Source: Bdellovibrio sp. (GTDB taxonomy: Bacteria; Bdellovibrionota; Bdellovibrionia; Bdellovibrionales; Bdellovibrionaceae). Taken from it: a stretch of DNA of 64,000 bases. Shown here one piece after another: positions 1-64,000 of this stretch. The position numbers and the translations under genes are program-made. Numbering within the stretch: position 1 is the first letter of the stretch; each line of letters starts with the position of its first letter. Below the pieces are notes generated by a model that did not search any database, was not told where the DNA came from, and saw only the letters and a list, made by a program, of their open reading frames with translations. The stretch spans positions 187,356-251,355 of the forward strand of contig JAKFBS010000011.1 of the NCBI GenBank assembly GCA_036677065.1. The letters run 5' to 3'.

Positions 1-17
1 TGTAATAATAGAGACTA

Positions 18-878
18 ATGAAAATATTTTTTCTTATCATACTTTTATCAGTGGCCTCAGCTGCGGGATTTGTCTTCTGGCAAATTCCTTCGCAAGAGAC
101 GATCAAAGGGTGTTTCAAAACATCGATGTATGGTATTGATCTGTGCCCAACAGAAAAAAGCTACGTAAAACTTAAAAATATTTCTTCTAAATTACAGCGC
201 GCCATTTTACTCACTGAAGATTCTGCCTTTTACACACATAAAGGTTTTGATGAAGAAGGTTTAACCCGTTGTTATGAAAAATTAAAAGAAACCGGTAAAA
301 TCACTTGTGGCGGATCAACGATCACCCAACAGCTGGCGAAAAACTTATTTCTTTACAAAGATAAGACATTTATTCGTAAAGGCTTAGAAGCTTTAATCAC
401 AATCAAGCTAGAAAAAACTCTGACTAAAAAAGAAATCTTAGAGCGCTATTTAAATGTGGTGCAATTTGGCAAAAATATTTACGGTGTAAAACAAGCGGCA
501 CTGTTTTATTTTAAAAAACACCCCTCAGAATTAGATGTCGTTGAATCTGCCTTTTTAGCTATGGTTTTACCAAATCCAGAAAAATATTCACAAAGTTATT
601 ATCGTAAAGATCTAACTCGTTTTGCCAGAAAAAGATTATCAGGCATTATTAAAGATATGCACCGCTATAAATCGTTAAATGACGATGACTATTTCTTAGC
701 AATGGGAAAACTTGAGTATTTTCTAACTGCAGGACAAGCCACTATTAACACGGCCCCTGAAGAATTATCATCTGATGATTTAAATGAAATGTTAGATGGC
801 GTTGAAGAAACGACCATTCCGGATGCGACAGCAACGGCTGAGCCGCCTACCGAAACTGCCGAACCTGCTAATAATTAA
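18..878 (+). CDS. mtgA: Monofunctional biosynthetic peptidoglycan transglycosylase (GT51)
   Basis: N-terminal TM anchor; GT51 motifs EDSAFYTHKGFD, GGSTITQQLAKNLF, RKGLE, KKEILERYLN; no transpeptidase domain; acidic low-complexity tail. Confidence 0.88.
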   Translation: MKIFFLIILLSVASAAGFVFWQIPSQETIKGCFKTSMYGIDLCPTEKSYVKLKNISSKLQRAILLTEDSAFYTHKGFDEEGLTRCYEKLKETGKITCGGSTITQQLAKNLFLYKDKTFIRKGLEALITIKLEKTLTKKEILERYLNVVQFGKNIYGVKQAALFYFKKHPSELDVVESAFLAMVLPNPEKYSQSYYRKDLTRFARKRLSGIIKDMHRYKSLNDDDYFLAMGKLEYFLTAGQATINTAPEELSSDDLNEMLDGVEETTIPDATATAEPPTETAEPANN

Positions 879-1615
879 TTAACTAATTTTTTTCTGAATA
901 GGCGTAGGCCGATAAAACTAAAGATCACTAAATACGCAACAAGTACCGCAACGTGACCCAGATCGATCCAACCGATTTCTTTATACAATACTGTACGCAC
1001 TAAACGGACCGCATGTGCCAACGGAAAAATATAAGCCGCAGTTTTTAAATAGTATGGAATTTCATCTAATGAAAAATACGTTCCACTGATCATCGAAAGC
1101 GGCACGATCACACCAGATGTAGAAAAAACAAAACTATCGTAGTTTTTAGCAATCGAAATCATAATCATACCAAATGATGCAAACACTAAACTCAATAAAA
1201 ACAGAATCGGCGCAACTACGAAAAAATTTGGATTAAATAAGCCAAATAACGAAGAAATTAGAAACACCCCTAAGACACCTAAAAATCCCTTAGTGGCAGC
1301 CCATAACATTTCACCATAAAATATGTGTTGTGTAGAAACCGGAGTTAACAACATAGCCGCATAAGTTTTTTGATGAGTCATTTTCGTATAATTAGGATAA
1401 GTCGATTCAAAGTACGCCACCATCATCGCCGTCGTACACAATAAGCCCGCAAAATAGAACTGCAAAAACGACATGCCTTCAATTGAAGAAATGTAATGAC
1501 CAAAGCCAAAACCAAAAGCGCCTAAAAACATTAGTGGCTCTAGTGTCGTCCAAAAAAGAGAGACGACAAAAGTTTTACGAAAAAATAAAAAATTACGAAG
1601 CCAAACATTATACAT
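875..1615 (-). CDS. ABC-2 type exporter permease (NodJ/DrrB-like)
   Basis: About six hydrophobic segments; 'LEPLMFLGAFGFGFG' and 'PL.HAV.LVR' are typical of NodJ-type permeases; adjacent to the ATPase. Confidence 0.85.
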   Translation of the reverse strand: MYNVWLRNFLFFRKTFVVSLFWTTLEPLMFLGAFGFGFGHYISSIEGMSFLQFYFAGLLCTTAMMVAYFESTYPNYTKMTHQKTYAAMLLTPVSTQHIFYGEMLWAATKGFLGVLGVFLISSLFGLFNPNFFVVAPILFLLSLVFASFGMIMISIAKNYDSFVFSTSGVIVPLSMISGTYFSLDEIPYYLKTAAYIFPLAHAVRLVRTVLYKEIGWIDLGHVAVLVAYLVIFSFIGLRLFRKKLVN

Positions 1616-1617
1616 GT

Positions 1618-2538
1618 TTAGCTCTTTTCACGGATTTGATATCCGGCCAATTTTAAAAACACATCATTCAAATTCGCAGAGCGCACGTAATAATGCGTGT
1701 TTTGAATATGACTGATAAAACTTTGTTTTGATTCAGCAGTTTCAAAAAATATAAAGATGTTGTCTTCATACTCTTGAAATTTAAGCCCTGCTTGTTCAAC
1801 TTTACTTAACCAATAGCCTTTTTCATCGCCGACATGAAGTTCGATCACTTCAGTGCCTATGTGCTTTAAGATAAGTTCTTTAGCTGTGCCCTGATCTAAA
1901 ATAACCCCATGATCGATCATAATAATACGATCACAAAGGCGTTCAGCTTCTTCCATATAATGCGTCGTTAACACCAGCGTTGTGTTATTCGCCTTTAAAC
2001 GTTCAAAGTAATTCCAAATCCATAAACGCGCCTGCGGATCAAGGCCCGTCGTTGGCTCATCCATCAGAATGAATTGCGGTTTATGAATCAGGGCGCGCGC
2101 AATCGCTAAACGGCGCTTCATTCCGCCACTCAAGGCTTCGACTTGCTTGTGCTTAAATTCAGATAATTTCATCTCGGCTAACAAATGCTCTGCCTGAGCA
2201 TGCGCAAGATCGCTATCCATATTGTGATAACGGGCAAATAATAATAAATTTTCAAGCGCACTGAAATCTGTGTCTAAACAATCTTCTTGTGGCACAACGC
2301 CGATGCGCGAACGAATTTGGGTGATGTCATTTTTAGTATTTAAACCAAGAACTAATAATTCACCTGCAGTTGGAATCACTTGGCCATAGATCATTTTAAT
2401 CGTCGTGGTTTTACCGGCGCCGTTAGGTCCAAGGATGCCAACACATTCGCCAGGTTTAATATCAAAAGAGATTCCATTAACTACTGGAATACCATCGTAA
2501 TTTTTTTTAAGCCCAATGGCGTTCAATGCTAATGACAT
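1618..2538 (-). CDS. ABC-2 exporter ATP-binding protein (NodI/DrrA-like)
   Basis: Walker A GPNGAGKTT, signature LSGGMKRR, Walker B ILMDEPTTGLDP, TTHYMEEAERLCDR. Confidence 0.92.
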   Translation of the reverse strand: MSLALNAIGLKKNYDGIPVVNGISFDIKPGECVGILGPNGAGKTTTIKMIYGQVIPTAGELLVLGLNTKNDITQIRSRIGVVPQEDCLDTDFSALENLLLFARYHNMDSDLAHAQAEHLLAEMKLSEFKHKQVEALSGGMKRRLAIARALIHKPQFILMDEPTTGLDPQARLWIWNYFERLKANNTTLVLTTHYMEEAERLCDRIIMIDHGVILDQGTAKELILKHIGTEVIELHVGDEKGYWLSKVEQAGLKFQEYEDNIFIFFETAESKQSFISHIQNTHYYVRSANLNDVFLKLAGYQIREKS

Positions 2539-2570
2539 ACAAAAAGTCTAACAGGACAAATCAAAAGCAC

Positions 2571-2607
2571 AAATAAAAAACCCGGTTATTACACCGGGTT
2601 TTTATTT
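2571..2607 (-). terminator. Intrinsic terminator downstream of typA (possibly bidirectional)
   Basis: AAATAAAAAA-CCCGGT-tattac-ACCGGG-TTTTTATTT inverted repeat with A/T tails, about 25 nt past the typA stop. Confidence 0.8.
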
Positions 2608-2632
2608 AACTGCGATTATAAATCGACACTAA

Positions 2633-4456
2633 TTAGTCTTTGTTAGATTTTGCTTGTTTAGGGCGTTTGTGTGGATCTAATTCTTTTAAACGTAAACGAA
2701 TCGATTTTGGAGTTACTTCGATAAGTTCTGTTTCTTTGATCCATTCCATACCAAATTCTAAAGTCATTGGTTTAACTGGAGTAACACGAATTGCTTCGTC
2801 TGAACCAGAGGCACGAACGTTCGACATTCTTTTTGCTTCTTGAATGTTAACGATCATATCGTTGTCTTTAGCATTTTCGCCCACGATCATACCTTCATAA
2901 ACAAGGTCGCCGTCATTCACGAACATTCTGCCACGCTCTTGCTTATTCCAGATCGAGTAAGCATTTGCTTCACCTTGACGATCTGAAACCATCGCACCAT
3001 TGATACGAGAGTTGATGTCACCACGGTACTCATCGTAACCGTCGAAGTTTGTATTTAATAAACCAGTACCACGAGTATCAGTTAAGAACTCAGAACGGTA
3101 ACCGATTAAACCACGTGAAGGAATACGGAATTCTAAACGAGTACGGCCTGTACCTTTTTGAACCATGTTCGTCATAACACCTTTACGCATACCTAACTTC
3201 TCAGTTACGGCACCTACGTACGGATCTTCGATATCAATAACTGCGTGTTCAAATGGCTCTAACTTTTTGCCGTCGACAACTTTAAAAACTACTTGTGGCT
3301 TAGACACTAATAATTCGAAACCTTCACGACGCATTTGTTCAATCAAAACACCAAGCTGTAATTCGCCACGGCCAATAACTTTAAATGCATCAGTTGCATT
3401 TGTTTTTTCTACGCGGATTGAAACGTTATAAAGTAATTCTTTTTCAAGACGTTCTAAAATTTTACGAGACGTTACTTGTTTACCTTCTTGACCCGCAAAC
3501 GGACCATTATTAACCGAGAAGATCATACCAACCGTTGGCTCATCAACTTTGATACGTGGAAGTGGACGTGGATCTGTAGCTGAAGTAATAGTATCACCGA
3601 TCGTGAAATCTTCGATACCCGCGATAATCGCCATGTCGCCCGCGCCAATTTCTTGAACCGGAACCTGAGAATTTACTACATATTGGAAAAGCGCAGATAC
3701 TTTTACTTTTTTCTGAGCATTTTCTTGAATACACATAATTTCGTCGCCAACTTTAACAGTACCTGCACGCATACGGCCCATCGCTAAACGACCAACGTAA
3801 TCATTGTAACCAATGTTAGAAACCATTAATTGCAATGGCTCATTTTCTTTAATTGTCGGAGGAGGTACTAAATTAACGATTGCATCATAAAGTACTTTTA
3901 AGTTTCCAGTGTTAACAGCTGGATCAAGTGTTGCCATACCATCACGCGCGATTGCGTAGATTGTCGGGAAATCACATTGTTCTTCGTTAGCTTCAACGTC
4001 GATAAATAGATCGAATAATTCGTTGTGCACTTCTTGGATACGAGCATCTGAACGATCGATTTTATTGATAACAACGATAATTTTAATGTTTTGTTCTAAA
4101 GCTTTTTTCAATACGAAGCGAGTTTGCGGAAGTGGACCTTCTGAAGCATCGCAAAGTAAGATCGCGCCATCAACCATGTTAAGTACGCGTTCAACTTCTC
4201 CGCCGAAGTCACTATGTCCCGGTGTATCGACGATATTAATTTTATAATCTTCGTAAACGAAAGAAGCATTCTTCGCCGCGATCGTGATTCCGCGTTCTTT
4301 TTCAAGATCCATCGAATCCATCAAACGTTCTTCAACAGCTTGGTTTTCACGGAACGTTCCGGCTTGTTTGATTAAGTGATCTACTAGAGTTGTCTTCCCG
4401 TGATCGACGTGCGCAATGATAGCGATATTTCTAATTTTCTTTGGATCTTGAATCAT
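2633..4456 (-). CDS. typA: Translational GTPase TypA/BipA
   Basis: NIAIIAHVDHGKTTLVD, ERGITI, DTPGHSDFGGEVER, NKID, GRGELQL, EVTPKSIRLR. Confidence 0.97.
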   Translation of the reverse strand: MIQDPKKIRNIAIIAHVDHGKTTLVDHLIKQAGTFRENQAVEERLMDSMDLEKERGITIAAKNASFVYEDYKINIVDTPGHSDFGGEVERVLNMVDGAILLCDASEGPLPQTRFVLKKALEQNIKIIVVINKIDRSDARIQEVHNELFDLFIDVEANEEQCDFPTIYAIARDGMATLDPAVNTGNLKVLYDAIVNLVPPPTIKENEPLQLMVSNIGYNDYVGRLAMGRMRAGTVKVGDEIMCIQENAQKKVKVSALFQYVVNSQVPVQEIGAGDMAIIAGIEDFTIGDTITSATDPRPLPRIKVDEPTVGMIFSVNNGPFAGQEGKQVTSRKILERLEKELLYNVSIRVEKTNATDAFKVIGRGELQLGVLIEQMRREGFELLVSKPQVVFKVVDGKKLEPFEHAVIDIEDPYVGAVTEKLGMRKGVMTNMVQKGTGRTRLEFRIPSRGLIGYRSEFLTDTRGTGLLNTNFDGYDEYRGDINSRINGAMVSDRQGEANAYSIWNKQERGRMFVNDGDLVYEGMIVGENAKDNDMIVNIQEAKRMSNVRASGSDEAIRVTPVKPMTLEFGMEWIKETELIEVTPKSIRLRLKELDPHKRPKQAKSNKD

Positions 4457-4516
4457 GTTTTTCTCTTTCGTTGTTATAAAATAAAATTAAAATCGAGCTC
4501 TATGCTTAACTCTTTA

Positions 4517-5563
4517 TTAACCATGACCACCCATAAGGAAAGCCTCATGAGATGTGTCTTCTTGCTCGAAGTCTGAAATTGACTGAAAAAAGCCTAATGC
4601 GCAAGTCAGAACTTCGTCATTGCTCTTCAACTGGAAAATGTCTTTTCTGAATTGAGCCGCGCCTGGATATCCCGTAGAAAACCAAGAAGCGAACTTTTTG
4701 AGCTGGATGTTTATAATATGCTCTGAACAGTGTGCTTGTAAAGCCACATGCAGGTCCTGAAAAATTCCATGGTAATTTCGTTTAAGGTCCGAACGCATGG
4801 GCTCATTCTTCCATAAGCTTAAGGCATCAGCAAAAATTAGTGGATTTTTTAAAGCGCCACGGCCAATAAGTACGCCATCGCAACCTGTTTCTTTTAAACG
4901 TTTTACAGCGGCTTGCGGAGTTAAAATATCACCATTACCTAATAAAGGAATTTTTGTTTTCGCTTTTAGATCAGCGATAAAATCCCAATCAGCTAAACCA
5001 GAATAACCTTGAGCCCGAGTACGCCCATGAACAGCCACCCAAGTGATGCCTTCATCATAAGCTAAATTACAAACATCTAAAGCATTACGTTGAGATTGCT
5101 CCCAACCAGTACGAATTTTAATAGTAACCGGAATTTTTACGGCCTTAACACACGAACTTAAAACCTTTTGCATGACGACAAGGTCTTTCATCATGGCGCT
5201 GCCTGCACCTTTTTTTACGACTTTTGGTACTGGACAACCAAAATTAAGATCAACAAAATCAGCTCCTAAAGATTCAGCAACTTGTGCACCTTTAGCGATA
5301 GTTTCTGCGTCTTCGCCAAAGAGCTGAATCCCAATAGGACGTTGGCTTTCATCGTAACTCATCAGCTGCATAGTTCTTTCTGACTTGTATTCGATGCCGG
5401 TTGCTGAAACCAGCTCAGTGACAACGACGCTTGCGTCTAGTTTTTTCATAAAACTGCGGAAGGCATGATCAGTAATTCCCGCCATTGGAGCCAACACAAA
5501 TGGGTTTTGCTTTAGAGCGTCTAAAGGACTGATTCTATTAGGATTATTGAAAGATGCTGACAT
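4517..5563 (-). CDS. dusB: tRNA-dihydrouridine synthase (DusB-like)
   Basis: LAPMAGITD, DLNFGCPVPKV, VTIKIRTGW, VHGRTRAQ, GNGDI, GVLIGRGA. Confidence 0.92.
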   Translation of the reverse strand: MSASFNNPNRISPLDALKQNPFVLAPMAGITDHAFRSFMKKLDASVVVTELVSATGIEYKSERTMQLMSYDESQRPIGIQLFGEDAETIAKGAQVAESLGADFVDLNFGCPVPKVVKKGAGSAMMKDLVVMQKVLSSCVKAVKIPVTIKIRTGWEQSQRNALDVCNLAYDEGITWVAVHGRTRAQGYSGLADWDFIADLKAKTKIPLLGNGDILTPQAAVKRLKETGCDGVLIGRGALKNPLIFADALSLWKNEPMRSDLKRNYHGIFQDLHVALQAHCSEHIINIQLKKFASWFSTGYPGAAQFRKDIFQLKSNDEVLTCALGFFQSISDFEQEDTSHEAFLMGGHG

Positions 5564-5646
5564 GCGGTTTGTTTATGTCAAAGTTCAGATTTTCCGTCAA
5601 CAAATTGCTAATATTCAGAATCCTTGGTAATATTTCCAATTCGCCG

Positions 5647-8600
5647 ATGGAAAACCTCGGGAACTGGAGTTTCGTGAATAACGACGTAAACAACGATATA
5701 ACGGCTATAAAAAAACCTTACTATCACTGGTTAGAGCGAGCTCAATTAGGCCAGCTTGATTTTGCGGTTATTCAATTGCCGCAATTTTTAAACGAACAAT
5801 ACTTAACTACAATTGCTGATCAAGTTTCAGCTTTAGGTTTAGATTTATACCCGCTTCCTAAAGTACGCACTTACGAATCTTTTGATACCCGCAGCTACAG
5901 TATGATTTCAGATTTATTGCGCGGTAAAAACTTTAGTTTTAATCGCAATACGTACCAAGAATTAACTGATGTGGTTTCTTTTTATTTAAAAAATGAAACT
6001 AAATTATCTTTAGAACAAATTGGCAATTATGATTTAGGCACGGCACTTCCACGCGAATTAAATCCTATTTTAATTGAAAAACAATTTGCTTTTCAAACCG
6101 CTAAAGAGCGTTTACGTCTTAGAAATTTTATGAAGTTTTTGGGGCGTTTTGAAACGCAACAAAACGAATACATGATCGGTTATGTTCTGCTAGAAATGAT
6201 CGATAATTTATTTGTCTTACGCCAAAAATTTCCTGAATTTAAAGTTTATCTTGCTTTAGATGTGGCTGGCATTAAATACGGTTTAGAAATTTCAGAACTG
6301 CATGTGCAAAAACCCATGTTTGGCGAATATTTTATTAAACCTATTGAAGAAAAAAATATTCCTTACTTAGGCGGCGCGGCCTTAACGCAAGATCGCACAG
6401 CTTCTGGCGAAAAATATGAATTACATCTTCACCCGACAACCGTAAATGTAAAAACCGGTTTAATGTCGGCCGTGCCGCTTGAAAAAGCTGGCCGCAGTAA
6501 TGATATAGCGTTTAGTCACATTGGCCCTGATTATGAAAAAGTCGGCGCCGATCGCATTTATAAAAATCACTCTAGCATCGCGGCTATTAAGGGTTTTTTA
6601 AACCAGCATAAAATTCATTTTGCATTTTCACAAAATCCACTTGTTATTAAACCAGAAAAATACGGCATTAATTTGCAACATTTTATGGAGCCGGGTTTTG
6701 AAAGTGTTTTTTATTCGATGTGGACTGAATTTACCTTTCAAGACGATATTTACCGCGTGCATAACTATCAGTTAACGACTGAATTATTATTGCAAACGGC
6801 TCTTAATGGTATTGCCTGGTTATCTGAATCTGAACGTAAAGATTTAGCCTCACAGCGAAAAGGTTTAAAACGCGATAATGATTTACGCGTTTTAAAACAT
6901 CAGGGTGTCGCCTGTTTAATGATTATTGAAACTTGCCGCCACGTTTTAAATCGCCCGTTAACAACAGGGCAATTTAATTTAAATGATGAAAAGTTTTTAG
7001 AAATTCTAGAAAATAATATTTTTGATCTATTCAAACGTTCAATTCTTGTGGATAAGTTTGGGGAAATGAACCCATACGACCGTAATCTGGGCGCATTTTT
7101 ATCGGACAAAGTTTATGCTTTCTTTAGATTCGCCTTAAATGAAATTTTAAAAATTGTACGAGTGCAATCGCGCTATATCGTTTTAAAAAATCAAATTCTT
7201 GAACTAACAGATTATGATAAATTCACTGCTGAATCCTTACTAGTTGCCCTTGAGCCATTGATGTTAGAATCAAAAGGCGAAATCTTTACTAAATCGACAA
7301 CTAAATATTTAGAATTAATTGCTGAATCGTTAAAAACCAGCGAAGCCTTCGAACCAGTTTACACGGGCTTTAATTTACAAAGTGAATTAGCTAACCAGTA
7401 CATCCGTAAAATAAAAATTTCTGATGAAACCCTGCCGCTAGTGTACAATAAAATGTCTGATCTAGCCGGCCAAGGCTGGGAAGTTTATATCAATTCTAAA
7501 TCTTTAGAAAAATTGGGTGAAGATGATTTTAGGTCTGAGATCACTGTTAATAATTCTAAAACGGATTGGTTTGAATTAAGCCCTAGATTGTTTTTCAAAG
7601 GTGTCGAAGTTAGCCTTGAAGATGTGAACTTTTCTGGAAAAGGCACGCAAACTTTAAGCGGTATCATGTTTTACAAAGGCCGACCGTTTTTAATTGATCC
7701 GAATTCTATTCCAAAATTTGCAGCTTTAGAAAAATTTTGGGAAAGAATTAAAAACGATGAAGTCAATAAAGGTGCACGCGGCGAAAAAGAATTCGTCAGA
7801 GTTCCTAAGTCACAAATTTTAGAATTATTAGCTTTAGCTGAATCGGGAACAAACATTGTATCAGATCACCCCTACTGGAATGAAATTCATACATTCTATA
7901 AAAATCTAGGCAAAGCTGAAACTAAATTAAATCTATCAGAACATTTACAAGGTATTCTTAAAGAACATCAGCTTGTTGGAACACAATGGATTCACGACCT
8001 TTATAAATTAAATTTAGGCGGAATTTTAGCCGATGACATGGGTCTTGGTAAAACATTACAGGTGCTGGCATTTTTAGATGAACATCGCAAAACTAATAAG
8101 ACATGGTCTTTAGTTGTTGTGCCGACATCATTATGTTTTAACTGGGAGTCAGAAACCAAAAAATTTACGCCTGACTTACAAGTCGAAATTTTTAGCGGCT
8201 CTAAAAAACAAGAATTATTAAAACAAGCCAATAATGAACACAAAGTGATTATTGCAACGTATGGTTTATTAACTGAACATGAAGACTTTTTCTCGCAAGT
8301 TTTATGGGATGTCGTTATTTTTGATGAAGCACAGAATTTAAAAAATCTTTCATCTAAAAGAACTTCATCATCTCGCTTATTAAAGGCTAAATTTAAATTA
8401 GCCCTATCAGGTACTCCGCTTGAAAATAATTTTTTAGATTTCTTTTCATTATCAGATTTGGTTTTACCCGGCTCAATGGGAAGCTATAAATCTTTTCAAG
8501 AAAGTTTTGGTCCCGGAAAGACCATTGATACGCAAGATGTGCAATTTCTGAAATTAAAAATGCGACCGATAGTATTGCGTCGTACAAAAGATTCAGTGAA

Positions 8601-9360
8601 TTTAAATCTTCCGAAAAAATTAGAAGAATCCATTCGTTTTGATTTCAGCGAAAGACAAATTGAAATTTATAAAAATTTGGCGATTTCGCACAACGATCAG
8701 GTTAGCCAGCTGATTCAGGAAAAAGGGCAAACTTCGTCACAACTGGCGATGTTAACGGCGTTACTGCGTTTGCGTCAGGCTTGCTCTGACCCGAGCGGTA
8801 TTCCGCAGGTGAAATTCACCGAAAGCCCACCAAAGATTGCGCACATTTTAGAATGCGTGAAAGAACATCTTGAAGAAGGTAAGAGCGTTTTAATTTTTAC
8901 CCAGTTTTTGGCTACCTTAGATAAAATTTCAGGATTATTTACGGCTGATAAAATTCCTTTTTATACGCTCCACGGAAGTGTCGCTAACAAAGCTCGTCGT
9001 GAAATTCTAGAATCATTTCAAAATTCAGAAACACCACAAGTTTTACTCATGACTTTAAAAACTGGTGGCGTGGGTCTTAATTTAACGAAAGCTTCAGTCG
9101 TTTATCATATTGAACCTTGGTGGAATCCTGCAGTTGAAAATCAAGCCACCGATCGTTCACATCGCTTAGGTCAAAAAAATGATGTGCAAGTTTATAGGCT
9201 TTTGATGAAAGATTCTGTTGAAGAAAAAATTGAGTTGTTGAAATTGAAGAAAAAATCTTACTTTGATGCTCTATTTTCAGACTCAGAATCATTAGATAAA
9301 GTCTTAAACGGCAGCGGCCAATTAAGTGCAGAAGACTTTAAATTCTTACTGGGAATGTAG
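5647..9360 (+). CDS. SNF2/SWI2-family ATP-dependent helicase with a long uncharacterised N-terminal region
   Basis: C-terminal ~480 aa carry GGILADDMGLGKT, DEAQNLKN, LSGTPLENN, TGGVGLNLT, WWNPAVENQATDRSHRLGQ. Start uncertain (ATG 5647 or GTG 5674 behind GGAG); the ORF-track start at 5554 overlaps dusB. Confidence 0.88.
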   Translation: MENLGNWSFVNNDVNNDITAIKKPYYHWLERAQLGQLDFAVIQLPQFLNEQYLTTIADQVSALGLDLYPLPKVRTYESFDTRSYSMISDLLRGKNFSFNRNTYQELTDVVSFYLKNETKLSLEQIGNYDLGTALPRELNPILIEKQFAFQTAKERLRLRNFMKFLGRFETQQNEYMIGYVLLEMIDNLFVLRQKFPEFKVYLALDVAGIKYGLEISELHVQKPMFGEYFIKPIEEKNIPYLGGAALTQDRTASGEKYELHLHPTTVNVKTGLMSAVPLEKAGRSNDIAFSHIGPDYEKVGADRIYKNHSSIAAIKGFLNQHKIHFAFSQNPLVIKPEKYGINLQHFMEPGFESVFYSMWTEFTFQDDIYRVHNYQLTTELLLQTALNGIAWLSESERKDLASQRKGLKRDNDLRVLKHQGVACLMIIETCRHVLNRPLTTGQFNLNDEKFLEILENNIFDLFKRSILVDKFGEMNPYDRNLGAFLSDKVYAFFRFALNEILKIVRVQSRYIVLKNQILELTDYDKFTAESLLVALEPLMLESKGEIFTKSTTKYLELIAESLKTSEAFEPVYTGFNLQSELANQYIRKIKISDETLPLVYNKMSDLAGQGWEVYINSKSLEKLGEDDFRSEITVNNSKTDWFELSPRLFFKGVEVSLEDVNFSGKGTQTLSGIMFYKGRPFLIDPNSIPKFAALEKFWERIKNDEVNKGARGEKEFVRVPKSQILELLALAESGTNIVSDHPYWNEIHTFYKNLGKAETKLNLSEHLQGILKEHQLVGTQWIHDLYKLNLGGILADDMGLGKTLQVLAFLDEHRKTNKTWSLVVVPTSLCFNWESETKKFTPDLQVEIFSGSKKQELLKQANNEHKVIIATYGLLTEHEDFFSQVLWDVVIFDEAQNLKNLSSKRTSSSRLLKAKFKLALSGTPLENNFLDFFSLSDLVLPGSMGSYKSFQESFGPGKTIDTQDVQFLKLKMRPIVLRRTKDSVNLNLPKKLEESIRFDFSERQIEIYKNLAISHNDQVSQLIQEKGQTSSQLAMLTALLRLRQACSDPSGIPQVKFTESPPKIAHILECVKEHLEEGKSVLIFTQFLATLDKISGLFTADKIPFYTLHGSVANKARREILESFQNSETPQVLLMTLKTGGVGLNLTKASVVYHIEPWWNPAVENQATDRSHRLGQKNDVQVYRLLMKDSVEEKIELLKLKKKSYFDALFSDSESLDKVLNGSGQLSAEDFKFLLGM

Positions 9361-9455
9361 CGCTAGCCGATAGTCTGGTAACCCTAGGATTTCGTTGGAT
9401 ATAAATAAAATTTCATCGATTATAGATGAAACAATTTTATTCAACGGGGGTTTCT

Positions 9456-9917
9456 ATGTTGAAAGCATTTCTTACTGTATTTTTCTTGGGTTCGGTTTCT
9501 ATGGCTGCTGGCGACGCAGGTTGCGGTCTTGGTAGCATGATCATCACTAAAAATTCTAAACTTATGCAATTATTCGCAGCTACTACAAATGCTTCTTTTG
9601 GTTCGCAAACTTTTGGTATCACTTTTGGTACTTCTAACTGTTCTGCTAGTGGTATCGTACAAAATGACAAACAAATTCAATATTTCGTAGAAGTTAACCA
9701 AGCTGAATTAACTCGTGAGATGGCTCAAGGCCATGGCGAAAAATTATCAACTTTAGCTGCTTTAAACGGTTGCGCTTCTGATTCACAAATCAATTCGTTC
9801 AGCGCAAAAGCACAATCTAGCTTCAGCTCTATCGTGCCTTCTGCTAAAACGTCTGCAGTTGACTTTGTTAACAACATGAAGTCTGCTTCAGTAGCAGATG
9901 CATGCCACGGTTCTTAA
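9456..9917 (+). CDS. DUF3015-family secreted/periplasmic Cys-containing protein
   Basis: Signal peptide then AGCGLGS, ATTNASFGSQTFGITFGTSNC, MAQGHGEKLSTLA; ATG 9456 follows a GGGGG SD-like run. Confidence 0.8.
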   Translation: MLKAFLTVFFLGSVSMAAGDAGCGLGSMIITKNSKLMQLFAATTNASFGSQTFGITFGTSNCSASGIVQNDKQIQYFVEVNQAELTREMAQGHGEKLSTLAALNGCASDSQINSFSAKAQSSFSSIVPSAKTSAVDFVNNMKSASVADACHGS

Positions 9918-11778
9918 TTTAGTTATATTTTTATTTCTAATAGTGAAAGCCCCACTTGTTTGGGGCTTTTCTATTTCTGACAAAGCGTCCCGCTTACAAA
10001 AATACTTAAATACAGCTCGCCAAGAAAAATTATGGACTGATCCTCAGTGGCTAGCTTTAGGCCATTACGAAAATAAATACTTTTCCTATAGCTCGCCCTT
10101 TACTCAAGGCTTTTTTCTTGATGCCGATGGCGCAAATTCACCAGAAAAAGAATTACTTAAAACTATTGAGTTACTTTATGGCGACAATGATCAGCGCCTG
10201 CAATGCCGTTATTTAGCGCGGGCCCAATGGTTAAATGCGCTCTTAAAAACTGATGCACAAGATAGATTACCCTGCGAAGAGCGACAACTCTGGAAAAAAC
10301 AACTTAACGTCAAAGGTGTTTCTTTAATTTTTGCCGCCAGTGACATGGGTAATGCTTCATCAAGTTTTGGCCATACTTTTTTAAAAATCGTAAACCCTGA
10401 AAATGCGCAGAACAAAGATTTAATTGATTACGGAATCAACTATGCGGCCAATGCCGATGCCAGCGAAGGCGTATTTTATGCGCTTAAAGGTTTATTTGGC
10501 ATGTACGATGGCCAATTTACTATGCTTCCGTATCATCAAAAGATTCGCGAATACATTAATCTAGAAGGCCGTGATATCTGGGAATATTATTTTAACTTCA
10601 CACCTGAAGAAACTGATTTTTTAGTGAATCACCTGATCGAAATGGAAAATGCACGCGCTCCATATTATTTTTTTAGTGATAACTGCTCATATCAGATTTT
10701 AAAAACATTAGAAGTAGTGCGCCCTGATTTAAAACTTTCACAAGAGTTTCGCTATTTTACTATTCCGATCGATACCGTCAAAAAATTAACTGGCTTACCT
10801 ACTCCGGTTTTTGTTGCACGTAAGTATAAAAAATCACTTAAAACGGATTACCTTGAATCATTTGCAAAACTTGGCGTATTACAAAAAAAAGCGCTTGATA
10901 TCGCTGTCGTTGATTTAAATATACCTGATGATTATGAACTTTTAAAATTAGAAAAGGCGCAAGTCTATGAAACCGCGATGAAATATTATTCATTGCGCGC
11001 ATTTACGTCGGACAAAGATTACGACAATGAAAAATACCAACTGTTTTTAAAAAGAGCTTCAATGGGTATGGTTGCTGGGGCTGATTATGTTTCTAACCCA
11101 GAGCCTCCTGAAGATAGCCATGATTCATCAGCACTATATTTTGGTATGGGACAAAGTGATTTCAAAAATGAAACGTTAACCTATACCAGTTTAAAATTCA
11201 GACATGCCTTACATGATTTAGAACAGCAAGATTTTGGAACAGTAACCTTTAGTCAGAATGAAATGGCTTCTATCGAAGCTCGTTATCTAAATACTGACGA
11301 AGAAGCTAAAAATTTTCGTATTTATAAATTTACGGCTTTAAATTTAGTGAACTTAAATCCCGTTACCCAGCTAGATAAAAATTTTTCGTGGAAATTTCGT
11401 GCCGAACTTGTGAATAACATGGAAACCTTCACTGATGATGCCTTTACCGGTGATATTGAAGCCTCGGGTGGATATAGCTATGATTTAGCGTTATTTGAAC
11501 GCACGCGTATAGCTTATTTAATGACCGCGAGACACTGGGATAAATCCATTAACAGCATCGGGCCTGAAATTTTATTGGTTAGCCGTCTATTGCCAAACTT
11601 GGGCTTTTCTTTAGATTTAACTTATTTTGGACAAAACAAAAGATCTGATTTTTTGCGCTATAAAAGTAAAGTGAATTACACATTCAGAAAAAACTTTGAT
11701 ATCCAGTTCGCCACCGAAAATGGCATCAACAAAGAAACCCATCAGCAATTGCAATTGGTGTGGAATTTTATTTTATAA
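9898..11778 (+). CDS. DUF4105 (Lnb N-terminal-like) domain protein with a probable C-terminal beta-barrel
   Basis: Signal-like N-terminus; LIFAAS..N.SS.FGHTFL, YINLEGRDIWEY, YYFFSDNCSY (His/Cys pair); C-terminal half has alternating beta-strand pattern ending LQLVWNFIL. Confidence 0.78.
   Translation: MHATVLNLVIFLFLIVKAPLVWGFSISDKASRLQKYLNTARQEKLWTDPQWLALGHYENKYFSYSSPFTQGFFLDADGANSPEKELLKTIELLYGDNDQRLQCRYLARAQWLNALLKTDAQDRLPCEERQLWKKQLNVKGVSLIFAASDMGNASSSFGHTFLKIVNPENAQNKDLIDYGINYAANADASEGVFYALKGLFGMYDGQFTMLPYHQKIREYINLEGRDIWEYYFNFTPEETDFLVNHLIEMENARAPYYFFSDNCSYQILKTLEVVRPDLKLSQEFRYFTIPIDTVKKLTGLPTPVFVARKYKKSLKTDYLESFAKLGVLQKKALDIAVVDLNIPDDYELLKLEKAQVYETAMKYYSLRAFTSDKDYDNEKYQLFLKRASMGMVAGADYVSNPEPPEDSHDSSALYFGMGQSDFKNETLTYTSLKFRHALHDLEQQDFGTVTFSQNEMASIEARYLNTDEEAKNFRIYKFTALNLVNLNPVTQLDKNFSWKFRAELVNNMETFTDDAFTGDIEASGGYSYDLALFERTRIAYLMTARHWDKSINSIGPEILLVSRLLPNLGFSLDLTYFGQNKRSDFLRYKSKVNYTFRKNFDIQFATENGINKETHQQLQLVWNFIL
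9946..9970 (+). terminator. Intrinsic terminator-like hairpin after the DUF3015 gene, inside the 5' end of the DUF4105 ORF
   Basis: AAAGCCCCA-cttgtt-TGGGGCTTT followed by TCTATTTCT. Confidence 0.6.
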
Positions 11779-12381
11779 CTATTCTAACCACGTCAGGCGG
11801 TTTTCAGTCTGACGTGGCGGTTTAGGTGGCGTGTGATCTGGGTATCCAATCACAATGCCACAAAGAAGTTCTAATTCACCCGCCTGATATTCGGGTAATT
11901 CTGTTACTCCTAAAAATTTGTCGACTTCGTGCTTGATCTCAAGTGGAGCACCCATCGTGCAACAACCTAAGCCTTCAATCTGACAGGCTAGGTTAATATT
12001 TTGCACAGCCATATAGACGCTACCGATGCTAGTGTAATGACGTTCTTCTGGCGAATTGTTCGAATAACAAAAAACCAGAACTGGTGCGTTACCTAAGGTG
12101 AAAAAAAATCTTTCAGTAAAATCGTATAAAGAAGGTTTTAATTTTTTTTGTAAAATATCTTTAATGCCTAACCAAGATTTTTGCGAATATTTTAAATATT
12201 CGTCACGCTTTTTACCCTGCACGATAAAAAATCTCCAGTTTTGACGGTTCTTACCTGATGGGGCATGAAAAGCCGCTTCATTAAATATTCTTTCTAAGAC
12301 CTGCTTAGGCACGGGATCACTTTTATATTGGCGAATAGATTTACGACTTTGGACGAGTTCGTAGAATTCTTGTGACGTCAT
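11779..12381 (-). CDS. Nitroreductase family protein
   Basis: RKSIRQY, APSGKNRQNWRF, AVQNINLACQIEGLGCC. Confidence 0.9.
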   Translation of the reverse strand: MTSQEFYELVQSRKSIRQYKSDPVPKQVLERIFNEAAFHAPSGKNRQNWRFFIVQGKKRDEYLKYSQKSWLGIKDILQKKLKPSLYDFTERFFFTLGNAPVLVFCYSNNSPEERHYTSIGSVYMAVQNINLACQIEGLGCCTMGAPLEIKHEVDKFLGVTELPEYQAGELELLCGIVIGYPDHTPPKPPRQTENRLTWLE

Positions 12382-12417
12382 TTGACCCCCTTAGGCTTAT
12401 AGAACAAAATAATAGCT

Positions 12418-12891
12418 ATGAATCAGGCCGTTGAAAATGAAAAATCTATCTCAATACCCCTATTAATTGGGGCTTTGGTTATTTCGCTGATTTTTGCCGT
12501 TGGCTCGTCTATGACTTCTGTCAGAAGAATCTTTGATTCTAATACCGAAGAGCGTAAGATTTTGGCCAAAGTTTTTACCGAATACAACGGTAAGGCTTTT
12601 GTGATCTTTAAAATTAAGACCAATGCCGGCGTCGAGATCGAAATTTACGAAAAAGACTTAGCTACTAATAATCAGCAGTTTAAACAGCGCTTTCCGTTAA
12701 GTGATGATGTTGAAGCCTATTTAATGGTGAATAACAATTCGATGAATTTAGGCTTAGTCGATGTTAATAACGATGGCCAAATGGATGTGATCGCCCCGAC
12801 CGTAGACAAAAATGGCAATTCGCGATTAAATGTTTTTCAGTTCAACAGCGATTTAAATTCGTTTGTTCCATATGCTGAAGGTCAGAACTAA
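12418..12891 (+). CDS. Membrane-anchored hypothetical protein with one FG-GAP/DxDxDG-like Ca-binding loop
   Basis: N-terminal TM helix; DVNNDGQMDVIAP. Confidence 0.6.
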   Translation: MNQAVENEKSISIPLLIGALVISLIFAVGSSMTSVRRIFDSNTEERKILAKVFTEYNGKAFVIFKIKTNAGVEIEIYEKDLATNNQQFKQRFPLSDDVEAYLMVNNNSMNLGLVDVNNDGQMDVIAPTVDKNGNSRLNVFQFNSDLNSFVPYAEGQN

Positions 12892-13638
12892 TTATTTATT
12901 TTTTAAAATGAAGCGATAGGTTTTTGTGCGGCGCCCAGTTTTTTCATAATAATTACCCGCCAGATAACCATTATCTAATTTATAAAGCTGAAAATGATGC
13001 CCATCAGGGCTTCCAATCACCAAGCCATCACGCCCAATAAGTTGAGCACTGAATTCGTCATAGAACTCATGAGTTGTTGGTGGCTGTCCTGGCTTTGCAA
13101 TCTGATACTTTCCAATAATCTTTGAATTTGTATCAGACGCAGCTTTTAAATTGATTTTTAATCCGAACAGCACTTCGTTACGGTTATTCACAACCGAACC
13201 TTCATAAGAGCCCCAAAACTTTGCATAATCTATGGCCGTTACTGATGCAGATATAGCGTTCAAATTTTTTAGACGAAAGCGCAGCTGACGTAAAAGATCG
13301 ATAACCTCTTGTGATGAACGGGCACCGGCTAATTTTTTTTCATTGGCGATTACAGTTTGATCGACATTTTCTTTTAGTTTATCGCGCTCAACAATAGCTT
13401 CATCCGTGACTTCGTTTTCTTGCATCGACTCTATAGATTCAATTGGGGCCGATGTTGTCACGGTTGCGGACACCGTAACTCTAGCGGCTGTTACTTCAAG
13501 TTGTATGGGTTTAGCTAGAGCTTCTTCAGAAACTGTCTTATCTGCGCTTACTTCTGTTATCGAAACAGCCTGCGAGCGTTTGTGATACGCAAAGTAGGCT
13601 ATTCCAAGAACGAATACGGCTATAAGTAGCTTATTCAT
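12892..13638 (-). CDS. Membrane-anchored hypothetical protein
   Basis: 248-aa ORF with N-terminal TM; start overlaps the mltG stop by one base. Confidence 0.65.
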   Translation of the reverse strand: MNKLLIAVFVLGIAYFAYHKRSQAVSITEVSADKTVSEEALAKPIQLEVTAARVTVSATVTTSAPIESIESMQENEVTDEAIVERDKLKENVDQTVIANEKKLAGARSSQEVIDLLRQLRFRLKNLNAISASVTAIDYAKFWGSYEGSVVNNRNEVLFGLKINLKAASDTNSKIIGKYQIAKPGQPPTTHEFYDEFSAQLIGRDGLVIGSPDGHHFQLYKLDNGYLAGNYYEKTGRRTKTYRFILKNK

Positions 13639-14735
13639 TATTTATTTTTAGTTTGTTTCTTATTCAGGTCGCGCCAGGATTTTCCAGCGCGAGATTTTGG
13701 ATCAACTTGAAAAGTTTTAACAGCTGCATTGTGCGCATCTAAACTTTCAGAAAATTGATGAGTGCCATCGTTATGGCTTACGAAAAATAAATACTTAGAC
13801 GGCAATGGCTTTAATGCCGCTAACAACGCTTCTTTACCCGGATTAGAAATCGGCGTCGGCGGTAAGCCGTAAATTGTATACGTATTGTGTCTTGTCGGTG
13901 TTAATAAATCAGTGCGGGTAATATTTTTTGGCATTTGCCCGCGAGTTAAAGCCACACCGTACAATACTGTTGGATCAGTTTGCAGGCGCATATTTTTATC
14001 TAAGCGATTATGAAACACTGATGAAACTAATGGACGTTCTTCTTTAGCTCCCGTTTCTTTTTCAACGATACTGGCAAAAGTAACTAACTGGTTACGATTC
14101 CATTTTCTTTGTGGAAAAGTTTGGTTAAAAGTCATTATTTCAGGTTGAATTTCTGAATACACCGCTAAAAACCGGCGCACCATTTGCGTGATGATATCTT
14201 TTTGTGAGTCAAATTTTGTTACTTTATAAGTTTCAGGAAACAGATAACCTTCTAATGAATCAAGCTTTTCACCTAACAACGATTGAATAAATTCACGATC
14301 ACGAAACAAGGTAAAAGCTTCTTGTTTGGTGCCGTAATTATTTTTTTCTAAAAGATCTGCGATATCCCACATATTCAGGCCTTCAGCCACTGTGAAATTT
14401 CTGGCAACACTTTTACCAGAAGTGATTACCGCTAAAATTTCATCCGGAGTCATCGCTGCATTTAATGCGTATTCACCGCGTTTAAGCTTAGGATTCATGC
14501 CTCGGTAGCGCGAATACCATTGAAATAACTTTGCACTTTTAACTAGTTTTGCAGTCTCTAGATTTTGGGCAACTGTAGGCATCGACTGCCCGGGGTTTAC
14601 ATCAAACAATATTTCAGTACTATCGCTGGTTACACCTGTGCGCAAAAACTGATAGCTGAAATAGGCTAAAGAAATAGATAGAGCAACAACAAATACTGTT
14701 GTTGCAGAAAGTATCGTCTTCATTTTTTTATTCAA
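13638..14735 (-). CDS. mltG: Endolytic peptidoglycan transglycosylase MltG (YceG)
   Basis: LEGYLFPETY, ASIVEKE, VFHNRL, LQTDPTVLYG, NTY..YGLPPTPISNPG, YLFFV. Confidence 0.95.
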   Translation of the reverse strand: MNKKMKTILSATTVFVVALSISLAYFSYQFLRTGVTSDSTEILFDVNPGQSMPTVAQNLETAKLVKSAKLFQWYSRYRGMNPKLKRGEYALNAAMTPDEILAVITSGKSVARNFTVAEGLNMWDIADLLEKNNYGTKQEAFTLFRDREFIQSLLGEKLDSLEGYLFPETYKVTKFDSQKDIITQMVRRFLAVYSEIQPEIMTFNQTFPQRKWNRNQLVTFASIVEKETGAKEERPLVSSVFHNRLDKNMRLQTDPTVLYGVALTRGQMPKNITRTDLLTPTRHNTYTIYGLPPTPISNPGKEALLAALKPLPSKYLFFVSHNDGTHQFSESLDAHNAAVKTFQVDPKSRAGKSWRDLNKKQTKNK

Positions 14736-16233
14736 GAGTTACTCCAGGAAGTAGCTTGGTTTTATCTAAAGTTGTTGGATCTTCTAAACTTGCCATTGGC
14801 ACTGTTGTGTATTGAACCGCAAAGTGCGCAGATGGGCGGTCATTACCAGATTTACCCATGCCACCGAATGGTAAGCGTGAACTTGCACCATTTGTTGTGC
14901 GGTTCCAGTTTAATAAACCGACACGCGCTTTTAAAATCGCTTCGTTATAAAGCTCTTTATTTTTTGTAAATAGCGCCATCGCTAAGCCATAGCCTGTCGA
15001 ATTCACCATCTCCATCGCGTTATCAAAATCGCTTGAACGATAGATAGCAACGTTTGGTCCAAAGATTTCAGTTTTTTGATAAACTGAATTTTTATCAAAA
15101 CTTTTCACCAAATGAATACTTGGAGTCACGTAGTGACCTTTATTTTCAAGATCTAAAGCTTTACCGCGCATTAAGTTTTCACAATTTTCACGATTTGCCA
15201 TCTCTTGAAAACGAATATATTTTTCTACGGCTGCGCCATTAATCAACGGGCCCATAAATGGATTTTTTGCCCAGTGACCAATTGTTAATTTTTTTGCCGT
15301 TTTATAAAAACGATCTGTAAATTCATCGGCAATTTTATCGTGTAAAATCACGCGTGAAGTTCCCGAACAACGCTGACCCGTAGACATGTAAGCACCCACG
15401 ATTGTTTCGTAGACCGCTTTATCCATATCAGTGTCATCCCAAACCACAGTTGTATTTTTACCGCCCATTTCAAGCGCTAAGATTTTCCAGTAATGATTTA
15501 GCGTTTCTTGTTTGATTTTAAGCCCAACTTCATAAGAACCTGTAAATAAAATACCATCAATCGCTTCGTGAGCGACAAGTCTGCGCCCTGTTTCAGCTTC
15601 ACCATGAATCATATTGAAAACGCCCGCAGGAAATTGCGCTTTTTCAAAAATTTGCGCGTACAACTGGCCTACATAAGGCGTTTGTTCAGAGGGTTTATAA
15701 ACAATCGTGTTTCCAGTCACTAAGCCTGGAATAATATGACCATTCGGTAAATGTGCCGGAAAGTTAAAAGGCCCAATCACCGCCATCACACCACGGGATT
15801 TAAAACGAATAACACCTTCTACTTGCGGCAACGCATTTGGAATGTGTTCTTCTTGAACTAATTTTAATGATTCATTTAATGTTACATCAATTTTTGCAGA
15901 TAAAGCTTTAGCTTCAGAAGTTGCATCCCATAGAGCTTTACCAGTATCACGAGCAATGGCTTCAGCCATTTCAGCTTCGTGAGCAATAAATAATTCTTTT
16001 AAACGAAAACAATATTTTTTACGTTCGTCTAAAGAAAGTTTAGCCCAAGGCATGTAGGCTTTCTTAGCGGCTGTAATCGCCTGTTCAACATGATCTAAAC
16101 TATAACTGACTGTCATAATTTCATCACTTAAATCTGCCGGAGAAATATCTTTAAATTGTCCGTCTGGTTTTTGACCTTTAACGAACTGACCGTTTAAAAA
16201 ATCACCTAAAAATGGAGTGGTTTTGTACGCCAT
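14728..16233 (-). CDS. astD: Aldehyde dehydrogenase, succinylglutamate-semialdehyde dehydrogenase-like
   Basis: GVMAVIGPFNFPAHLPNGHI, FTGS, ALEMGGKN, GQRCS, TNGASSRLPFGG.G.SGN.RPSA; adjacent to astA. Confidence 0.85.
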   Translation of the reverse strand: MAYKTTPFLGDFLNGQFVKGQKPDGQFKDISPADLSDEIMTVSYSLDHVEQAITAAKKAYMPWAKLSLDERKKYCFRLKELFIAHEAEMAEAIARDTGKALWDATSEAKALSAKIDVTLNESLKLVQEEHIPNALPQVEGVIRFKSRGVMAVIGPFNFPAHLPNGHIIPGLVTGNTIVYKPSEQTPYVGQLYAQIFEKAQFPAGVFNMIHGEAETGRRLVAHEAIDGILFTGSYEVGLKIKQETLNHYWKILALEMGGKNTTVVWDDTDMDKAVYETIVGAYMSTGQRCSGTSRVILHDKIADEFTDRFYKTAKKLTIGHWAKNPFMGPLINGAAVEKYIRFQEMANRENCENLMRGKALDLENKGHYVTPSIHLVKSFDKNSVYQKTEIFGPNVAIYRSSDFDNAMEMVNSTGYGLAMALFTKNKELYNEAILKARVGLLNWNRTTNGASSRLPFGGMGKSGNDRPSAHFAVQYTTVPMASLEDPTTLDKTKLLPGVTLE

Positions 16234-16237
16234 ACTC

Positions 16238-17266
16238 TTACGCCTTCTTCCCAAATTCAAAAGGCGTCACAAACACCTCTTGATCTAAATCTAATTTTAA
16301 ACGGTCACGAGTTTTTGATGGCACGGCAACGTAGCCATCTTGGATATCGTAACCCGATAACATACATTTGAAATCTTCGCTGCCGTAACCAATTAAACCC
16401 ATTTGTTTATAGGCAGCTTCTTTGCCTTCGCTAACGCGAAGTTTTTTTCCGGCTTTGATCGGAAGAATATTTTCTGTCTCACAACCATAATGTGGGCCAC
16501 CATCAAACGGATCCACTTCGTCTAAATATTGAAAGCCAATATTTTCTAAAAGATGTTGCGCGGGTTTTGTCGCTTCGCCTACACGGCCAAGCACCAAGCG
16601 TGCTTTTGAATCTAATAAACTTAAATAAATATCTTCTTCAGGAAATAACGACTCAATAAATTCTTTATTGGTTTGTGATAGTGCATCAGCTTCCTGATAG
16701 GGTAAGCCGGTAAAACGGCGGCCTAAGGCCTCCCAAAATTCGCTGCGGCCTTCGTCAGTTAATGGCGGTGTTAATTCACATAACACACGTTTTTCAAAAC
16801 GATCCGGGTTTAGCGCCATGTACACAAAGCGGCTTAGAGAAATTTGTTTTCCTAAACGCTCTGGGCGGCGGCGGTACGCTTTATCAACTAACAACCCACC
16901 GATTTCAGTTGGCCCGTCAGTGTCTAACTGAAAACGTAATACTTGATGAATAAAACCAATTCCTAAATCTTGCGAAAAGTGATCCCGTTTTAAAATTTTA
17001 AAATAACAATGGGGCACAGCCTCAGAACCATGTTTGGCAATAATTAAAGAACTGCCGACAACCATTTGCTCTTCGACGTCTTCAACCACAAAAATATATT
17101 CTGATTTATCTTTTGGAAGATCACCAGCGAATGAAGCTTCGCTGCGGGCAATTTTTTCAGTCAGGATCTTACGATCACCCGGAAGATTTAATAAATTAAA
17201 TTGCTTCGCTAAATCTGTTAATTGCGTAATATCGTCTTTGCTAACCGCTCTTACAATAAAGCTCAT
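16238..17266 (-). CDS. astA: Arginine (ornithine) N-succinyltransferase
   Basis: IVRAV..DD..QL..LA, LSRF, G.SEFWEALG.RF, LLENIGF...DEVDPFDGGP; ATGA overlap with the upstream gene. Confidence 0.88.
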   Translation of the reverse strand: MSFIVRAVSKDDITQLTDLAKQFNLLNLPGDRKILTEKIARSEASFAGDLPKDKSEYIFVVEDVEEQMVVGSSLIIAKHGSEAVPHCYFKILKRDHFSQDLGIGFIHQVLRFQLDTDGPTEIGGLLVDKAYRRRPERLGKQISLSRFVYMALNPDRFEKRVLCELTPPLTDEGRSEFWEALGRRFTGLPYQEADALSQTNKEFIESLFPEEDIYLSLLDSKARLVLGRVGEATKPAQHLLENIGFQYLDEVDPFDGGPHYGCETENILPIKAGKKLRVSEGKEAAYKQMGLIGYGSEDFKCMLSGYDIQDGYVAVPSKTRDRLKLDLDQEVFVTPFEFGKKA

Positions 17267-18648
17267 AAACAAAACCTTTCGATCATTCTGGTGTAGAACG
17301 ATGTCATTAATTCTAAATGTTTAATTTCAACGTGTTCATTCGGCGTATGAACATTGTTTTCTCGTTTACCCGCACCGACACAAATACATTCTATGCCGAT
17401 TCGCGAAAACAGACTGGCTTCGTTTGTCGAAGCCAGACTTGTGCACTGGCTGATTTGTCCAAGTTTTTCTAATTCGGCCAATGCACCTTTAATCAAAACT
17501 GACTTTTCATCAGTACGAAACGGACGCTTGTAATCCTGTAAATTGAATTTTGCGCCTACTTTTTCACAGGCACTCGAAATCATTTGCATCCACTTTTCGT
17601 AATCTTCTTGTCTTACATTAGGAAGAATACGGCATGAGCCGCCGATCAAAATATGATCGTCAAAAGTTCTGATGATACCGACACTGATCGTTGAATGTTC
17701 GGGCATAAAAGCCTTATCGATCACCGATTTCATTTCGTTTTGCACATCAACCATGACGTTATATAAAAAATTAATTTTACGAATCGCCGGGTCTTTAAAA
17801 GAAGCCGCAACATCTAATTCGACCATCGCTTGATTGGGAATCATGTTTTGTCTGGTTCCCGCATCCATATCGACTATCACGACGTTATCTGGCATCTTAG
17901 ATAAATAATCGAAAAGTTTAAGCGCGGCACTTTCACCTAAATGCGGTGTTGATGAATGCGCACTTTTACCAGAAAAGATTTTTGACTGCGTTGAAATTGA
18001 TTCAGACGCTGCGATGTTGTGTTTGTATTCAACTTCTTCTTGCGAAAAAGGAATACGCATTTCAACTGTGGCATAACCTTTTGCTGCATTAATAATATTT
18101 AAATCCGATGGGTCACCAATCAATGCGTATTTTGCATTAATCTTATTTTTACGAATTAATTTAAGTGCACCTTGCATTCCGGTTTCTTCACCGAAAGTTC
18201 CCACCAACACTGGTTGTAAGGTGTTAAGTTTCATGCTTTTAAATTGCGTCATCGCTAAAAGTTTGCATAAAAAATCTAATTTTACTTCGGCTGATCCTAA
18301 CCCATAAATGCGACCGTCTTCAATCACGGCATCAAACGGATTAAAATTATTTTTTTTCCATAAAGCGAAATTTCCGGGATCAACAGTATCAAGATGAGCT
18401 TGTAATAAAAATTCATTTTGCCCGGTTTGAAAAGGCTGTAAGCGCACGATGATATTTGCCTGGGTGATGCCGTTTTGCACTTCTTGCTGAACTTCGACAT
18501 CAAAGCCAAGCTCGTATGCTATCAAAGATAAATAATCCACCACCTCAACAGTCGAAGTTTGCGGCGAGCTGTCAAAAGCAATCAGCTTTCGACAGGCGCC
18601 GACAAAATCAAATCCTTCAACTGAAGAAGTAGTTTGGGGAGTAACCAA
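17263..18648 (-). CDS. M20-family metallo-amidohydrolase (ArgE/DapE-like), probable desuccinylase
   Basis: LQAHLDTV, IYGLGSAEVK, GEETG, GKSAHSS.PHLG, VHTPNEHV. Confidence 0.8.
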   Translation of the reverse strand: MVTPQTTSSVEGFDFVGACRKLIAFDSSPQTSTVEVVDYLSLIAYELGFDVEVQQEVQNGITQANIIVRLQPFQTGQNEFLLQAHLDTVDPGNFALWKKNNFNPFDAVIEDGRIYGLGSAEVKLDFLCKLLAMTQFKSMKLNTLQPVLVGTFGEETGMQGALKLIRKNKINAKYALIGDPSDLNIINAAKGYATVEMRIPFSQEEVEYKHNIAASESISTQSKIFSGKSAHSSTPHLGESAALKLFDYLSKMPDNVVIVDMDAGTRQNMIPNQAMVELDVAASFKDPAIRKINFLYNVMVDVQNEMKSVIDKAFMPEHSTISVGIIRTFDDHILIGGSCRILPNVRQEDYEKWMQMISSACEKVGAKFNLQDYKRPFRTDEKSVLIKGALAELEKLGQISQCTSLASTNEASLFSRIGIECICVGAGKRENNVHTPNEHVEIKHLELMTSFYTRMIERFCL

Positions 18649-18650
18649 TC

Positions 18651-20072
18651 TTATAATCCTTCGTGTACCGTTTTTTCGATCACTTCTAAGGCTAAGGCAA
18701 TATCAGCTTCCTGAATAATTGCCGGCACTAAAAAGCGAATACGAACTGGGTCTTTACCGCAAGTAAATGCGATGATGCCATTTTTAAATAATTTTTTAAC
18801 AAAAGTTTCTGCTTGTTCTTTTTTTCCTTCGAACGGTGTGAATGCAATCATTAAACCCATACCGCCTGCATCTGATAATAATCCCTTGCAAGTTGTTTCA
18901 TTTAAACGATTGATCCCTTGAACGAAGTGATTATGAATTTGGTTAATGCGGCCGTTTGGTCCAATGTAACCTTCTTCAAGCATTTCTAAAATTTCAAGAC
19001 CCGCAGTCATTGCACTTGATCCACCAGAAAAAGTTCCCGCTATTAAGCCTGGTTTAGGATTGTACTCTTCAGTGTAAAGAGTTGCACCTAACTGAACTGT
19101 TTTTGCGATGGTTACGATATCAACGTATTCGCCAAGATTCATTGTTTCAAAAGCAAAAAATTCACCCGTGCGAGCAAAAGTTTGAACTTCATCAGCCCAA
19201 ACAGCGATATGTTGCTGTTTGCAAAATGCTAACATTGGTTCATAGAATTCGCGCGGTGTCGGAACAAAGCCGCCTTCACCTAACATTGGCTCAAAAGAAA
19301 ATGCAGCGATTTGTTTATCAAATTTAGCAGCGTGTTCTTTTAAAGTGCGAAGCGCAGTCTCAGAAGATTTTGGATCTTTTTTATCAAAGTTTGGAATACG
19401 CAAGACTTCATTGTATTCTGGCAGACCTTGTTTATACGCAGGGTTATCAGTCACTTCGGCCATCATTGTTGAACGACCGGCAAAAGCATTTTTCATCGCA
19501 ACGATCATTTTCGCCGGAGAATTTTTTTGGCGCGCCATTTTTACAGCGTTTTCGTTAGCCATAGTTCCGCACGTTGAAAACCAAGCGTGTTTAAGACGAG
19601 AGTTACGACCAGCAATCTGAACTAATTTCTCAGTCAATCTGATGTATTCATTGTTTGGTTGAATATTACCTTGCATCACTACATCTGATAAAGCACCGCG
19701 AACAGCTGCTTTCATAACACGTGGATGCGAATGACCCATTAAATGAATTCCGATGCCGTTGATCAAATCCATTTTCACGCTGCCATCTTCTAGTTCAACA
19801 TACACACCCTGGCCTGCACCTGTGCCAACATACTGGTGATAAAGTGGACGACCACGAAGTGCACCGATGTGCTCAATTTTATTTTTTGAACGCTCAACTA
19901 AAGTTGGTTGAGGTGGTTGAATAGTTTGAATGGCACTGTTGATCACCATAACTTCATCCACTAAATCGTTTACAAGACCTTCAACAACGGGATCGTGGTC
20001 AAGTTTTCTACCGGTTAATAATTCATCTGTACTTTGCACTTTGGCGATCGCGCCTTTGATTGCTGATAACAT
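18651..20072 (-). CDS. Class III PLP aminotransferase (AstC/ArgD-like)
   Basis: GHSHP, GTMANENAVK, FAGRS, EPMLGEGG, DEVQT.ARTG, TIAK, GTFSG. Confidence 0.85.
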   Translation of the reverse strand: MLSAIKGAIAKVQSTDELLTGRKLDHDPVVEGLVNDLVDEVMVINSAIQTIQPPQPTLVERSKNKIEHIGALRGRPLYHQYVGTGAGQGVYVELEDGSVKMDLINGIGIHLMGHSHPRVMKAAVRGALSDVVMQGNIQPNNEYIRLTEKLVQIAGRNSRLKHAWFSTCGTMANENAVKMARQKNSPAKMIVAMKNAFAGRSTMMAEVTDNPAYKQGLPEYNEVLRIPNFDKKDPKSSETALRTLKEHAAKFDKQIAAFSFEPMLGEGGFVPTPREFYEPMLAFCKQQHIAVWADEVQTFARTGEFFAFETMNLGEYVDIVTIAKTVQLGATLYTEEYNPKPGLIAGTFSGGSSAMTAGLEILEMLEEGYIGPNGRINQIHNHFVQGINRLNETTCKGLLSDAGGMGLMIAFTPFEGKKEQAETFVKKLFKNGIIAFTCGKDPVRIRFLVPAIIQEADIALALEVIEKTVHEGL

Positions 20073-20174
20073 CGTTTTTTCCTCGTAGTTCTAGAGAGTG
20101 TTTTTAGGTAGATAGAATACCTTGTTGCGACGAGCTATGACAAGGAAAGCACTTCATCGTTAGACTTTGGCTAT

Positions 20175-20948
20175 ATGCAGCCAACAGCCGAATTTCAGCA
20201 ACAGTTTCAAAAGGCGTTATCTCTTCAACAAGAGAAAAAATATGACGAGGCTTTAACGGCTTATAAGTCACTTTTAGAGCAAAACCCCGACCTTAGCCAA
20301 GATCAAATCGCTGATATTAGCTATAATGCGGCCTTAACCAGCTTTAATAAACAAAGTTTTTTAGAGAGTTATGTTTATAACCAAAAAGCTATTTTACTAA
20401 ACCCCCGACATGATCAAGCACTAGAATTAGCAACTAAGATTAAAACACAGTTTCAGGTGAAAGCTACACCCCATGATATTTCGCTCATTGAAAATTTAAA
20501 CAAAGCCGGTCTTCAAGTCGTTCCTGTTGAAGCTTTATGGGTTTTAGCCACTCTGTTTTTAGTGATTTTTTTGCGCAGTGTTTTCGGGTATTTTTTAAAT
20601 CGCAAAAAAGAAATTTTAGAGAATTTAAAGTTCAGCCGTTTTTCTTTTAAGAACTATTTTTGGTTAGTTTTATTTCTGATTTTTTCGTATTTTTCAGGGC
20701 TAAAAATCTGGGAAGAACAAATTCCTAAAGCTCTCATTCGTACAGAACAGGCCTCGTTAAAAACGGCGGCTGGCGAAAACCAAGCGACTTTGGCAGACCT
20801 GCCTGGCGGCAGCCTTGTGCACATTTTGCGGGTGGCTAAAATTGATGAAATTCTTTATTTTCAAATCAAATATCCGGGGGGAATTTCGGGCTGGGCGAAG
20901 AAAGACGATTTGGAGCTTATTTCTGCACCAAATTTGCCCAAGGACTAA
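20175..20948 (+). CDS. TPR + TM + SH3b protein (BatE-like)
   Basis: N-terminal TPR, two TM helices, C-terminal SH3-like region (L..G..V.I...FQIKYPGGISGWAKK). Confidence 0.7.
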   Translation: MQPTAEFQQQFQKALSLQQEKKYDEALTAYKSLLEQNPDLSQDQIADISYNAALTSFNKQSFLESYVYNQKAILLNPRHDQALELATKIKTQFQVKATPHDISLIENLNKAGLQVVPVEALWVLATLFLVIFLRSVFGYFLNRKKEILENLKFSRFSFKNYFWLVLFLIFSYFSGLKIWEEQIPKALIRTEQASLKTAAGENQATLADLPGGSLVHILRVAKIDEILYFQIKYPGGISGWAKKDDLELISAPNLPKD

Positions 20949-21024
20949 CCAAAATCAGACGCGTTAGTGTCTAATTTTTTTGACTTCAATGCCCCCTTGG
21001 GTTGATATATTTTCGAGGTCAACT

Positions 21025-21780
21025 GTGAATTCTATGGCAAGTGTTAAATCATTGAAATTATTTGTAGTTTCTTTAATGGCGTGGGGCTTTCTTTTCTCGT
21101 GCGCCACTCAAGAAAAAGATTTAAATACGGCAGAAGGTCTTTTTGCTTATGCTAAAGAATTTCAAGATGCTGAACGCTTTGAAGTGGCTTTAGCAAAATA
21201 CGCTGAAGTTAGAAACAAATTTCCCTACAACAGCTTAGCAACTGAAGCTGAACTTGCTATTGCTGATGTTCATTATATGCGTGAGTCGTACACTGAATCA
21301 GAAGTAGCTTACCAAAATTTTCGCGATCTTCATCCTAAACATCCAAAATCAGATTACGTTTTATACCGAATTGCCATGAGTTATTACATGCAATTACCTG
21401 AAACGATTGATCGTGATCTGACAGTCGGAAAAGATGCGATTTATCATTTCAGCGAATTAGTAAAATTATATCCCAAGTCTGAATACGTTGCTGATAGCAA
21501 AACTAAACGTGACGAAATCTATTCACGTTTAGCACAAAAAGAAATTTACATTGCTGATTTTTATTTTAAACAAGAAAAGTATTCTGCAGCACTACGCAGA
21601 TACGAATCGACTTTATATAAATTTCCGGGGCTTGGTTTTGAACCAAGAGCACTTTTCGGTGCAGCTAAATCTGCAAAGTTTATCTCTGACAAGAAAAAGC
21701 AAGATCAGCACGCCAACACGTTAACTACAAAATATCCAAATTCTGATGAAGCACGATTGTTAAAAAGCGAGGGGCTATAA
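21025..21780 (+). CDS. bamD: Outer membrane protein assembly factor BamD
   Basis: Lipobox LFSC, TPRs, F.DLHP.HP.SDYVLY, DRD, YP.SEY, LAQKEIYIADFY. Start GTG 21025 (after GAGG) or ATG 21034. Confidence 0.9.
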   Translation: MNSMASVKSLKLFVVSLMAWGFLFSCATQEKDLNTAEGLFAYAKEFQDAERFEVALAKYAEVRNKFPYNSLATEAELAIADVHYMRESYTESEVAYQNFRDLHPKHPKSDYVLYRIAMSYYMQLPETIDRDLTVGKDAIYHFSELVKLYPKSEYVADSKTKRDEIYSRLAQKEIYIADFYFKQEKYSAALRRYESTLYKFPGLGFEPRALFGAAKSAKFISDKKKQDQHANTLTTKYPNSDEARLLKSEGL

Positions 21781-21782
21781 AC

Positions 21783-22508
21783 ATGAGATCTTTTTCTGGA
21801 CAACTTCTTGATGAAGCTCGTGAAGCCTTTATTGATGGTAAATACCAACAGGCCGAACCGCTGTTAATGCAGCCGACGTTAATCAATTCGAACAATCCTG
21901 AAATCTATCAAATGTTAGCAACGATCTATTACAATCGCGGCCAATTTAATAAAGCGATTAAAACATTTAAAAAAGCTTTAGAAATTGACCCTTCATACAG
22001 CGACGCTGCAGTTGGCTTATCAATTATTTTAAATGACCTTGGTAAATACGACGAAGCTAAAAAAGTTTTCGAACAGGCGCAAACGATTGTTGATAAGAAA
22101 AAATCTTTTCAACAAAGTTCAAACTTAGAAGAAAAAATTGCTTCTAAACACATTGAAACGGCTGACCTGTACTTGCAAATTCGCCGTTTTGATGAAGCCT
22201 TAGAACAGTATATGAAGGCTTATCACTTATCTTCGAAAAAAGGCGATATCGCTTTATTAATTTCTGAATGTTACGTGCAAGCTGGACACAAAGAAAAAGC
22301 CATCAAAGAATTAAAAGCTGTTATCCAGTACGACAGTAAATTAATTAAACCTCGTCTTAAGCTTGGATTAATCCTGTACAACTCGCATATGGTTGCCGAA
22401 GCCGTTGAACAGTGGGAAAATATTATTCGCTTAGACCCAAAAAACACTGAAGCCTTACGTTACTTAAAAATGGCTCAGACAACTGGTATTACTAATTTAG
22501 ATTTTTAA
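21783..22508 (+). CDS. Tetratricopeptide repeat protein
   Basis: Several TPR consensus repeats (e.g. LATIYYNRGQFNKAIKTFKKALEIDP). Confidence 0.8.
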   Translation: MRSFSGQLLDEAREAFIDGKYQQAEPLLMQPTLINSNNPEIYQMLATIYYNRGQFNKAIKTFKKALEIDPSYSDAAVGLSIILNDLGKYDEAKKVFEQAQTIVDKKKSFQQSSNLEEKIASKHIETADLYLQIRRFDEALEQYMKAYHLSSKKGDIALLISECYVQAGHKEKAIKELKAVIQYDSKLIKPRLKLGLILYNSHMVAEAVEQWENIIRLDPKNTEALRYLKMAQTTGITNLDF

Positions 22509-22519
22509 AAGGATTTATT

Positions 22520-23038
22520 ATGAAACAAATTCGCGACGAAATGGCTGCATTTTTAAAACAAGAAGATATCCAAAAATTAGTGGGTAAATTAGCTGCTCAA
22601 ATCGAAAATGATTATGAAGGCCGTGAAATTATCTTTATCTGCCCATTACGCGGTTCAATTCACTTAACGGCAGATCTTATGCGCCGTATTTCATTACCTC
22701 AGCAAGTTGATTTCGTTTTTGTTCGCTCGACTGAAAAAGGCGGCGCGATCAGCATGACAAAAGATATTTCTATAAACATCACAGGCAAAGACGTGATCAT
22801 CGTTGAAGAGATCATCGATACAGGTCGTACATTAAGTTTTTTAAAAGACCGTTTATTGGCCGCAAAACCAGCGTCTTTAAAGATCGTAACGTTATTAGAT
22901 AAGCCCGCACGCCGCGAATTACCGATTCGCGCGGATTACATCGGTAAAACTATTGAAGATCGTTACGTTGTTGGTTACGGCATGGATAGCGATGAAAAAG
23001 GCCGTAACTACTCTGAAATTTACGTTCTTAAGAACTAG
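22520..23038 (+). CDS. hpt: Hypoxanthine phosphoribosyltransferase
   Basis: VIIVEEIIDTGRTL (PRPP motif), LLDKP.RR, YVVGYGMD. Confidence 0.92.
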   Translation: MKQIRDEMAAFLKQEDIQKLVGKLAAQIENDYEGREIIFICPLRGSIHLTADLMRRISLPQQVDFVFVRSTEKGGAISMTKDISINITGKDVIIVEEIIDTGRTLSFLKDRLLAAKPASLKIVTLLDKPARRELPIRADYIGKTIEDRYVVGYGMDSDEKGRNYSEIYVLKN

Positions 23039-23047
23039 ATTTTTTAT

Positions 23048-23125
23048 CTAAGTAAAAACTGCGTTCACTACAAATAAAGTTAATACGCACACGACGTACA
23101 ATAGTACGAAATTTTTTGGAATCAT
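23048..23125 (-). CDS. 25-aa hydrophobic small protein MIPKNFVLLYVVCVLTLFVVNAVFT (not in ORF track)
   Basis: ATG at 23125, TAG at 23050-23048; GGAGG SD 7 nt upstream; sigma70-like promoter upstream; single TM-length hydrophobic stretch. Confidence 0.6.
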   Translation of the reverse strand: MIPKNFVLLYVVCVLTLFVVNAVFT

Positions 23126-23180
23126 CCTTGATCCTCCGCTGTTGTGCTAAAAATAATTTTTAGCGTGTCTTCCCTTAGTT

Positions 23181-23209
23181 AGACTAACGTTATGTCCTGT
23201 TTTAGGCAA
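23181..23209 (-). promoter_or_regulatory. Sigma70-like promoter for the 25-aa peptide gene
   Basis: Minus strand TTGCCT-N17-TAGTCT. Confidence 0.5.
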
Positions 23210-23286
23210 GATAGCCAGTCCATGGTCTAGCCACATATAGCTCTGATCTAGACACCAGTCCTAATATATAAAGTTTAGTGTTCACA

Positions 23287-23301
23287 GTCTCATTCTGAGA
23301 C
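23287..23301. promoter_or_regulatory. Perfect palindrome GTCTCA-N3-TGAGAC, putative transcription-factor site
   Basis: GTCTCATTCTGAGAC; two-mismatch copies at 42015-42029 and 50698-50712, all intergenic. Confidence 0.45.
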
Positions 23302-23329
23302 GTCAAACTATTAGATAGAGTAACAATAT

Positions 23330-23345
23330 TGGTCTCTACATTGCT
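23330..23345 (+). promoter_or_regulatory. Sigma54 (-24/-12) promoter candidate
   Basis: TGGTCTCTACATTGCT (GG-N10-GC), 28 nt before ATG 23374 and just ahead of SD AAGGGGAG. Confidence 0.5.
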
Positions 23346-23373
23346 GACTAATACTCTAAAGGGGAGAAATCAA

Positions 23374-25026
23374 ATGAATACAAATAAGGTAGCTAAATTT
23401 TTTACAGTTGTAGGTTTTTTTGTAGTCAGTGGGTTTATTACCGTAAATGCAGCCTTCGCAGCTGATGAATATCCAAATAAAGAAACTTGTTCCCGAGCTG
23501 AGCGTAGTAAATGTGAAGCTACCTCAGGTTGTGACGGTCAAGAGGGCGATAAATATACTACATGTACGGCTAAGTGTGCTCGCAGTACTGAAACAAAATG
23601 TGAATCTTACTCTTCAAGAGAAGACTCTAAAGAAAATGATTCAGAATGCGTATCTGCATATAAAGCATATCAAGAGAGTTTAGCTGATACGAACAGTGCG
23701 TGCGAAAGCGTTGCCTCCCCTACTAGCTCATCATCATCTCGTTATTCAGGTACGACAGACACTCGTAAAAAATGCTCTGAAAAAATTCAAGAATGTGCTC
23801 AGTTCGCCAGCCAAACTTCTGCACAAACCACACAAGAAGATGGCGGCATGTCGAGCACACTAAATATCTTTCGCGCTGTCATCGGCGGTGAAGAATCATT
23901 AGGTTTATCTGGAAGCAGCAGCTGTTTAGTTGATATCGATAGCAAAGAAGCGCGTGATGCTGAAAAAGAATTTCGTGACCGTCGTAAGGAATTTGAAAAA
24001 GAGAAAAAAGATATCGAAAACGACGCGATCAAAGATAAAGAAGATAACGATAAAGAAATCACTCGTATCACAAAAGAAGTTCAGGAATTACAACGTGAAA
24101 ACAAAGAAGTCTTAGCAAAAGCTGACGTGAGAATGCGTGAACAATTAAATGCATCACAAAAAGACATGGTTGATTCAGCAGCGCGTTTACGTAACTTAAC
24201 GACACAAATTTCAAAAAAGAATGATTCAGTAAGAGCTTTAAACTTTGCTTATGCTGATCGTATGCTTGATACCTCAACACAAAAACAGAACTTACGTTGT
24301 AAGTCTGCTTTAGACCAAGCCAAAACTTGTATGATCAAATCTGCTAAAGGAATCAAAGACGACGCTTGTAAGGACTTTCCTTTCACAATTAAATCTAAAG
24401 GTCCTAAAGCAACGGCTGAGTTAAAAGCGCAGTTACAAGTTGTTAATGACGCTTGTTATGAAAAAGAAGAGCGCGAAAAAAAGAGATTAAACTTCGATCA
24501 ACAAGAACAAATGAAAAAAGTTATGGATGAAATGACTGAACTTCAAGCGCAAGCTAAAGAAGAAGGTCAACGTCAACAAATTCAATCCGAGAACTCGACA
24601 AAAATTTCGCAAGAAGCTGAGCGCGAAAAACAAGAAGCTGAAGCAAATATGGCGCAACAAATTGCTACCTTACAAGGTGAGATGGCTCAATTTGCGCAAA
24701 AACTTGAAGCTAAAAACTTTCGTTCACAAGAACGCTTGAAAAAATTAGCTGAAGACTTACAAAAATTAGAACTTGAAGAAAAAACAGGAAAACGTTCAAA
24801 AACAAGCTTAGCATCGGCAGCTGTTCGTAAAACAAAAGTTGATGTGGAAAACGTAATCGCTCAATGTGGTTGTGCTGAAGATATCGCTAATGCTAAGTCA
24901 GGCGAAGAAGCTCCTAAAGGCAGTTCAACTAAAGCATTAAACACGTGTAAGGCATTAAAACGTTCTTTACCGGCTGGTGGAGAAGAGAAAAAAACTCGAA
25001 CAGGTAAATCGAAGAGTGCTTTTTAA
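23374..25026 (+). CDS. Secreted Cys-rich, long coiled-coil hypothetical protein
   Basis: Signal peptide ending AAFA-A; many Cys in the N-terminal ~190 aa; long Glu/Lys/Gln-rich heptad region; SD GGGGAG before ATG 23374. Confidence 0.75.
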   Translation: MNTNKVAKFFTVVGFFVVSGFITVNAAFAADEYPNKETCSRAERSKCEATSGCDGQEGDKYTTCTAKCARSTETKCESYSSREDSKENDSECVSAYKAYQESLADTNSACESVASPTSSSSSRYSGTTDTRKKCSEKIQECAQFASQTSAQTTQEDGGMSSTLNIFRAVIGGEESLGLSGSSSCLVDIDSKEARDAEKEFRDRRKEFEKEKKDIENDAIKDKEDNDKEITRITKEVQELQRENKEVLAKADVRMREQLNASQKDMVDSAARLRNLTTQISKKNDSVRALNFAYADRMLDTSTQKQNLRCKSALDQAKTCMIKSAKGIKDDACKDFPFTIKSKGPKATAELKAQLQVVNDACYEKEEREKKRLNFDQQEQMKKVMDEMTELQAQAKEEGQRQQIQSENSTKISQEAEREKQEAEANMAQQIATLQGEMAQFAQKLEAKNFRSQERLKKLAEDLQKLELEEKTGKRSKTSLASAAVRKTKVDVENVIAQCGCAEDIANAKSGEEAPKGSSTKALNTCKALKRSLPAGGEEKKTRTGKSKSAF

Positions 25027-25086
25027 TAAGACCAACATCTAGTTACGATTACCCAGAAGGATATTTTTTTGATAGGCTAATTACCT

Positions 25087-27726
25087 ATGTTGAAAAAAAT
25101 ACTTCTGGGTCTTTTTGCTTTTATTTTTCTTTCTTTAACTGGCGCATATTTTCTTTATAGCTCGGTTAAAGCTTCACTTCCTGAAGTCATCAAACTTGAA
25201 GATTACAAACCACTTTTAGTTTCACAAGTCTTCGATCGTAACGGAAAAAAAATCGGCGAGTTCTCGCGCCAGCGTCGCGTACTTATCCCCTACAAAGATA
25301 TTCCTGAATTAGTGATCAAATCTTTTATCGCTGCCGAAGACGATACGTTTTTTGAACATAAAGGTATTAATCTTCAGGCTTTACTGCGTGCATTTATTGC
25401 CAATATGCGGGCTGGAAGAAACGTTCAGGGCGGATCTACGATTACTCAGCAAGTTGCTAAGACCTTGATTTTACAGACGAATGAAAAAACATATGCTCGT
25501 AAATTGCGTGACATGCTATTGGCCATTCAAATGGAAGAAAATCTATCTAAGGGTGATATTTTATACCTTTATTTAAACCAAATTTACTTCGGTCAAAGTG
25601 CGTATGGCATTGAAATGGCGTCGCAAACTTACTTTAGAAAACCTGCTAAACATTTAACGATTCCAGAAGCGGCGATGTTAGCAGGGCTTCCAAAAGCTCC
25701 TTCAGACTATTCGCCAGTGAAAAATCCGATTCGCGCTAAAGAACGTCAGGTTTACGTGATTCATCGTTTACATGATATTGGTTACATCACCAAAGAACAA
25801 CGAGACACGTTCGTAAAAACACCGATAAAAGTTTATTTAAAAGAAGAGTATGAAATTATCGCCCCGTTTTATTTAGAAACTCTTCGCCAGTTATTGGTGC
25901 AACAACTTGGTGAAGATGTGATTTTAAATCAAGGTGTACGCATTACCACAGGTTTAGATTTGAACAAGCAAATCGCAGCTAATGAAGCTGTGGTTAAAGG
26001 CTTAAAAGAACTTGATAAACGCCAGGGTTTTCGCGGCCCACTTAAAGTATTAGAAACCGAAGCTGAATACGCCGAGTTTTTAGATAAACAAAAAAAATCA
26101 ATTATCACCGAATCGAACCCAGAACGTACGATCTTAGAAGATGGAACATTTGCTGAAGTTGATATTATTAAAAAAGGTCGCATCATCACTAAAAAAGTTA
26201 ACGAAAAATTAGCGGCGACCAATTTACCGAGCTATTTAGACATTGGTAAAAATTATGAAGCTATCGTCACTAACGTGAATGATGCTGAAGCCTATGTTGA
26301 GGTTCAATTACCTGAAGCAAAAGGTTTAATTGAACTTGAAAGCATGACTTGGGCTCGTAAAGTTAATTTCGACGTAAAAGCTGAAGGTAATGAAATTAAA
26401 AAGCCGTCATCAGCCCTGAAAAAAGGTGATGTGATTTTAGTTAAAATTTTAGATGATAAATTCACGTGGCGCAAAACACGCGGAAAAATTCTTCCGAAAT
26501 TAGATATTTCAAAACATTTAGCTATCGAACTTGATCAAGAACCCTTAGTTGAAGGCTCGCTACTTTCAATTGATCAGCAATCACAAGATGTTCTGGCCAT
26601 GGTGGGCGGTTATAGTTTCGCGCGCAACGAGTATAACCGCGCCCTTCAAGCGGCTCGCCAAACGGGTTCTTCTTTCAAAGCTCTGGTTTACGCTGCTGCT
26701 TTAGAAAAAGGTTATAACGCCTCGACAAAAATTATTGATGCGCCACTTGTTTACAAACAGAACAGCGGCGAAGAAGGCCAGGGCGATGAAAAAATCTGGA
26801 AACCTTCAAATCACGGCAAAGAATTTAGCGGTGAGATCACCATGCGCAATGCGCTTGTTAAATCTTTAAATATTCCGAGTGTAAAAATCGTTGAAGACAT
26901 CGGCGTTGATTTTGCGACTGATTTTGCACAACGTTTGGGAATTTTTTCAAAACTAAATCCGGATTATACTTTGGTATTAGGTTCAAGCTCTGTGACTTTA
27001 TATGAAATGACAAAAGCCTTTTCACAGTTTGGTCGTTTAGGTAAACGCACTCGTCCAATGATTGTAAAAAAGGTGATCGATACTACAGGCAAAGTGATTT
27101 TAGAAAACCTGTCTTTAGATGCCCGCTTTACCAATGAGATGGCACCGATTGAAGAAAAGTTTGCGCAAAAAAGAAAAGAATTCGAAAGCCAAGACAGCAA
27201 TGCAGAAAATGCGCCGTCGTCTCCGTTTTTCTTTGAAGATCCAGAGCAATTGATTCGCCCAGAAGTCGCAGCAACGATTACGCATATGTTGCGCGGAACT
27301 GTTGAAGACGCTTACGGCACTGGCGGACGCGCAGCGGGATTAGGACGCGAAGTAGCAGGAAAAACTGGAACAACAAATGGTTACGTCGATGCTTGGTTTA
27401 TCGCCTACTCTCCCCAAATTGCCACAGGTGTTTGGGTTGGATTTGATAAAGAAGCTACAATCGGCCGCGGCGAAGTGGGTGGAAAATCAGCTCTTCCTAT
27501 CTGGCTCGATTATATGAAAGCTGCGCACACCGGATTACCCCCTATGTCATTTCCGATCCCTGATGGAGTTAAAATCGTGAAAGTCGACGCTGAAAGTGGT
27601 AAGTTGGCGAACTCGGCTAGCAGCAGAACGATCATGCAAGCGTATATCGAAGGCACTGAACCAACGGCAGCTGAAAGTCGCAGCGAAGAAACGACCGACT
27701 ACTTAAAGCGGGATATCGAAGAATAA
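25087..27726 (+). CDS. mrcA: Penicillin-binding protein 1A (class A PBP with OB insert)
   Basis: GT51 motifs (AAEDDTFFEH, GGSTITQQVAK) and transpeptidase motifs GSSFK, SLN, KTGT. Confidence 0.93.
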   Translation: MLKKILLGLFAFIFLSLTGAYFLYSSVKASLPEVIKLEDYKPLLVSQVFDRNGKKIGEFSRQRRVLIPYKDIPELVIKSFIAAEDDTFFEHKGINLQALLRAFIANMRAGRNVQGGSTITQQVAKTLILQTNEKTYARKLRDMLLAIQMEENLSKGDILYLYLNQIYFGQSAYGIEMASQTYFRKPAKHLTIPEAAMLAGLPKAPSDYSPVKNPIRAKERQVYVIHRLHDIGYITKEQRDTFVKTPIKVYLKEEYEIIAPFYLETLRQLLVQQLGEDVILNQGVRITTGLDLNKQIAANEAVVKGLKELDKRQGFRGPLKVLETEAEYAEFLDKQKKSIITESNPERTILEDGTFAEVDIIKKGRIITKKVNEKLAATNLPSYLDIGKNYEAIVTNVNDAEAYVEVQLPEAKGLIELESMTWARKVNFDVKAEGNEIKKPSSALKKGDVILVKILDDKFTWRKTRGKILPKLDISKHLAIELDQEPLVEGSLLSIDQQSQDVLAMVGGYSFARNEYNRALQAARQTGSSFKALVYAAALEKGYNASTKIIDAPLVYKQNSGEEGQGDEKIWKPSNHGKEFSGEITMRNALVKSLNIPSVKIVEDIGVDFATDFAQRLGIFSKLNPDYTLVLGSSSVTLYEMTKAFSQFGRLGKRTRPMIVKKVIDTTGKVILENLSLDARFTNEMAPIEEKFAQKRKEFESQDSNAENAPSSPFFFEDPEQLIRPEVAATITHMLRGTVEDAYGTGGRAAGLGREVAGKTGTTNGYVDAWFIAYSPQIATGVWVGFDKEATIGRGEVGGKSALPIWLDYMKAAHTGLPPMSFPIPDGVKIVKVDAESGKLANSASSRTIMQAYIEGTEPTAAESRSEETTDYLKRDIEE

Positions 27727-27738
27727 GGACCAGGATCA

Positions 27739-30579
27739 ATGAAGAGCATCCACATTTGGGGTATCAAACAAAATAATTTAAAAAATATTGAAGTTGAAAT
27801 CCCATTAGGTCAAATGACTGTGATTTGCGGCCCTTCTGGTTCTGGAAAAAGTTCTTTAGCCTTTGAAACTTTGTTCGCTGAAGGCCAGCGTCGTTTTATC
27901 GAGAGCATGTCTAATTATGCTCGTCAGTTTTTAAATAAAGCACCAAAGCCTGACATCGAAGGCATTAATAATATCCCTCCGGCAATTTCAATCGAACAAA
28001 AAAATACAGTTAAATCTTCACGCTCAACTGTTGGTACGACGACAGAGCTTATTGATTATTTGCGTTTATTTTTTGAAAAGATCGGAACACCGTACTGCCC
28101 GACCCATCATATACCGGCGACTAAAATTTCAACCACCGAAGCTTCAGATTTAGTTTTAGAAAAATTTAAAGATAAACGTGGTTACATCTTAGTTGAAATT
28201 TCTGCCGGTCAACGCGTGCTTGAAGGTAAAAAACTGCATTCATTACTTTTACAAGATGGTTATTTACGTATTACGACGTTAAAAGAAAAAAAGGGTAAGA
28301 AAAAAACTGACCCCGTTGTTTTTGAAATGGGTGAAGTGATCGATATTGGCGAAAAAGCTAATATTAAAAAAGGAATTCCGGCAGACACATTTTATTTAGT
28401 GATTGATCGTATGGCTTTTAGCGCTGATGAAAAAGGTCGTTTAACCGATTCACTGACACAAGCTTATGATGTCAGCCTTAAATACTTAACAGGTTCTTTA
28501 ATTCGCAGAGCTTTAGTTGTTACCACTGAAGGCGAATATTTAAAACTTTCAGAAGAACCATCATGTGCAATTTGTGGTTATACACCACCACCAATGTCGT
28601 CAAAATTATTTTCATTTAATTCACCTATCGGCGCCTGCCCAACGTGTAAAGGTTTTGGCAATGTGCTTGAGCTTGATGAAGCTAAGGTTATTCCAAATCC
28701 TGAATTATCAATCTCGGAAGGCGCATTAAACCCATTTACCATGCCTTCAGCAGAACAAGATAAAAAATCTCTTTTTGCGTTCTGTAAAAAAAATAAAATC
28801 GATCTGAAAACACCTTGGAAAGATTTACCCAAGGCTGAGCGCGATTTAATTTGGGCTGGTAACAAAGATTTTTTTGGGGTTGTTGGTTTATTTGAATATC
28901 TAGATCAAATTAAATACAAAATGCATGTGCGCGTATTTATTTCGCGCTACCGCTCTGGCCGTCAGTGCCCGGATTGCCATGGTTCACGCTTACGTAAAGA
29001 AGTGCACCACATTTTAGTGCAAGGTAAATCGATCACAGAATTAAGTGCATTAACAATTGAAGAATTAGATAAGTATTTTGAAACTATTAAATTAACTAAG
29101 TACCAGCAAGAAGTTGCCGGTGAAGTGTTAAAACAAATTCGTTCGCGCTTAAATTATTTAATGCGCGTGGGAGTAAATTATTTAACCATCGATCGCGAAA
29201 CCAGAACTTTATCAGGTGGTGAATACCAACGTTTAATTCTGGCCAATCAATTAGGATCAGGCTTATCACAAACTCTTTATGTTTTAGATGAACCTACAGT
29301 TGGTTTGCACCCGCGTGATAATGATCGATTGATTTCTATTTTAAAAGATTTGCGCGATTTAGGTAATACTTTAGTTATCGTTGAACATGATCACGATGTA
29401 ATTAAAAATGCTGAAAACATTATTGAAATGGGCCCTGGCTCTGGTTACCTTGGTGGACAAGTGGTTTATTCGGGTAATACCGAGAATTTTTACCAAGCGC
29501 CGCAATCAAATACAGCCAGCTACTTAAAACCCAGCAAAGAAAAAGTCTTACGCACAGTTCGTCCGGTAGAACTTACGAATTATAAGTATAAATTAGATTT
29601 ACAGGGCTGCAGCGGTCACAATTTAAAAAATGTCGATGTCAGTATTCCGTTAAATCGACTAGTCGCTATTACTGGCGTGAGTGGTTCTGGCAAATCAACC
29701 TTAATTTCAAAAACTTTATACCCAGCCCTAGCACGTAAACTTGAATTAGAATTTTTACCGGCGCAGCCTTTTGAAAAGATCTCGGGCTTTGAAACCATCA
29801 AAAATGTTTTATTAGTAGATCAATCCCCGATCGGAAAATCTGCACGTAGTTCGCCGATCACTTATTTAAAAGCTTTTGATTCTATTCGTAATGTCTTAGC
29901 CGCAACGCCAGAAGCGGTGTCACGCGGTTATACACCGGGAACATTTAGTTTAAATGTCGACGGTGGACGCTGCCCTGCTTGTCGCGGAACAGGTTATGAA
30001 GAAATCGACATGCAATTCATGGATAATGTGATTATTCCGTGTGATGTCTGTGATAGTAAAAAATATCGCCCTGAAATTTTAGAAATTACTTTTCAGGGTA
30101 AAAACGTTCACGAAATTCTATCTTTGACAGTTCAAGAAGCCATGAACTTTTTTGTGGCTCATCCGCACATTCGTAAACCACTATCAGTTTTAAAAGAAGT
30201 GGGTCTTGATTATTTAACCCTGGGTCAGCCAGCCAATTCTTTAAGTGGTGGTGAATCACAGCGTTTAAAAATCGCAAAAGAGCTTTCTCAAGTTTCGCAA
30301 AAGTCGACTCTATACATTTTAGATGAACCTACTACTGGCTTACACTTTAAAGAGATCGAACTTTTAATGAAGGTCTTACATAAACTGATTGAAGCCGGCG
30401 GTTCAGTTATCGTTGTTGAGCATAACCTCGATGTGATTAAGAATTCAGATTACATCATTGATATGGGCCCTGATGCCGGCAAAATGGGTGGCCAAGTCGT
30501 GGTCGCCGGAACTCCAGAAGATGTTATGGCCAGCAAAAAAAGTTTAACTGGCCAATACCTTAAATCTTATTTACGCTAA
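27739..30579 (+). CDS. uvrA: Excinuclease ABC subunit UvrA (possibly a class II paralogue)
   Basis: NNLKNI, GPSGSGKSSLAFETLFAEGQRR, CxxC zinc fingers, LSGGEYQR, second NBD GVSGSGKST, LSGGESQRLK. Confidence 0.92.
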   Translation: MKSIHIWGIKQNNLKNIEVEIPLGQMTVICGPSGSGKSSLAFETLFAEGQRRFIESMSNYARQFLNKAPKPDIEGINNIPPAISIEQKNTVKSSRSTVGTTTELIDYLRLFFEKIGTPYCPTHHIPATKISTTEASDLVLEKFKDKRGYILVEISAGQRVLEGKKLHSLLLQDGYLRITTLKEKKGKKKTDPVVFEMGEVIDIGEKANIKKGIPADTFYLVIDRMAFSADEKGRLTDSLTQAYDVSLKYLTGSLIRRALVVTTEGEYLKLSEEPSCAICGYTPPPMSSKLFSFNSPIGACPTCKGFGNVLELDEAKVIPNPELSISEGALNPFTMPSAEQDKKSLFAFCKKNKIDLKTPWKDLPKAERDLIWAGNKDFFGVVGLFEYLDQIKYKMHVRVFISRYRSGRQCPDCHGSRLRKEVHHILVQGKSITELSALTIEELDKYFETIKLTKYQQEVAGEVLKQIRSRLNYLMRVGVNYLTIDRETRTLSGGEYQRLILANQLGSGLSQTLYVLDEPTVGLHPRDNDRLISILKDLRDLGNTLVIVEHDHDVIKNAENIIEMGPGSGYLGGQVVYSGNTENFYQAPQSNTASYLKPSKEKVLRTVRPVELTNYKYKLDLQGCSGHNLKNVDVSIPLNRLVAITGVSGSGKSTLISKTLYPALARKLELEFLPAQPFEKISGFETIKNVLLVDQSPIGKSARSSPITYLKAFDSIRNVLAATPEAVSRGYTPGTFSLNVDGGRCPACRGTGYEEIDMQFMDNVIIPCDVCDSKKYRPEILEITFQGKNVHEILSLTVQEAMNFFVAHPHIRKPLSVLKEVGLDYLTLGQPANSLSGGESQRLKIAKELSQVSQKSTLYILDEPTTGLHFKEIELLMKVLHKLIEAGGSVIVVEHNLDVIKNSDYIIDMGPDAGKMGGQVVVAGTPEDVMASKKSLTGQYLKSYLR

Positions 30580-30587
30580 GGTCATAG

Positions 30588-32303
30588 ATGCAGTCAGATA
30601 TTCGTTATGTTTGGTCAAAATTATTAAAGTATAAATCTACCCTGATCATCGTTGGTCTTACGGGAATGATTTATGCTGCCTCTAAAGCTTTTATTGCTCA
30701 CTATGTGAAAAATTTGATGGATTCAGCAGCCATGCCGCAGAATCTTGAATCTTTAATTGGTATTGGTATCGGCCTAGCCTTTGTTATTTCTATTTCTCGT
30801 TATTTTCATATTTATTTAATGAATGTGGTCAGCGAAAAAGTAACTCAGGATATTCGCCAGCAGTTACAACAAAAGTTTTTACGCCTAAACCTAAAGTTTC
30901 ATAATACATACGCTTCAGGTTCGGGTGGCTTATTAAGCCGTACGTTCAATGACGTTAAAATCGTACAGGACGGTTTACGTCTGTTCGCTGATATCTTTAC
31001 GGCACCCCTGATGTTCGTAGCCGTAGTATTCAATTTATTTTATTTTGATACGACCTTAGCTTTTTCAATTCTAGTTATCACTCCGGTGATTTTAATTGCT
31101 CTACGTCAGCTCTCTAAGACCATTAAAAAGTATTCGGTATTTGGTGTTGAACAGTTAGAACGTATTACATCAACCATTAAAGAATCATTAGATGGCGTAA
31201 GAACAATTCAAGCGTTCAATTTGGAAAACTTTTTTAAAAATAGATTAATTGGCCAAGGTGATCGCTTTATCGAAATGCGCCGTAAAGTGCATGGACGCGT
31301 AGAATTGATTGGCCCTATTAATGAATTCGTAGCCACATTGATTCTTGTCGCCATCGTGTATTACTTCTCATCACGCATAGCTGCGGGTAAATCTTCATTT
31401 GGTATCTTAATGGCATATTTAACGACGATCATGCAAGCTAATGAACCGATTAAAAAGTTTCAAGAAGCCATCGTGCGTCTGCAAGAAAGCCGCGTTTGCG
31501 CTGATCGCATTGAAAAAATGCTTAATGAAGACAGCGAAGTTCCTGAGTCTGGTAAAAACTTACCGTTTCCAAAAACTTGGGACATCATTGAATATAAAAA
31601 TATTCAATTCGCTTATGATAGTACTCCGTTAATTCAAAACTTTAATTTGCAGATTAGAAAAGGCCAAACCGTAGCTTTCGTTGGTGAAAGTGGAAGTGGT
31701 AAGACGACCTTAGCGAACTTACTAGCACGCTTTTACGATGCGCAGAGCGGTGAAATTACAATTGGCGGGGTAAACACTAAAGATATTCTTCTACATGATC
31801 TTAGAAAAAATATTGGTTTAGTTTCTCAGGATGTCTTTTTATTTTCTGACACTATTACAACGAATATTACTGCCGGTCTAAATTCTACTGCTAGCGATAA
31901 AGTCGTGGCCTCTGCTAAAGCCGCACACGCCTTAGATTTTATTAATAAAAATCCAAATAAGTTTGATACCTTAGTCGGCGAACGCGGCGGTAATTTTTCT
32001 GGTGGCGAAAAACAACGTTTAGCTATTGCGCGTGCATTATATAAAGACGCACCGATTTTAATTTTAGATGAAGCGACAAGCGCACTAGATTCAGTCAGCG
32101 AAGAACAAGTTCAGCGCGGCTTAGATGAATTAATGCAAGGTCGTACGACTTTGGTGATTGCTCACCGTCTATCTACTATACAAAGTGCTGACTTAATTTT
32201 AGTCATGAAGCATGGTCAGTGTGTTGAAAAAGGTGTACACAAAGAGCTGTTAGAAAAAAATGGCGAGTACGCACGACTGTATTACACGCAAAATAAAGCG
32301 TAA
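30588..32303 (+). CDS. ABC exporter, fused TMD-NBD (MsbA-like)
   Basis: N-terminal 6-TM domain; GESGSGKTT, FSGGEKQR, ILDEATSALD, IAHRLST. Confidence 0.88.
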   Translation: MQSDIRYVWSKLLKYKSTLIIVGLTGMIYAASKAFIAHYVKNLMDSAAMPQNLESLIGIGIGLAFVISISRYFHIYLMNVVSEKVTQDIRQQLQQKFLRLNLKFHNTYASGSGGLLSRTFNDVKIVQDGLRLFADIFTAPLMFVAVVFNLFYFDTTLAFSILVITPVILIALRQLSKTIKKYSVFGVEQLERITSTIKESLDGVRTIQAFNLENFFKNRLIGQGDRFIEMRRKVHGRVELIGPINEFVATLILVAIVYYFSSRIAAGKSSFGILMAYLTTIMQANEPIKKFQEAIVRLQESRVCADRIEKMLNEDSEVPESGKNLPFPKTWDIIEYKNIQFAYDSTPLIQNFNLQIRKGQTVAFVGESGSGKTTLANLLARFYDAQSGEITIGGVNTKDILLHDLRKNIGLVSQDVFLFSDTITTNITAGLNSTASDKVVASAKAAHALDFINKNPNKFDTLVGERGGNFSGGEKQRLAIARALYKDAPILILDEATSALDSVSEEQVQRGLDELMQGRTTLVIAHRLSTIQSADLILVMKHGQCVEKGVHKELLEKNGEYARLYYTQNKA

Positions 32304-32369
32304 CCAAATCAAAAGGCTAGACGTAAGTCTAAGTTCGTCAAAAGTTTAAACAAAATTAAAATTGCGGTC

Positions 32370-32397
32370 TCAAGTCTGTCAACAAAGTTGACGATAA
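32370..32397 (+). promoter_or_regulatory. Sigma28/FliA-like promoter candidate upstream of the sigma54 activator, overlapping palindrome GTCAAC-AAA-GTTGAC
   Basis: TCAAG-N16-ACGATAA, same spacing as the site at 41941-41968; perfect inverted repeat at 32378-32392. Confidence 0.45.
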
Positions 32398-32432
32398 ATA
32401 ATTATACAAAAAAGACAACAAAGAGGTGTCGT

Positions 32433-33986
32433 ATGATTAATTGGAACGAATTCGAACATATTCACGTAATTAAAAAGTTAAAACACGTTCTCCAAGCTTG
32501 GTGGAATGTAGATACAGTTTTTACTGATGAGCGCGGACAAATCAAAGGCTTAGATGAAAAACTAACTTTTGCTAATCCAGCTGTGAATTATTTAATTCAC
32601 AAAGAGCTAACGCAAAATAGCCTGGCTGATTTAGTGTCGGCATCTATTAATGACTTACGCCAATCAAATAACCCTTTTGTTTTCAAAAAATGGGATGCAG
32701 CAGGTTTTGATGTGTGTGTATTTCCAATCGTCATCGAAAACGATTTCGTAGGAACTGTTGTGGCGATGGGTTTTTTCAAAGAAGAAAACACAGCTCACAG
32801 AATTTCTGAAATTCGTGAACGTTTAGCAACTTACGGTTGCACGAACGAACTAATCGAAAAATCATTATCTAAATTTCAATATCTTGATGAAGCTAATCGC
32901 ACTCATTTTACTGAGTTAGTTGAATTAGTTGCGCAAGAGATCGTTACATTACATGTAGAAATCGCTAGCCGCGAATCTAAAATCAGCCAGTTAAACTCTG
33001 AATTAGGTAATCGTTTCAAATATGACAACATGATCGGTAAATCTAAACCGATGCAGTCGTTATATGCTTTGCTTGATAAAATTAAATTTGCTGATTCTAC
33101 TGTTATGATCCAAGGGGATAACGGTACTGGTAAAGAATTGATTGCAAAATCAATCCATTACAATTCTCACCGTAAAGGTAACAACTTTGTTATCCAGAAC
33201 TGCTCGGCATTCAATGATAACTTATTAGAATCAGAATTATTCGGTCACGTTAAAGGATCGTTCACAGGTGCTTTAAAAGACAAAAAAGGTCTTTTTGAAA
33301 TCGCTGATAAAGGAACTTTCTTCTTGGATGAGATCGGTGATACTTCACCACAAATGCAAGTAAAGCTTCTTCGCGTATTACAAGAAGGAACTTTTACTCC
33401 GGTAGGTTCTACTGAAATGAGAAAAGTAGATGTACGTATCGTTGCCGCTACGAACAAAAACTTACGTGAAATGGTTGAACAAGGCACATTCCGCGAAGAC
33501 TTGTATTACCGTTTAAATGTAATCAATATTCGTGTTCCGCCATTACGTGAGCGTAAAGAAGATATTCCTGTATTAGTGGATTTTTTCTTAGCTAAAGTTG
33601 CAGAACAATCTGGTAAACCTAAAAAGCAATTAATGGGCCGTGCTGTTGAAAAACTATATGACTATGCTTGGCCAGGTAACGTGCGTGAATTGCAAAATGA
33701 AATCGAAAGATTATGCGTTTTAGCAGGCGACGAAGTTAAAGTTGGGCATGAAATTTTATCTCCGAAAATCTTAGAAATTGGTGAAAAAGCCAAAGTTCAG
33801 GGCTCTCGTTTACAAGGTAAACTAAAAGATGCTTTAGAAGACCTAGAGCGCGAAATGATCAAAGAAGGTTTACGCCGCACGGGTTGGAATAAGTCTAAAT
33901 TAGCTAAAGAGCTTGGTATTTCACGTGCCGGTCTTATCATGAAAGTTGAAAAATACGGTCTTGATAAACGTAAGTTAGCTCGCTAA
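32433..33986 (+). CDS. Sigma54-dependent enhancer-binding protein with N-terminal PocR-like sensor and Fis-type HTH
   Basis: GDNGTGKE, ESELFGHVKGSFTGA, FFLDEIG, FREDLYYRLNV, WPGNVREL, C-terminal NKSKLAKELGISR; GAGG SD before ATG 32433. Confidence 0.93.
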   Translation: MINWNEFEHIHVIKKLKHVLQAWWNVDTVFTDERGQIKGLDEKLTFANPAVNYLIHKELTQNSLADLVSASINDLRQSNNPFVFKKWDAAGFDVCVFPIVIENDFVGTVVAMGFFKEENTAHRISEIRERLATYGCTNELIEKSLSKFQYLDEANRTHFTELVELVAQEIVTLHVEIASRESKISQLNSELGNRFKYDNMIGKSKPMQSLYALLDKIKFADSTVMIQGDNGTGKELIAKSIHYNSHRKGNNFVIQNCSAFNDNLLESELFGHVKGSFTGALKDKKGLFEIADKGTFFLDEIGDTSPQMQVKLLRVLQEGTFTPVGSTEMRKVDVRIVAATNKNLREMVEQGTFREDLYYRLNVINIRVPPLRERKEDIPVLVDFFLAKVAEQSGKPKKQLMGRAVEKLYDYAWPGNVRELQNEIERLCVLAGDEVKVGHEILSPKILEIGEKAKVQGSRLQGKLKDALEDLEREMIKEGLRRTGWNKSKLAKELGISRAGLIMKVEKYGLDKRKLAR

Positions 33987-34014
33987 CTATCAATACACAT
34001 TAAGAAAAAAATTC

Positions 34015-34046
34015 AACCTGAGGCTTAAAACCCTCAGGTTTTTTTT
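34015..34046 (+). terminator. Intrinsic terminator after the sigma54 activator
   Basis: AACCTGAGG-N8-CCTCAGGTT followed by a T run. Confidence 0.85.
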
Positions 34047-34167
34047 CGTCTAAAACATTGTCATATCTTTTTTTCACAACCCTTTTCTCTTCTGAAAACA
34101 GGCATTTACCCCTAGTACATAGGCTCTATAACAAATAATTTGACAGCGTGCCAAGCGGAACAAAATT

Positions 34168-34183
34168 CGGCACAACTCTTGTA
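34168..34183 (+). promoter_or_regulatory. Sigma54-like promoter (-12 element TTGTA variant)
   Basis: CGGCACAACTCTTGTA versus consensus TGGCACG-N4-TTGCW. Confidence 0.55.
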
Positions 34184-34261
34184 TTAATTCTTCATAAGAA
34201 CGCTTTGAAAAAAGCTGGGGATAACTATTAAGCGGGGACGCCAAGTCCGTGGGGATATGAT

Positions 34262-35107
34262 ATGATGAAGGACGTTGTTGAAAATGCAGTTTGGACTAAA
34301 ACACAAGCTTTGATCCAAGATAAGTATGGAAAAAAGATTGCGTTTAAAACTATAGATTTAACCAATTCAGCAATGCCTTCTTTTTTAGAAGGTGATGATC
34401 TGATCGTGCCGCTAAATTCTAAAGCTATCTATTTAGGGGAAGTGATTGTTAATCGTGGTTCATTATTATCAACACAACAACGCGAAGAGATCGTTGATCT
34501 TATTAAGTTCTTAGTTGAGCCGCATGTTTACAATAAACATTTAAAACTTAAAGAAGAAATCGAAGCTTATAAACGCCAAGCTGCGATGGAAGCTGTAAAT
34601 CTTGATGATACAGAAGATTCAAATGTATTTTCATTATTTAATGAAGACGACGAAGAGACTTCATTAGTTAAACTTATTAATTCAGTGATTCATTTACGTT
34701 CTACTTCTGGATTAATCCGCAAAAAAGTAGCCTTAAAAATTCACGATATGGCTGAACAAAACTTATTCGTGGCCTTTAATGAAATTGCCCGCCAAATGCA
34801 CTCTGCTGAAGAATTCAAAACTTTTGATAAAACCACGTTTTTTATTGAAGACATTGCCCAATTAAATGCCCAAGAGCTTGCACTTCTTGATGCAGCTTGT
34901 GCATTAAAATTAGAAGGTCTAGTTTTTATTATCGGAAGCTCTATGGCTGATAAACAAATCGACGCTTTAGATGTTTCAAAAGAACTTAGAGCTGACATGA
35001 ATGCAATTTTATTTGATATTGATCGTCTGCCATTTGCTCAACAAACTAGTACCGACGTTTTAGAACTACTGTTCTTTTCTACAAGTAATATGGGCGCACA
35101 AAATTAA
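34262..35107 (+). CDS. Hypothetical protein: GAF-like N-terminus plus degenerate sigma54-activator AAA domain
   Basis: By-eye colinearity with the neighbouring activator, e.g. DKTTFFIEDIAQL vs DKGTFFLDEIGDT; no GAFTGA loop, no Walker A GK, no HTH. Confidence 0.6.
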   Translation: MMKDVVENAVWTKTQALIQDKYGKKIAFKTIDLTNSAMPSFLEGDDLIVPLNSKAIYLGEVIVNRGSLLSTQQREEIVDLIKFLVEPHVYNKHLKLKEEIEAYKRQAAMEAVNLDDTEDSNVFSLFNEDDEETSLVKLINSVIHLRSTSGLIRKKVALKIHDMAEQNLFVAFNEIARQMHSAEEFKTFDKTTFFIEDIAQLNAQELALLDAACALKLEGLVFIIGSSMADKQIDALDVSKELRADMNAILFDIDRLPFAQQTSTDVLELLFFSTSNMGAQN

Positions 35108-35142
35108 TTGCTCGCTCGTGCGGATCATGCCAGCATTAAGGG

Positions 35143-36153
35143 ATGACCGCACAAATCGATCAGTTCTTACAAGACTATTTTAAAAACTCACACTACAAAG
35201 TTCTGCAGCTTGCAGGCGACGCTTCAGCACGTAAATACTTTCGCGTAATTTATGAACAAGACACTTATGTGTTAATGTCGTGGGAGCCTTTCGATGCCGA
35301 CAAATACCCCTTCATCAATGTATTACGTCACTTTGAATCTAGCGGCGTAAACGTACCTAAAATCAAAAAAATTGGCGCAGAGCACGGTTTACTGTTATTA
35401 GAAGACTTAGGCGATCTGACTTTAGAACGAAAATTTTGGGAATCAGCTAATCAAGAATATTCTTGGGACTACTACAAAAAATCTTTAGATGAAATTATTA
35501 AAATTCATACAACAGCTACGCTTTCTCCGAAGCCGACAATTGCAAAAGAGATCATGTTTGATACCGCAAAATTTTTGTGGGAATTAAATTACGCCCGTGA
35601 ACATTTAATCGAAGGTGTTTTAAAATTTCAGCTAAAAGACAAAGTGGCTGCTGATTTACAGAAAGCTTTCACAGACATTGCCGAACGTTTACATAATGAA
35701 CCAAAAGTAATTTGTCACCGCGATTACCATTCTCGTAATTTAATGATTAAGCTTGATGAAGTTTATGTGATTGATTTTCAGGATGCACGCTTAGGCCCGA
35801 TTCAGTATGACTTAGTCAGTTTATTAAAAGACTCTTATGTTGATATCAACGATGATTACGCAGATAAAATGTTGAATTATTATTTTGATAACACTCCCTT
35901 TATGCAAGACCGTAAGCTTTCAAAAGAACAGTTTAACGTGATTTATGAATTACAAAGCGTACAACGCTGTTTTAAAGCTTGTGGTAGCTTTGCTAGTTTT
36001 ATGAATACGCGAAATGACCGTCGCTACGCAAAATATTTAAATGGCACCTTAAAACGTGTCATGCGCTCTTTAACTCACTTTCCTGAATATAAAATTTTAC
36101 TTGATGTTTTAATTGATGCCGGAGCCTTTGATAAAAATTATGAACGACTCTAA
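35143..36153 (+). CDS. amgK: N-acetylmuramate/N-acetylglucosamine anomeric kinase (APH fold)
   Basis: LAGDASARKYFR, LLLEDLGD, CHRDYHSRNLM, IDFQDA..GP..YDLVSLL.D; directly upstream of a murU-like gene. Confidence 0.85.
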   Translation: MTAQIDQFLQDYFKNSHYKVLQLAGDASARKYFRVIYEQDTYVLMSWEPFDADKYPFINVLRHFESSGVNVPKIKKIGAEHGLLLLEDLGDLTLERKFWESANQEYSWDYYKKSLDEIIKIHTTATLSPKPTIAKEIMFDTAKFLWELNYAREHLIEGVLKFQLKDKVAADLQKAFTDIAERLHNEPKVICHRDYHSRNLMIKLDEVYVIDFQDARLGPIQYDLVSLLKDSYVDINDDYADKMLNYYFDNTPFMQDRKLSKEQFNVIYELQSVQRCFKACGSFASFMNTRNDRRYAKYLNGTLKRVMRSLTHFPEYKILLDVLIDAGAFDKNYERL

Positions 36154-36952
36154 AGTTAATGTTTTATTATTTGCAGCTGGCCTTGGCACCCGTCTTCGCC
36201 CAGCGACTTTAGAAAATCCAAAGCCGGTGATTCCTTTATTTGGTATTCCGATGGGTTATTATTTATTACCGTACATCATTGAACTGCCTGTGGATAAGTT
36301 TGTGGTTAATACCTTTCACTTGCCTGAAAAAATTCATGAATGTTACGATCGCTTACGCCATTCAATTAAATTTTCAGATGAAACTGGTTTTATCAAAGGC
36401 AGCGGTGGCGGCTTAAAGCAGGCTGAAAGTATTTTAGGAAATCAAAATCCAATTTTAGCCGGTAATGCTGATGAAGTTTTCTTTACGCCTGATTCTCAAT
36501 TTTTAAAAAAAGCTTTAGATAAACATATCGCTGAAAATGCGTTAGCAACACTCATCGTGATGAATCATCCAGAAGCCGGTAATAAGTTTGGTGGTATTTG
36601 GACTGAGTCGCACGGTAGCGAAACAGTTGTCTCGATCGGCAAAGAAGCACCAACACCAAATGCAAGGCCGTGGCATTTTATCGGCTTACAGATTTTATCA
36701 CCTGACATTTTTTCGATGATTGAATCTGACAAAGAGTTAAATATTTTTTATGATGTTCTTATTCACAAATTACCGACACATAAAGTGCAAATCTTTCCGG
36801 TTGAGATGGATTGGTATGAATTGGGTAATTTAACTGATTATCAGCATGCAAAAACAGAGATCGCGGCACAAAAAGATTCGAATCCAGTTTATAAAAAGCA
36901 TTTCACAAAATTAAATGCTCTACCACAATCAAAGCTCGGTGATTTGGCCTAA
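36140..36952 (+). CDS. murU: MurNAc-alpha-1-phosphate uridylyltransferase (nucleotidyltransferase)
   Basis: AAGLGTRLRP.T...PKP, VVNTFHL, GSGGGL, GNAD; coupled to amgK. Confidence 0.78.
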   Translation: MNDSKVNVLLFAAGLGTRLRPATLENPKPVIPLFGIPMGYYLLPYIIELPVDKFVVNTFHLPEKIHECYDRLRHSIKFSDETGFIKGSGGGLKQAESILGNQNPILAGNADEVFFTPDSQFLKKALDKHIAENALATLIVMNHPEAGNKFGGIWTESHGSETVVSIGKEAPTPNARPWHFIGLQILSPDIFSMIESDKELNIFYDVLIHKLPTHKVQIFPVEMDWYELGNLTDYQHAKTEIAAQKDSNPVYKKHFTKLNALPQSKLGDLA

Positions 36953-38026
36953 AACTACTTTTTTCTTAGCCGATGTAGCTTTCGGCAAATTTGCTGGAAT
37001 CTTCCACACACAACAAGCTGCCAGCAATGCAAAGGCAGCGCCTTCGATACTTTGGGTTGGCCAGCCGTGATCTTCTACTGTGCTAACTTTAATACTTTCA
37101 AGTTCTTCATCAATACGCTTAATTAAAAATTTATTTTTAGCACCACCGCCACAGAAAATAATTTCATGCGGTTGTGGGCGACAAAATTGAATATAAGATT
37201 TTGCAACTGATTGCACCGTGAATTCAGTTAAAGTTGCCACGCGATCTTCTAATGATAATTGTGATAAAGATTTTTCAAACTTCGAATAAAATTCTTTACC
37301 AAATTGTTCCCGGCCGCAGCTTTTCGGTGGCTTCATTGTAAAATAGGGATGATTCAGCATTTCAACTAACAGCTGAACATTTACTTTACCACGCGCTGCA
37401 AGCTTTCCTTCTTTATCATAAAGCTGTGATGAATGCGTCGAACGGCGAACTTCTTCATCAATTAGCATATTCGCTGGGCCCGTATCAAAACCTAATTTTA
37501 ATTCACCCTTGACGATCAAACTTAAATTGCTGATGCCGCCTAGGTTATGCAGGCTTATGGTTCTTTTTTTATCACCGAAAACTGTTTGATGGAAAAATGG
37601 GGCCAGCGGTGCGCCCTCTCCGCCAGCAGCAATGTCAGCCGAGCGAAAATTAGAAACGACTTTTTTTCCTGAAGTTAAAGCTAAATAACTTGGCTCACCA
37701 ATTTGCGAGGTGGCCACCTTGCCCTGGTGAAACACCGTTTGCCCATGTAAGCCAATTAAATCAACCAGCTTTAAGGCTTTAGGTAGTTGTTTGAAGCAAT
37801 CCGCATAGAAGCGGCCTAGCTCGTGATTTAACAGTGATAGTTCTGCCACATTCATTTCATTCTGGGCAGCACGCAAAAGTTTTTTCTTTAGCATGGCCGG
37901 AAAAGTAAATGATTCCATTCCCAGATATTCACATTGTAATCGTGTTTTATTAATTTTGATTTTAACGAAATCAACACCATCTAGGCTTGTGCCGCTCATG
38001 ATGCCTAAAACTTTTAAGGTCGCCAT
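36929..38026 (-). CDS. anmK: Anhydro-N-acetylmuramic acid kinase
   Basis: GIMSGTSLDGVD, HGQTVFH, FRSADIAAGGEGAPL, NLGGISN, FDTGPAN, PKSCGRE, CGGGAKN, EGAAFA. Confidence 0.95.
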   Translation of the reverse strand: MATLKVLGIMSGTSLDGVDFVKIKINKTRLQCEYLGMESFTFPAMLKKKLLRAAQNEMNVAELSLLNHELGRFYADCFKQLPKALKLVDLIGLHGQTVFHQGKVATSQIGEPSYLALTSGKKVVSNFRSADIAAGGEGAPLAPFFHQTVFGDKKRTISLHNLGGISNLSLIVKGELKLGFDTGPANMLIDEEVRRSTHSSQLYDKEGKLAARGKVNVQLLVEMLNHPYFTMKPPKSCGREQFGKEFYSKFEKSLSQLSLEDRVATLTEFTVQSVAKSYIQFCRPQPHEIIFCGGGAKNKFLIKRIDEELESIKVSTVEDHGWPTQSIEGAAFALLAACCVWKIPANLPKATSAKKKVVLGQITEL

Positions 38027-38032
38027 AACTTA

Positions 38033-38061
38033 ATTATGACGACCTTAAACATATTTGACAA
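38033..38061 (-). promoter_or_regulatory. Sigma70 promoter of anmK, predicting a leaderless mRNA
   Basis: Minus strand TTGTCA-N17-CATAAT, then 6 nt to the ATG; no SD. Confidence 0.6.
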
Positions 38062-38086
38062 AATAATTTCTAGAATCTGGATCGGA

Positions 38087-39556
38087 CTATTTTACTTCAT
38101 GAGCAATGAACGAGTCCTGTTCGTTTTTAAGTTTGTAGCGACGATTCATCATTAAGAAGATGTCATCACCGGCAACACCGATTAATTCACCGTTAAATTC
38201 TTTAGCTAGACCTTCTGACGATGGCGCACGATCTTGATCAAACTTCTTACCATCACCTTTAGCTGCACCTAAATCATCGGTATATTTTTTATCTGAATTT
38301 GGACCATTGTTAACATCTACAACGGTTGTTGCGCCATCTGCACCACCGAAAGATCCGCCAAGATTATCTTTGTATTCTTTTTTCGCGGCTTTTGAATCAA
38401 GACCAAGCCCCGCTAATCCACCTGAATTTTGTGATAATGAATCCATCACACCTTTAGCTGAGACTGCCGGAAGACCGGCAGCAATTAATGAGTTCACGTC
38501 TTTAAAGTCGCCATCTTTATAAATTTTTCCGTTTTTTAATTTTACACTGCCATCTGCTAAAGTCGTAAATGGATCAGCAATAGTTTTACCCGATGCAAAA
38601 CCACTTGTTTTTAAAGCATCTCTCACTGTTGGTGGTGCTGCGCCAATACCCGGTTGCTGTTTACACTCTTCTGAACCTTCAGGTAAACATTTACCAGTCA
38701 CTGGGTCATAAGAAATTGTCGTCGTAGGCTGATTTGCACCATTTGACGTTGAAGCACAATTCGAAGGTTGTGATGATAATTGATTAAGCGACTGACAAGC
38801 ATTCGCTGCCGACTGTGCATGCTCACCCGATTGTTTTTTGGCTTTTGAATTTAGTAAAAACATCGCTGCGGCTGTTGCAAAAAACATTGGAGCTGCTCCG
38901 CAACATCCGTATGGGCATGAAGAAGCACACGCTGTACCTTTAACTGTTGCGGCGATACCAAGACCCATTGTAATTGCAGCTGTTATATCAAAACTCTTTT
39001 TACCTTTGTCATTTTTTTCTTTGATTTCAGCTAAAGTTGCCGTTGCCGTTTTATTTTTTTGATCTTCGATAGCTTTTAATTCAGCTGCATTCTGAGCGGT
39101 ACCTTGCGCCGAATTAGCTTGGTTATAAACAGATAAATCTTTTTGATATTGAGCATTGGCCGCATTATAAGAACTTTGGCACGATTGAAATGCTGATGAA
39201 TGTGGATCAAGACTTCCACAAGTATATGTCGGGGCTTTTGGCGCCACTAGTTGTGTACCATCGCCAGTGCTTGAACGAGCAGCTTGCGCTTGCACACCGG
39301 CCATTTGGTTTCGAACATTCGCACGTCTATTATTTTCCGCAACACAGGCTGGATCATCAACTAACGGGCGATCGCCACCCATGTTGTCATTCCAGTAAGG
39401 TGAAGGAACTTTTTTACAAACTAATGGCTGAAGTTCAGCTGCAGAGTTTGCTTCGTTGTTCGTCTGTTGGCCAAAGTTTTCGCCAGCAAAGGCAAATTGC
39501 GATTGAAAGAAAAGGGCCGCTAAAATAATTTTTGCTAAGCTTGAATTTCGTTTCAT
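38087..39556 (-). CDS. Secreted Cys-rich protein with internal hydrophobic hairpin and Gly/Ala-rich tail
   Basis: Signal peptide (FAFA-G); ITAAITMGLGIAATV-[CASSCPYGCC]-APMFFATAAAMFLL; C-terminus IGVAGDDIFLMMNRRY. Confidence 0.75.
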   Translation of the reverse strand: MKRNSSLAKIILAALFFQSQFAFAGENFGQQTNNEANSAAELQPLVCKKVPSPYWNDNMGGDRPLVDDPACVAENNRRANVRNQMAGVQAQAARSSTGDGTQLVAPKAPTYTCGSLDPHSSAFQSCQSSYNAANAQYQKDLSVYNQANSAQGTAQNAAELKAIEDQKNKTATATLAEIKEKNDKGKKSFDITAAITMGLGIAATVKGTACASSCPYGCCGAAPMFFATAAAMFLLNSKAKKQSGEHAQSAANACQSLNQLSSQPSNCASTSNGANQPTTTISYDPVTGKCLPEGSEECKQQPGIGAAPPTVRDALKTSGFASGKTIADPFTTLADGSVKLKNGKIYKDGDFKDVNSLIAAGLPAVSAKGVMDSLSQNSGGLAGLGLDSKAAKKEYKDNLGGSFGGADGATTVVDVNNGPNSDKKYTDDLGAAKGDGKKFDQDRAPSSEGLAKEFNGELIGVAGDDIFLMMNRRYKLKNEQDSFIAHEVK

Positions 39557-39573
39557 GTATCCCCCGATACCTA

Positions 39574-41919
39574 TTATTGCTCGAAGCTAGCAGCATTTTG
39601 CTGATAGCGACTTCTAATTTTATCAAAGTTTGATTTACCAGACGCCGTAGAAATTTCTGCGCGCACTTGATCTGACGCTAACTTACGCTTAATGGCCTGG
39701 TCTTGTTCATATTTACGAATGGTTGCATTGGCAGCTTGATCTGGTTTTTTACCGCCACTCAGCATATTGCCAAGGCTTGAGAAAAATCCAAATTTTGGTT
39801 TTTCTTTTTCTTCAACTTTACCTTTTTTTGCAGCTTCAGCATTTGAACCTGTCGCCACACCCGCTGCAGCACCGCCACCAGCAGAATCAGCAACAGCACT
39901 ACCCATTCCCAATGCTTCGCGAGCCGCTTCACTTAAGTTAGCACCTGGAGGAAGCTCTTCACCCGCTGGGTCTTTACTCATAGAGTTAAGAGAACCTAAA
40001 CCATTTTGACCAGCGCTTGCAAAAGCAGAAGCACCACCGTTATTACCAATTTTACCAATGTTAACACCTGATTTAGCTAACGAACCCATGCAACCATCTG
40101 CATTTGGATTAGCAGTACATTTACAAGTAATGCTTGTCGCATTGTTTGGCATACTACAGTATTCAGCTGTGGTCATAGTTGGACCAGCTAAACCCGAAGT
40201 TGATTTTCCGCCTGCACCATCACCACCAGCAGCAAGTTGTTTTTTACATGCTTGCGCATCTTGGAAGGCCGACAAAAATCCAAGGGCTGAAAGACCCATT
40301 ATAGCAATATCTGCTTTATGTTTTATACATTGAGCAATCGCCGTCGGAACTGATTTATCTGGATTTAATTCTTGGCTGAGAAGCTTTTCCAGCTCAGAAA
40401 GATCTCTATCAACGTTTTGACCAGTCAATTTTGCCGGTTCAATTTTGCTGGCGCCACACTTTAATGCCGCAGCTACGCTTGTTTTCATAGATTCAACTTT
40501 TTTCTTAGCTCCTGCACAACTGAAATCACAACGATATTTCATTGCTGTACAAGAACCTTGAGCTAATAACATACCACCCTGAGCAACTTTACTTAAATCA
40601 GAAGTTGTACCGCAAGCGTCAGAGGCAGCAGTTATTTTTGATAATACAGTGGCCCCCACTGACATTAATTTTTGTACGTTTTGTGCTTTTTCACTTCTAA
40701 CCATTGAACACAGTTTTTCAGCTTGTGCTGAGGTGTTAGAGCACGATTCTTTTTTTGTTTTTAATTCAGGCGCATCTTTTTCTACTTGTGCAAAGTTGGT
40801 ATCAATACAAGAAATAATTTGTTGTGGCGTTCCTGCATTACACTCGCCTTCCATTTTTGTATTATCTGTCGTCGTTCCGTAATTTTTAGCTCTTGTAGCT
40901 TCATTTTTTGTACAATCTGCTACGGCATCTGGGCCAATCTGTTTAATAGCCGCATTAAGCCTAGTTCTAAAAGTTTGAAGTTTTGTCATCAGTGCCTCGT
41001 CTTCAGCTTTTGATTTTGAATGACGAGCTTCGTATTCAGGATCTGTTTCTTCAGGTTTGGCAGGTTTATCTGCTTCTTCAGCAGCAGCTCCCGCTTTAGG
41101 ATCTTTAGCTGCTAACTGTTGCTTAGCTTGATCAATTTTAGGTTGTTCACCAGCTTTTAAAGTCTCTGCATCGCCAGGTTGTCCTTCACCTGTAGTATCT
41201 AGTTTCTGTTCGGCAGGGGCTTTTGCATCACCAGCGACTGCAGCAGTATCAGCAGTTACAGCAGGTTTCGCGGGACCCCAATCGTCCTTGCTACTGCTAC
41301 TACTATTTCCGCTAGAATTCGCGGCTTTTGGATCAGGACTAGTAGTCGAAGCCGTTGCTGATTCTGAACTTTCTTTACTAGCTTTTTCTTGCGCTGCTTT
41401 TTCTTCTTCGGCTTTAGTTTTGTTTCGTTTAAAATCTCTTGAGCTAATATCGTTAAAAAGTTTTAAGCCTTGCGATGCCTGTTTTAATGCTTGGGCTGAT
41501 CCGCCGCCACCACCACCACCAGCAGCTTTTTTTGCTTCTGCTTGTCTTGCGGCTTCTGCTGTTGCTTGCTGTTGTTTTACCGCAGCTTGATCAGCTTTAA
41601 ATGCAGTGTTTTCACAAAGTGCATTTACTTGGGCATCAACCGTAGTTTTTACTGAAGCTTCACTACACTCAGATTTAACTCCGCTAATGTATGAGCCTTC
41701 CGGTTGAACCGTTCTAATTAAACACTTTGGTTCAATTTCAGAAAGAATACGAGTTTTTGTCGCATCGTCGACGGAACACTTCGGCGAAGCTCCCATATGA
41801 AGCTTTTTAAAATACGCCACTAATACTTGGTCTACCCCGCCTGCAGCTTTCGCTGTAGGTGATAACATAAGTAATACACCAAGCGCGATACTCTTTATAA
41901 GAATATGATTTTTAGTCAC
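39574..41919 (-). CDS. Large secreted Cys-rich protein with low-complexity linkers
   Basis: GTG start after GGGGGA SD; signal peptide (AKA-A); paired Cys; hydrophobic helix IAIMGLSALGFLSAF; C-terminus ISTASGKSNFDKIRSRY. Confidence 0.75.
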   Translation of the reverse strand: MTKNHILIKSIALGVLLMLSPTAKAAGGVDQVLVAYFKKLHMGASPKCSVDDATKTRILSEIEPKCLIRTVQPEGSYISGVKSECSEASVKTTVDAQVNALCENTAFKADQAAVKQQQATAEAARQAEAKKAAGGGGGGGSAQALKQASQGLKLFNDISSRDFKRNKTKAEEEKAAQEKASKESSESATASTTSPDPKAANSSGNSSSSSKDDWGPAKPAVTADTAAVAGDAKAPAEQKLDTTGEGQPGDAETLKAGEQPKIDQAKQQLAAKDPKAGAAAEEADKPAKPEETDPEYEARHSKSKAEDEALMTKLQTFRTRLNAAIKQIGPDAVADCTKNEATRAKNYGTTTDNTKMEGECNAGTPQQIISCIDTNFAQVEKDAPELKTKKESCSNTSAQAEKLCSMVRSEKAQNVQKLMSVGATVLSKITAASDACGTTSDLSKVAQGGMLLAQGSCTAMKYRCDFSCAGAKKKVESMKTSVAAALKCGASKIEPAKLTGQNVDRDLSELEKLLSQELNPDKSVPTAIAQCIKHKADIAIMGLSALGFLSAFQDAQACKKQLAAGGDGAGGKSTSGLAGPTMTTAEYCSMPNNATSITCKCTANPNADGCMGSLAKSGVNIGKIGNNGGASAFASAGQNGLGSLNSMSKDPAGEELPPGANLSEAAREALGMGSAVADSAGGGAAAGVATGSNAEAAKKGKVEEKEKPKFGFFSSLGNMLSGGKKPDQAANATIRKYEQDQAIKRKLASDQVRAEISTASGKSNFDKIRSRYQQNAASFEQ

Positions 41920-41940
41920 AGTTCCCCCTGACTGATTTTA

Positions 41941-41968
41941 ATATCGGTACAAAAGTCTAGAAACTTGA
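41941..41968 (-). promoter_or_regulatory. Sigma28/FliA-like promoter upstream of the 781-aa secreted protein
   Basis: Minus strand TCAAG-N16-CCGATAT, about 20 nt before the start codon. Confidence 0.6.
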
Positions 41969-42046
41969 ATTTGTTGTGATCAGTTTTCAAACCTTAATCG
42001 TGGCAGAGTTGAGCGTCTTATTTTGAGAAAAATAAAAAAATAACTT

Positions 42047-44548
42047 TTAGAATTGCAGAAAATCTTCAGGCACCGGATTTTTAATCTGGCCGGTTGTGCC
42101 TTCGCCGCCTAGATTATTAAAGATTTTACCAGGGCGTAAAAGTTCGCTTGAAATCAGCTTTACTGAATAACCGGTACGACCACCGGTCACACAGTTTCCA
42201 GGCACCGGAGGAAGTGCTCCATCAATCTCGTAGGGGGCTTGAAAATTGTCTGTCCAGGGATTTAATGCCGTATCACCATCGCATGTGCCAAATAGCATAC
42301 TGTACTTTCCACCACCTGCATCAGGCGCTGGAAATGCGTCGTAACCCACACTCGATAAGTTTAAAAATGTCCAACCAGTTAATAACGAAGATGGTTTGGT
42401 TGCCAATACATCAAGTCCAAATTTTACGGCACTGTCTCCGCTGCCGAACAGACTAACAATATCGTTTGCGGCATTTTTGAAAAGATCATGGGTCACTTGC
42501 ATTTGATGTCGCACGCTAAAAATTGCCGGAATTCCCGCATAGTTCGAAGCGCCGCGATGACCATAGTCGAGTGGAAAAACCGGTACTTTTGAAATCCCCG
42601 CATTCGAAGCCATAGTTTGAATCACTGGAGGAGTTAACTTCGGAAAATAATTGGTAAAAAAATCAGGTTCAATCGAATAGTAAGTAGCATCAAATTGATT
42701 AGGTGACACGACAATCAGTTCAATATCGCGCATATAACTATTTTTTGGAGGACCATTTGGAGGGCTATCTCCAAGACTGCCGGGAACGTGTCTATCAACA
42801 GCTAATGGATCATAAGTTGGATCAGTGACATCACTAGCTAGGTGATACCAATGTTTATACATTGGCCATTGTTTGGATTTCTGAAATTCACCTTCTTTTG
42901 GTTCTCTAATTTTATTGCTCGAAGAAGGCGAATCTTGGCGTCCATATTTATTAGCTAGCAACGTATGATAAAGCCCGACGATTTTAGTATTTGCTAAACC
43001 GCCTTTATTTGCTGGGTCACGGTTTGGAGCATCGTTTGAATACGTATCGCCAACATGAGTTGAATAATTGAAAATAAATTCGCGGGCATCTTTTAAAGTA
43101 GGAGTTGCTGTAATACCTGATAAATTTCGGCGTGGCAAATTGAAATCCGTGCGATTTTCCCAGTCAGCACGACCTTTGTTATCATCAGTTCCAGAATCCC
43201 AGGTTTTAAAATACCAAGGACCGATGCTTCCCCCGAAAGGTTTTGCAAACGAAACTGCACTCAGCTTAATTTTTGCCAATGGTAAAAACGGAATCTTCGG
43301 TTCGCTGGTTGCTTTAACTCCGTAATAAACCTGGATCCACGGATTTTTTTCATAACCTAGAATATTTGATGCGTCCGAGTTTTGATTGAAAAGATTTTGA
43401 ATTGCAGCTACGCCAGCAGGATCCATAATACCGTTCAATTGACTTAAAATTCTTGCGTCAATATCGCCAGCAGCACCTTGATACAGTGATTTTAATTCAA
43501 TATTAAAATTTGAACTTACAAATTCGCAGTCGATCAGAAAAAAAAGTAACCGTTGAAAATTAATTTCTTTCATCATTGCTTCGGCAAAGCTACTGCCGCC
43601 ACCTAAACTTTTAACACCGTTCAATGCAGAGATTGAATTTCCTGTCATTGAAGTTAAATTAGCTTCTGTAAGATTATTTTTTAAAGTATTTTCTACACCA
43701 GTTAAAATACTTTTACCTTCGACATCTAACATTTTATTTTCAGGCTGCCCAAGATTTTTAGTTAACATGTAGATGAAGTTACGACGATTTTGCGTATCTT
43801 TGATATAATTACCGTAATACAAAGCCAACATTTGTGTCGTAATCGGACCTAATGAATTGCAAGTTTTCTTAATAATACTATTAGCTTTACCGATGGCTGC
43901 ATTCACCGACGCACCCATCGAGTTTCCGTAAATTGAACTAGTACCTACACCTGGAATTTCACTGATCGAAAATGCTTTCATTTGTTCGATAGCATTACAT
44001 TCAACTTTACAAAAAGTCTCGCGGTCGCCCTCTGCTGAAATCCAATCACCAAAACCGATATGGCCCAAACACATAAAAGGTACGTCGGTGATAGTTAAGC
44101 CATTAGAGTTAGGACCAGAGCCGCTGCAGGCAAAGCCTCGCGAAGCCGCATTGTACCGTGGGACAAAACTAGGCGACGGCCATTTCACTGGAAATTGAAT
44201 TTCTATCGGAGATAACCCCAATGGGGCGCGCCCATTATGTTCTAACCCAAAAGTTCCAAGCACACGATAACGCCAAGTCATTAACTTCCATGCCTGGCGA
44301 ATCTGAAAATTCACATGCGCCATCACATTCATGATTTCTGCTTGTTTCATCGCCCCGTAATAGGCAGCCAAGTCTGTCGATTGCTGTAAATTAATTTTAT
44401 GATGAACAACTAAACCCACGTTCACCAGCATCGCAAAAAACACAAAGACGACCTGAAAAATCAACGCCACAAAAATGCCAACTTGGCCTTTTTCATTTCG
44501 CATGGTTAATACGAATCGTTTTTTATGTGTTTTCTGCCCTTGATTCAT
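42047..44548 (-). CDS. Tad-domain (TadG-like) minor pilin / pilus tip protein with a large C-terminal region
   Basis: RNEKG|QVGIFVALIFQVVFVFFAMLVNVG...INLQQSTDLAAYYGA matches the Flp/Tad pseudopilin N-terminus; true start may be ATG 44503. Confidence 0.78.
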   Translation of the reverse strand: MNQGQKTHKKRFVLTMRNEKGQVGIFVALIFQVVFVFFAMLVNVGLVVHHKINLQQSTDLAAYYGAMKQAEIMNVMAHVNFQIRQAWKLMTWRYRVLGTFGLEHNGRAPLGLSPIEIQFPVKWPSPSFVPRYNAASRGFACSGSGPNSNGLTITDVPFMCLGHIGFGDWISAEGDRETFCKVECNAIEQMKAFSISEIPGVGTSSIYGNSMGASVNAAIGKANSIIKKTCNSLGPITTQMLALYYGNYIKDTQNRRNFIYMLTKNLGQPENKMLDVEGKSILTGVENTLKNNLTEANLTSMTGNSISALNGVKSLGGGSSFAEAMMKEINFQRLLFFLIDCEFVSSNFNIELKSLYQGAAGDIDARILSQLNGIMDPAGVAAIQNLFNQNSDASNILGYEKNPWIQVYYGVKATSEPKIPFLPLAKIKLSAVSFAKPFGGSIGPWYFKTWDSGTDDNKGRADWENRTDFNLPRRNLSGITATPTLKDAREFIFNYSTHVGDTYSNDAPNRDPANKGGLANTKIVGLYHTLLANKYGRQDSPSSSNKIREPKEGEFQKSKQWPMYKHWYHLASDVTDPTYDPLAVDRHVPGSLGDSPPNGPPKNSYMRDIELIVVSPNQFDATYYSIEPDFFTNYFPKLTPPVIQTMASNAGISKVPVFPLDYGHRGASNYAGIPAIFSVRHQMQVTHDLFKNAANDIVSLFGSGDSAVKFGLDVLATKPSSLLTGWTFLNLSSVGYDAFPAPDAGGGKYSMLFGTCDGDTALNPWTDNFQAPYEIDGALPPVPGNCVTGGRTGYSVKLISSELLRPGKIFNNLGGEGTTGQIKNPVPEDFLQF

Positions 44549-44697
44549 GAACTAAAAGCGTAACTGGTTTTCTCTATCGCGTCCAGTCCAGACCTAGGTC
44601 ATAATATTGCCGTGCCTTTGATAGCGAGATGATGTCAACAGTGAGACAATCATTTAGATTAGAGAGACGTTTTTATTAGAAGAAAGGTTCCTGTTTT

Positions 44698-45462
44698 ATG
44701 TTTATCCGCGCACTTTTAGTTATTTTGGTTCAAATCGCATTTTTAAATTTTTCGCAAGCCGAGGTTTTATTCGAAGGTTACTACAAAGTGACTCAGTTTA
44801 AAAAACATGTGGGTTTTTTCATTTTACGTAATGAAATGGATGCCAAAACTAAACAATTTAAAACTACAACATTTTTACGTTTAGGCAAAAACGGCTTTAA
44901 CATGACCGAATCACTGAATGCTGTTTCAACCACCGACTTTACCCCAGTTAGTTATTCTTATATGGCCATTGATGGCAGCAAAAGCAAAACGATCGACATG
45001 ACATTCAAAGGCGACACGATGTCAGGTTTAGTTTTAGATAACGGTGAAAAAGCTAAAATCTCTAAAAAAGTTCCAAAAGGAACATTCTTATCAAGTTCGC
45101 TTTACTACATGATGCTTAAGAGTAAAGAAGGCTTAAAAACAGGAACTAAATTTGAGTTTACTGCAGTAGCCGAAGAACTGGGTGATGTGACAAAAGGAAC
45201 TTCAAGCATCGAAAAAAAGATGGTCTCGCGCGGAATCCTACAGCTATTAAAGGCCAACAATTCCTTTGCGGGCATGGATTACGAAAACTACATCACAAAC
45301 CAAGGGCAAAATATTTCAGCGTTAACACCGGCAACAGGTATTGAAACAGAATTAATGAAAAATTCTGAAGAAGCTGTGCAAGGAGTTAAAGTTTCTGCTG
45401 GCACTTTAGAAAAAGTTTTTGGTAACATACCTAAAGGTAAAACTAACGTTTTAAACAACTAA
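44698..45462 (+). CDS. Secreted hypothetical protein, beta-rich
   Basis: Signal peptide (FSQA-E); 254 aa; directly upstream of nagZ. Confidence 0.65.
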   Translation: MFIRALLVILVQIAFLNFSQAEVLFEGYYKVTQFKKHVGFFILRNEMDAKTKQFKTTTFLRLGKNGFNMTESLNAVSTTDFTPVSYSYMAIDGSKSKTIDMTFKGDTMSGLVLDNGEKAKISKKVPKGTFLSSSLYYMMLKSKEGLKTGTKFEFTAVAEELGDVTKGTSSIEKKMVSRGILQLLKANNSFAGMDYENYITNQGQNISALTPATGIETELMKNSEEAVQGVKVSAGTLEKVFGNIPKGKTNVLNN

Positions 45463-45471
45463 GGCGACACA

Positions 45472-46605
45472 ATGAAATTAAATGAACTTATCGGCCAACA
45501 CATGTTGATTGGCGTTTCTGGATTAACTCTGACTGACTCTGAAAAAAGATTTATTGTTGAAAATAATATTTCAGGTGTTGTGTTATTCGCCCGCAATCTT
45601 TCTACGCCTGAACAAATCCGCGATCTTTGCGCTGAGATTCAATCACTACGTCACAAAATGGCTTCAAAAGCTCCGTTGTTTATCGGTATAGATATGGAAG
45701 GCGGACGTGTTCACCGTTTAAAACCTCCATTCACACAATGGCCTCCACTAAAATTAATTGGTGATTTAGATGCCCCGACCGTGGCTTTTCATTTCGCTCA
45801 CCGCATGGGTTTAGAAATGATGGCTGTAGGTATTAACTTAGATTTCGCTCCTTGCGTGGATGTATTCACGAATCCATTAAACACAGTCATTGGTGATCGC
45901 GCAGTTAGTACTGATCCTCACCAGGTTGAAAAAATGGCTTCTGCATTAGTGCGTGGTTATATCAAATCAGGCATTTTATCTTGCGCGAAACACTTTCCAG
46001 GTCACGGTCACACAGTGATCGATTCTCACGAAGAATTACCAGTTGAAGAAGCTGATTTAAAACGCCTGCATGAAGTTGAATTAGTTCCGTTTAAAAAAGC
46101 CTTACGCAGCCGTGTTGATATGGTGATGACTGGGCACATTTTATTTAAATCAGTCGATAAAGACTGGCCTGTCACTTTATCTGAATTCTTTCTTAAAAAA
46201 ATGCTGCGTGATGAATTAAAATACAAAGGTTTAGTGATCACAGACGATTTAGACATGAAAGCCATGGCTAAACATTACGATAAAGGTTTTATTCCAGTTC
46301 GCTCATTACAGGCAGGAGCTGATTTATTACTTTACTGTAATGAGCCAGAGTCTCCTCCGGTGGCGATTGAAACCATCATGAATGCCGTAGCCCAAGGTCA
46401 ACATTCTAAAGCTGAACTTGAGTACACGTTGAAACGCATTTTAGATGTGAAAAAAATCAAAATGTTAAACCCAGATCCAAAACCCATTGCTGAAGCGATG
46501 GAAGTCGTGGGTCACCCAGATCATCAATATCTGGCTGATTGTTTACGCAAACAAGTCATGCCCGAAGGTATGCTTGATGCTGGTAACGAGACCGAATTAG
46601 CTTAG
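45472..46605 (+). CDS. nagZ: Beta-N-acetylhexosaminidase (GH3)
   Basis: GVVLFARN, IDMEGGRV, KHFPGHG....DSH, MTGH, ITDDLDM. Confidence 0.92.
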   Translation: MKLNELIGQHMLIGVSGLTLTDSEKRFIVENNISGVVLFARNLSTPEQIRDLCAEIQSLRHKMASKAPLFIGIDMEGGRVHRLKPPFTQWPPLKLIGDLDAPTVAFHFAHRMGLEMMAVGINLDFAPCVDVFTNPLNTVIGDRAVSTDPHQVEKMASALVRGYIKSGILSCAKHFPGHGHTVIDSHEELPVEEADLKRLHEVELVPFKKALRSRVDMVMTGHILFKSVDKDWPVTLSEFFLKKMLRDELKYKGLVITDDLDMKAMAKHYDKGFIPVRSLQAGADLLLYCNEPESPPVAIETIMNAVAQGQHSKAELEYTLKRILDVKKIKMLNPDPKPIAEAMEVVGHPDHQYLADCLRKQVMPEGMLDAGNETELA

Positions 46606-46693
46606 GCTCGGCGCCCCCAGCTGACAAAAGGTAACACACCCCTGTAAATAGTTCTCGAAGTGCCAGTTCAAGCCGAATCCATTGGTTTAAAAC

Positions 46694-46709
46694 TGGCGCA
46701 AAACTTGTA
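46694..46709 (+). promoter_or_regulatory. Sigma54-like promoter (-12 TTGTA variant) upstream of the TonB-family gene
   Basis: TGGCGCAAAACTTGTA, 39 nt before ATG 46749. Confidence 0.55.
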
Positions 46710-46748
46710 TCAACCTGTTTGAATTCTTTTATTTCTCAGGGGTGATTT

Positions 46749-47957
46749 ATGTCAGGGACTTACGATTATTATTTCGACGATTCAAGTTATCGTAATCAAG
46801 ATTCTTCAAAATATTTTGGAATGTCAGTTATCATCCATATAGCCTTAGCTATCGGCGCATTATTTGTGACAGTTCCGGTAATGGAAAAACTAAAATCAGA
46901 ACCCATTATTGTCGAATTCGAAGCCATTCAAGAATTGCCTCCAATTCCAGTAAAACCAATCCAACCAGAAATCGTCAAAGGCGAAAAAGTAAAACCAACC
47001 CGTGGTGGAAAAATCGCACATTCACCGGCGCCATCGGCACCGTTAAATGCCAAAGATGATGTGATCGTTAAAGGCCCTGCGAAAACGTCAAAAGTTTCAA
47101 AAGCAAAAATCGCGACAGTTAAAACTAAAACTTCTGGCGGCTTAGCAAAAGCTGCGACCTATGCTCCATCGCGCGCCGGTGTTCCCGAAACGTTAGAAGA
47201 CATTCCAGCTCCAAAATTAGATTTCGATGGCGTTGCCGCAGAACAAACCGGAAATCTAGGTGATGATGAATTCGAAAATGAATTTAAAAACATTGATCAC
47301 GCCAATGAAGCTTCAATCCGCGCTGAAAAAGCACGTATGGATAACGAAGCTCGATTAATCGGTGATCAACAAGATCAATCGTTAAAAGCTTTAGAAGATA
47401 AAATCGCAGCTGATGCGCGTGTAATGAATGATGATCTGATGGCAACGCGCACGAAAAATGCGGCAGCTGTGGCGCGCTTAAAGGCGTCTGAAAACGCAGC
47501 TCTGGCAGAACGTGCTGCTCGCGAAAAAGCTGAAGCCCTAGCAGCAGCTTCGCGCGCTCGTGGCACTGGTGATGCAGGCGCAGGCCGTGGATCAAGTGGC
47601 GCCAATGCAGACGCAAAAGCCGCAGCCGGAGCCCCAACAGGAGTTCGTTCAATTGACCAACTTCGCCAAATTCCAGGAAACCCAAAACCAAGTTATTCGA
47701 TGGAAGAACGTTTGAACCGCCAACAAGGTCGGGTCATCTTTCAAGCTTATGTAACTAAAGACGGCGGCTTAACAAGTTTTCGCTTGTTAACTTCAACTGG
47801 TTACAAAAATTTAGATGGTAAAACTTTGGGAGCCCTTAAAAAATGGAGATTCTATCCGGGCCAACAAGGTTGGGTCGAGATCCCACAAATCTGGACATTA
47901 AAAGGTGATGTTGAACAAATGCCTGCAACACTACGCCGAAAACAATCGTTCAGATAA
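46749..47957 (+). CDS. TonB/TolA-family energy transducer
   Basis: TM helix with SxxxH (SVIIHIAL), Pro/Lys/Ala-rich linker, TonB_C-like end (PSYS...QQGRV...SFRLLTSTGYKNLD..LGALKKWRFYP). Confidence 0.82.
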   Translation: MSGTYDYYFDDSSYRNQDSSKYFGMSVIIHIALAIGALFVTVPVMEKLKSEPIIVEFEAIQELPPIPVKPIQPEIVKGEKVKPTRGGKIAHSPAPSAPLNAKDDVIVKGPAKTSKVSKAKIATVKTKTSGGLAKAATYAPSRAGVPETLEDIPAPKLDFDGVAAEQTGNLGDDEFENEFKNIDHANEASIRAEKARMDNEARLIGDQQDQSLKALEDKIAADARVMNDDLMATRTKNAAAVARLKASENAALAERAAREKAEALAAASRARGTGDAGAGRGSSGANADAKAAAGAPTGVRSIDQLRQIPGNPKPSYSMEERLNRQQGRVIFQAYVTKDGGLTSFRLLTSTGYKNLDGKTLGALKKWRFYPGQQGWVEIPQIWTLKGDVEQMPATLRRKQSFR

Positions 47958-47978
47958 TTAAATTCAAACAGCACAAAC

Positions 47979-48012
47979 AAAAAAAGCCGAATTAAATATT
48001 CGGCTTTTTTTT
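47979..48012. terminator. Bidirectional intrinsic terminator between the tonB-like gene and the convergent small ORF
   Basis: AAAAAAA-GCCGAAT-taaat-ATTCGGC-TTTTTTTT. Confidence 0.88.
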
Positions 48013-48054
48013 ATTTTAGAGAACGAAAAGTTCTAGAAAGAACTTCGGAGAAAA

Positions 48055-48183
48055 TTAATCGCCGAATAATTCTTTTTTAGCTTTAGTAGAACCTTTTGTC
48101 TTGATGCTAGCTTTTCTTTTTTTGCCAGCAGACGATTTTTTACGTTCACGGATGAACTCAAGTTTTTTTGTTTTTGAAGCCAT
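48055..48183 (-). CDS. 42-aa highly basic small protein MASKTKKLEFIRERKKSSAGKKRKASIKTKGSTKAKKELFGD (not in ORF track)
   Basis: ATG 48183 after AAGGTAGG SD; TAA at 48057-48055; codons like highly expressed genes (GCT, AAA, CGT); followed by a terminator. Confidence 0.75.
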   Translation of the reverse strand: MASKTKKLEFIRERKKSSAGKKRKASIKTKGSTKAKKELFGD

Positions 48184-48232
48184 GTAATCCTACCTTGTTA
48201 ATTAAATAAGCAAATTTAGAGAAATAGGATTA

Positions 48233-49048
48233 TCAAAACGGAACTGCTAAGTCAATTGAGTGATGAACTTCTTTTTCAAATGCAGACTCTTTTACGTAAG
48301 CATAATGAAGCCCAAATTGCGGGCCCCCAAAGCCTAAACCTGCCGTAAAATAGTTCTGAGAGATAATATTGTTATTTTGGTAGCCCAAACGCAGCTGAGT
48401 CCACTCATTTAGTATAATTTCTAGGCCGCCCTTAACTATCATTTTTTGCTCAGAAACCGTATTTTTACCGGCCTCGATTTCTCCACGCAGATTCACTAAA
48501 TCCTCGTATTTGCTCTCAAAACCCAAAGCTTGAGTCGGACGATCATCCATTGTGTTCGGTAAATCAGTGTCATTTAGCGGTTGGTTTTTAATCACGGCCC
48601 CTACTGAAAACCAAGTGTTTGGGCGAAAGATCACCCCTATATCGGCTAAATTTTGTCTGTATTTATCGTCGGTTCCAGGCAATTGAGTTTCTTGAAAAGC
48701 CAGGTTTGCGCCAATAGATAATTTTGCGCTGAATGGATAGGCCAAACCAAAATAAAAAGCTTTTGTTCTTAAACCTTCAAGATCAGTTTGAGTGTAACCT
48801 AATAAGGCCGGAAACAAGGCCTCGGCGCCGTTATCTGCCAACGAAGCGCGAAATGCTTTTTTTGCAAAACTTAAATCCATTGCGCGATTTTCAAAGAGGG
48901 CAAACGTGGCCGGATTATTAAATGCCCCATCAACTAAATTAATTGCGCCAACACCAGCACCACCTAAAGAGGTTGAGACTGATCCCAAATTTTCAAATGT
49001 TTGTGACCAAGCCGAACATGACACTAATAAAATGAATAAGTATTTCAT
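48233..49048 (-). CDS. Outer-membrane beta-barrel protein (PorV/FadL-like N-terminal motif)
   Basis: Signal peptide; GSVSTSLGGAGVG...DGAFNNPA; amphipathic strands; LRLGY; terminal Phe. Confidence 0.65.
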   Translation of the reverse strand: MKYLFILLVSCSAWSQTFENLGSVSTSLGGAGVGAINLVDGAFNNPATFALFENRAMDLSFAKKAFRASLADNGAEALFPALLGYTQTDLEGLRTKAFYFGLAYPFSAKLSIGANLAFQETQLPGTDDKYRQNLADIGVIFRPNTWFSVGAVIKNQPLNDTDLPNTMDDRPTQALGFESKYEDLVNLRGEIEAGKNTVSEQKMIVKGGLEIILNEWTQLRLGYQNNNIISQNYFTAGLGFGGPQFGLHYAYVKESAFEKEVHHSIDLAVPF

Positions 49049-49081
49049 GAGAATTAGACTAAACGTGAAATTTTAAAAAAT

Positions 49082-50632
49082 CTAGAAATTCGTGCTTGAA
49101 CGCGTACACACACTTAAATAATTGGCGCAACGGCCTAGAAGGCGCTTAGCATCCGGTGTCGCCGCGTTGGTATAATTAGCACCCATAAGATTGAATGCTG
49201 TTAAATAACACTCTTTGCTTGTGTCATACTGAATTCCCGCATCGGCACCTGCGTTCGCTGAAGTAAAAATATCTGTCGTCGGCAAATAACAATTGCTTTT
49301 ACGAGGTGACACGCAAATCTGGTAATTTAGACGATTCGCAATACGATCTGCGACGGTAACACCAAGCGCCTGATCTTTAGGAATAAATAATCCAATATTC
49401 CAATCACGTGCAGAATGTTGACGGCGAATTTTTTTAACCGCCAACTGACGAGCTTCAGTCATATCTGTTGAAAGTAACGGACTACACGTGGGTTCAGTTA
49501 ATTTTTTATTGTCATAATGAGCAGGCAAAACAATCACAAAGTTTTCACAAGTCCACTGCGCACCCTGCACGGTTGTTCCGGTGGCCAGATCAAATTCTGT
49601 AACTGCAGTTCCGGATAAAACATTATTTACCCAACCGGCAACATTGCTGACTTTCGGAGTAAATTTTAAACCATATCCGCGGCCAAAAGCTTTCGATACA
49701 TCGGTCGTCTGGCGACGAATTTGACTAATCGATTCTTCTCCTGAACCTTCCGATCCAAAGCCTGCATCTAAGGCCTTACCACCGAAAACGGCAGTTAAAA
49801 TAACACGGTCATTTGCCGTCGAATTAAATTTTTTACGAACAATGTCTGAATAATATTCACCCACACCAAATTTAATTTCTGGATTGTTTGTGGTGGTATC
49901 TGTTGACGGCGGCAAAGTTTCATCGGCTGTTTGATTAATACCGAATGAACCCTGAATCAGGACTGGATCAGGAGTATCTGATAAATTATATGTACGTGGG
50001 CCTTCTGATAACACCGTACCCGAGCCCGTGTACTTAACATCTTTTGTTAACATGTGGCCAACAAATCCACCAGTTAGATCTTTCAGAAAAACAATCGCAT
50101 CACGATTGGGTTGCGGTACTAAAGTATTTAAATTATTATTCGCACCTGGAGAAATCAGATCAATATTCAAAGTTAAATCAGTTTTTTTTCTGATAGAAAA
50201 TTGCATAAAAGCAGCGGCATTAGCTGTAGAATTTTGCAACACTCTTTGCACTTGTTCTGGCGTTATTGTTGATGAGGGCGCTTGCGGTTTAATATAACGG
50301 CCAATGTGTTGTAAAAACTGAGTGCGTAATTTTAATCCGCCCTTAACAGCACCATTACCATTGTTCGTTACAAAACCTTCATTCACACCAATGATTAAAC
50401 CGGGAACCGGATTATTTGCTGATGAAGCATCGGCAACAAAATTTACACACGAATTATAAGAAATTGTATCGGCGGCAATATCATAAGCAAAAGGAGCTTG
50501 TTTTGTGGCATTGTCGATCGTTTCTGCAAACGAACTTTTATTGTTTAAAATACCTTCACCTTTTGGTGTGCATGAAAACACCAATACCGAGAATGCTAAC
50601 AATAAAATTTGAATTATAGACGCCAAGCTCAT
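49082..50632 (-). CDS. Cys-rich hypothetical lipoprotein
   Basis: Lipobox VFSC; several C-terminal Cys; TATAAT and GGAG upstream. Confidence 0.7.
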   Translation of the reverse strand: MSLASIIQILLLAFSVLVFSCTPKGEGILNNKSSFAETIDNATKQAPFAYDIAADTISYNSCVNFVADASSANNPVPGLIIGVNEGFVTNNGNGAVKGGLKLRTQFLQHIGRYIKPQAPSSTITPEQVQRVLQNSTANAAAFMQFSIRKKTDLTLNIDLISPGANNNLNTLVPQPNRDAIVFLKDLTGGFVGHMLTKDVKYTGSGTVLSEGPRTYNLSDTPDPVLIQGSFGINQTADETLPPSTDTTTNNPEIKFGVGEYYSDIVRKKFNSTANDRVILTAVFGGKALDAGFGSEGSGEESISQIRRQTTDVSKAFGRGYGLKFTPKVSNVAGWVNNVLSGTAVTEFDLATGTTVQGAQWTCENFVIVLPAHYDNKKLTEPTCSPLLSTDMTEARQLAVKKIRRQHSARDWNIGLFIPKDQALGVTVADRIANRLNYQICVSPRKSNCYLPTTDIFTSANAGADAGIQYDTSKECYLTAFNLMGANYTNAATPDAKRLLGRCANYLSVCTRSSTNF

Positions 50633-50721
50633 CTCTCTCCATTATAGCAGATAACGTAACACGGATCGTTACTTATCTTATTCTGACTAAACTTCTCGTC
50701 TCATTATGATATATTTTTCGT

Positions 50722-51522
50722 ATGAAATCAGCTGTACGCCTGACTTTGGTCACAACATTATTTGTTTTTTCTTTATTATCTGCTTCAACAGGCTGGACTT
50801 TCGTTCTGCCTTTGGATTTTGTCGTCAAAAAAAGTGTGGGCAAAACAGGCCGCACCTCTATTTCTATTGATCAAGAAGTCACTTTTAAGGTCGGCAAAGA
50901 CACTTTAAAAACTCAGGAAAACTGGCAAATCGAAGGCGATCGCAATTTAAAAGTTTCAGCAAATGGTTTAGAACCTTACAAAGAAAATATAAAAGTAAAT
51001 TCACTGTTTAATTCAAAACATAAAACCCAAGTGCTTGGAAAAACAAAATCCCAAACAGCCGTTGGAAATGACTTTTATCAACGTCTAATGTTTATCAGAT
51101 CTACTGATTCTTTCATGCAATACATTCGTGATTTAGGTATCAGCGAAAAAACCAGATTATCAAAAGCCGAAGGCCGTATCTGTATCGCGATCGGTGAACC
51201 TTCACAAGGTGACAACAAAAGCCCGCAAATCTGGATCGATCAGGATGATTTTTTAATTCGTAAAATTAGAATGCCCTCTGGAACAGAAATTAATCTTTCT
51301 GATTATGTAAAAGTGACTGATGATTTTTGGATTGCGAAAACTCAAACCATCAAATGGGCTGGGGCCACAGCAACCATTAAAGTTAAAAACTTTTCAATAA
51401 AAAATGCAGCCACTCTTGCACAGTTTTATCCACAAAATTATGAACTACCGACAGAACTAGCTTTCAACGAATCTAGTGGTATCGCCCAAGTCGTCGAAGA
51501 CTTTTACAAGAGGTTTCGATGA
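50722..51522 (+). CDS. Secreted hypothetical protein, possibly LolA-like fold
   Basis: Signal peptide; QIWIDQDDFLIRKIR resembles the LolA-superfamily 'WID..T.L' strand; stop overlaps priA start. Confidence 0.55.
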   Translation: MKSAVRLTLVTTLFVFSLLSASTGWTFVLPLDFVVKKSVGKTGRTSISIDQEVTFKVGKDTLKTQENWQIEGDRNLKVSANGLEPYKENIKVNSLFNSKHKTQVLGKTKSQTAVGNDFYQRLMFIRSTDSFMQYIRDLGISEKTRLSKAEGRICIAIGEPSQGDNKSPQIWIDQDDFLIRKIRMPSGTEINLSDYVKVTDDFWIAKTQTIKWAGATATIKVKNFSIKNAATLAQFYPQNYELPTELAFNESSGIAQVVEDFYKRFR

Positions 51523-53564
51523 ATGTAGTTAAAGTCGCAGTCGATGCGCCTTTACTAGATCCTTTAACCTATTTGCAAAATCCTGAGTTTACTGTTTCGC
51601 GCGGTGATATTGTTAATGTCACTCTCGGAAACCGCAAAATTAAAGGTTTTGTTTTATCTGCATTTACGAAGACCCAAGAAGACATCAATAAAGAATTCGG
51701 CAAAGAAATTAAACTTAAAGCCGTAGTTTCTATTGATGAAGACTCGATTAAACTTAAAGATCCTTATTTAACTTGGCTTGAATGGGTTGCAGATTATTAT
51801 ATTCATCCTATTGGACAAGTAATTCAGTTAGCTTTTCCTCCCCTGGGAAAACAAACTAAGGCACGCGCCTCGAAACGCCCGCCGGTGATCCCAAATCTAG
51901 CGCCGAAACCTAAACCAGAATTAACACCTGAACAAAAAAAGTGTGTCGATGGTATTAGTCTGAATAACGGCTTTCGCACGCATCTGGTTCATGGAGTTAC
52001 GGGGTCTGGAAAAACTGAAATTTACTTGCGGCTGTTTGAACAGTGTTTAGAAAAAAAACAAAAAGGTTTATTTCTATTGCCCGAAATTTCTTTAACCCCG
52101 CAATTAGTGAATCGTTTTGTTGAACGTTTTGGTGATCAAGTTGCCGTGCTGCATTCACAGTTAACTGATCGCGAACGCACCAATCAGTGGTGGGAAATCA
52201 TTCACGGTGAAAAAAGCATTCTTATCGGTGCGCGCTCTGCGCTTTTTTGTCCGGTCGAAAATATTGGCTTAATTGTTGTCGATGAAGAACATGAAACCAG
52301 CTTTAAACAAGATGAAAAATTAAAATATAATGGCCGTGATTGCGCGATTATGCTGGCTAAACACAATGCCTGTGCCGTGATTCTGGGTTCTGCAACACCT
52401 AGTTTAGAATCCTGGAAAAACGCCATCGAAAATAAATATCAATTACATTCATTAGTTTCACGTGTTGAAGATCGCCCGCTGCCTGACATTACCATTGCAG
52501 ATATGCGTTTAGAAAAAGAAAACATGGATCGTTCGATCATGACACCGTTTTGGTTATCTAAAGAACTTTTTGAAAAAATGAAAATTTCTTTAGCTAACAA
52601 AGAGCAAGTGGCTTTGTTGTTGAATCGTCGTGGCATGGCGCAAGTGGTGTTCTGTCAAAAATGTGGTTATACCGCCGATTGTCCGAATTGCGATATCAGT
52701 TTAACCCTGCATGCGCGACATCACTTAGTTTGTCACTACTGTGACTATCATCAAAATTACGAAGTAAAATGTCCTGACTGTGCTGAAGGCGAACTATCTC
52801 CGCTTGGGCTTGGCACTGAGCGCGTTGAAGAAGATTTAAAAACACTATTTCCAGATAAAGTGATTGCCCGTGCAGATCGTGATGAAATTACTAATCGTGT
52901 TGAAATGGAAGAACTTATCAACAACATGGAAAACGGTGAAATCGATATTTTGATCGGCACGCAGATGATCGCCAAGGGCCTAGATTTTCCACGTTTAAAA
53001 CTAGTGGGTTTACTGTTAGCCGATGTGGGATTCAATCTTCCTGATTTTAGATCGAGCGAAAAAAGTTTTCAGCTCATCACGCAAATGTCAGGGCGTGCTG
53101 GTCGTCACGTTACCGGAGACGAGTCACCGGGATCTGTAGTTATTCAGGCGTACAATACCGAGCATGAATCATTAATGTTCGCGCAAAAACATGATTACGT
53201 TGGGTTTGCTGCGCACGAACTTTTAAACCGTTCACCGTTAAATTATCCTCCTTATCAAAAAATGTTGTCTTTTCGAATTCAGTCGATGGATCAAGAAAAA
53301 TCACAAACAACGGCAAAATATATTTTAGCGCGGGCCCAAGCGCTGAAAGAAAAATATCCCCAGTTTTATTCACAAATTGAAGTCCTTGGTCCAGCTGCTT
53401 CACCGCTAGCGCGATTAAAGAACCAATACAGATATCATTTGATTTTAAAAGGCTCTAAAGCCGTTGAATTAAACCAACTTGCACGCCAAATTATTTCAGA
53501 CGAAAAATGGATTCCTAGCCAAGTGAAGGTCCTGATCGATGTTGACCCCATGAGTCTATTGTAA
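51519..53564 (+). CDS. priA: Primosomal protein N' (replication restart helicase)
   Basis: HGVTGSGKTE, LPEISLTPQ, IGARSALF, VDEEHE, SATPSLES, four CxxC pairs, GTQMIAKGLDFP, GRAGR. Confidence 0.96.
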   Translation: MNVVKVAVDAPLLDPLTYLQNPEFTVSRGDIVNVTLGNRKIKGFVLSAFTKTQEDINKEFGKEIKLKAVVSIDEDSIKLKDPYLTWLEWVADYYIHPIGQVIQLAFPPLGKQTKARASKRPPVIPNLAPKPKPELTPEQKKCVDGISLNNGFRTHLVHGVTGSGKTEIYLRLFEQCLEKKQKGLFLLPEISLTPQLVNRFVERFGDQVAVLHSQLTDRERTNQWWEIIHGEKSILIGARSALFCPVENIGLIVVDEEHETSFKQDEKLKYNGRDCAIMLAKHNACAVILGSATPSLESWKNAIENKYQLHSLVSRVEDRPLPDITIADMRLEKENMDRSIMTPFWLSKELFEKMKISLANKEQVALLLNRRGMAQVVFCQKCGYTADCPNCDISLTLHARHHLVCHYCDYHQNYEVKCPDCAEGELSPLGLGTERVEEDLKTLFPDKVIARADRDEITNRVEMEELINNMENGEIDILIGTQMIAKGLDFPRLKLVGLLLADVGFNLPDFRSSEKSFQLITQMSGRAGRHVTGDESPGSVVIQAYNTEHESLMFAQKHDYVGFAAHELLNRSPLNYPPYQKMLSFRIQSMDQEKSQTTAKYILARAQALKEKYPQFYSQIEVLGPAASPLARLKNQYRYHLILKGSKAVELNQLARQIISDEKWIPSQVKVLIDVDPMSLL

Positions 53565-53576
53565 AATAATTAAGAT

Positions 53577-54272
53577 GTGAGTGATAACAAGCGCAATCCA
53601 AATTCAAAACTTTCGATGATCGAAAAAGCCGAACAGGATCGCAAATCCAAAATGTGGGATATGCGTATGGCGTTTATTCAACGTGGTCACCGCGCTATGC
53701 AAGTTAAACAATACGGCGAAGCTGCCATTAGTTATGAAAAATACATTCGCATCTTAGAATTAGTTTTTAACGTAACCCCCGGAAATTTAACTCCCGAAGT
53801 TTTCAAAGAATCTTCACGCACATCTGAAATGTCGATCGTAGCCGGAGCTTACTGGGATTTAGTGCGTATTTACGATACCAGCCAACAATACGGCGACCGC
53901 CAGGCCAAATGCGCAGCCCAATTAGCGAAATTTGCACCGGTAACTCCGATTTACAATGACATCGTAAAACAAGCCCAAGAATTTAGTAAAAACGCTCGTC
54001 ACCCAGAACGCGTAAAAATCTTTTTAGCAGCGGTTGGAAAATCTTCGCGCTGCTTTATTGCAAGCTCTGCGTACCAGTCGCCAACCCACACTGATGTTAT
54101 GATCCTACGCAATTATCGTGATTCTGTTCTAAAACAGACTTTTTTAGGCAGAAAATTTATTTATTTCTACTACCGCTACTCCCCAAAAGTAGCCTGCATT
54201 CTTGATCAGCATGAGTACCTGAAAGCCCCAACCCGCTGGGCTTTAAAGCTTGTGATCAATTGCGTTAGATAA
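53577..54272 (+). CDS. TPR-like protein with C-terminal CFI-box-CTERM domain
   Basis: RCFIASSAY.S....V..LR.YRD..L....LGR.FI..YYRYSP.VA. Confidence 0.75.
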   Translation: MSDNKRNPNSKLSMIEKAEQDRKSKMWDMRMAFIQRGHRAMQVKQYGEAAISYEKYIRILELVFNVTPGNLTPEVFKESSRTSEMSIVAGAYWDLVRIYDTSQQYGDRQAKCAAQLAKFAPVTPIYNDIVKQAQEFSKNARHPERVKIFLAAVGKSSRCFIASSAYQSPTHTDVMILRNYRDSVLKQTFLGRKFIYFYYRYSPKVACILDQHEYLKAPTRWALKLVINCVR

Positions 54273-54337
54273 AAAAAGAAATCACCGTATACCGCTTTTT
54301 AGTTGCATCAAATCGAAACTTTTTTGATCGTAGTAGT

Positions 54338-55525
54338 ATGCACATCTACGATTATATCATCATTGGAAGCGGCTTAACCGGCCAAACAATCGCAACTCAG
54401 TTATCTCAAGAAACACAAAACGTGTTATTGATCGAAGCCGAAGCTTTCACCGGCGGGTCAAATCGCCAGGCACACCTTAGCGGAAACGTCTTAGATTCAG
54501 GTTTACGTTTTTTACCCGCGACAGAACTTTCGATTAAAGCGGTACAAAATTTAGAAAATCTTTTAGGCTTAAAACTAATTAAATCTGAAATCGAAAATCA
54601 TCCAGAAACTTATGATGCTTCAGGCTTTAAAGCGTTTGTTGGCTTTGGTGATAAATCTCCGGCGTTTTATGATCAATTCTCATATTTTTTAAATCCTAAA
54701 GAATTAGAATTAACATTACCAATTCATCAAATCATGGATTTATTAAAAGCCAAATACCAAGGCGAAACTTTACTTCGCTCACATGTCACTAAATTTGGTT
54801 TTAACGAAATCGAAGAGGGTTCAAAAGCAGAACCTGAATTAACTCATGTGATCGTGAACGGTTCTAAAACTTATCACGCCAATAATTTTATTTTTGCCGG
54901 CCCGGTTCGCGATCTGGCTTTGATTGTGCCTGACGAAGTTTTAAATATTCGTGCAAAAGCTAAACTTAAAAAAGACACCTATTGGATGGCTGTATGTTTA
55001 GATTTATTTCACCAGGATTTAACTGTCGATAAAACTAATTTATTCGTTCTTGATGGAACAACTGATGACGGCATCGGCCCATGCATCGGCCGCTTTTTAC
55101 CTGCCGTTACAGCTGATGTGTCACCAACACAAAAAGCCCAGCAAGTTTCACAATGGTTAAGCTTTATTGATTATTCAACAGCTGAAGAAACAGAAAACAT
55201 CGGCGAAGTATTAAAGAAAATGAAACGCCAAATTAAGCGTGCATTTCCTGAAATGAGCGAAGCAGTTAAAGCTGAAAGAATTTTCATGAGCCCACCATTA
55301 TCAGGTGGTGAATTAAAATTGAACGCCAACGGCACTTTACATAAAGTGAAAAACCTTTGGATTGCTTCAGCACAAATGAGCAAGTATCCAAATCTTTTAG
55401 GTTCGTTAACTCAATCCCAAATGACTTTAGCAGCTTTAGGTTTTGGCGAATTTACGATGGCGCATGCCGAATTTGCAGAAGACGAACAACCACAAACAGA
55501 AATGCATACAGAGGCAGAGTTATAA
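54338..55525 (+). CDS. FAD-dependent oxidoreductase (amine oxidase/phytoene desaturase-like fold)
   Basis: YDYIIIGSGLTG...LLIEA...GG dinucleotide-binding motif. Confidence 0.7.
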   Translation: MHIYDYIIIGSGLTGQTIATQLSQETQNVLLIEAEAFTGGSNRQAHLSGNVLDSGLRFLPATELSIKAVQNLENLLGLKLIKSEIENHPETYDASGFKAFVGFGDKSPAFYDQFSYFLNPKELELTLPIHQIMDLLKAKYQGETLLRSHVTKFGFNEIEEGSKAEPELTHVIVNGSKTYHANNFIFAGPVRDLALIVPDEVLNIRAKAKLKKDTYWMAVCLDLFHQDLTVDKTNLFVLDGTTDDGIGPCIGRFLPAVTADVSPTQKAQQVSQWLSFIDYSTAEETENIGEVLKKMKRQIKRAFPEMSEAVKAERIFMSPPLSGGELKLNANGTLHKVKNLWIASAQMSKYPNLLGSLTQSQMTLAALGFGEFTMAHAEFAEDEQPQTEMHTEAEL

Positions 55526-55881
55526 ACACAATCATTCAAGCCCTAGTATTATTGATCGCAGGATTGCATATTTATTTTCTAGTGCTTGAAATGTTTATGT
55601 GGACTAAGCCCTTAGGCCTTAAAACCTTCCGCTTAACGCCAGAATTCGCTCAGGCATCAAAAGGCCTGGCTGCCAATCAAGGTCTTTATAATGGCTTTTT
55701 AGCGGCTGGTTTACTGTGGGCATTTTTACACCCACAACCAGAAATCGCGCAGCAATTAAAATTATTTTTCTTAGGCTGTGTGATCGTAGCTGGCGCTTAC
55801 GGCGCAGCTACTGTTTCAAAAAAGATTTTCTTTGTTCAAGCCATGCCAGCGATCATCGCTATTATTTTTTGTCTGATCTAA
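55522..55881 (+). CDS. DUF1304 family membrane protein (apparent ATA start)
   Basis: LHIYFLVLEMFMW, LAANQGLYNGFLAAGL, GAYGAAT...IFFVQA.PA; in-frame ATA at 55522 behind GAGG. Confidence 0.75.
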   Translation: MNTIIQALVLLIAGLHIYFLVLEMFMWTKPLGLKTFRLTPEFAQASKGLAANQGLYNGFLAAGLLWAFLHPQPEIAQQLKLFFLGCVIVAGAYGAATVSKKIFFVQAMPAIIAIIFCLI

Positions 55882-57376
55882 ACGCTTCATCAAGCACACG
55901 ACCGCTAGCTTTTGCTGGCGGAAGCACTCCAGATATAAACGATAATGTCGGCGCAATATCTACGATTTTAGAACCTGCGTAAACGCCCGCAGAAAACCAT
56001 TTTGGCCCCCACATGATCACCGGCACTGAATTATCATAATTCCAGTTCGTCATATGATTTACTAGGGCCCCTGTTTTTTGCGCGAAGTATGGTTCAGGAA
56101 TTAACATTAAATCTCCTGTAACATCCGACACAAAGCTATTTTCGACTGGAAAACGTAAATCAAAATACGGAATTTGCGATTTTAAAACTTGCTCGCGAGT
56201 AATAACTTTATAAATTCCAGGAAGCTGTTCGAAAACTTCTTTTGCTAAATTTTGCGCTTTTGCTGGATCAATATTTTTTTCTGCTAAGCGATTGCGATTT
56301 AAATAAACGTGTGATGCAAACACTCCTTCGATCCAGGCATTTTTACCACTTGAGCCTAATTCTTTAGTTAATTTTTCATTCGCTATTTTAATCGCGCCTA
56401 AAAAATCTAATTCACCACTGGCAATTTTATTTGCGCGCAATAAATCTGGAGCTGGTGGAATCCCATGATCTGCTGTCAACACGACAACAGTTTTATCTAA
56501 AAGATTTTTTTGTTTTAAAGCCGTAAATAATTTCGCAAGCATTTTATCTTCTAATAATGTTAGCGTTTTTAGATTCGGAGAATCCGGGCCTTCTTTATGA
56601 CCTAAAATATCGTGATTCGACATACTGACGCCTAAAACATCAGGCCCACTGTTGTTTCGCTGTCCAAGTTTTTCCTCGGTAAGTGCGGTAATTGCAATCT
56701 CCATTGTAGCTTCTGTTCCGCGAATGGCCGCTTCAATATTTTTCGCTTCTAAATCACCTTGGGTCTTTTGTTTAGCATTAATTTTATCTAACCACGCAGG
56801 AGTTTTACCACCGTTGTAATATTTAGTTGTGCTCCAGGCATTCGGTTTATCTTCATACCATAAAGCCATGTCGGCTCTGTGCCCACCCAGAAAAATCGCC
56901 GAGCGATCTTTTAATGAAACAGAAAAAACTTTGCTGTCAGGATAAATATTTTTTACTTCATCACCATAAGTCGTGGTTTTAAGTCGGCGCGGAGAAAGTC
57001 CAAACTCGTCATCATCAGCACAGTACGCACGTTTTTTATTTTTGATGTCATACCATTCATTAATTGAAATGCTTGTTTGCGCCGGATATGAACCCGACAG
57101 AATCATTGCGTGCCCCGGACAAGTCATTGCTTGTAGAATCCCGTAAGTGCTTTGCGCGAAGTAAGCTCCGGTGCTCATCATATGATTAAAACCAAGCGAT
57201 GATGCCGGCATAAAGTCTTTTTGGTAACGGGCCAAAAAATCAGAACGGAACTGGTCGATCACCACGACCACCACTAATTTGGGCTTTTGTTTGTAGGTTT
57301 CAAAAGAAAGGTTTTTCGCGCCCGCAGGTAGCAAACCAAAGATCAAAATTGCAGCTAAAAGTAGATTGTTTTTCAT
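55862..57376 (-). CDS. Alkaline phosphatase superfamily protein (PafA-like, Thr nucleophile)
   Basis: PKLVVVVVIDQFRSD, TCPGH, SLKDRSAI..GGH, D.LGH..GPDS, LTADHG, VDIAPTL. Confidence 0.88.
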   Translation of the reverse strand: MKNNLLLAAILIFGLLPAGAKNLSFETYKQKPKLVVVVVIDQFRSDFLARYQKDFMPASSLGFNHMMSTGAYFAQSTYGILQAMTCPGHAMILSGSYPAQTSISINEWYDIKNKKRAYCADDDEFGLSPRRLKTTTYGDEVKNIYPDSKVFSVSLKDRSAIFLGGHRADMALWYEDKPNAWSTTKYYNGGKTPAWLDKINAKQKTQGDLEAKNIEAAIRGTEATMEIAITALTEEKLGQRNNSGPDVLGVSMSNHDILGHKEGPDSPNLKTLTLLEDKMLAKLFTALKQKNLLDKTVVVLTADHGIPPAPDLLRANKIASGELDFLGAIKIANEKLTKELGSSGKNAWIEGVFASHVYLNRNRLAEKNIDPAKAQNLAKEVFEQLPGIYKVITREQVLKSQIPYFDLRFPVENSFVSDVTGDLMLIPEPYFAQKTGALVNHMTNWNYDNSVPVIMWGPKWFSAGVYAGSKIVDIAPTLSFISGVLPPAKASGRVLDEAFRSDKK

Positions 57377-57498
57377 GGGTTAGATCTTAATACCGCTTTT
57401 TCGTATTGTCCCTCATTTTAAACTGTCTAGAAGTCCCAAACCATGGATTTCTCGCTTGCCTAACCCAACTCGGTTTGCTATCTCTGATCCTCACTAAA

Positions 57499-57601
57499 AC
57501 ACACGGGACGGTAATACCTGGTCTGATGCTTAAATTGGTTGCATCGGAAACTCGAGTTGGGGATCAAACCCTGGCACGCTCTGCCCCCCGGAGGCTTAAC
57601 C
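57499..57601 (+). ncRNA. rpsB 5' leader (t44/S2-binding autoregulatory element)
   Basis: Structured 5' UTR starting ACACAC and ending GGAGGCTTAACC just upstream of rpsB, as in proteobacterial rpsB leaders; boundaries approximate. Confidence 0.6.
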
Positions 57602-57619
57602 AGAAAAAAAGGAAATCAC

Positions 57620-58564
57620 ATGGCACAAGTTACCATGAAAGAAATGTTAGACGCTGGCGTACACTTTGGTCACCAAACACAACGCTGGAACCCAAAAATG
57701 AAACCGTATGTATACACTGCACGCGGCGGAATCCACATCATCGACTTACAAAAAACTGTAGTTCGTGCAAACCAAGCTGCTGAATTCGTAAAAGAAATCG
57801 CATCTCAAGGTGGAACAATGATTATGGTTGGTACTAAAAAGCAAGCTATCGAACCTGTTCAAGAAGCTGCTAAAAAATCTGGTCAATATTTCGTAACTAA
57901 ACGTTGGTTAGGCGGAATGTTAACAAATTTCGAAACAATCAAAGCTTCTATCGATCGTTTACGCAAAATCGACAAAATGAAAGAATCTGGCGATTTCAAT
58001 TTATTAACTAAAAAAGAACGCGCTGGTTTAGATAACGAATACATCCGTTTAACTGAATACTTAGAAGGTATCCGCGACATGAAAACGCTTCCAGCGGTTA
58101 TGTTCGTAGTAGATCTTCCTAAAGAACACATCGCGGTTCTTGAAGCGAAAAAATTAGGTATCAAAGTTGTAGCTATCGCAGATACTAACTCTGATCCTGA
58201 ATTAGTTGATTACCCAATTCCAGGTAACGACGATGCTATCCGTTCTATCAAATTATTCTCTAACTTAGTTGCTGATGCTTTCATGGAAGGCGCTAAAGTT
58301 TGGGAGCAAAAAGCTCGCACTATGACTGACAAAGCTTCTGACAACAAACCTGAAGCAGCTACTGAAACAAAACGTACGGCTCCTCGCACTCCAGGTGCTA
58401 AAGGCCAAGACACTAAAGCAGCTCCAGCGGCAGCAGCAAAACCTGCTGGTCCACAAGTTGTTAAATCAGCAAAATCTCGTAAATTAGTTGCTGCAGGAAC
58501 TGCAGACCTAGTTGAGATCGAAGCAGAATTAAACGAAGAGAAAAAGGATGATTCAGCTGAGTAA
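57620..58564 (+). CDS. rpsB: 30S ribosomal protein S2 with C-terminal extension
   Basis: MKEMLDAGVHFGHQT.RWNPKM, RWLGGMLTNF, DTNSDP, IPGNDDAIRSI; start at ATG 57620 after AAGGA. Confidence 0.98.
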   Translation: MAQVTMKEMLDAGVHFGHQTQRWNPKMKPYVYTARGGIHIIDLQKTVVRANQAAEFVKEIASQGGTMIMVGTKKQAIEPVQEAAKKSGQYFVTKRWLGGMLTNFETIKASIDRLRKIDKMKESGDFNLLTKKERAGLDNEYIRLTEYLEGIRDMKTLPAVMFVVDLPKEHIAVLEAKKLGIKVVAIADTNSDPELVDYPIPGNDDAIRSIKLFSNLVADAFMEGAKVWEQKARTMTDKASDNKPEAATETKRTAPRTPGAKGQDTKAAPAAAAKPAGPQVVKSAKSRKLVAAGTADLVEIEAELNEEKKDDSAE

Positions 58565-58593
58565 TCTCAGTTGAATTCATTAAAGGAGCAAGC

Positions 58594-59517
58594 ATGTCTA
58601 TCTCTGCAACAATGGTAAAAGAACTGCGCGAAAAAACTAGCGCAGGTATGATGGATTGTAAAAAAGCTTTAGAAGAATCAAAAGGTGATTTTGAAGCTGC
58701 TGTTGAATGGTTACGCGTAAAAGGTTTATCTGCAGCTGCAAAAAAATCTGATCGCATTGCCGCTGAAGGCACTGTTTCTGCAAAAACTGACGGTAAAACT
58801 GCAGTTGTTGTTGAAATCAACTCTGAAACAGATTTCGTAGCTCGTAATGATGGCTTTAAAGCTTTCGTAGCTGATGTTGTTGATCATGTATTAACAGCGG
58901 CAACTACAAATGATTTACTAACTCAGCCATTTGCTAAAACTCCAGGTAAAACTGTAGGCGATAAACTTAAAGAAAGTATCGCAACTATCGGTGAAAACTT
59001 AGTTATCCGCCGTACTGAAAAGTACACGACTAACGAAACTGGTTTAGTACATACATACATCCACGGTGAAGGCAAAATCGGCGTAATGATTGAAGTGCAA
59101 ACTCCATCTGCTGCTGTAGCTTCATCTGCTGACGCAAGAACTTTTGCTTCTGACGTTTGTTTACATATCGCTGCGATGAATCCAATGGCTTTATCGTCTG
59201 CTGAAATGAATCCTGAAACAGTGGCTAAAGAAAAAGAAATTTTAAAACAAAAGAATTTAGAATCAGGCAAAAAACCAGAAATGATCGAAAAAATCGTTGA
59301 AGGTCAAATCCGTAAATTCTTAGCTGAAAACTGCTTAGTTGATCAACCGTTCGTCAAGAACCCAGATTTAACTATTACTGCTTACGCAAAAGAAGCTGGT
59401 AAAAAAGCTGGTGGCGATCTAACGATTAAACGTTTCGTACGTTTTGAATTAGGCGCTGGTATCGAGAAAAAAGTAAACGACTTCGCAGCTGAAGTTGCTT
59501 CAATGCAAGGGCACTAA
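58594..59517 (+). CDS. tsf: Elongation factor Ts
   Basis: VKELREKTSAGMMDCKKAL, EINSETDFVA, IGENL, RFVRFELG. Confidence 0.98.
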   Translation: MSISATMVKELREKTSAGMMDCKKALEESKGDFEAAVEWLRVKGLSAAAKKSDRIAAEGTVSAKTDGKTAVVVEINSETDFVARNDGFKAFVADVVDHVLTAATTNDLLTQPFAKTPGKTVGDKLKESIATIGENLVIRRTEKYTTNETGLVHTYIHGEGKIGVMIEVQTPSAAVASSADARTFASDVCLHIAAMNPMALSSAEMNPETVAKEKEILKQKNLESGKKPEMIEKIVEGQIRKFLAENCLVDQPFVKNPDLTITAYAKEAGKKAGGDLTIKRFVRFELGAGIEKKVNDFAAEVASMQGH

Positions 59518-59532
59518 GCCTTAGCAAAATAG

Positions 59533-59561
59533 AAAAGCTCTCTTCGGAGGGCTTTTTTTTT
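59533..59561 (+). terminator. Intrinsic terminator after tsf
   Basis: AAAAGCTCTC-TTCG-GAGGGCTTTTTTTTT (UUCG tetraloop). Confidence 0.9.
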
Positions 59562-59594
59562 GATTACTCTCTAGAATTGTTCATACACCACTGA

Positions 59595-60320
<726 letters not shown>

Positions 60321-60393
60321 CGGTTCGACCGTTGTGTAAAATAAAGAGTGAATCTAATTTAGTTTATTGTTTAAATTTAAAGACGGAGAATTT

Positions 60394-60951
60394 ATGATTG
60401 AAACTTCAAAAACAAATGCAAAAGCAAAAATGGAAAAAGCGACTACTGCTCTAGTAGAGGACTTAAAAAAAGTTCGTACCGGTAAAGCCCAAGTATCAAT
60501 GCTTGATAATATTCGTGTAAATTACTACGGCAATTTATCTCCTTTAAATCAAGTAGCTTCAGTTTCTACTCCAGATGCGACGACTTTCTTAATCGCACCT
60601 TGGGAATCTGCAATTTTAAAAGAAATTGAAATGGCCATCGTTAAATCTGATATCGGTATGGCGCCAATCAATGACGGTAAAGTTATTCGTTTAAAAGTAC
60701 CAAGCTTAACTGAAGAACGTCGTAAAGACTTAGCTAAACAAGTTAAAAAAATCACTGAAGATGCTCGCGTAGCTGTTCGTTTAATTCGCCGTGATGCGAA
60801 TGAAGAAGTTAAAAAGCTTTTAAAAGACAAAGCTGTTAGCGAAGACGAAGCTAAAAAAGGCGAAGCTGACATTCAAAAATTAACTGACGACACTATCAAA
60901 AAAGTGGATCAGTTAGCTGAAGAAAAAGAAAAATCAATCCTTACAATCTAA
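60394..60951 (+). CDS. frr: Ribosome recycling factor
   Basis: RTGKA, V.YYG..SPLNQVA, P.NDG..IRL.VP.LTEERRKDL, R.IRRDAN. Confidence 0.97.
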   Translation: MIETSKTNAKAKMEKATTALVEDLKKVRTGKAQVSMLDNIRVNYYGNLSPLNQVASVSTPDATTFLIAPWESAILKEIEMAIVKSDIGMAPINDGKVIRLKVPSLTEERRKDLAKQVKKITEDARVAVRLIRRDANEEVKKLLKDKAVSEDEAKKGEADIQKLTDDTIKKVDQLAEEKEKSILTI

Positions 60952-61709
60952 TGTCGCAGATAAAACATGTCGCAATCATTATGGATGGAAACGGCCGCTG
61001 GGCGCAAATGCGCGGCCGTCCACGTACGTTTGGACATGTTAAAGGTGTACGTGTAGCGAAAAAAATTATCACGCACGCTTCAAACCTTGGTTTAAATCAC
61101 TTAACTTTATATGCGTTCAGCTCTGAAAATTGGTTTCGCCCACAGGAAGAAGTTTCTGTATTGATGAAATTAATGGAGCGCTATTTAATTCGTGAAACTG
61201 AAAACCTAGTTAAAAAAAATATTCAGTTCCACACGATTGGTGATTTATCAAAAGTGCCAGTTAACGTGCGTAAATTAATTCTAAACGCGCAGACTAAAAC
61301 AGCTCATTGTTCAGGTTTGAAATTAACCTTCGCCATTAGCTATGGCTCGCGCCAAGAATTAATTAATGCCGTCCAATCAATCGCCACTGATCTTAAAGAT
61401 GGCATTATTAATTTGAATGATATTAACGAAGACATGGTCAGCAAAAAGCTGATGACATCACACTGCCCTGATCCGGATTTAATTATTCGCACCAGTGGTG
61501 AATATCGTTTATCGAATTTCTTAATGTGGCAAGCCGCTTACAGCGAATTATACTTCACAAACATTCTATGGCCCGATTTCAAAGAAGATGATTTGAACAA
61601 AGCCCTTACTGATTTCAAAAACCGTTCACGCCGTTTTGGCCGCATCGAAGGCGTTTTAAAGACTCTCTTCACTAAAAAAGAAAAAAATCATGCCGAACTT
61701 AACTTCTAG
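60951..61709 (+). CDS. uppS: Undecaprenyl diphosphate synthase
   Basis: HVAIIMDGNGRWA, YAFSSENW.RP..EV, SYGSRQE, DLIIRTSGEYRLSNFLMWQ. Confidence 0.97.
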   Translation: MSQIKHVAIIMDGNGRWAQMRGRPRTFGHVKGVRVAKKIITHASNLGLNHLTLYAFSSENWFRPQEEVSVLMKLMERYLIRETENLVKKNIQFHTIGDLSKVPVNVRKLILNAQTKTAHCSGLKLTFAISYGSRQELINAVQSIATDLKDGIINLNDINEDMVSKKLMTSHCPDPDLIIRTSGEYRLSNFLMWQAAYSELYFTNILWPDFKEDDLNKALTDFKNRSRRFGRIEGVLKTLFTKKEKNHAELNF

Positions 61710-62514
61710 AATTATTTCGGCACTGGTTGCTTTAGCTATCTTAATTTCGACAGTCTATTTTTTTGCTGAAAAAGGCATGTATGCCTGTATCGCGTTTGCC
61801 TCTGTTCGATGTTCTTACGAAATCGCACGAATGGTTTTTAAAGCGCATTACCCAAAATTTGCGACTTACGCTTTTGTTTTAATTAATTTTGCGACATTTT
61901 TATTATTAACTTTAGAACCGACTAAAAATTTTGCGATGTTCTTTATTTTATTAAGTTTTGTTGCAAGTGTTGTTGTTAGCATTTTATTTCATAAAAAATT
62001 CAACGATCTACAAACGATCTTTGATTACGTTTCACAATCGGCCTTTGGAACACTTTACGCCACTGTGATTCCTGCTATCGTAACTTGGCTTGTGTATTCA
62101 CAACAGGGCATGAACTGGTTTTACTGTTTATTAGCCGTGATCTTTGCAGGCGACATAGGCGCTTATTTGTTTGGTGTTACAATGGGCACAACTAAAGTCG
62201 CTCCCACCCTATCGCCAAAGAAAAGTGTGCAGGGTGCTATTGGTGGTTTATTATTTTCAACCTTAGCAGCTTATGTTTTCTCATTCATACTAACTGATGT
62301 GGCGTTACCAGTCTTATTGGCTTGTGGATTCTTTGGTGGCTTACTGGGTCAAATAGGTGATTTTTTCGAATCCTTAATTAAACGAGTTTCTGGTGTAAAA
62401 GATTCGGGAACAATCATGCCAGGCCATGGTGGTGTCTTAGATCGAATCGATGGCGTCCTATTAGCGGCCCCATTGTTTTATTTTGCTGCGAATTATCATA
62501 GTCTTTGGTCTTAG
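61690..62514 (+). CDS. cdsA: Phosphatidate cytidylyltransferase
   Basis: DIGAY..G, P.LSPKKS..G, GDFFES.IKR..GVKDSG..MPGHGGVLDRID. Confidence 0.95.
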   Translation: MPNLTSRIISALVALAILISTVYFFAEKGMYACIAFASVRCSYEIARMVFKAHYPKFATYAFVLINFATFLLLTLEPTKNFAMFFILLSFVASVVVSILFHKKFNDLQTIFDYVSQSAFGTLYATVIPAIVTWLVYSQQGMNWFYCLLAVIFAGDIGAYLFGVTMGTTKVAPTLSPKKSVQGAIGGLLFSTLAAYVFSFILTDVALPVLLACGFFGGLLGQIGDFFESLIKRVSGVKDSGTIMPGHGGVLDRIDGVLLAAPLFYFAANYHSLWS

Positions 62515-62584
62515 TTACCAGCTACCTAGTTACTTAATAGTTTAAAAATGCTAAAATATTGTTTTAAACCACGAGGGTTTTTAC

Positions 62585-64000
62585 ATGACTTATATTTTCT
62601 CATCATTGGGTTACCTTTATTCAAACGTTGTTCCTTTTGTTATCCTTTTAGGAATTCTAGTTTTTGTTCACGAACTAGGTCACTTTTTAGTGGCACGCGC
62701 ATGTGGCGTACGTGTTGAAGTTTTCTCGCTAGGCTTCGGTAAAAAAATCTTAAGCTTTAAAAGAGGCTACACAACTTACTGCATTTCAATCGTGCCACTT
62801 GGTGGATACGTAAAAATGTTCGGTGAACAATCGACTGATGCTTCAGCCATTGCCCCAGAAGATCGTGCGGTTTCTTACACTCACAAAACTGTATGGCAAC
62901 GCATCGCAATCGTGTTTGCCGGCCCTTTGATGAATTTCTTATTTGCGATTTTGGTTTTCGGTTTTATTGCTTACAGTGGTGAAGAAACTCGCGCTGCCCG
63001 CATTGCTGAAGTGACTCCTGGTTCAATCGCTGAAACTGCCGGCCTTAAATCACAAGACATGGTGTTAGCCGTAAATAGCCAGCCTGTAAGAAGTTATGAA
63101 GAATTTCAATTAGCTTTAAATCGCGCGCAAAATCAAAGTGCCGAAATTCAGGTGCAACAAGAGGGCGAACAACCGCGCACGATCACGGCACAAATTTCGA
63201 GTGCAGATAATCCAAATATTTTTGCTGGCCACAAAACAATCGGCAGTATCGCTGGTTTAATGCCTTACACGAAAGGCACATTAGTTGCCGTTCAACCTGA
63301 CTCACAAGCTTTTAAAGCAGGACTACGCACTGGCGATGAGATCACTCACATTGCTGGCCGCAAAGTTCAATCGTGGAATGATTTAAACCGCTTAACGCAA
63401 AATCAGACAACTGAAATCACCGTTGATCGCGTATCTGCTGACGACAAAAAAGAAATTCTTAAACTGCAATTAAACTTACCGGTTTATAAAAAAGCACCTG
63501 AACTTGCTGAAATTGGTTTAGAAAATCCTGAACTTTATTTAGAACAAGTTGTTCCGGGGTCACCGGCGGCACAAGCTGACTTACAAAGGCATGACAAACT
63601 GGTTTCAATCAACGGACAGCCAATGCTTGTTTGGGAAAACGTTTTAAACACGATTAAATCTTACGATGGCAAAGACGCTTTAGAATTTAAAATCATGCGC
63701 GAAGGCACAGAGATGGTTAAAAAAATCACTCCGCAAGTGACTTCACAAATGACATTTCAAGGTAAAGAAGACAAACGTTATACGGTTGGTATTATGCCAA
63801 TGGCCAATATCTCTCAGCCTGAATTAGTTAAAGTCGCCGAAAGCAATATTTTTGCTGCTACAGCAAAAGGTTTTGACCGTTCATATGATATTTCAGTGAT
63901 GACGGTGATGTCGTTTGTACGTCTATTTCAAGGCGAAGTATCACATAAAAACATCGGGGGTATGATCTCAATCGGTAAAGCCGCTAAAGATTCATACGCG
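62585..64000 (+). CDS. rseP: RIP metalloprotease RseP, truncated by the window end (not in ORF track)
   Basis: Read from the DNA: MTYIFSSLGYLYSNVVPFVILLGILVFVHELGHFLVARACGVRVEVFSLGFG..., PLGGYVKM, AGPLMNF, then PDZ domains. Confidence 0.95.
   Translation, partial: MTYIFSSLGYLYSNVVPFVILLGILVFVHELGHFLVARACGVRVEVFSLGFGKKILSFKRGYTTYCISIVPLGGYVKMFGEQSTDASAIAPEDRAVSYTHKTVWQRIAIVFAGPLMNFLFAILVFGFIAYSGEETRAARIAEVTPGSIAETAGLKSQDMVLAVNSQPVRSYEEFQLALNRAQNQSAEIQVQQEGEQPRTITAQISSADNPNIFAGHKTIGSIAGLMPYTKGTLVAVQPDSQAFKAGLRTGDEITHIAGRKVQSWNDLNRLTQNQTTEITVDRVSADDKKEILKLQLNLPVYKKAPELAEIGLENPELYLEQVVPGSPAAQADLQRHDKLVSINGQPMLVWENVLNTIKSYDGKDALEFKIMREGTEMVKKITPQVTSQMTFQGKEDKRYTVGIMPMANISQPELVKVAESNIFAATAKGFDRSYDISVMTVMSFVRLFQGEVSHKNIGGMISIGKAAKDSYA

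Follow-up and report, generated by a model that had tools for sequence, protein, structure and literature searches.

A tadG-type tip pilin gene followed by two putatively exported helical proteins with a common C-terminal tail in Bdellovibrio: possible cargo of the Tad pilus

In Vibrio cholerae, a type IVb pilus secretion system has been described (TcpB-TcpF, PMC9565799) in which the cargo is encoded together with the tip pilin and has a flexible peptide at one terminus by which it could attach to the tip. A TadG/KilN-type tip pilin is found in the tip complexes KilLMN of the Kil system of Myxococcus, likewise a contact-dependent predator, for which the authors supposed a tip-associated toxin, none being identified there (PMC12075869). 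Two co-encoded helical proteins, one of them with a hydrophobic hairpin, also make up the multi-part toxins of the ClyA family (AhlB, XaxAB) and the translocators of type III secretion systems (T3SS; IpaB/IpaC). In Bdellovibrio, how a brief touch becomes killing and which role the essential Tad pilus plays are stated as open questions (PMC12428579; preprint Discussion). Bd0148, Bd0149 and Bd0150 of B. bacteriovorus are known as predation-essential hypothetical genes (PMC6561027; bioRxiv 10.64898/2026.07.08.737194), and the papers found give them no function or domain analysis and do not connect tadG with its two neighbours.

Here we describe the corresponding locus of a Bdellovibrio sp. in a window of 64,000 nucleotides, the whole stretch of DNA that was analysed. 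An earlier note had proposed three co-oriented genes for a TadG-like pseudopilin and two secreted proteins; these are indeed minus-strand ORFs at 38087-44548, with intergenic gaps of 127 bp and then 17 bp, and the segments quoted from them are present in the sequence (Table 1). The 781-aa and 489-aa proteins are called B and C below. The pseudopilin identity of the 833-aa protein was confirmed by a Pfam Tad match over residues 21-67, a hydrophobic pilin helix and a prepilin leader, of which the Gly-x site G21/Q22 is invariant in 44/44 sequences; no second PF13400 match was found in the genome. The Sec signal peptide assigned to all three proteins holds, by inspection, for the N-termini of B and C (a strongly hydrophobic stretch is present in 101 of 120 Met-starting relatives of C), not for TadG, which has a class III prepilin leader. 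On contig C1, a SAF gene accompanies a 744-aa secretion-ATPase frame, the arrangement expected of rcpC and tadZA, and no RcpA secretin with PF13629 or PF00263 was found on that contig. For B and C, Pfam gave no family match and NCBIfam no family near its cut-off, and the absence of an enzyme fold was borne out.

Table 1. Features of the tadG-B-C locus (positions in the window)
Feature	Position	Strand	Basis or remark
TadG-type Tad pilus tip pilin, 833 aa, Bd0148 ortholog by gene order	42047..44548	-	PF13400, E 8.8e-7
Prepilin leader (residues 1-21) and pilin helix	44348..44548	-	putative cut between Gly and Gln; Phe, not Glu, at +5
FliA (sigma-28)-type promoter-like element ahead of the B gene	41943..41967	-	resembles published P_bd0149
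Protein B, 781 aa, GTG start, Bd0149 ortholog	39574..41919	-	signal peptide, variable N-terminal part, bundle, Cys knot, linker, tail
Conserved helical bundle of B stapled by disulfides (about residues 385-565; includes helix IAIMGLSALGFLSAF)	40225..40767	-	AlphaFold model, Cys conservation, hydrophobicity survey
Small Cys knot of B (C-x10-CxC-x2-P-x4-GC)	40090..40158	-	
Tail motif of B	39577..39693	-	homologous to the C tail, hhalign 93%, E 3.5e-7
Protein C, 489 aa, Bd0150 ortholog by gene order	38087..39556	-	signal peptide, helical hairpin, small alpha/beta domain, Gly-rich linker, tail
Helical hairpin of C (residues 186-240) with a Cys loop, moderately hydrophobic and poor in charge	38837..39001	-	
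Tail motif of C (G-L-x-K-x-F-N-G-E-x-I-G-V-A-x-D-x-I-F-x-M-M-x-R-R-Y)	38105..38221	-	

Scans of the locus for sigma-70 promoters and terminators gave scores below shuffle level. A FliA-type pattern, drawn after the B sequences had been seen, occurs upstream of 33/55 B genes and 9/72 C genes, the background being 7%. Small shares (0.05-0.12) were recorded in three soil metatranscriptomes, where most of the coverage by RNA contigs from relatives falls on 38087-41856 and little on tadG or anmK, a distribution that cannot rank the genes.

Judged by sequence and promoter for bd0149 and by gene order for the other two, the trio is that of Bdellovibrio bd0148 (TadG), bd0149 and bd0150, with the same order and position. 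Orthology to Bd0149 follows from the related locus L045, in which the DNA upstream of B is identical, letter for letter, to published P_bd0149, the B protein counts 486 aa like Q6MRD8 and codon 256 encodes Gly, as in the G256V allele. Extra N-terminal sequence makes the two window proteins longer than their Bdellovibrio counterparts (781 vs 486 aa and 489 vs 336 aa), and the 'lone tadG' of the preprint (bioRxiv 10.64898/2026.07.08.737194) is very likely the first gene of the trio. In the published Tn-seq screen, bd0148, bd0149 and bd0150 are all predation-essential, with pooled fitness values of 0.003, 0.040 and 0.003, so that the mutants are not rescued by their neighbours, and with rounding scores of 0.49, 0.48 and 0.18; attack-phase induction values are 111 and 56. 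In published work, tad knock-downs touch prey briefly and leave it unharmed, and knock-down of tadG blocks invasion. In empty bdelloplasts, which are killed but un-invaded prey, Bd0149 is the 18th predator protein listed, with an area of 3.6e9 compared to 2.4e9 for EF-Tu and 1.5-1.9e8 for flagellins, in a single aliquot that contained proteins of broken predators. All 6 of its peptide rows come from residues 61-220 and none of the 11 candidate peptides of 241-466 was listed; Bd0150 and Bd0148 were not found in this proteome, which counts against the cargo proposal made below. The proposed link of the locus to predation is thus sustained by essentiality, by the invasion block and by the presence of the B ortholog in killed prey.

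The explanation that we favour, tentatively and as a possibility short of probable, is that B and C are cargo of the Tad pilus tip that is deposited in the prey envelope, C being membrane-inserting. Both would be exported to the periplasm via their signal peptides and hooked by the C-terminal tail to the pilus tip, a docking put forward by analogy with TcpB-TcpF; upon prey contact they would be deposited in the prey envelope, where the hairpin of C would insert into the prey membrane as an anchor or pore. We infer the export route, the partnership of B and C and the membrane insertion. In TcpF (PMC9565799) the signal is N-terminal and the pilus is of type IVb, whereas here the motif is C-terminal and common to two cargo families, the pilus is a Tad pilus and the docking is putative. 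Of the two, B is likely the one that is soluble and variable, serving as scaffold, chaperone or prey-binding arm, and C the one that is conserved and acts on the membrane.

Conserved linkage to tadG, which the earlier note required, was found: among 68 loci, 45 have TadG upstream of C in the same orientation and 39 have the order TadG-B-C, and this order recurs in 3 of the 5 TadG loci in family f19, which belongs to another class and has different flanking genes. The search for related loci returned 3 close ones only. Also in favour of pilus cargo, the B proteins of loci L041 and L037 contain a copied TadG segment, which is absent in the window (best score 42). Counting against it, B-C has a promoter of its own and occurs without TadG in 21 of the 68 loci. 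Among distant TadG loci, 37/40 are without B/C-like neighbours.

The Gly/Ala/Ser-rich stretches reported as tails exist (46% of these residues in B, 37% in C), but they form the linker, which is of low confidence in both structure models and lies between the core and a conserved motif of about 40 residues that ends each protein. A flexible terminal peptide conserved across cargo, as expected of pilus-secreted proteins of the TcpF/CofJ type, is present, here as a helix motif that is always C-terminal in B and C and of which, in C, G449, G460, M469, R473 and Y474 are invariant in 143/143. Homology is limited to the tails, that of the B and C cores being ruled out (hhalign 0.2%). In this genome, 6 proteins form a family marked by the motif. 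Outside the C family, the tail proteins that were inspected are B-like and helical. Its occurrence on many unrelated enzymes was not supported, as the C family accounts for 123/125 representatives of at least 230 aa among the best 150 of 1041, in a survey whose tail profile favours the C family. The tail profile matches in 25 of 151 phylum genomes vs 143 of 151 with TadG relatives, which speaks against the cargo proposal.

Of the two membrane-inserting components envisaged earlier, only C retained its hydrophobic helices. B has 20 Cys, 5 of which are invariant in the bundle (37/37), but in its paralogs and distant orthologs the hydrophobic helix is polar and 11/77 reach a hydropathy of 1.6, which counts against a membrane role; B resembles a soluble bundle stapled by disulfides more than a subunit that inserts into membranes. 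C (12 Cys), unlike B, keeps a moderately hydrophobic, charge-poor hairpin family-wide, modelled as helices 171-213 and 222-260, with median 17-residue hydropathies of 1.09 and 1.36 compared to -0.84 and -0.35 for the flanking helices. These Ala/Gly/Met-rich helices are nevertheless marginal, 1.6 being reached in 15/133 and 46/136, which argues against insertion.

The suggested kinship with alpha-pore-forming toxins and T3SS translocators was not upheld by any significant match in sequence or fold, which weighs against the cargo proposal. ESM Atlas gave no usable match for B or C, no PDB sequence fell below E 0.02 when searched with either profile, and Foldseek gave nothing at E<=0.001 for either model. 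In ClyA-type comparisons, Foldseek E values were 1.6 or worse and TM scores 0.13-0.22; AhlB, the top Foldseek row for C, aligns at its pore hairpin with a VIA Z of 9.5 over 94 residues, which is not significant and ties with generic hairpins, those of chemoreceptors, SMC and ESCRT-III. C is without the long multi-helix ClyA bundle, and the disulfides, Sec signals, linker and tail of B and C have no counterpart in ClyA-family toxins or T3SS translocators. Models of SseC, IpaB and YopD matched 1/35 C members (SseC, E 0.015) and 0/77 B members; translocators are exported by an injectisome without a Sec signal, while the N-termini of B and C are signal-peptide-like. Myxococcus also uses a needleless T3SS, and the genome studied here, 95.8% complete, has a single FHIPEP gene. 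Nor is there support for a relationship to phage ejection proteins, PHROGs matching 0/35 C members.

Alternatively, B and C could be pilus-tip adhesins or anchors that, displayed on the tip through their tail, grip the prey surface and make contact irreversible, without a pore, the hairpin packing on B or TadG; we consider this somewhat doubtful. Ala/Gly-rich helices also suit tight helix-helix packing. Such a role agrees with the Bd0150::tn mutant, which is in class 1 (no attachment) in the published Table 2, with the highly variable N-terminal domains of B and its paralogs and the 3-8 tail-bearing genes of many genomes, and with the finding of Bd0149 in prey alongside PilA and further surface fibres, which top the empty-bdelloplast proteome. 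The attachment defect of Bd0150::tn, seen when this mutant was tested alone, counts against the cargo proposal, as does the make-up of that proteome; the mutant is not among the complemented ones. It is at odds with the lack of any known adhesin fold in B or C, with pooled attachment scores near 1 (0.93, 0.88), like those of core tad genes (0.90-1.41), and with a hairpin in C that is charge-poor and hydrophobic while its flanking helices are not. It is improbable that B and C serve only the predator's Tad machine, as periplasmic or envelope accessories in its assembly, gating or contact signalling, and never act in prey: their phenotypes do match those of core tad genes, helices as marginal as these could reside in the membrane of the predator itself, and the G256V change in the hydrophobic helix of B accompanies a prey-independent biofilm phenotype, pointing to a role in the predator, but Bd0149 exceeds EF-Tu in un-invaded prey, where no Bd010x/Bd011x-tagged rows were listed (genes listed under names would be missed), and fast sequence change (B/C orthologs are about 20% identical) with paralog expansion is unusual for an assembly factor. 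Very unlikely, finally, are effectors exported otherwise (type II secretion, type IVa pilus, vesicles), with the tail as an oligomerisation or lipid-binding helix and tadG adjacency reflecting shared timing only, for which the FliA-type promoter of B-C itself, the separation of the pair from tadG in many genomes and the several secretion ATPases and secretins of the genome can be cited, against the recurring gene order amid different flanks in another class and the copying of a TadG segment into B, seen in two lineages.

That the trio is predation-essential in Tn-seq was already known; new here are the TadG-B-C order, the tail shared by B and C, the family-wide hairpin of C and the abundance of Bd0149 in killed, un-invaded prey. 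The locus provides two named, essential and genetically tractable candidates together with a 40-residue motif suited to deletion or reporter fusion, and the essential neighbours adjoining tadG are a warning for the published tadG CRISPRi phenotype. In its broadest form, which we regard as unlikely as a whole, the tail would act as a C-terminal signal for secretion by the Tad pilus, and proteins of the Bd0149/Bd0150 type would form a new family of pilus-delivered, two-part membrane-breaching complexes, a first-strike device, long sought in Bdellovibrio-like predators, of which expandable B-type partners tune the prey range. If the tail is indeed a secretion signal, Tad pili would export dedicated cargo.

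The earlier note described three co-oriented genes, a TadG-like pseudopilin and two secreted proteins, and all three open reading frames were found as described (see table; hereafter TadG, B and C). The pseudopilin assignment was confirmed as well: TadG carries a Pfam Tad match at residues 21-67, the sole such match in this genome (3.39 Mb, 95.8% complete). TadG has a prepilin-type leader in which G21/Q22 are unchanged across 44/44 homologs, with Phe at +5; tip pilins typically lack Glu5. B and C match no Pfam family and no NCBIfam family comes near its cut-off, the nearest named relatives being Pseudobdellovibrio/Bdellovibrio records. The trio is flanked by a DUF3108 gene and nagZ on one side and by anmK, murU and amgK on the other; anmK is absent from many loci of one genus (g3). 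On another contig (C1), a frame for a 744-aa secretion ATPase neighbours a SAF gene; this region is likely the core tad locus, and neither of two models (PF13629, PF00263) detected a secretin there.

Features of the window
Feature	Position	Strand	Remark
TadG, 833 aa	42047-44548	minus	ORF
B, 781 aa	39574-41919	minus	ORF
C, 489 aa	38087-39556	minus	ORF
Peptidoglycan-recycling cluster (amgK, murU, anmK, nagZ)	35143-38026 and 45472-46605		encloses the trio; retained across the family
CFI-box-CTERM domain protein	53577-54272		NCBIfam NF041770
Small outer-membrane barrel and 516-aa lipoprotein-like gene	48233-50632		barrel with weak PorV/PorQ match; 516-aa gene of no family
Sigma-54 activator	32388-33986		weak PocR sensor domain
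ORF, 879 aa	25087-27726		may correspond, by gene order alone, to predation-essential Bd0161

C consists of a signal peptide, lineage-specific N-terminal helices, a hairpin, a small domain, a Gly-rich linker and a tail helix; in its model (mean pLDDT 67, pTM 0.44) the hairpin helices span residues 171-213 and 222-260, the tail helix stands separately at 466-479 and the linker has low confidence. Median hydropathy is 1.09 for hairpin helix 1 (at least 1.0 in 77/133, at least 1.6 in 15/133) and 1.36 for helix 2 (109/136 and 46/136), and the helices flanking the hairpin count just 1/142 and 1/143 in the same survey. B is built from a variable N-terminus, a Cys-stapled long helical bundle, a Cys knot, a linker and a tail (model of residues 301-781; pLDDT 72, pTM 0.52), and its IAIMGLSALGFLSAF helix, hydrophobic in close orthologs and polar in paralogs and distant orthologs, reaches a hydropathy of at least 1.0 in 43/77 and of at least 1.6 in 11/77. 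The cores of B and C are unrelated and their tails, a C-terminal motif of about 40 residues, are homologous (hhalign 93%, E 3.5e-7). A tail profile matched six proteins in the source genome; by genome, matches occur in 23/24 of the order and 2/23 of family f22, and every other sampled family is free of them. At E<=0.001 the profile collects 1041 cluster representatives.

Several further arrangements were observed. The f22 tail proteins are secreted tandem pairs located away from tadG, with several hydrophobic helices and coiled coils (L097:8481-12167; L099:4901-10643). Three B-family paralogs of 630, 710 and 644 aa near recA (G000 C1:663657-675176, L095) have Cys-rich variable N-termini and polar bundle helices, and three stand in tandem at a similar location in L096. 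A lone C paralog of 431 aa (G000 C2:335697-336992, L091) has relatives in L036 and L040, where they separate tadG from B. In L041:6468-8912 (score 113) and L037:6632-8965 (72), B includes a stretch that nearly duplicates part of the TadG of the same locus, a copy absent from the window. In L088:5609-7872 tadG reads as two ORFs, through either a genuine break or an error of the assembly.

The earlier note also likened the architecture of B and C to that of alpha-pore-forming toxins and T3SS translocator pairs. Foldseek gave no significant match for either model, AhlB and ClyA being its first rows for C at E 1.6 or worse. A wide structural search superposed the C hairpin on the pore hairpin of AhlB, with Z 9.5 over 94 residues and rmsd 3.1. 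The C hairpin also aligned with IpaB and colicin Ia, and equally well with chemoreceptors, SMC and ESCRT-III. At the level of the models, these alignments reflect a common shape rather than kinship. In Pfam scans covering 35 proteins of the C family and 77 of the B family, no Pfam entry was matched by more than a single protein, and the genome has one FHIPEP gene, which argues against an injectisome. B and C were not counted as members of the translocator family, and a ClyA-type toxin identity is no more than a candidate.

Relatives of C occur in 120/201 genomes of the class and in 86/88 within its own family. Synteny, suggested as a check by the earlier note, was followed in 68 loci retrieved around matches to C or TadG and chosen for long contigs, a set in which some genomes contribute two loci and L080 and L112 overlap: the order was TadG-B-C in 39, TadG-C...B in two and TadG-C in four, TadG lay nearby on the opposite strand in two, the B/C pair had no TadG in the stretch in 13, and C stood alone in eight. 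A FliA-type element precedes 33/55 B genes versus 9/72 C genes (background 7%), a post hoc pattern, and its frequency ahead of B suggests that B-C is probably a separate attack-phase transcription unit. TadG relatives are present in 143/151 genomes of the phylum. Among 40 further TadG loci, B-like and C-like genes lie downstream in three, all of family f19 in another class; the remaining two f19 loci terminate at contig ends, and no such genes were seen in 35. In f19, the C-like proteins align with the hairpin of C (hhalign 90.8%) and the B-like proteins solely near the tail (hhalign 91.7%). Related loci do not count as independent cases, but the f19 loci are set among other flanking genes.

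In one related locus (L045), the DNA upstream of the B gene is identical, letter for letter, to the published bd0149 promoter, and the B protein of this locus has the 486 aa of Q6MRD8/Bd0149, includes the peptides reported for Bd0149 and has Gly at codon 256, matching the G256V allele of PMC11323537. These agreements identify B, by sequence, as Bd0149; by gene order, TadG is Bd0148 and C is Bd0150. The trio is already known as essential hypothetical genes: for bd0148, bd0149 and bd0150 respectively, the Tn-seq screen (PMC6561027) reports fitness of 0.003, 0.040 and 0.003, pooled attachment of 0.48, 0.93 and 0.88 and rounding of 0.49, 0.48 and 0.18, with prey survival of 43% for the bd0149 and 83% for the bd0150 mutant, and its Table 2 classes Bd0150 as attachment-, killing- and rounding-defective. 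The bd0150 mutant was not complemented in that screen, and the bd0149 insertion may be polar on bd0150; in a related locus (L046) the gene following C lies on the opposite strand. Knock-down of a solitary tadG gene, very likely the first gene of the trio, reduces invasion and leaves contacted prey unharmed according to bioRxiv 10.64898/2026.07.08.737194, a preprint whose accessible text, Discussion included, does not name the neighbours of tadG. Searches on the gene tags returned, within the accessible texts, only the screen, the G256V allele and use of the bd0149 promoter (10.1101/2025.05.17.654431; PMC12622784 supplement), and the available part of PMC12034629 does not mention the bd0148-bd0150 tags.

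In the proteome of killed, un-invaded prey (PMC11003981), Bd0149 is the 18th predator protein with an area of 3.6e9, above EF-Tu (2.4e9) and the flagellins (1.5-1.9e8) and below PilA (2.7e10), which is a hint because the sample is a single aliquot and its authors admit carry-over from broken predators. All six peptide rows of Bd0149 fall within residues 61-220, and the supplement rows include 0/11 candidate peptides from residues 241-466, as if a bundle core persisted while linker and tail were lost. In the available part of this proteome neither Bd0148 nor Bd0150 turned up.

We tentatively propose as the most likely reading, at somewhat under an even chance for the scheme as a whole, that B and C would be produced in the attack phase, presumably exported by Sec and oxidised in the periplasm, that their tails would hook them onto the Tad tip, by analogy with TcpF on TcpB (PMC9565799), and that they would be left behind in the prey envelope, where the C hairpin may insert as anchor or pore and B may bind C. 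A role as tip adhesins without a pore is somewhat less likely. It is more doubtful still that they are accessories of the predator's own machine. Effectors exported by another route are improbable. Our literature searches turned up no publication on the module, on the shared tail or on the candidate role. B and C make the question left open in PMC12428579 and PMC12075869, as far as the accessible parts of these papers go, directly testable.
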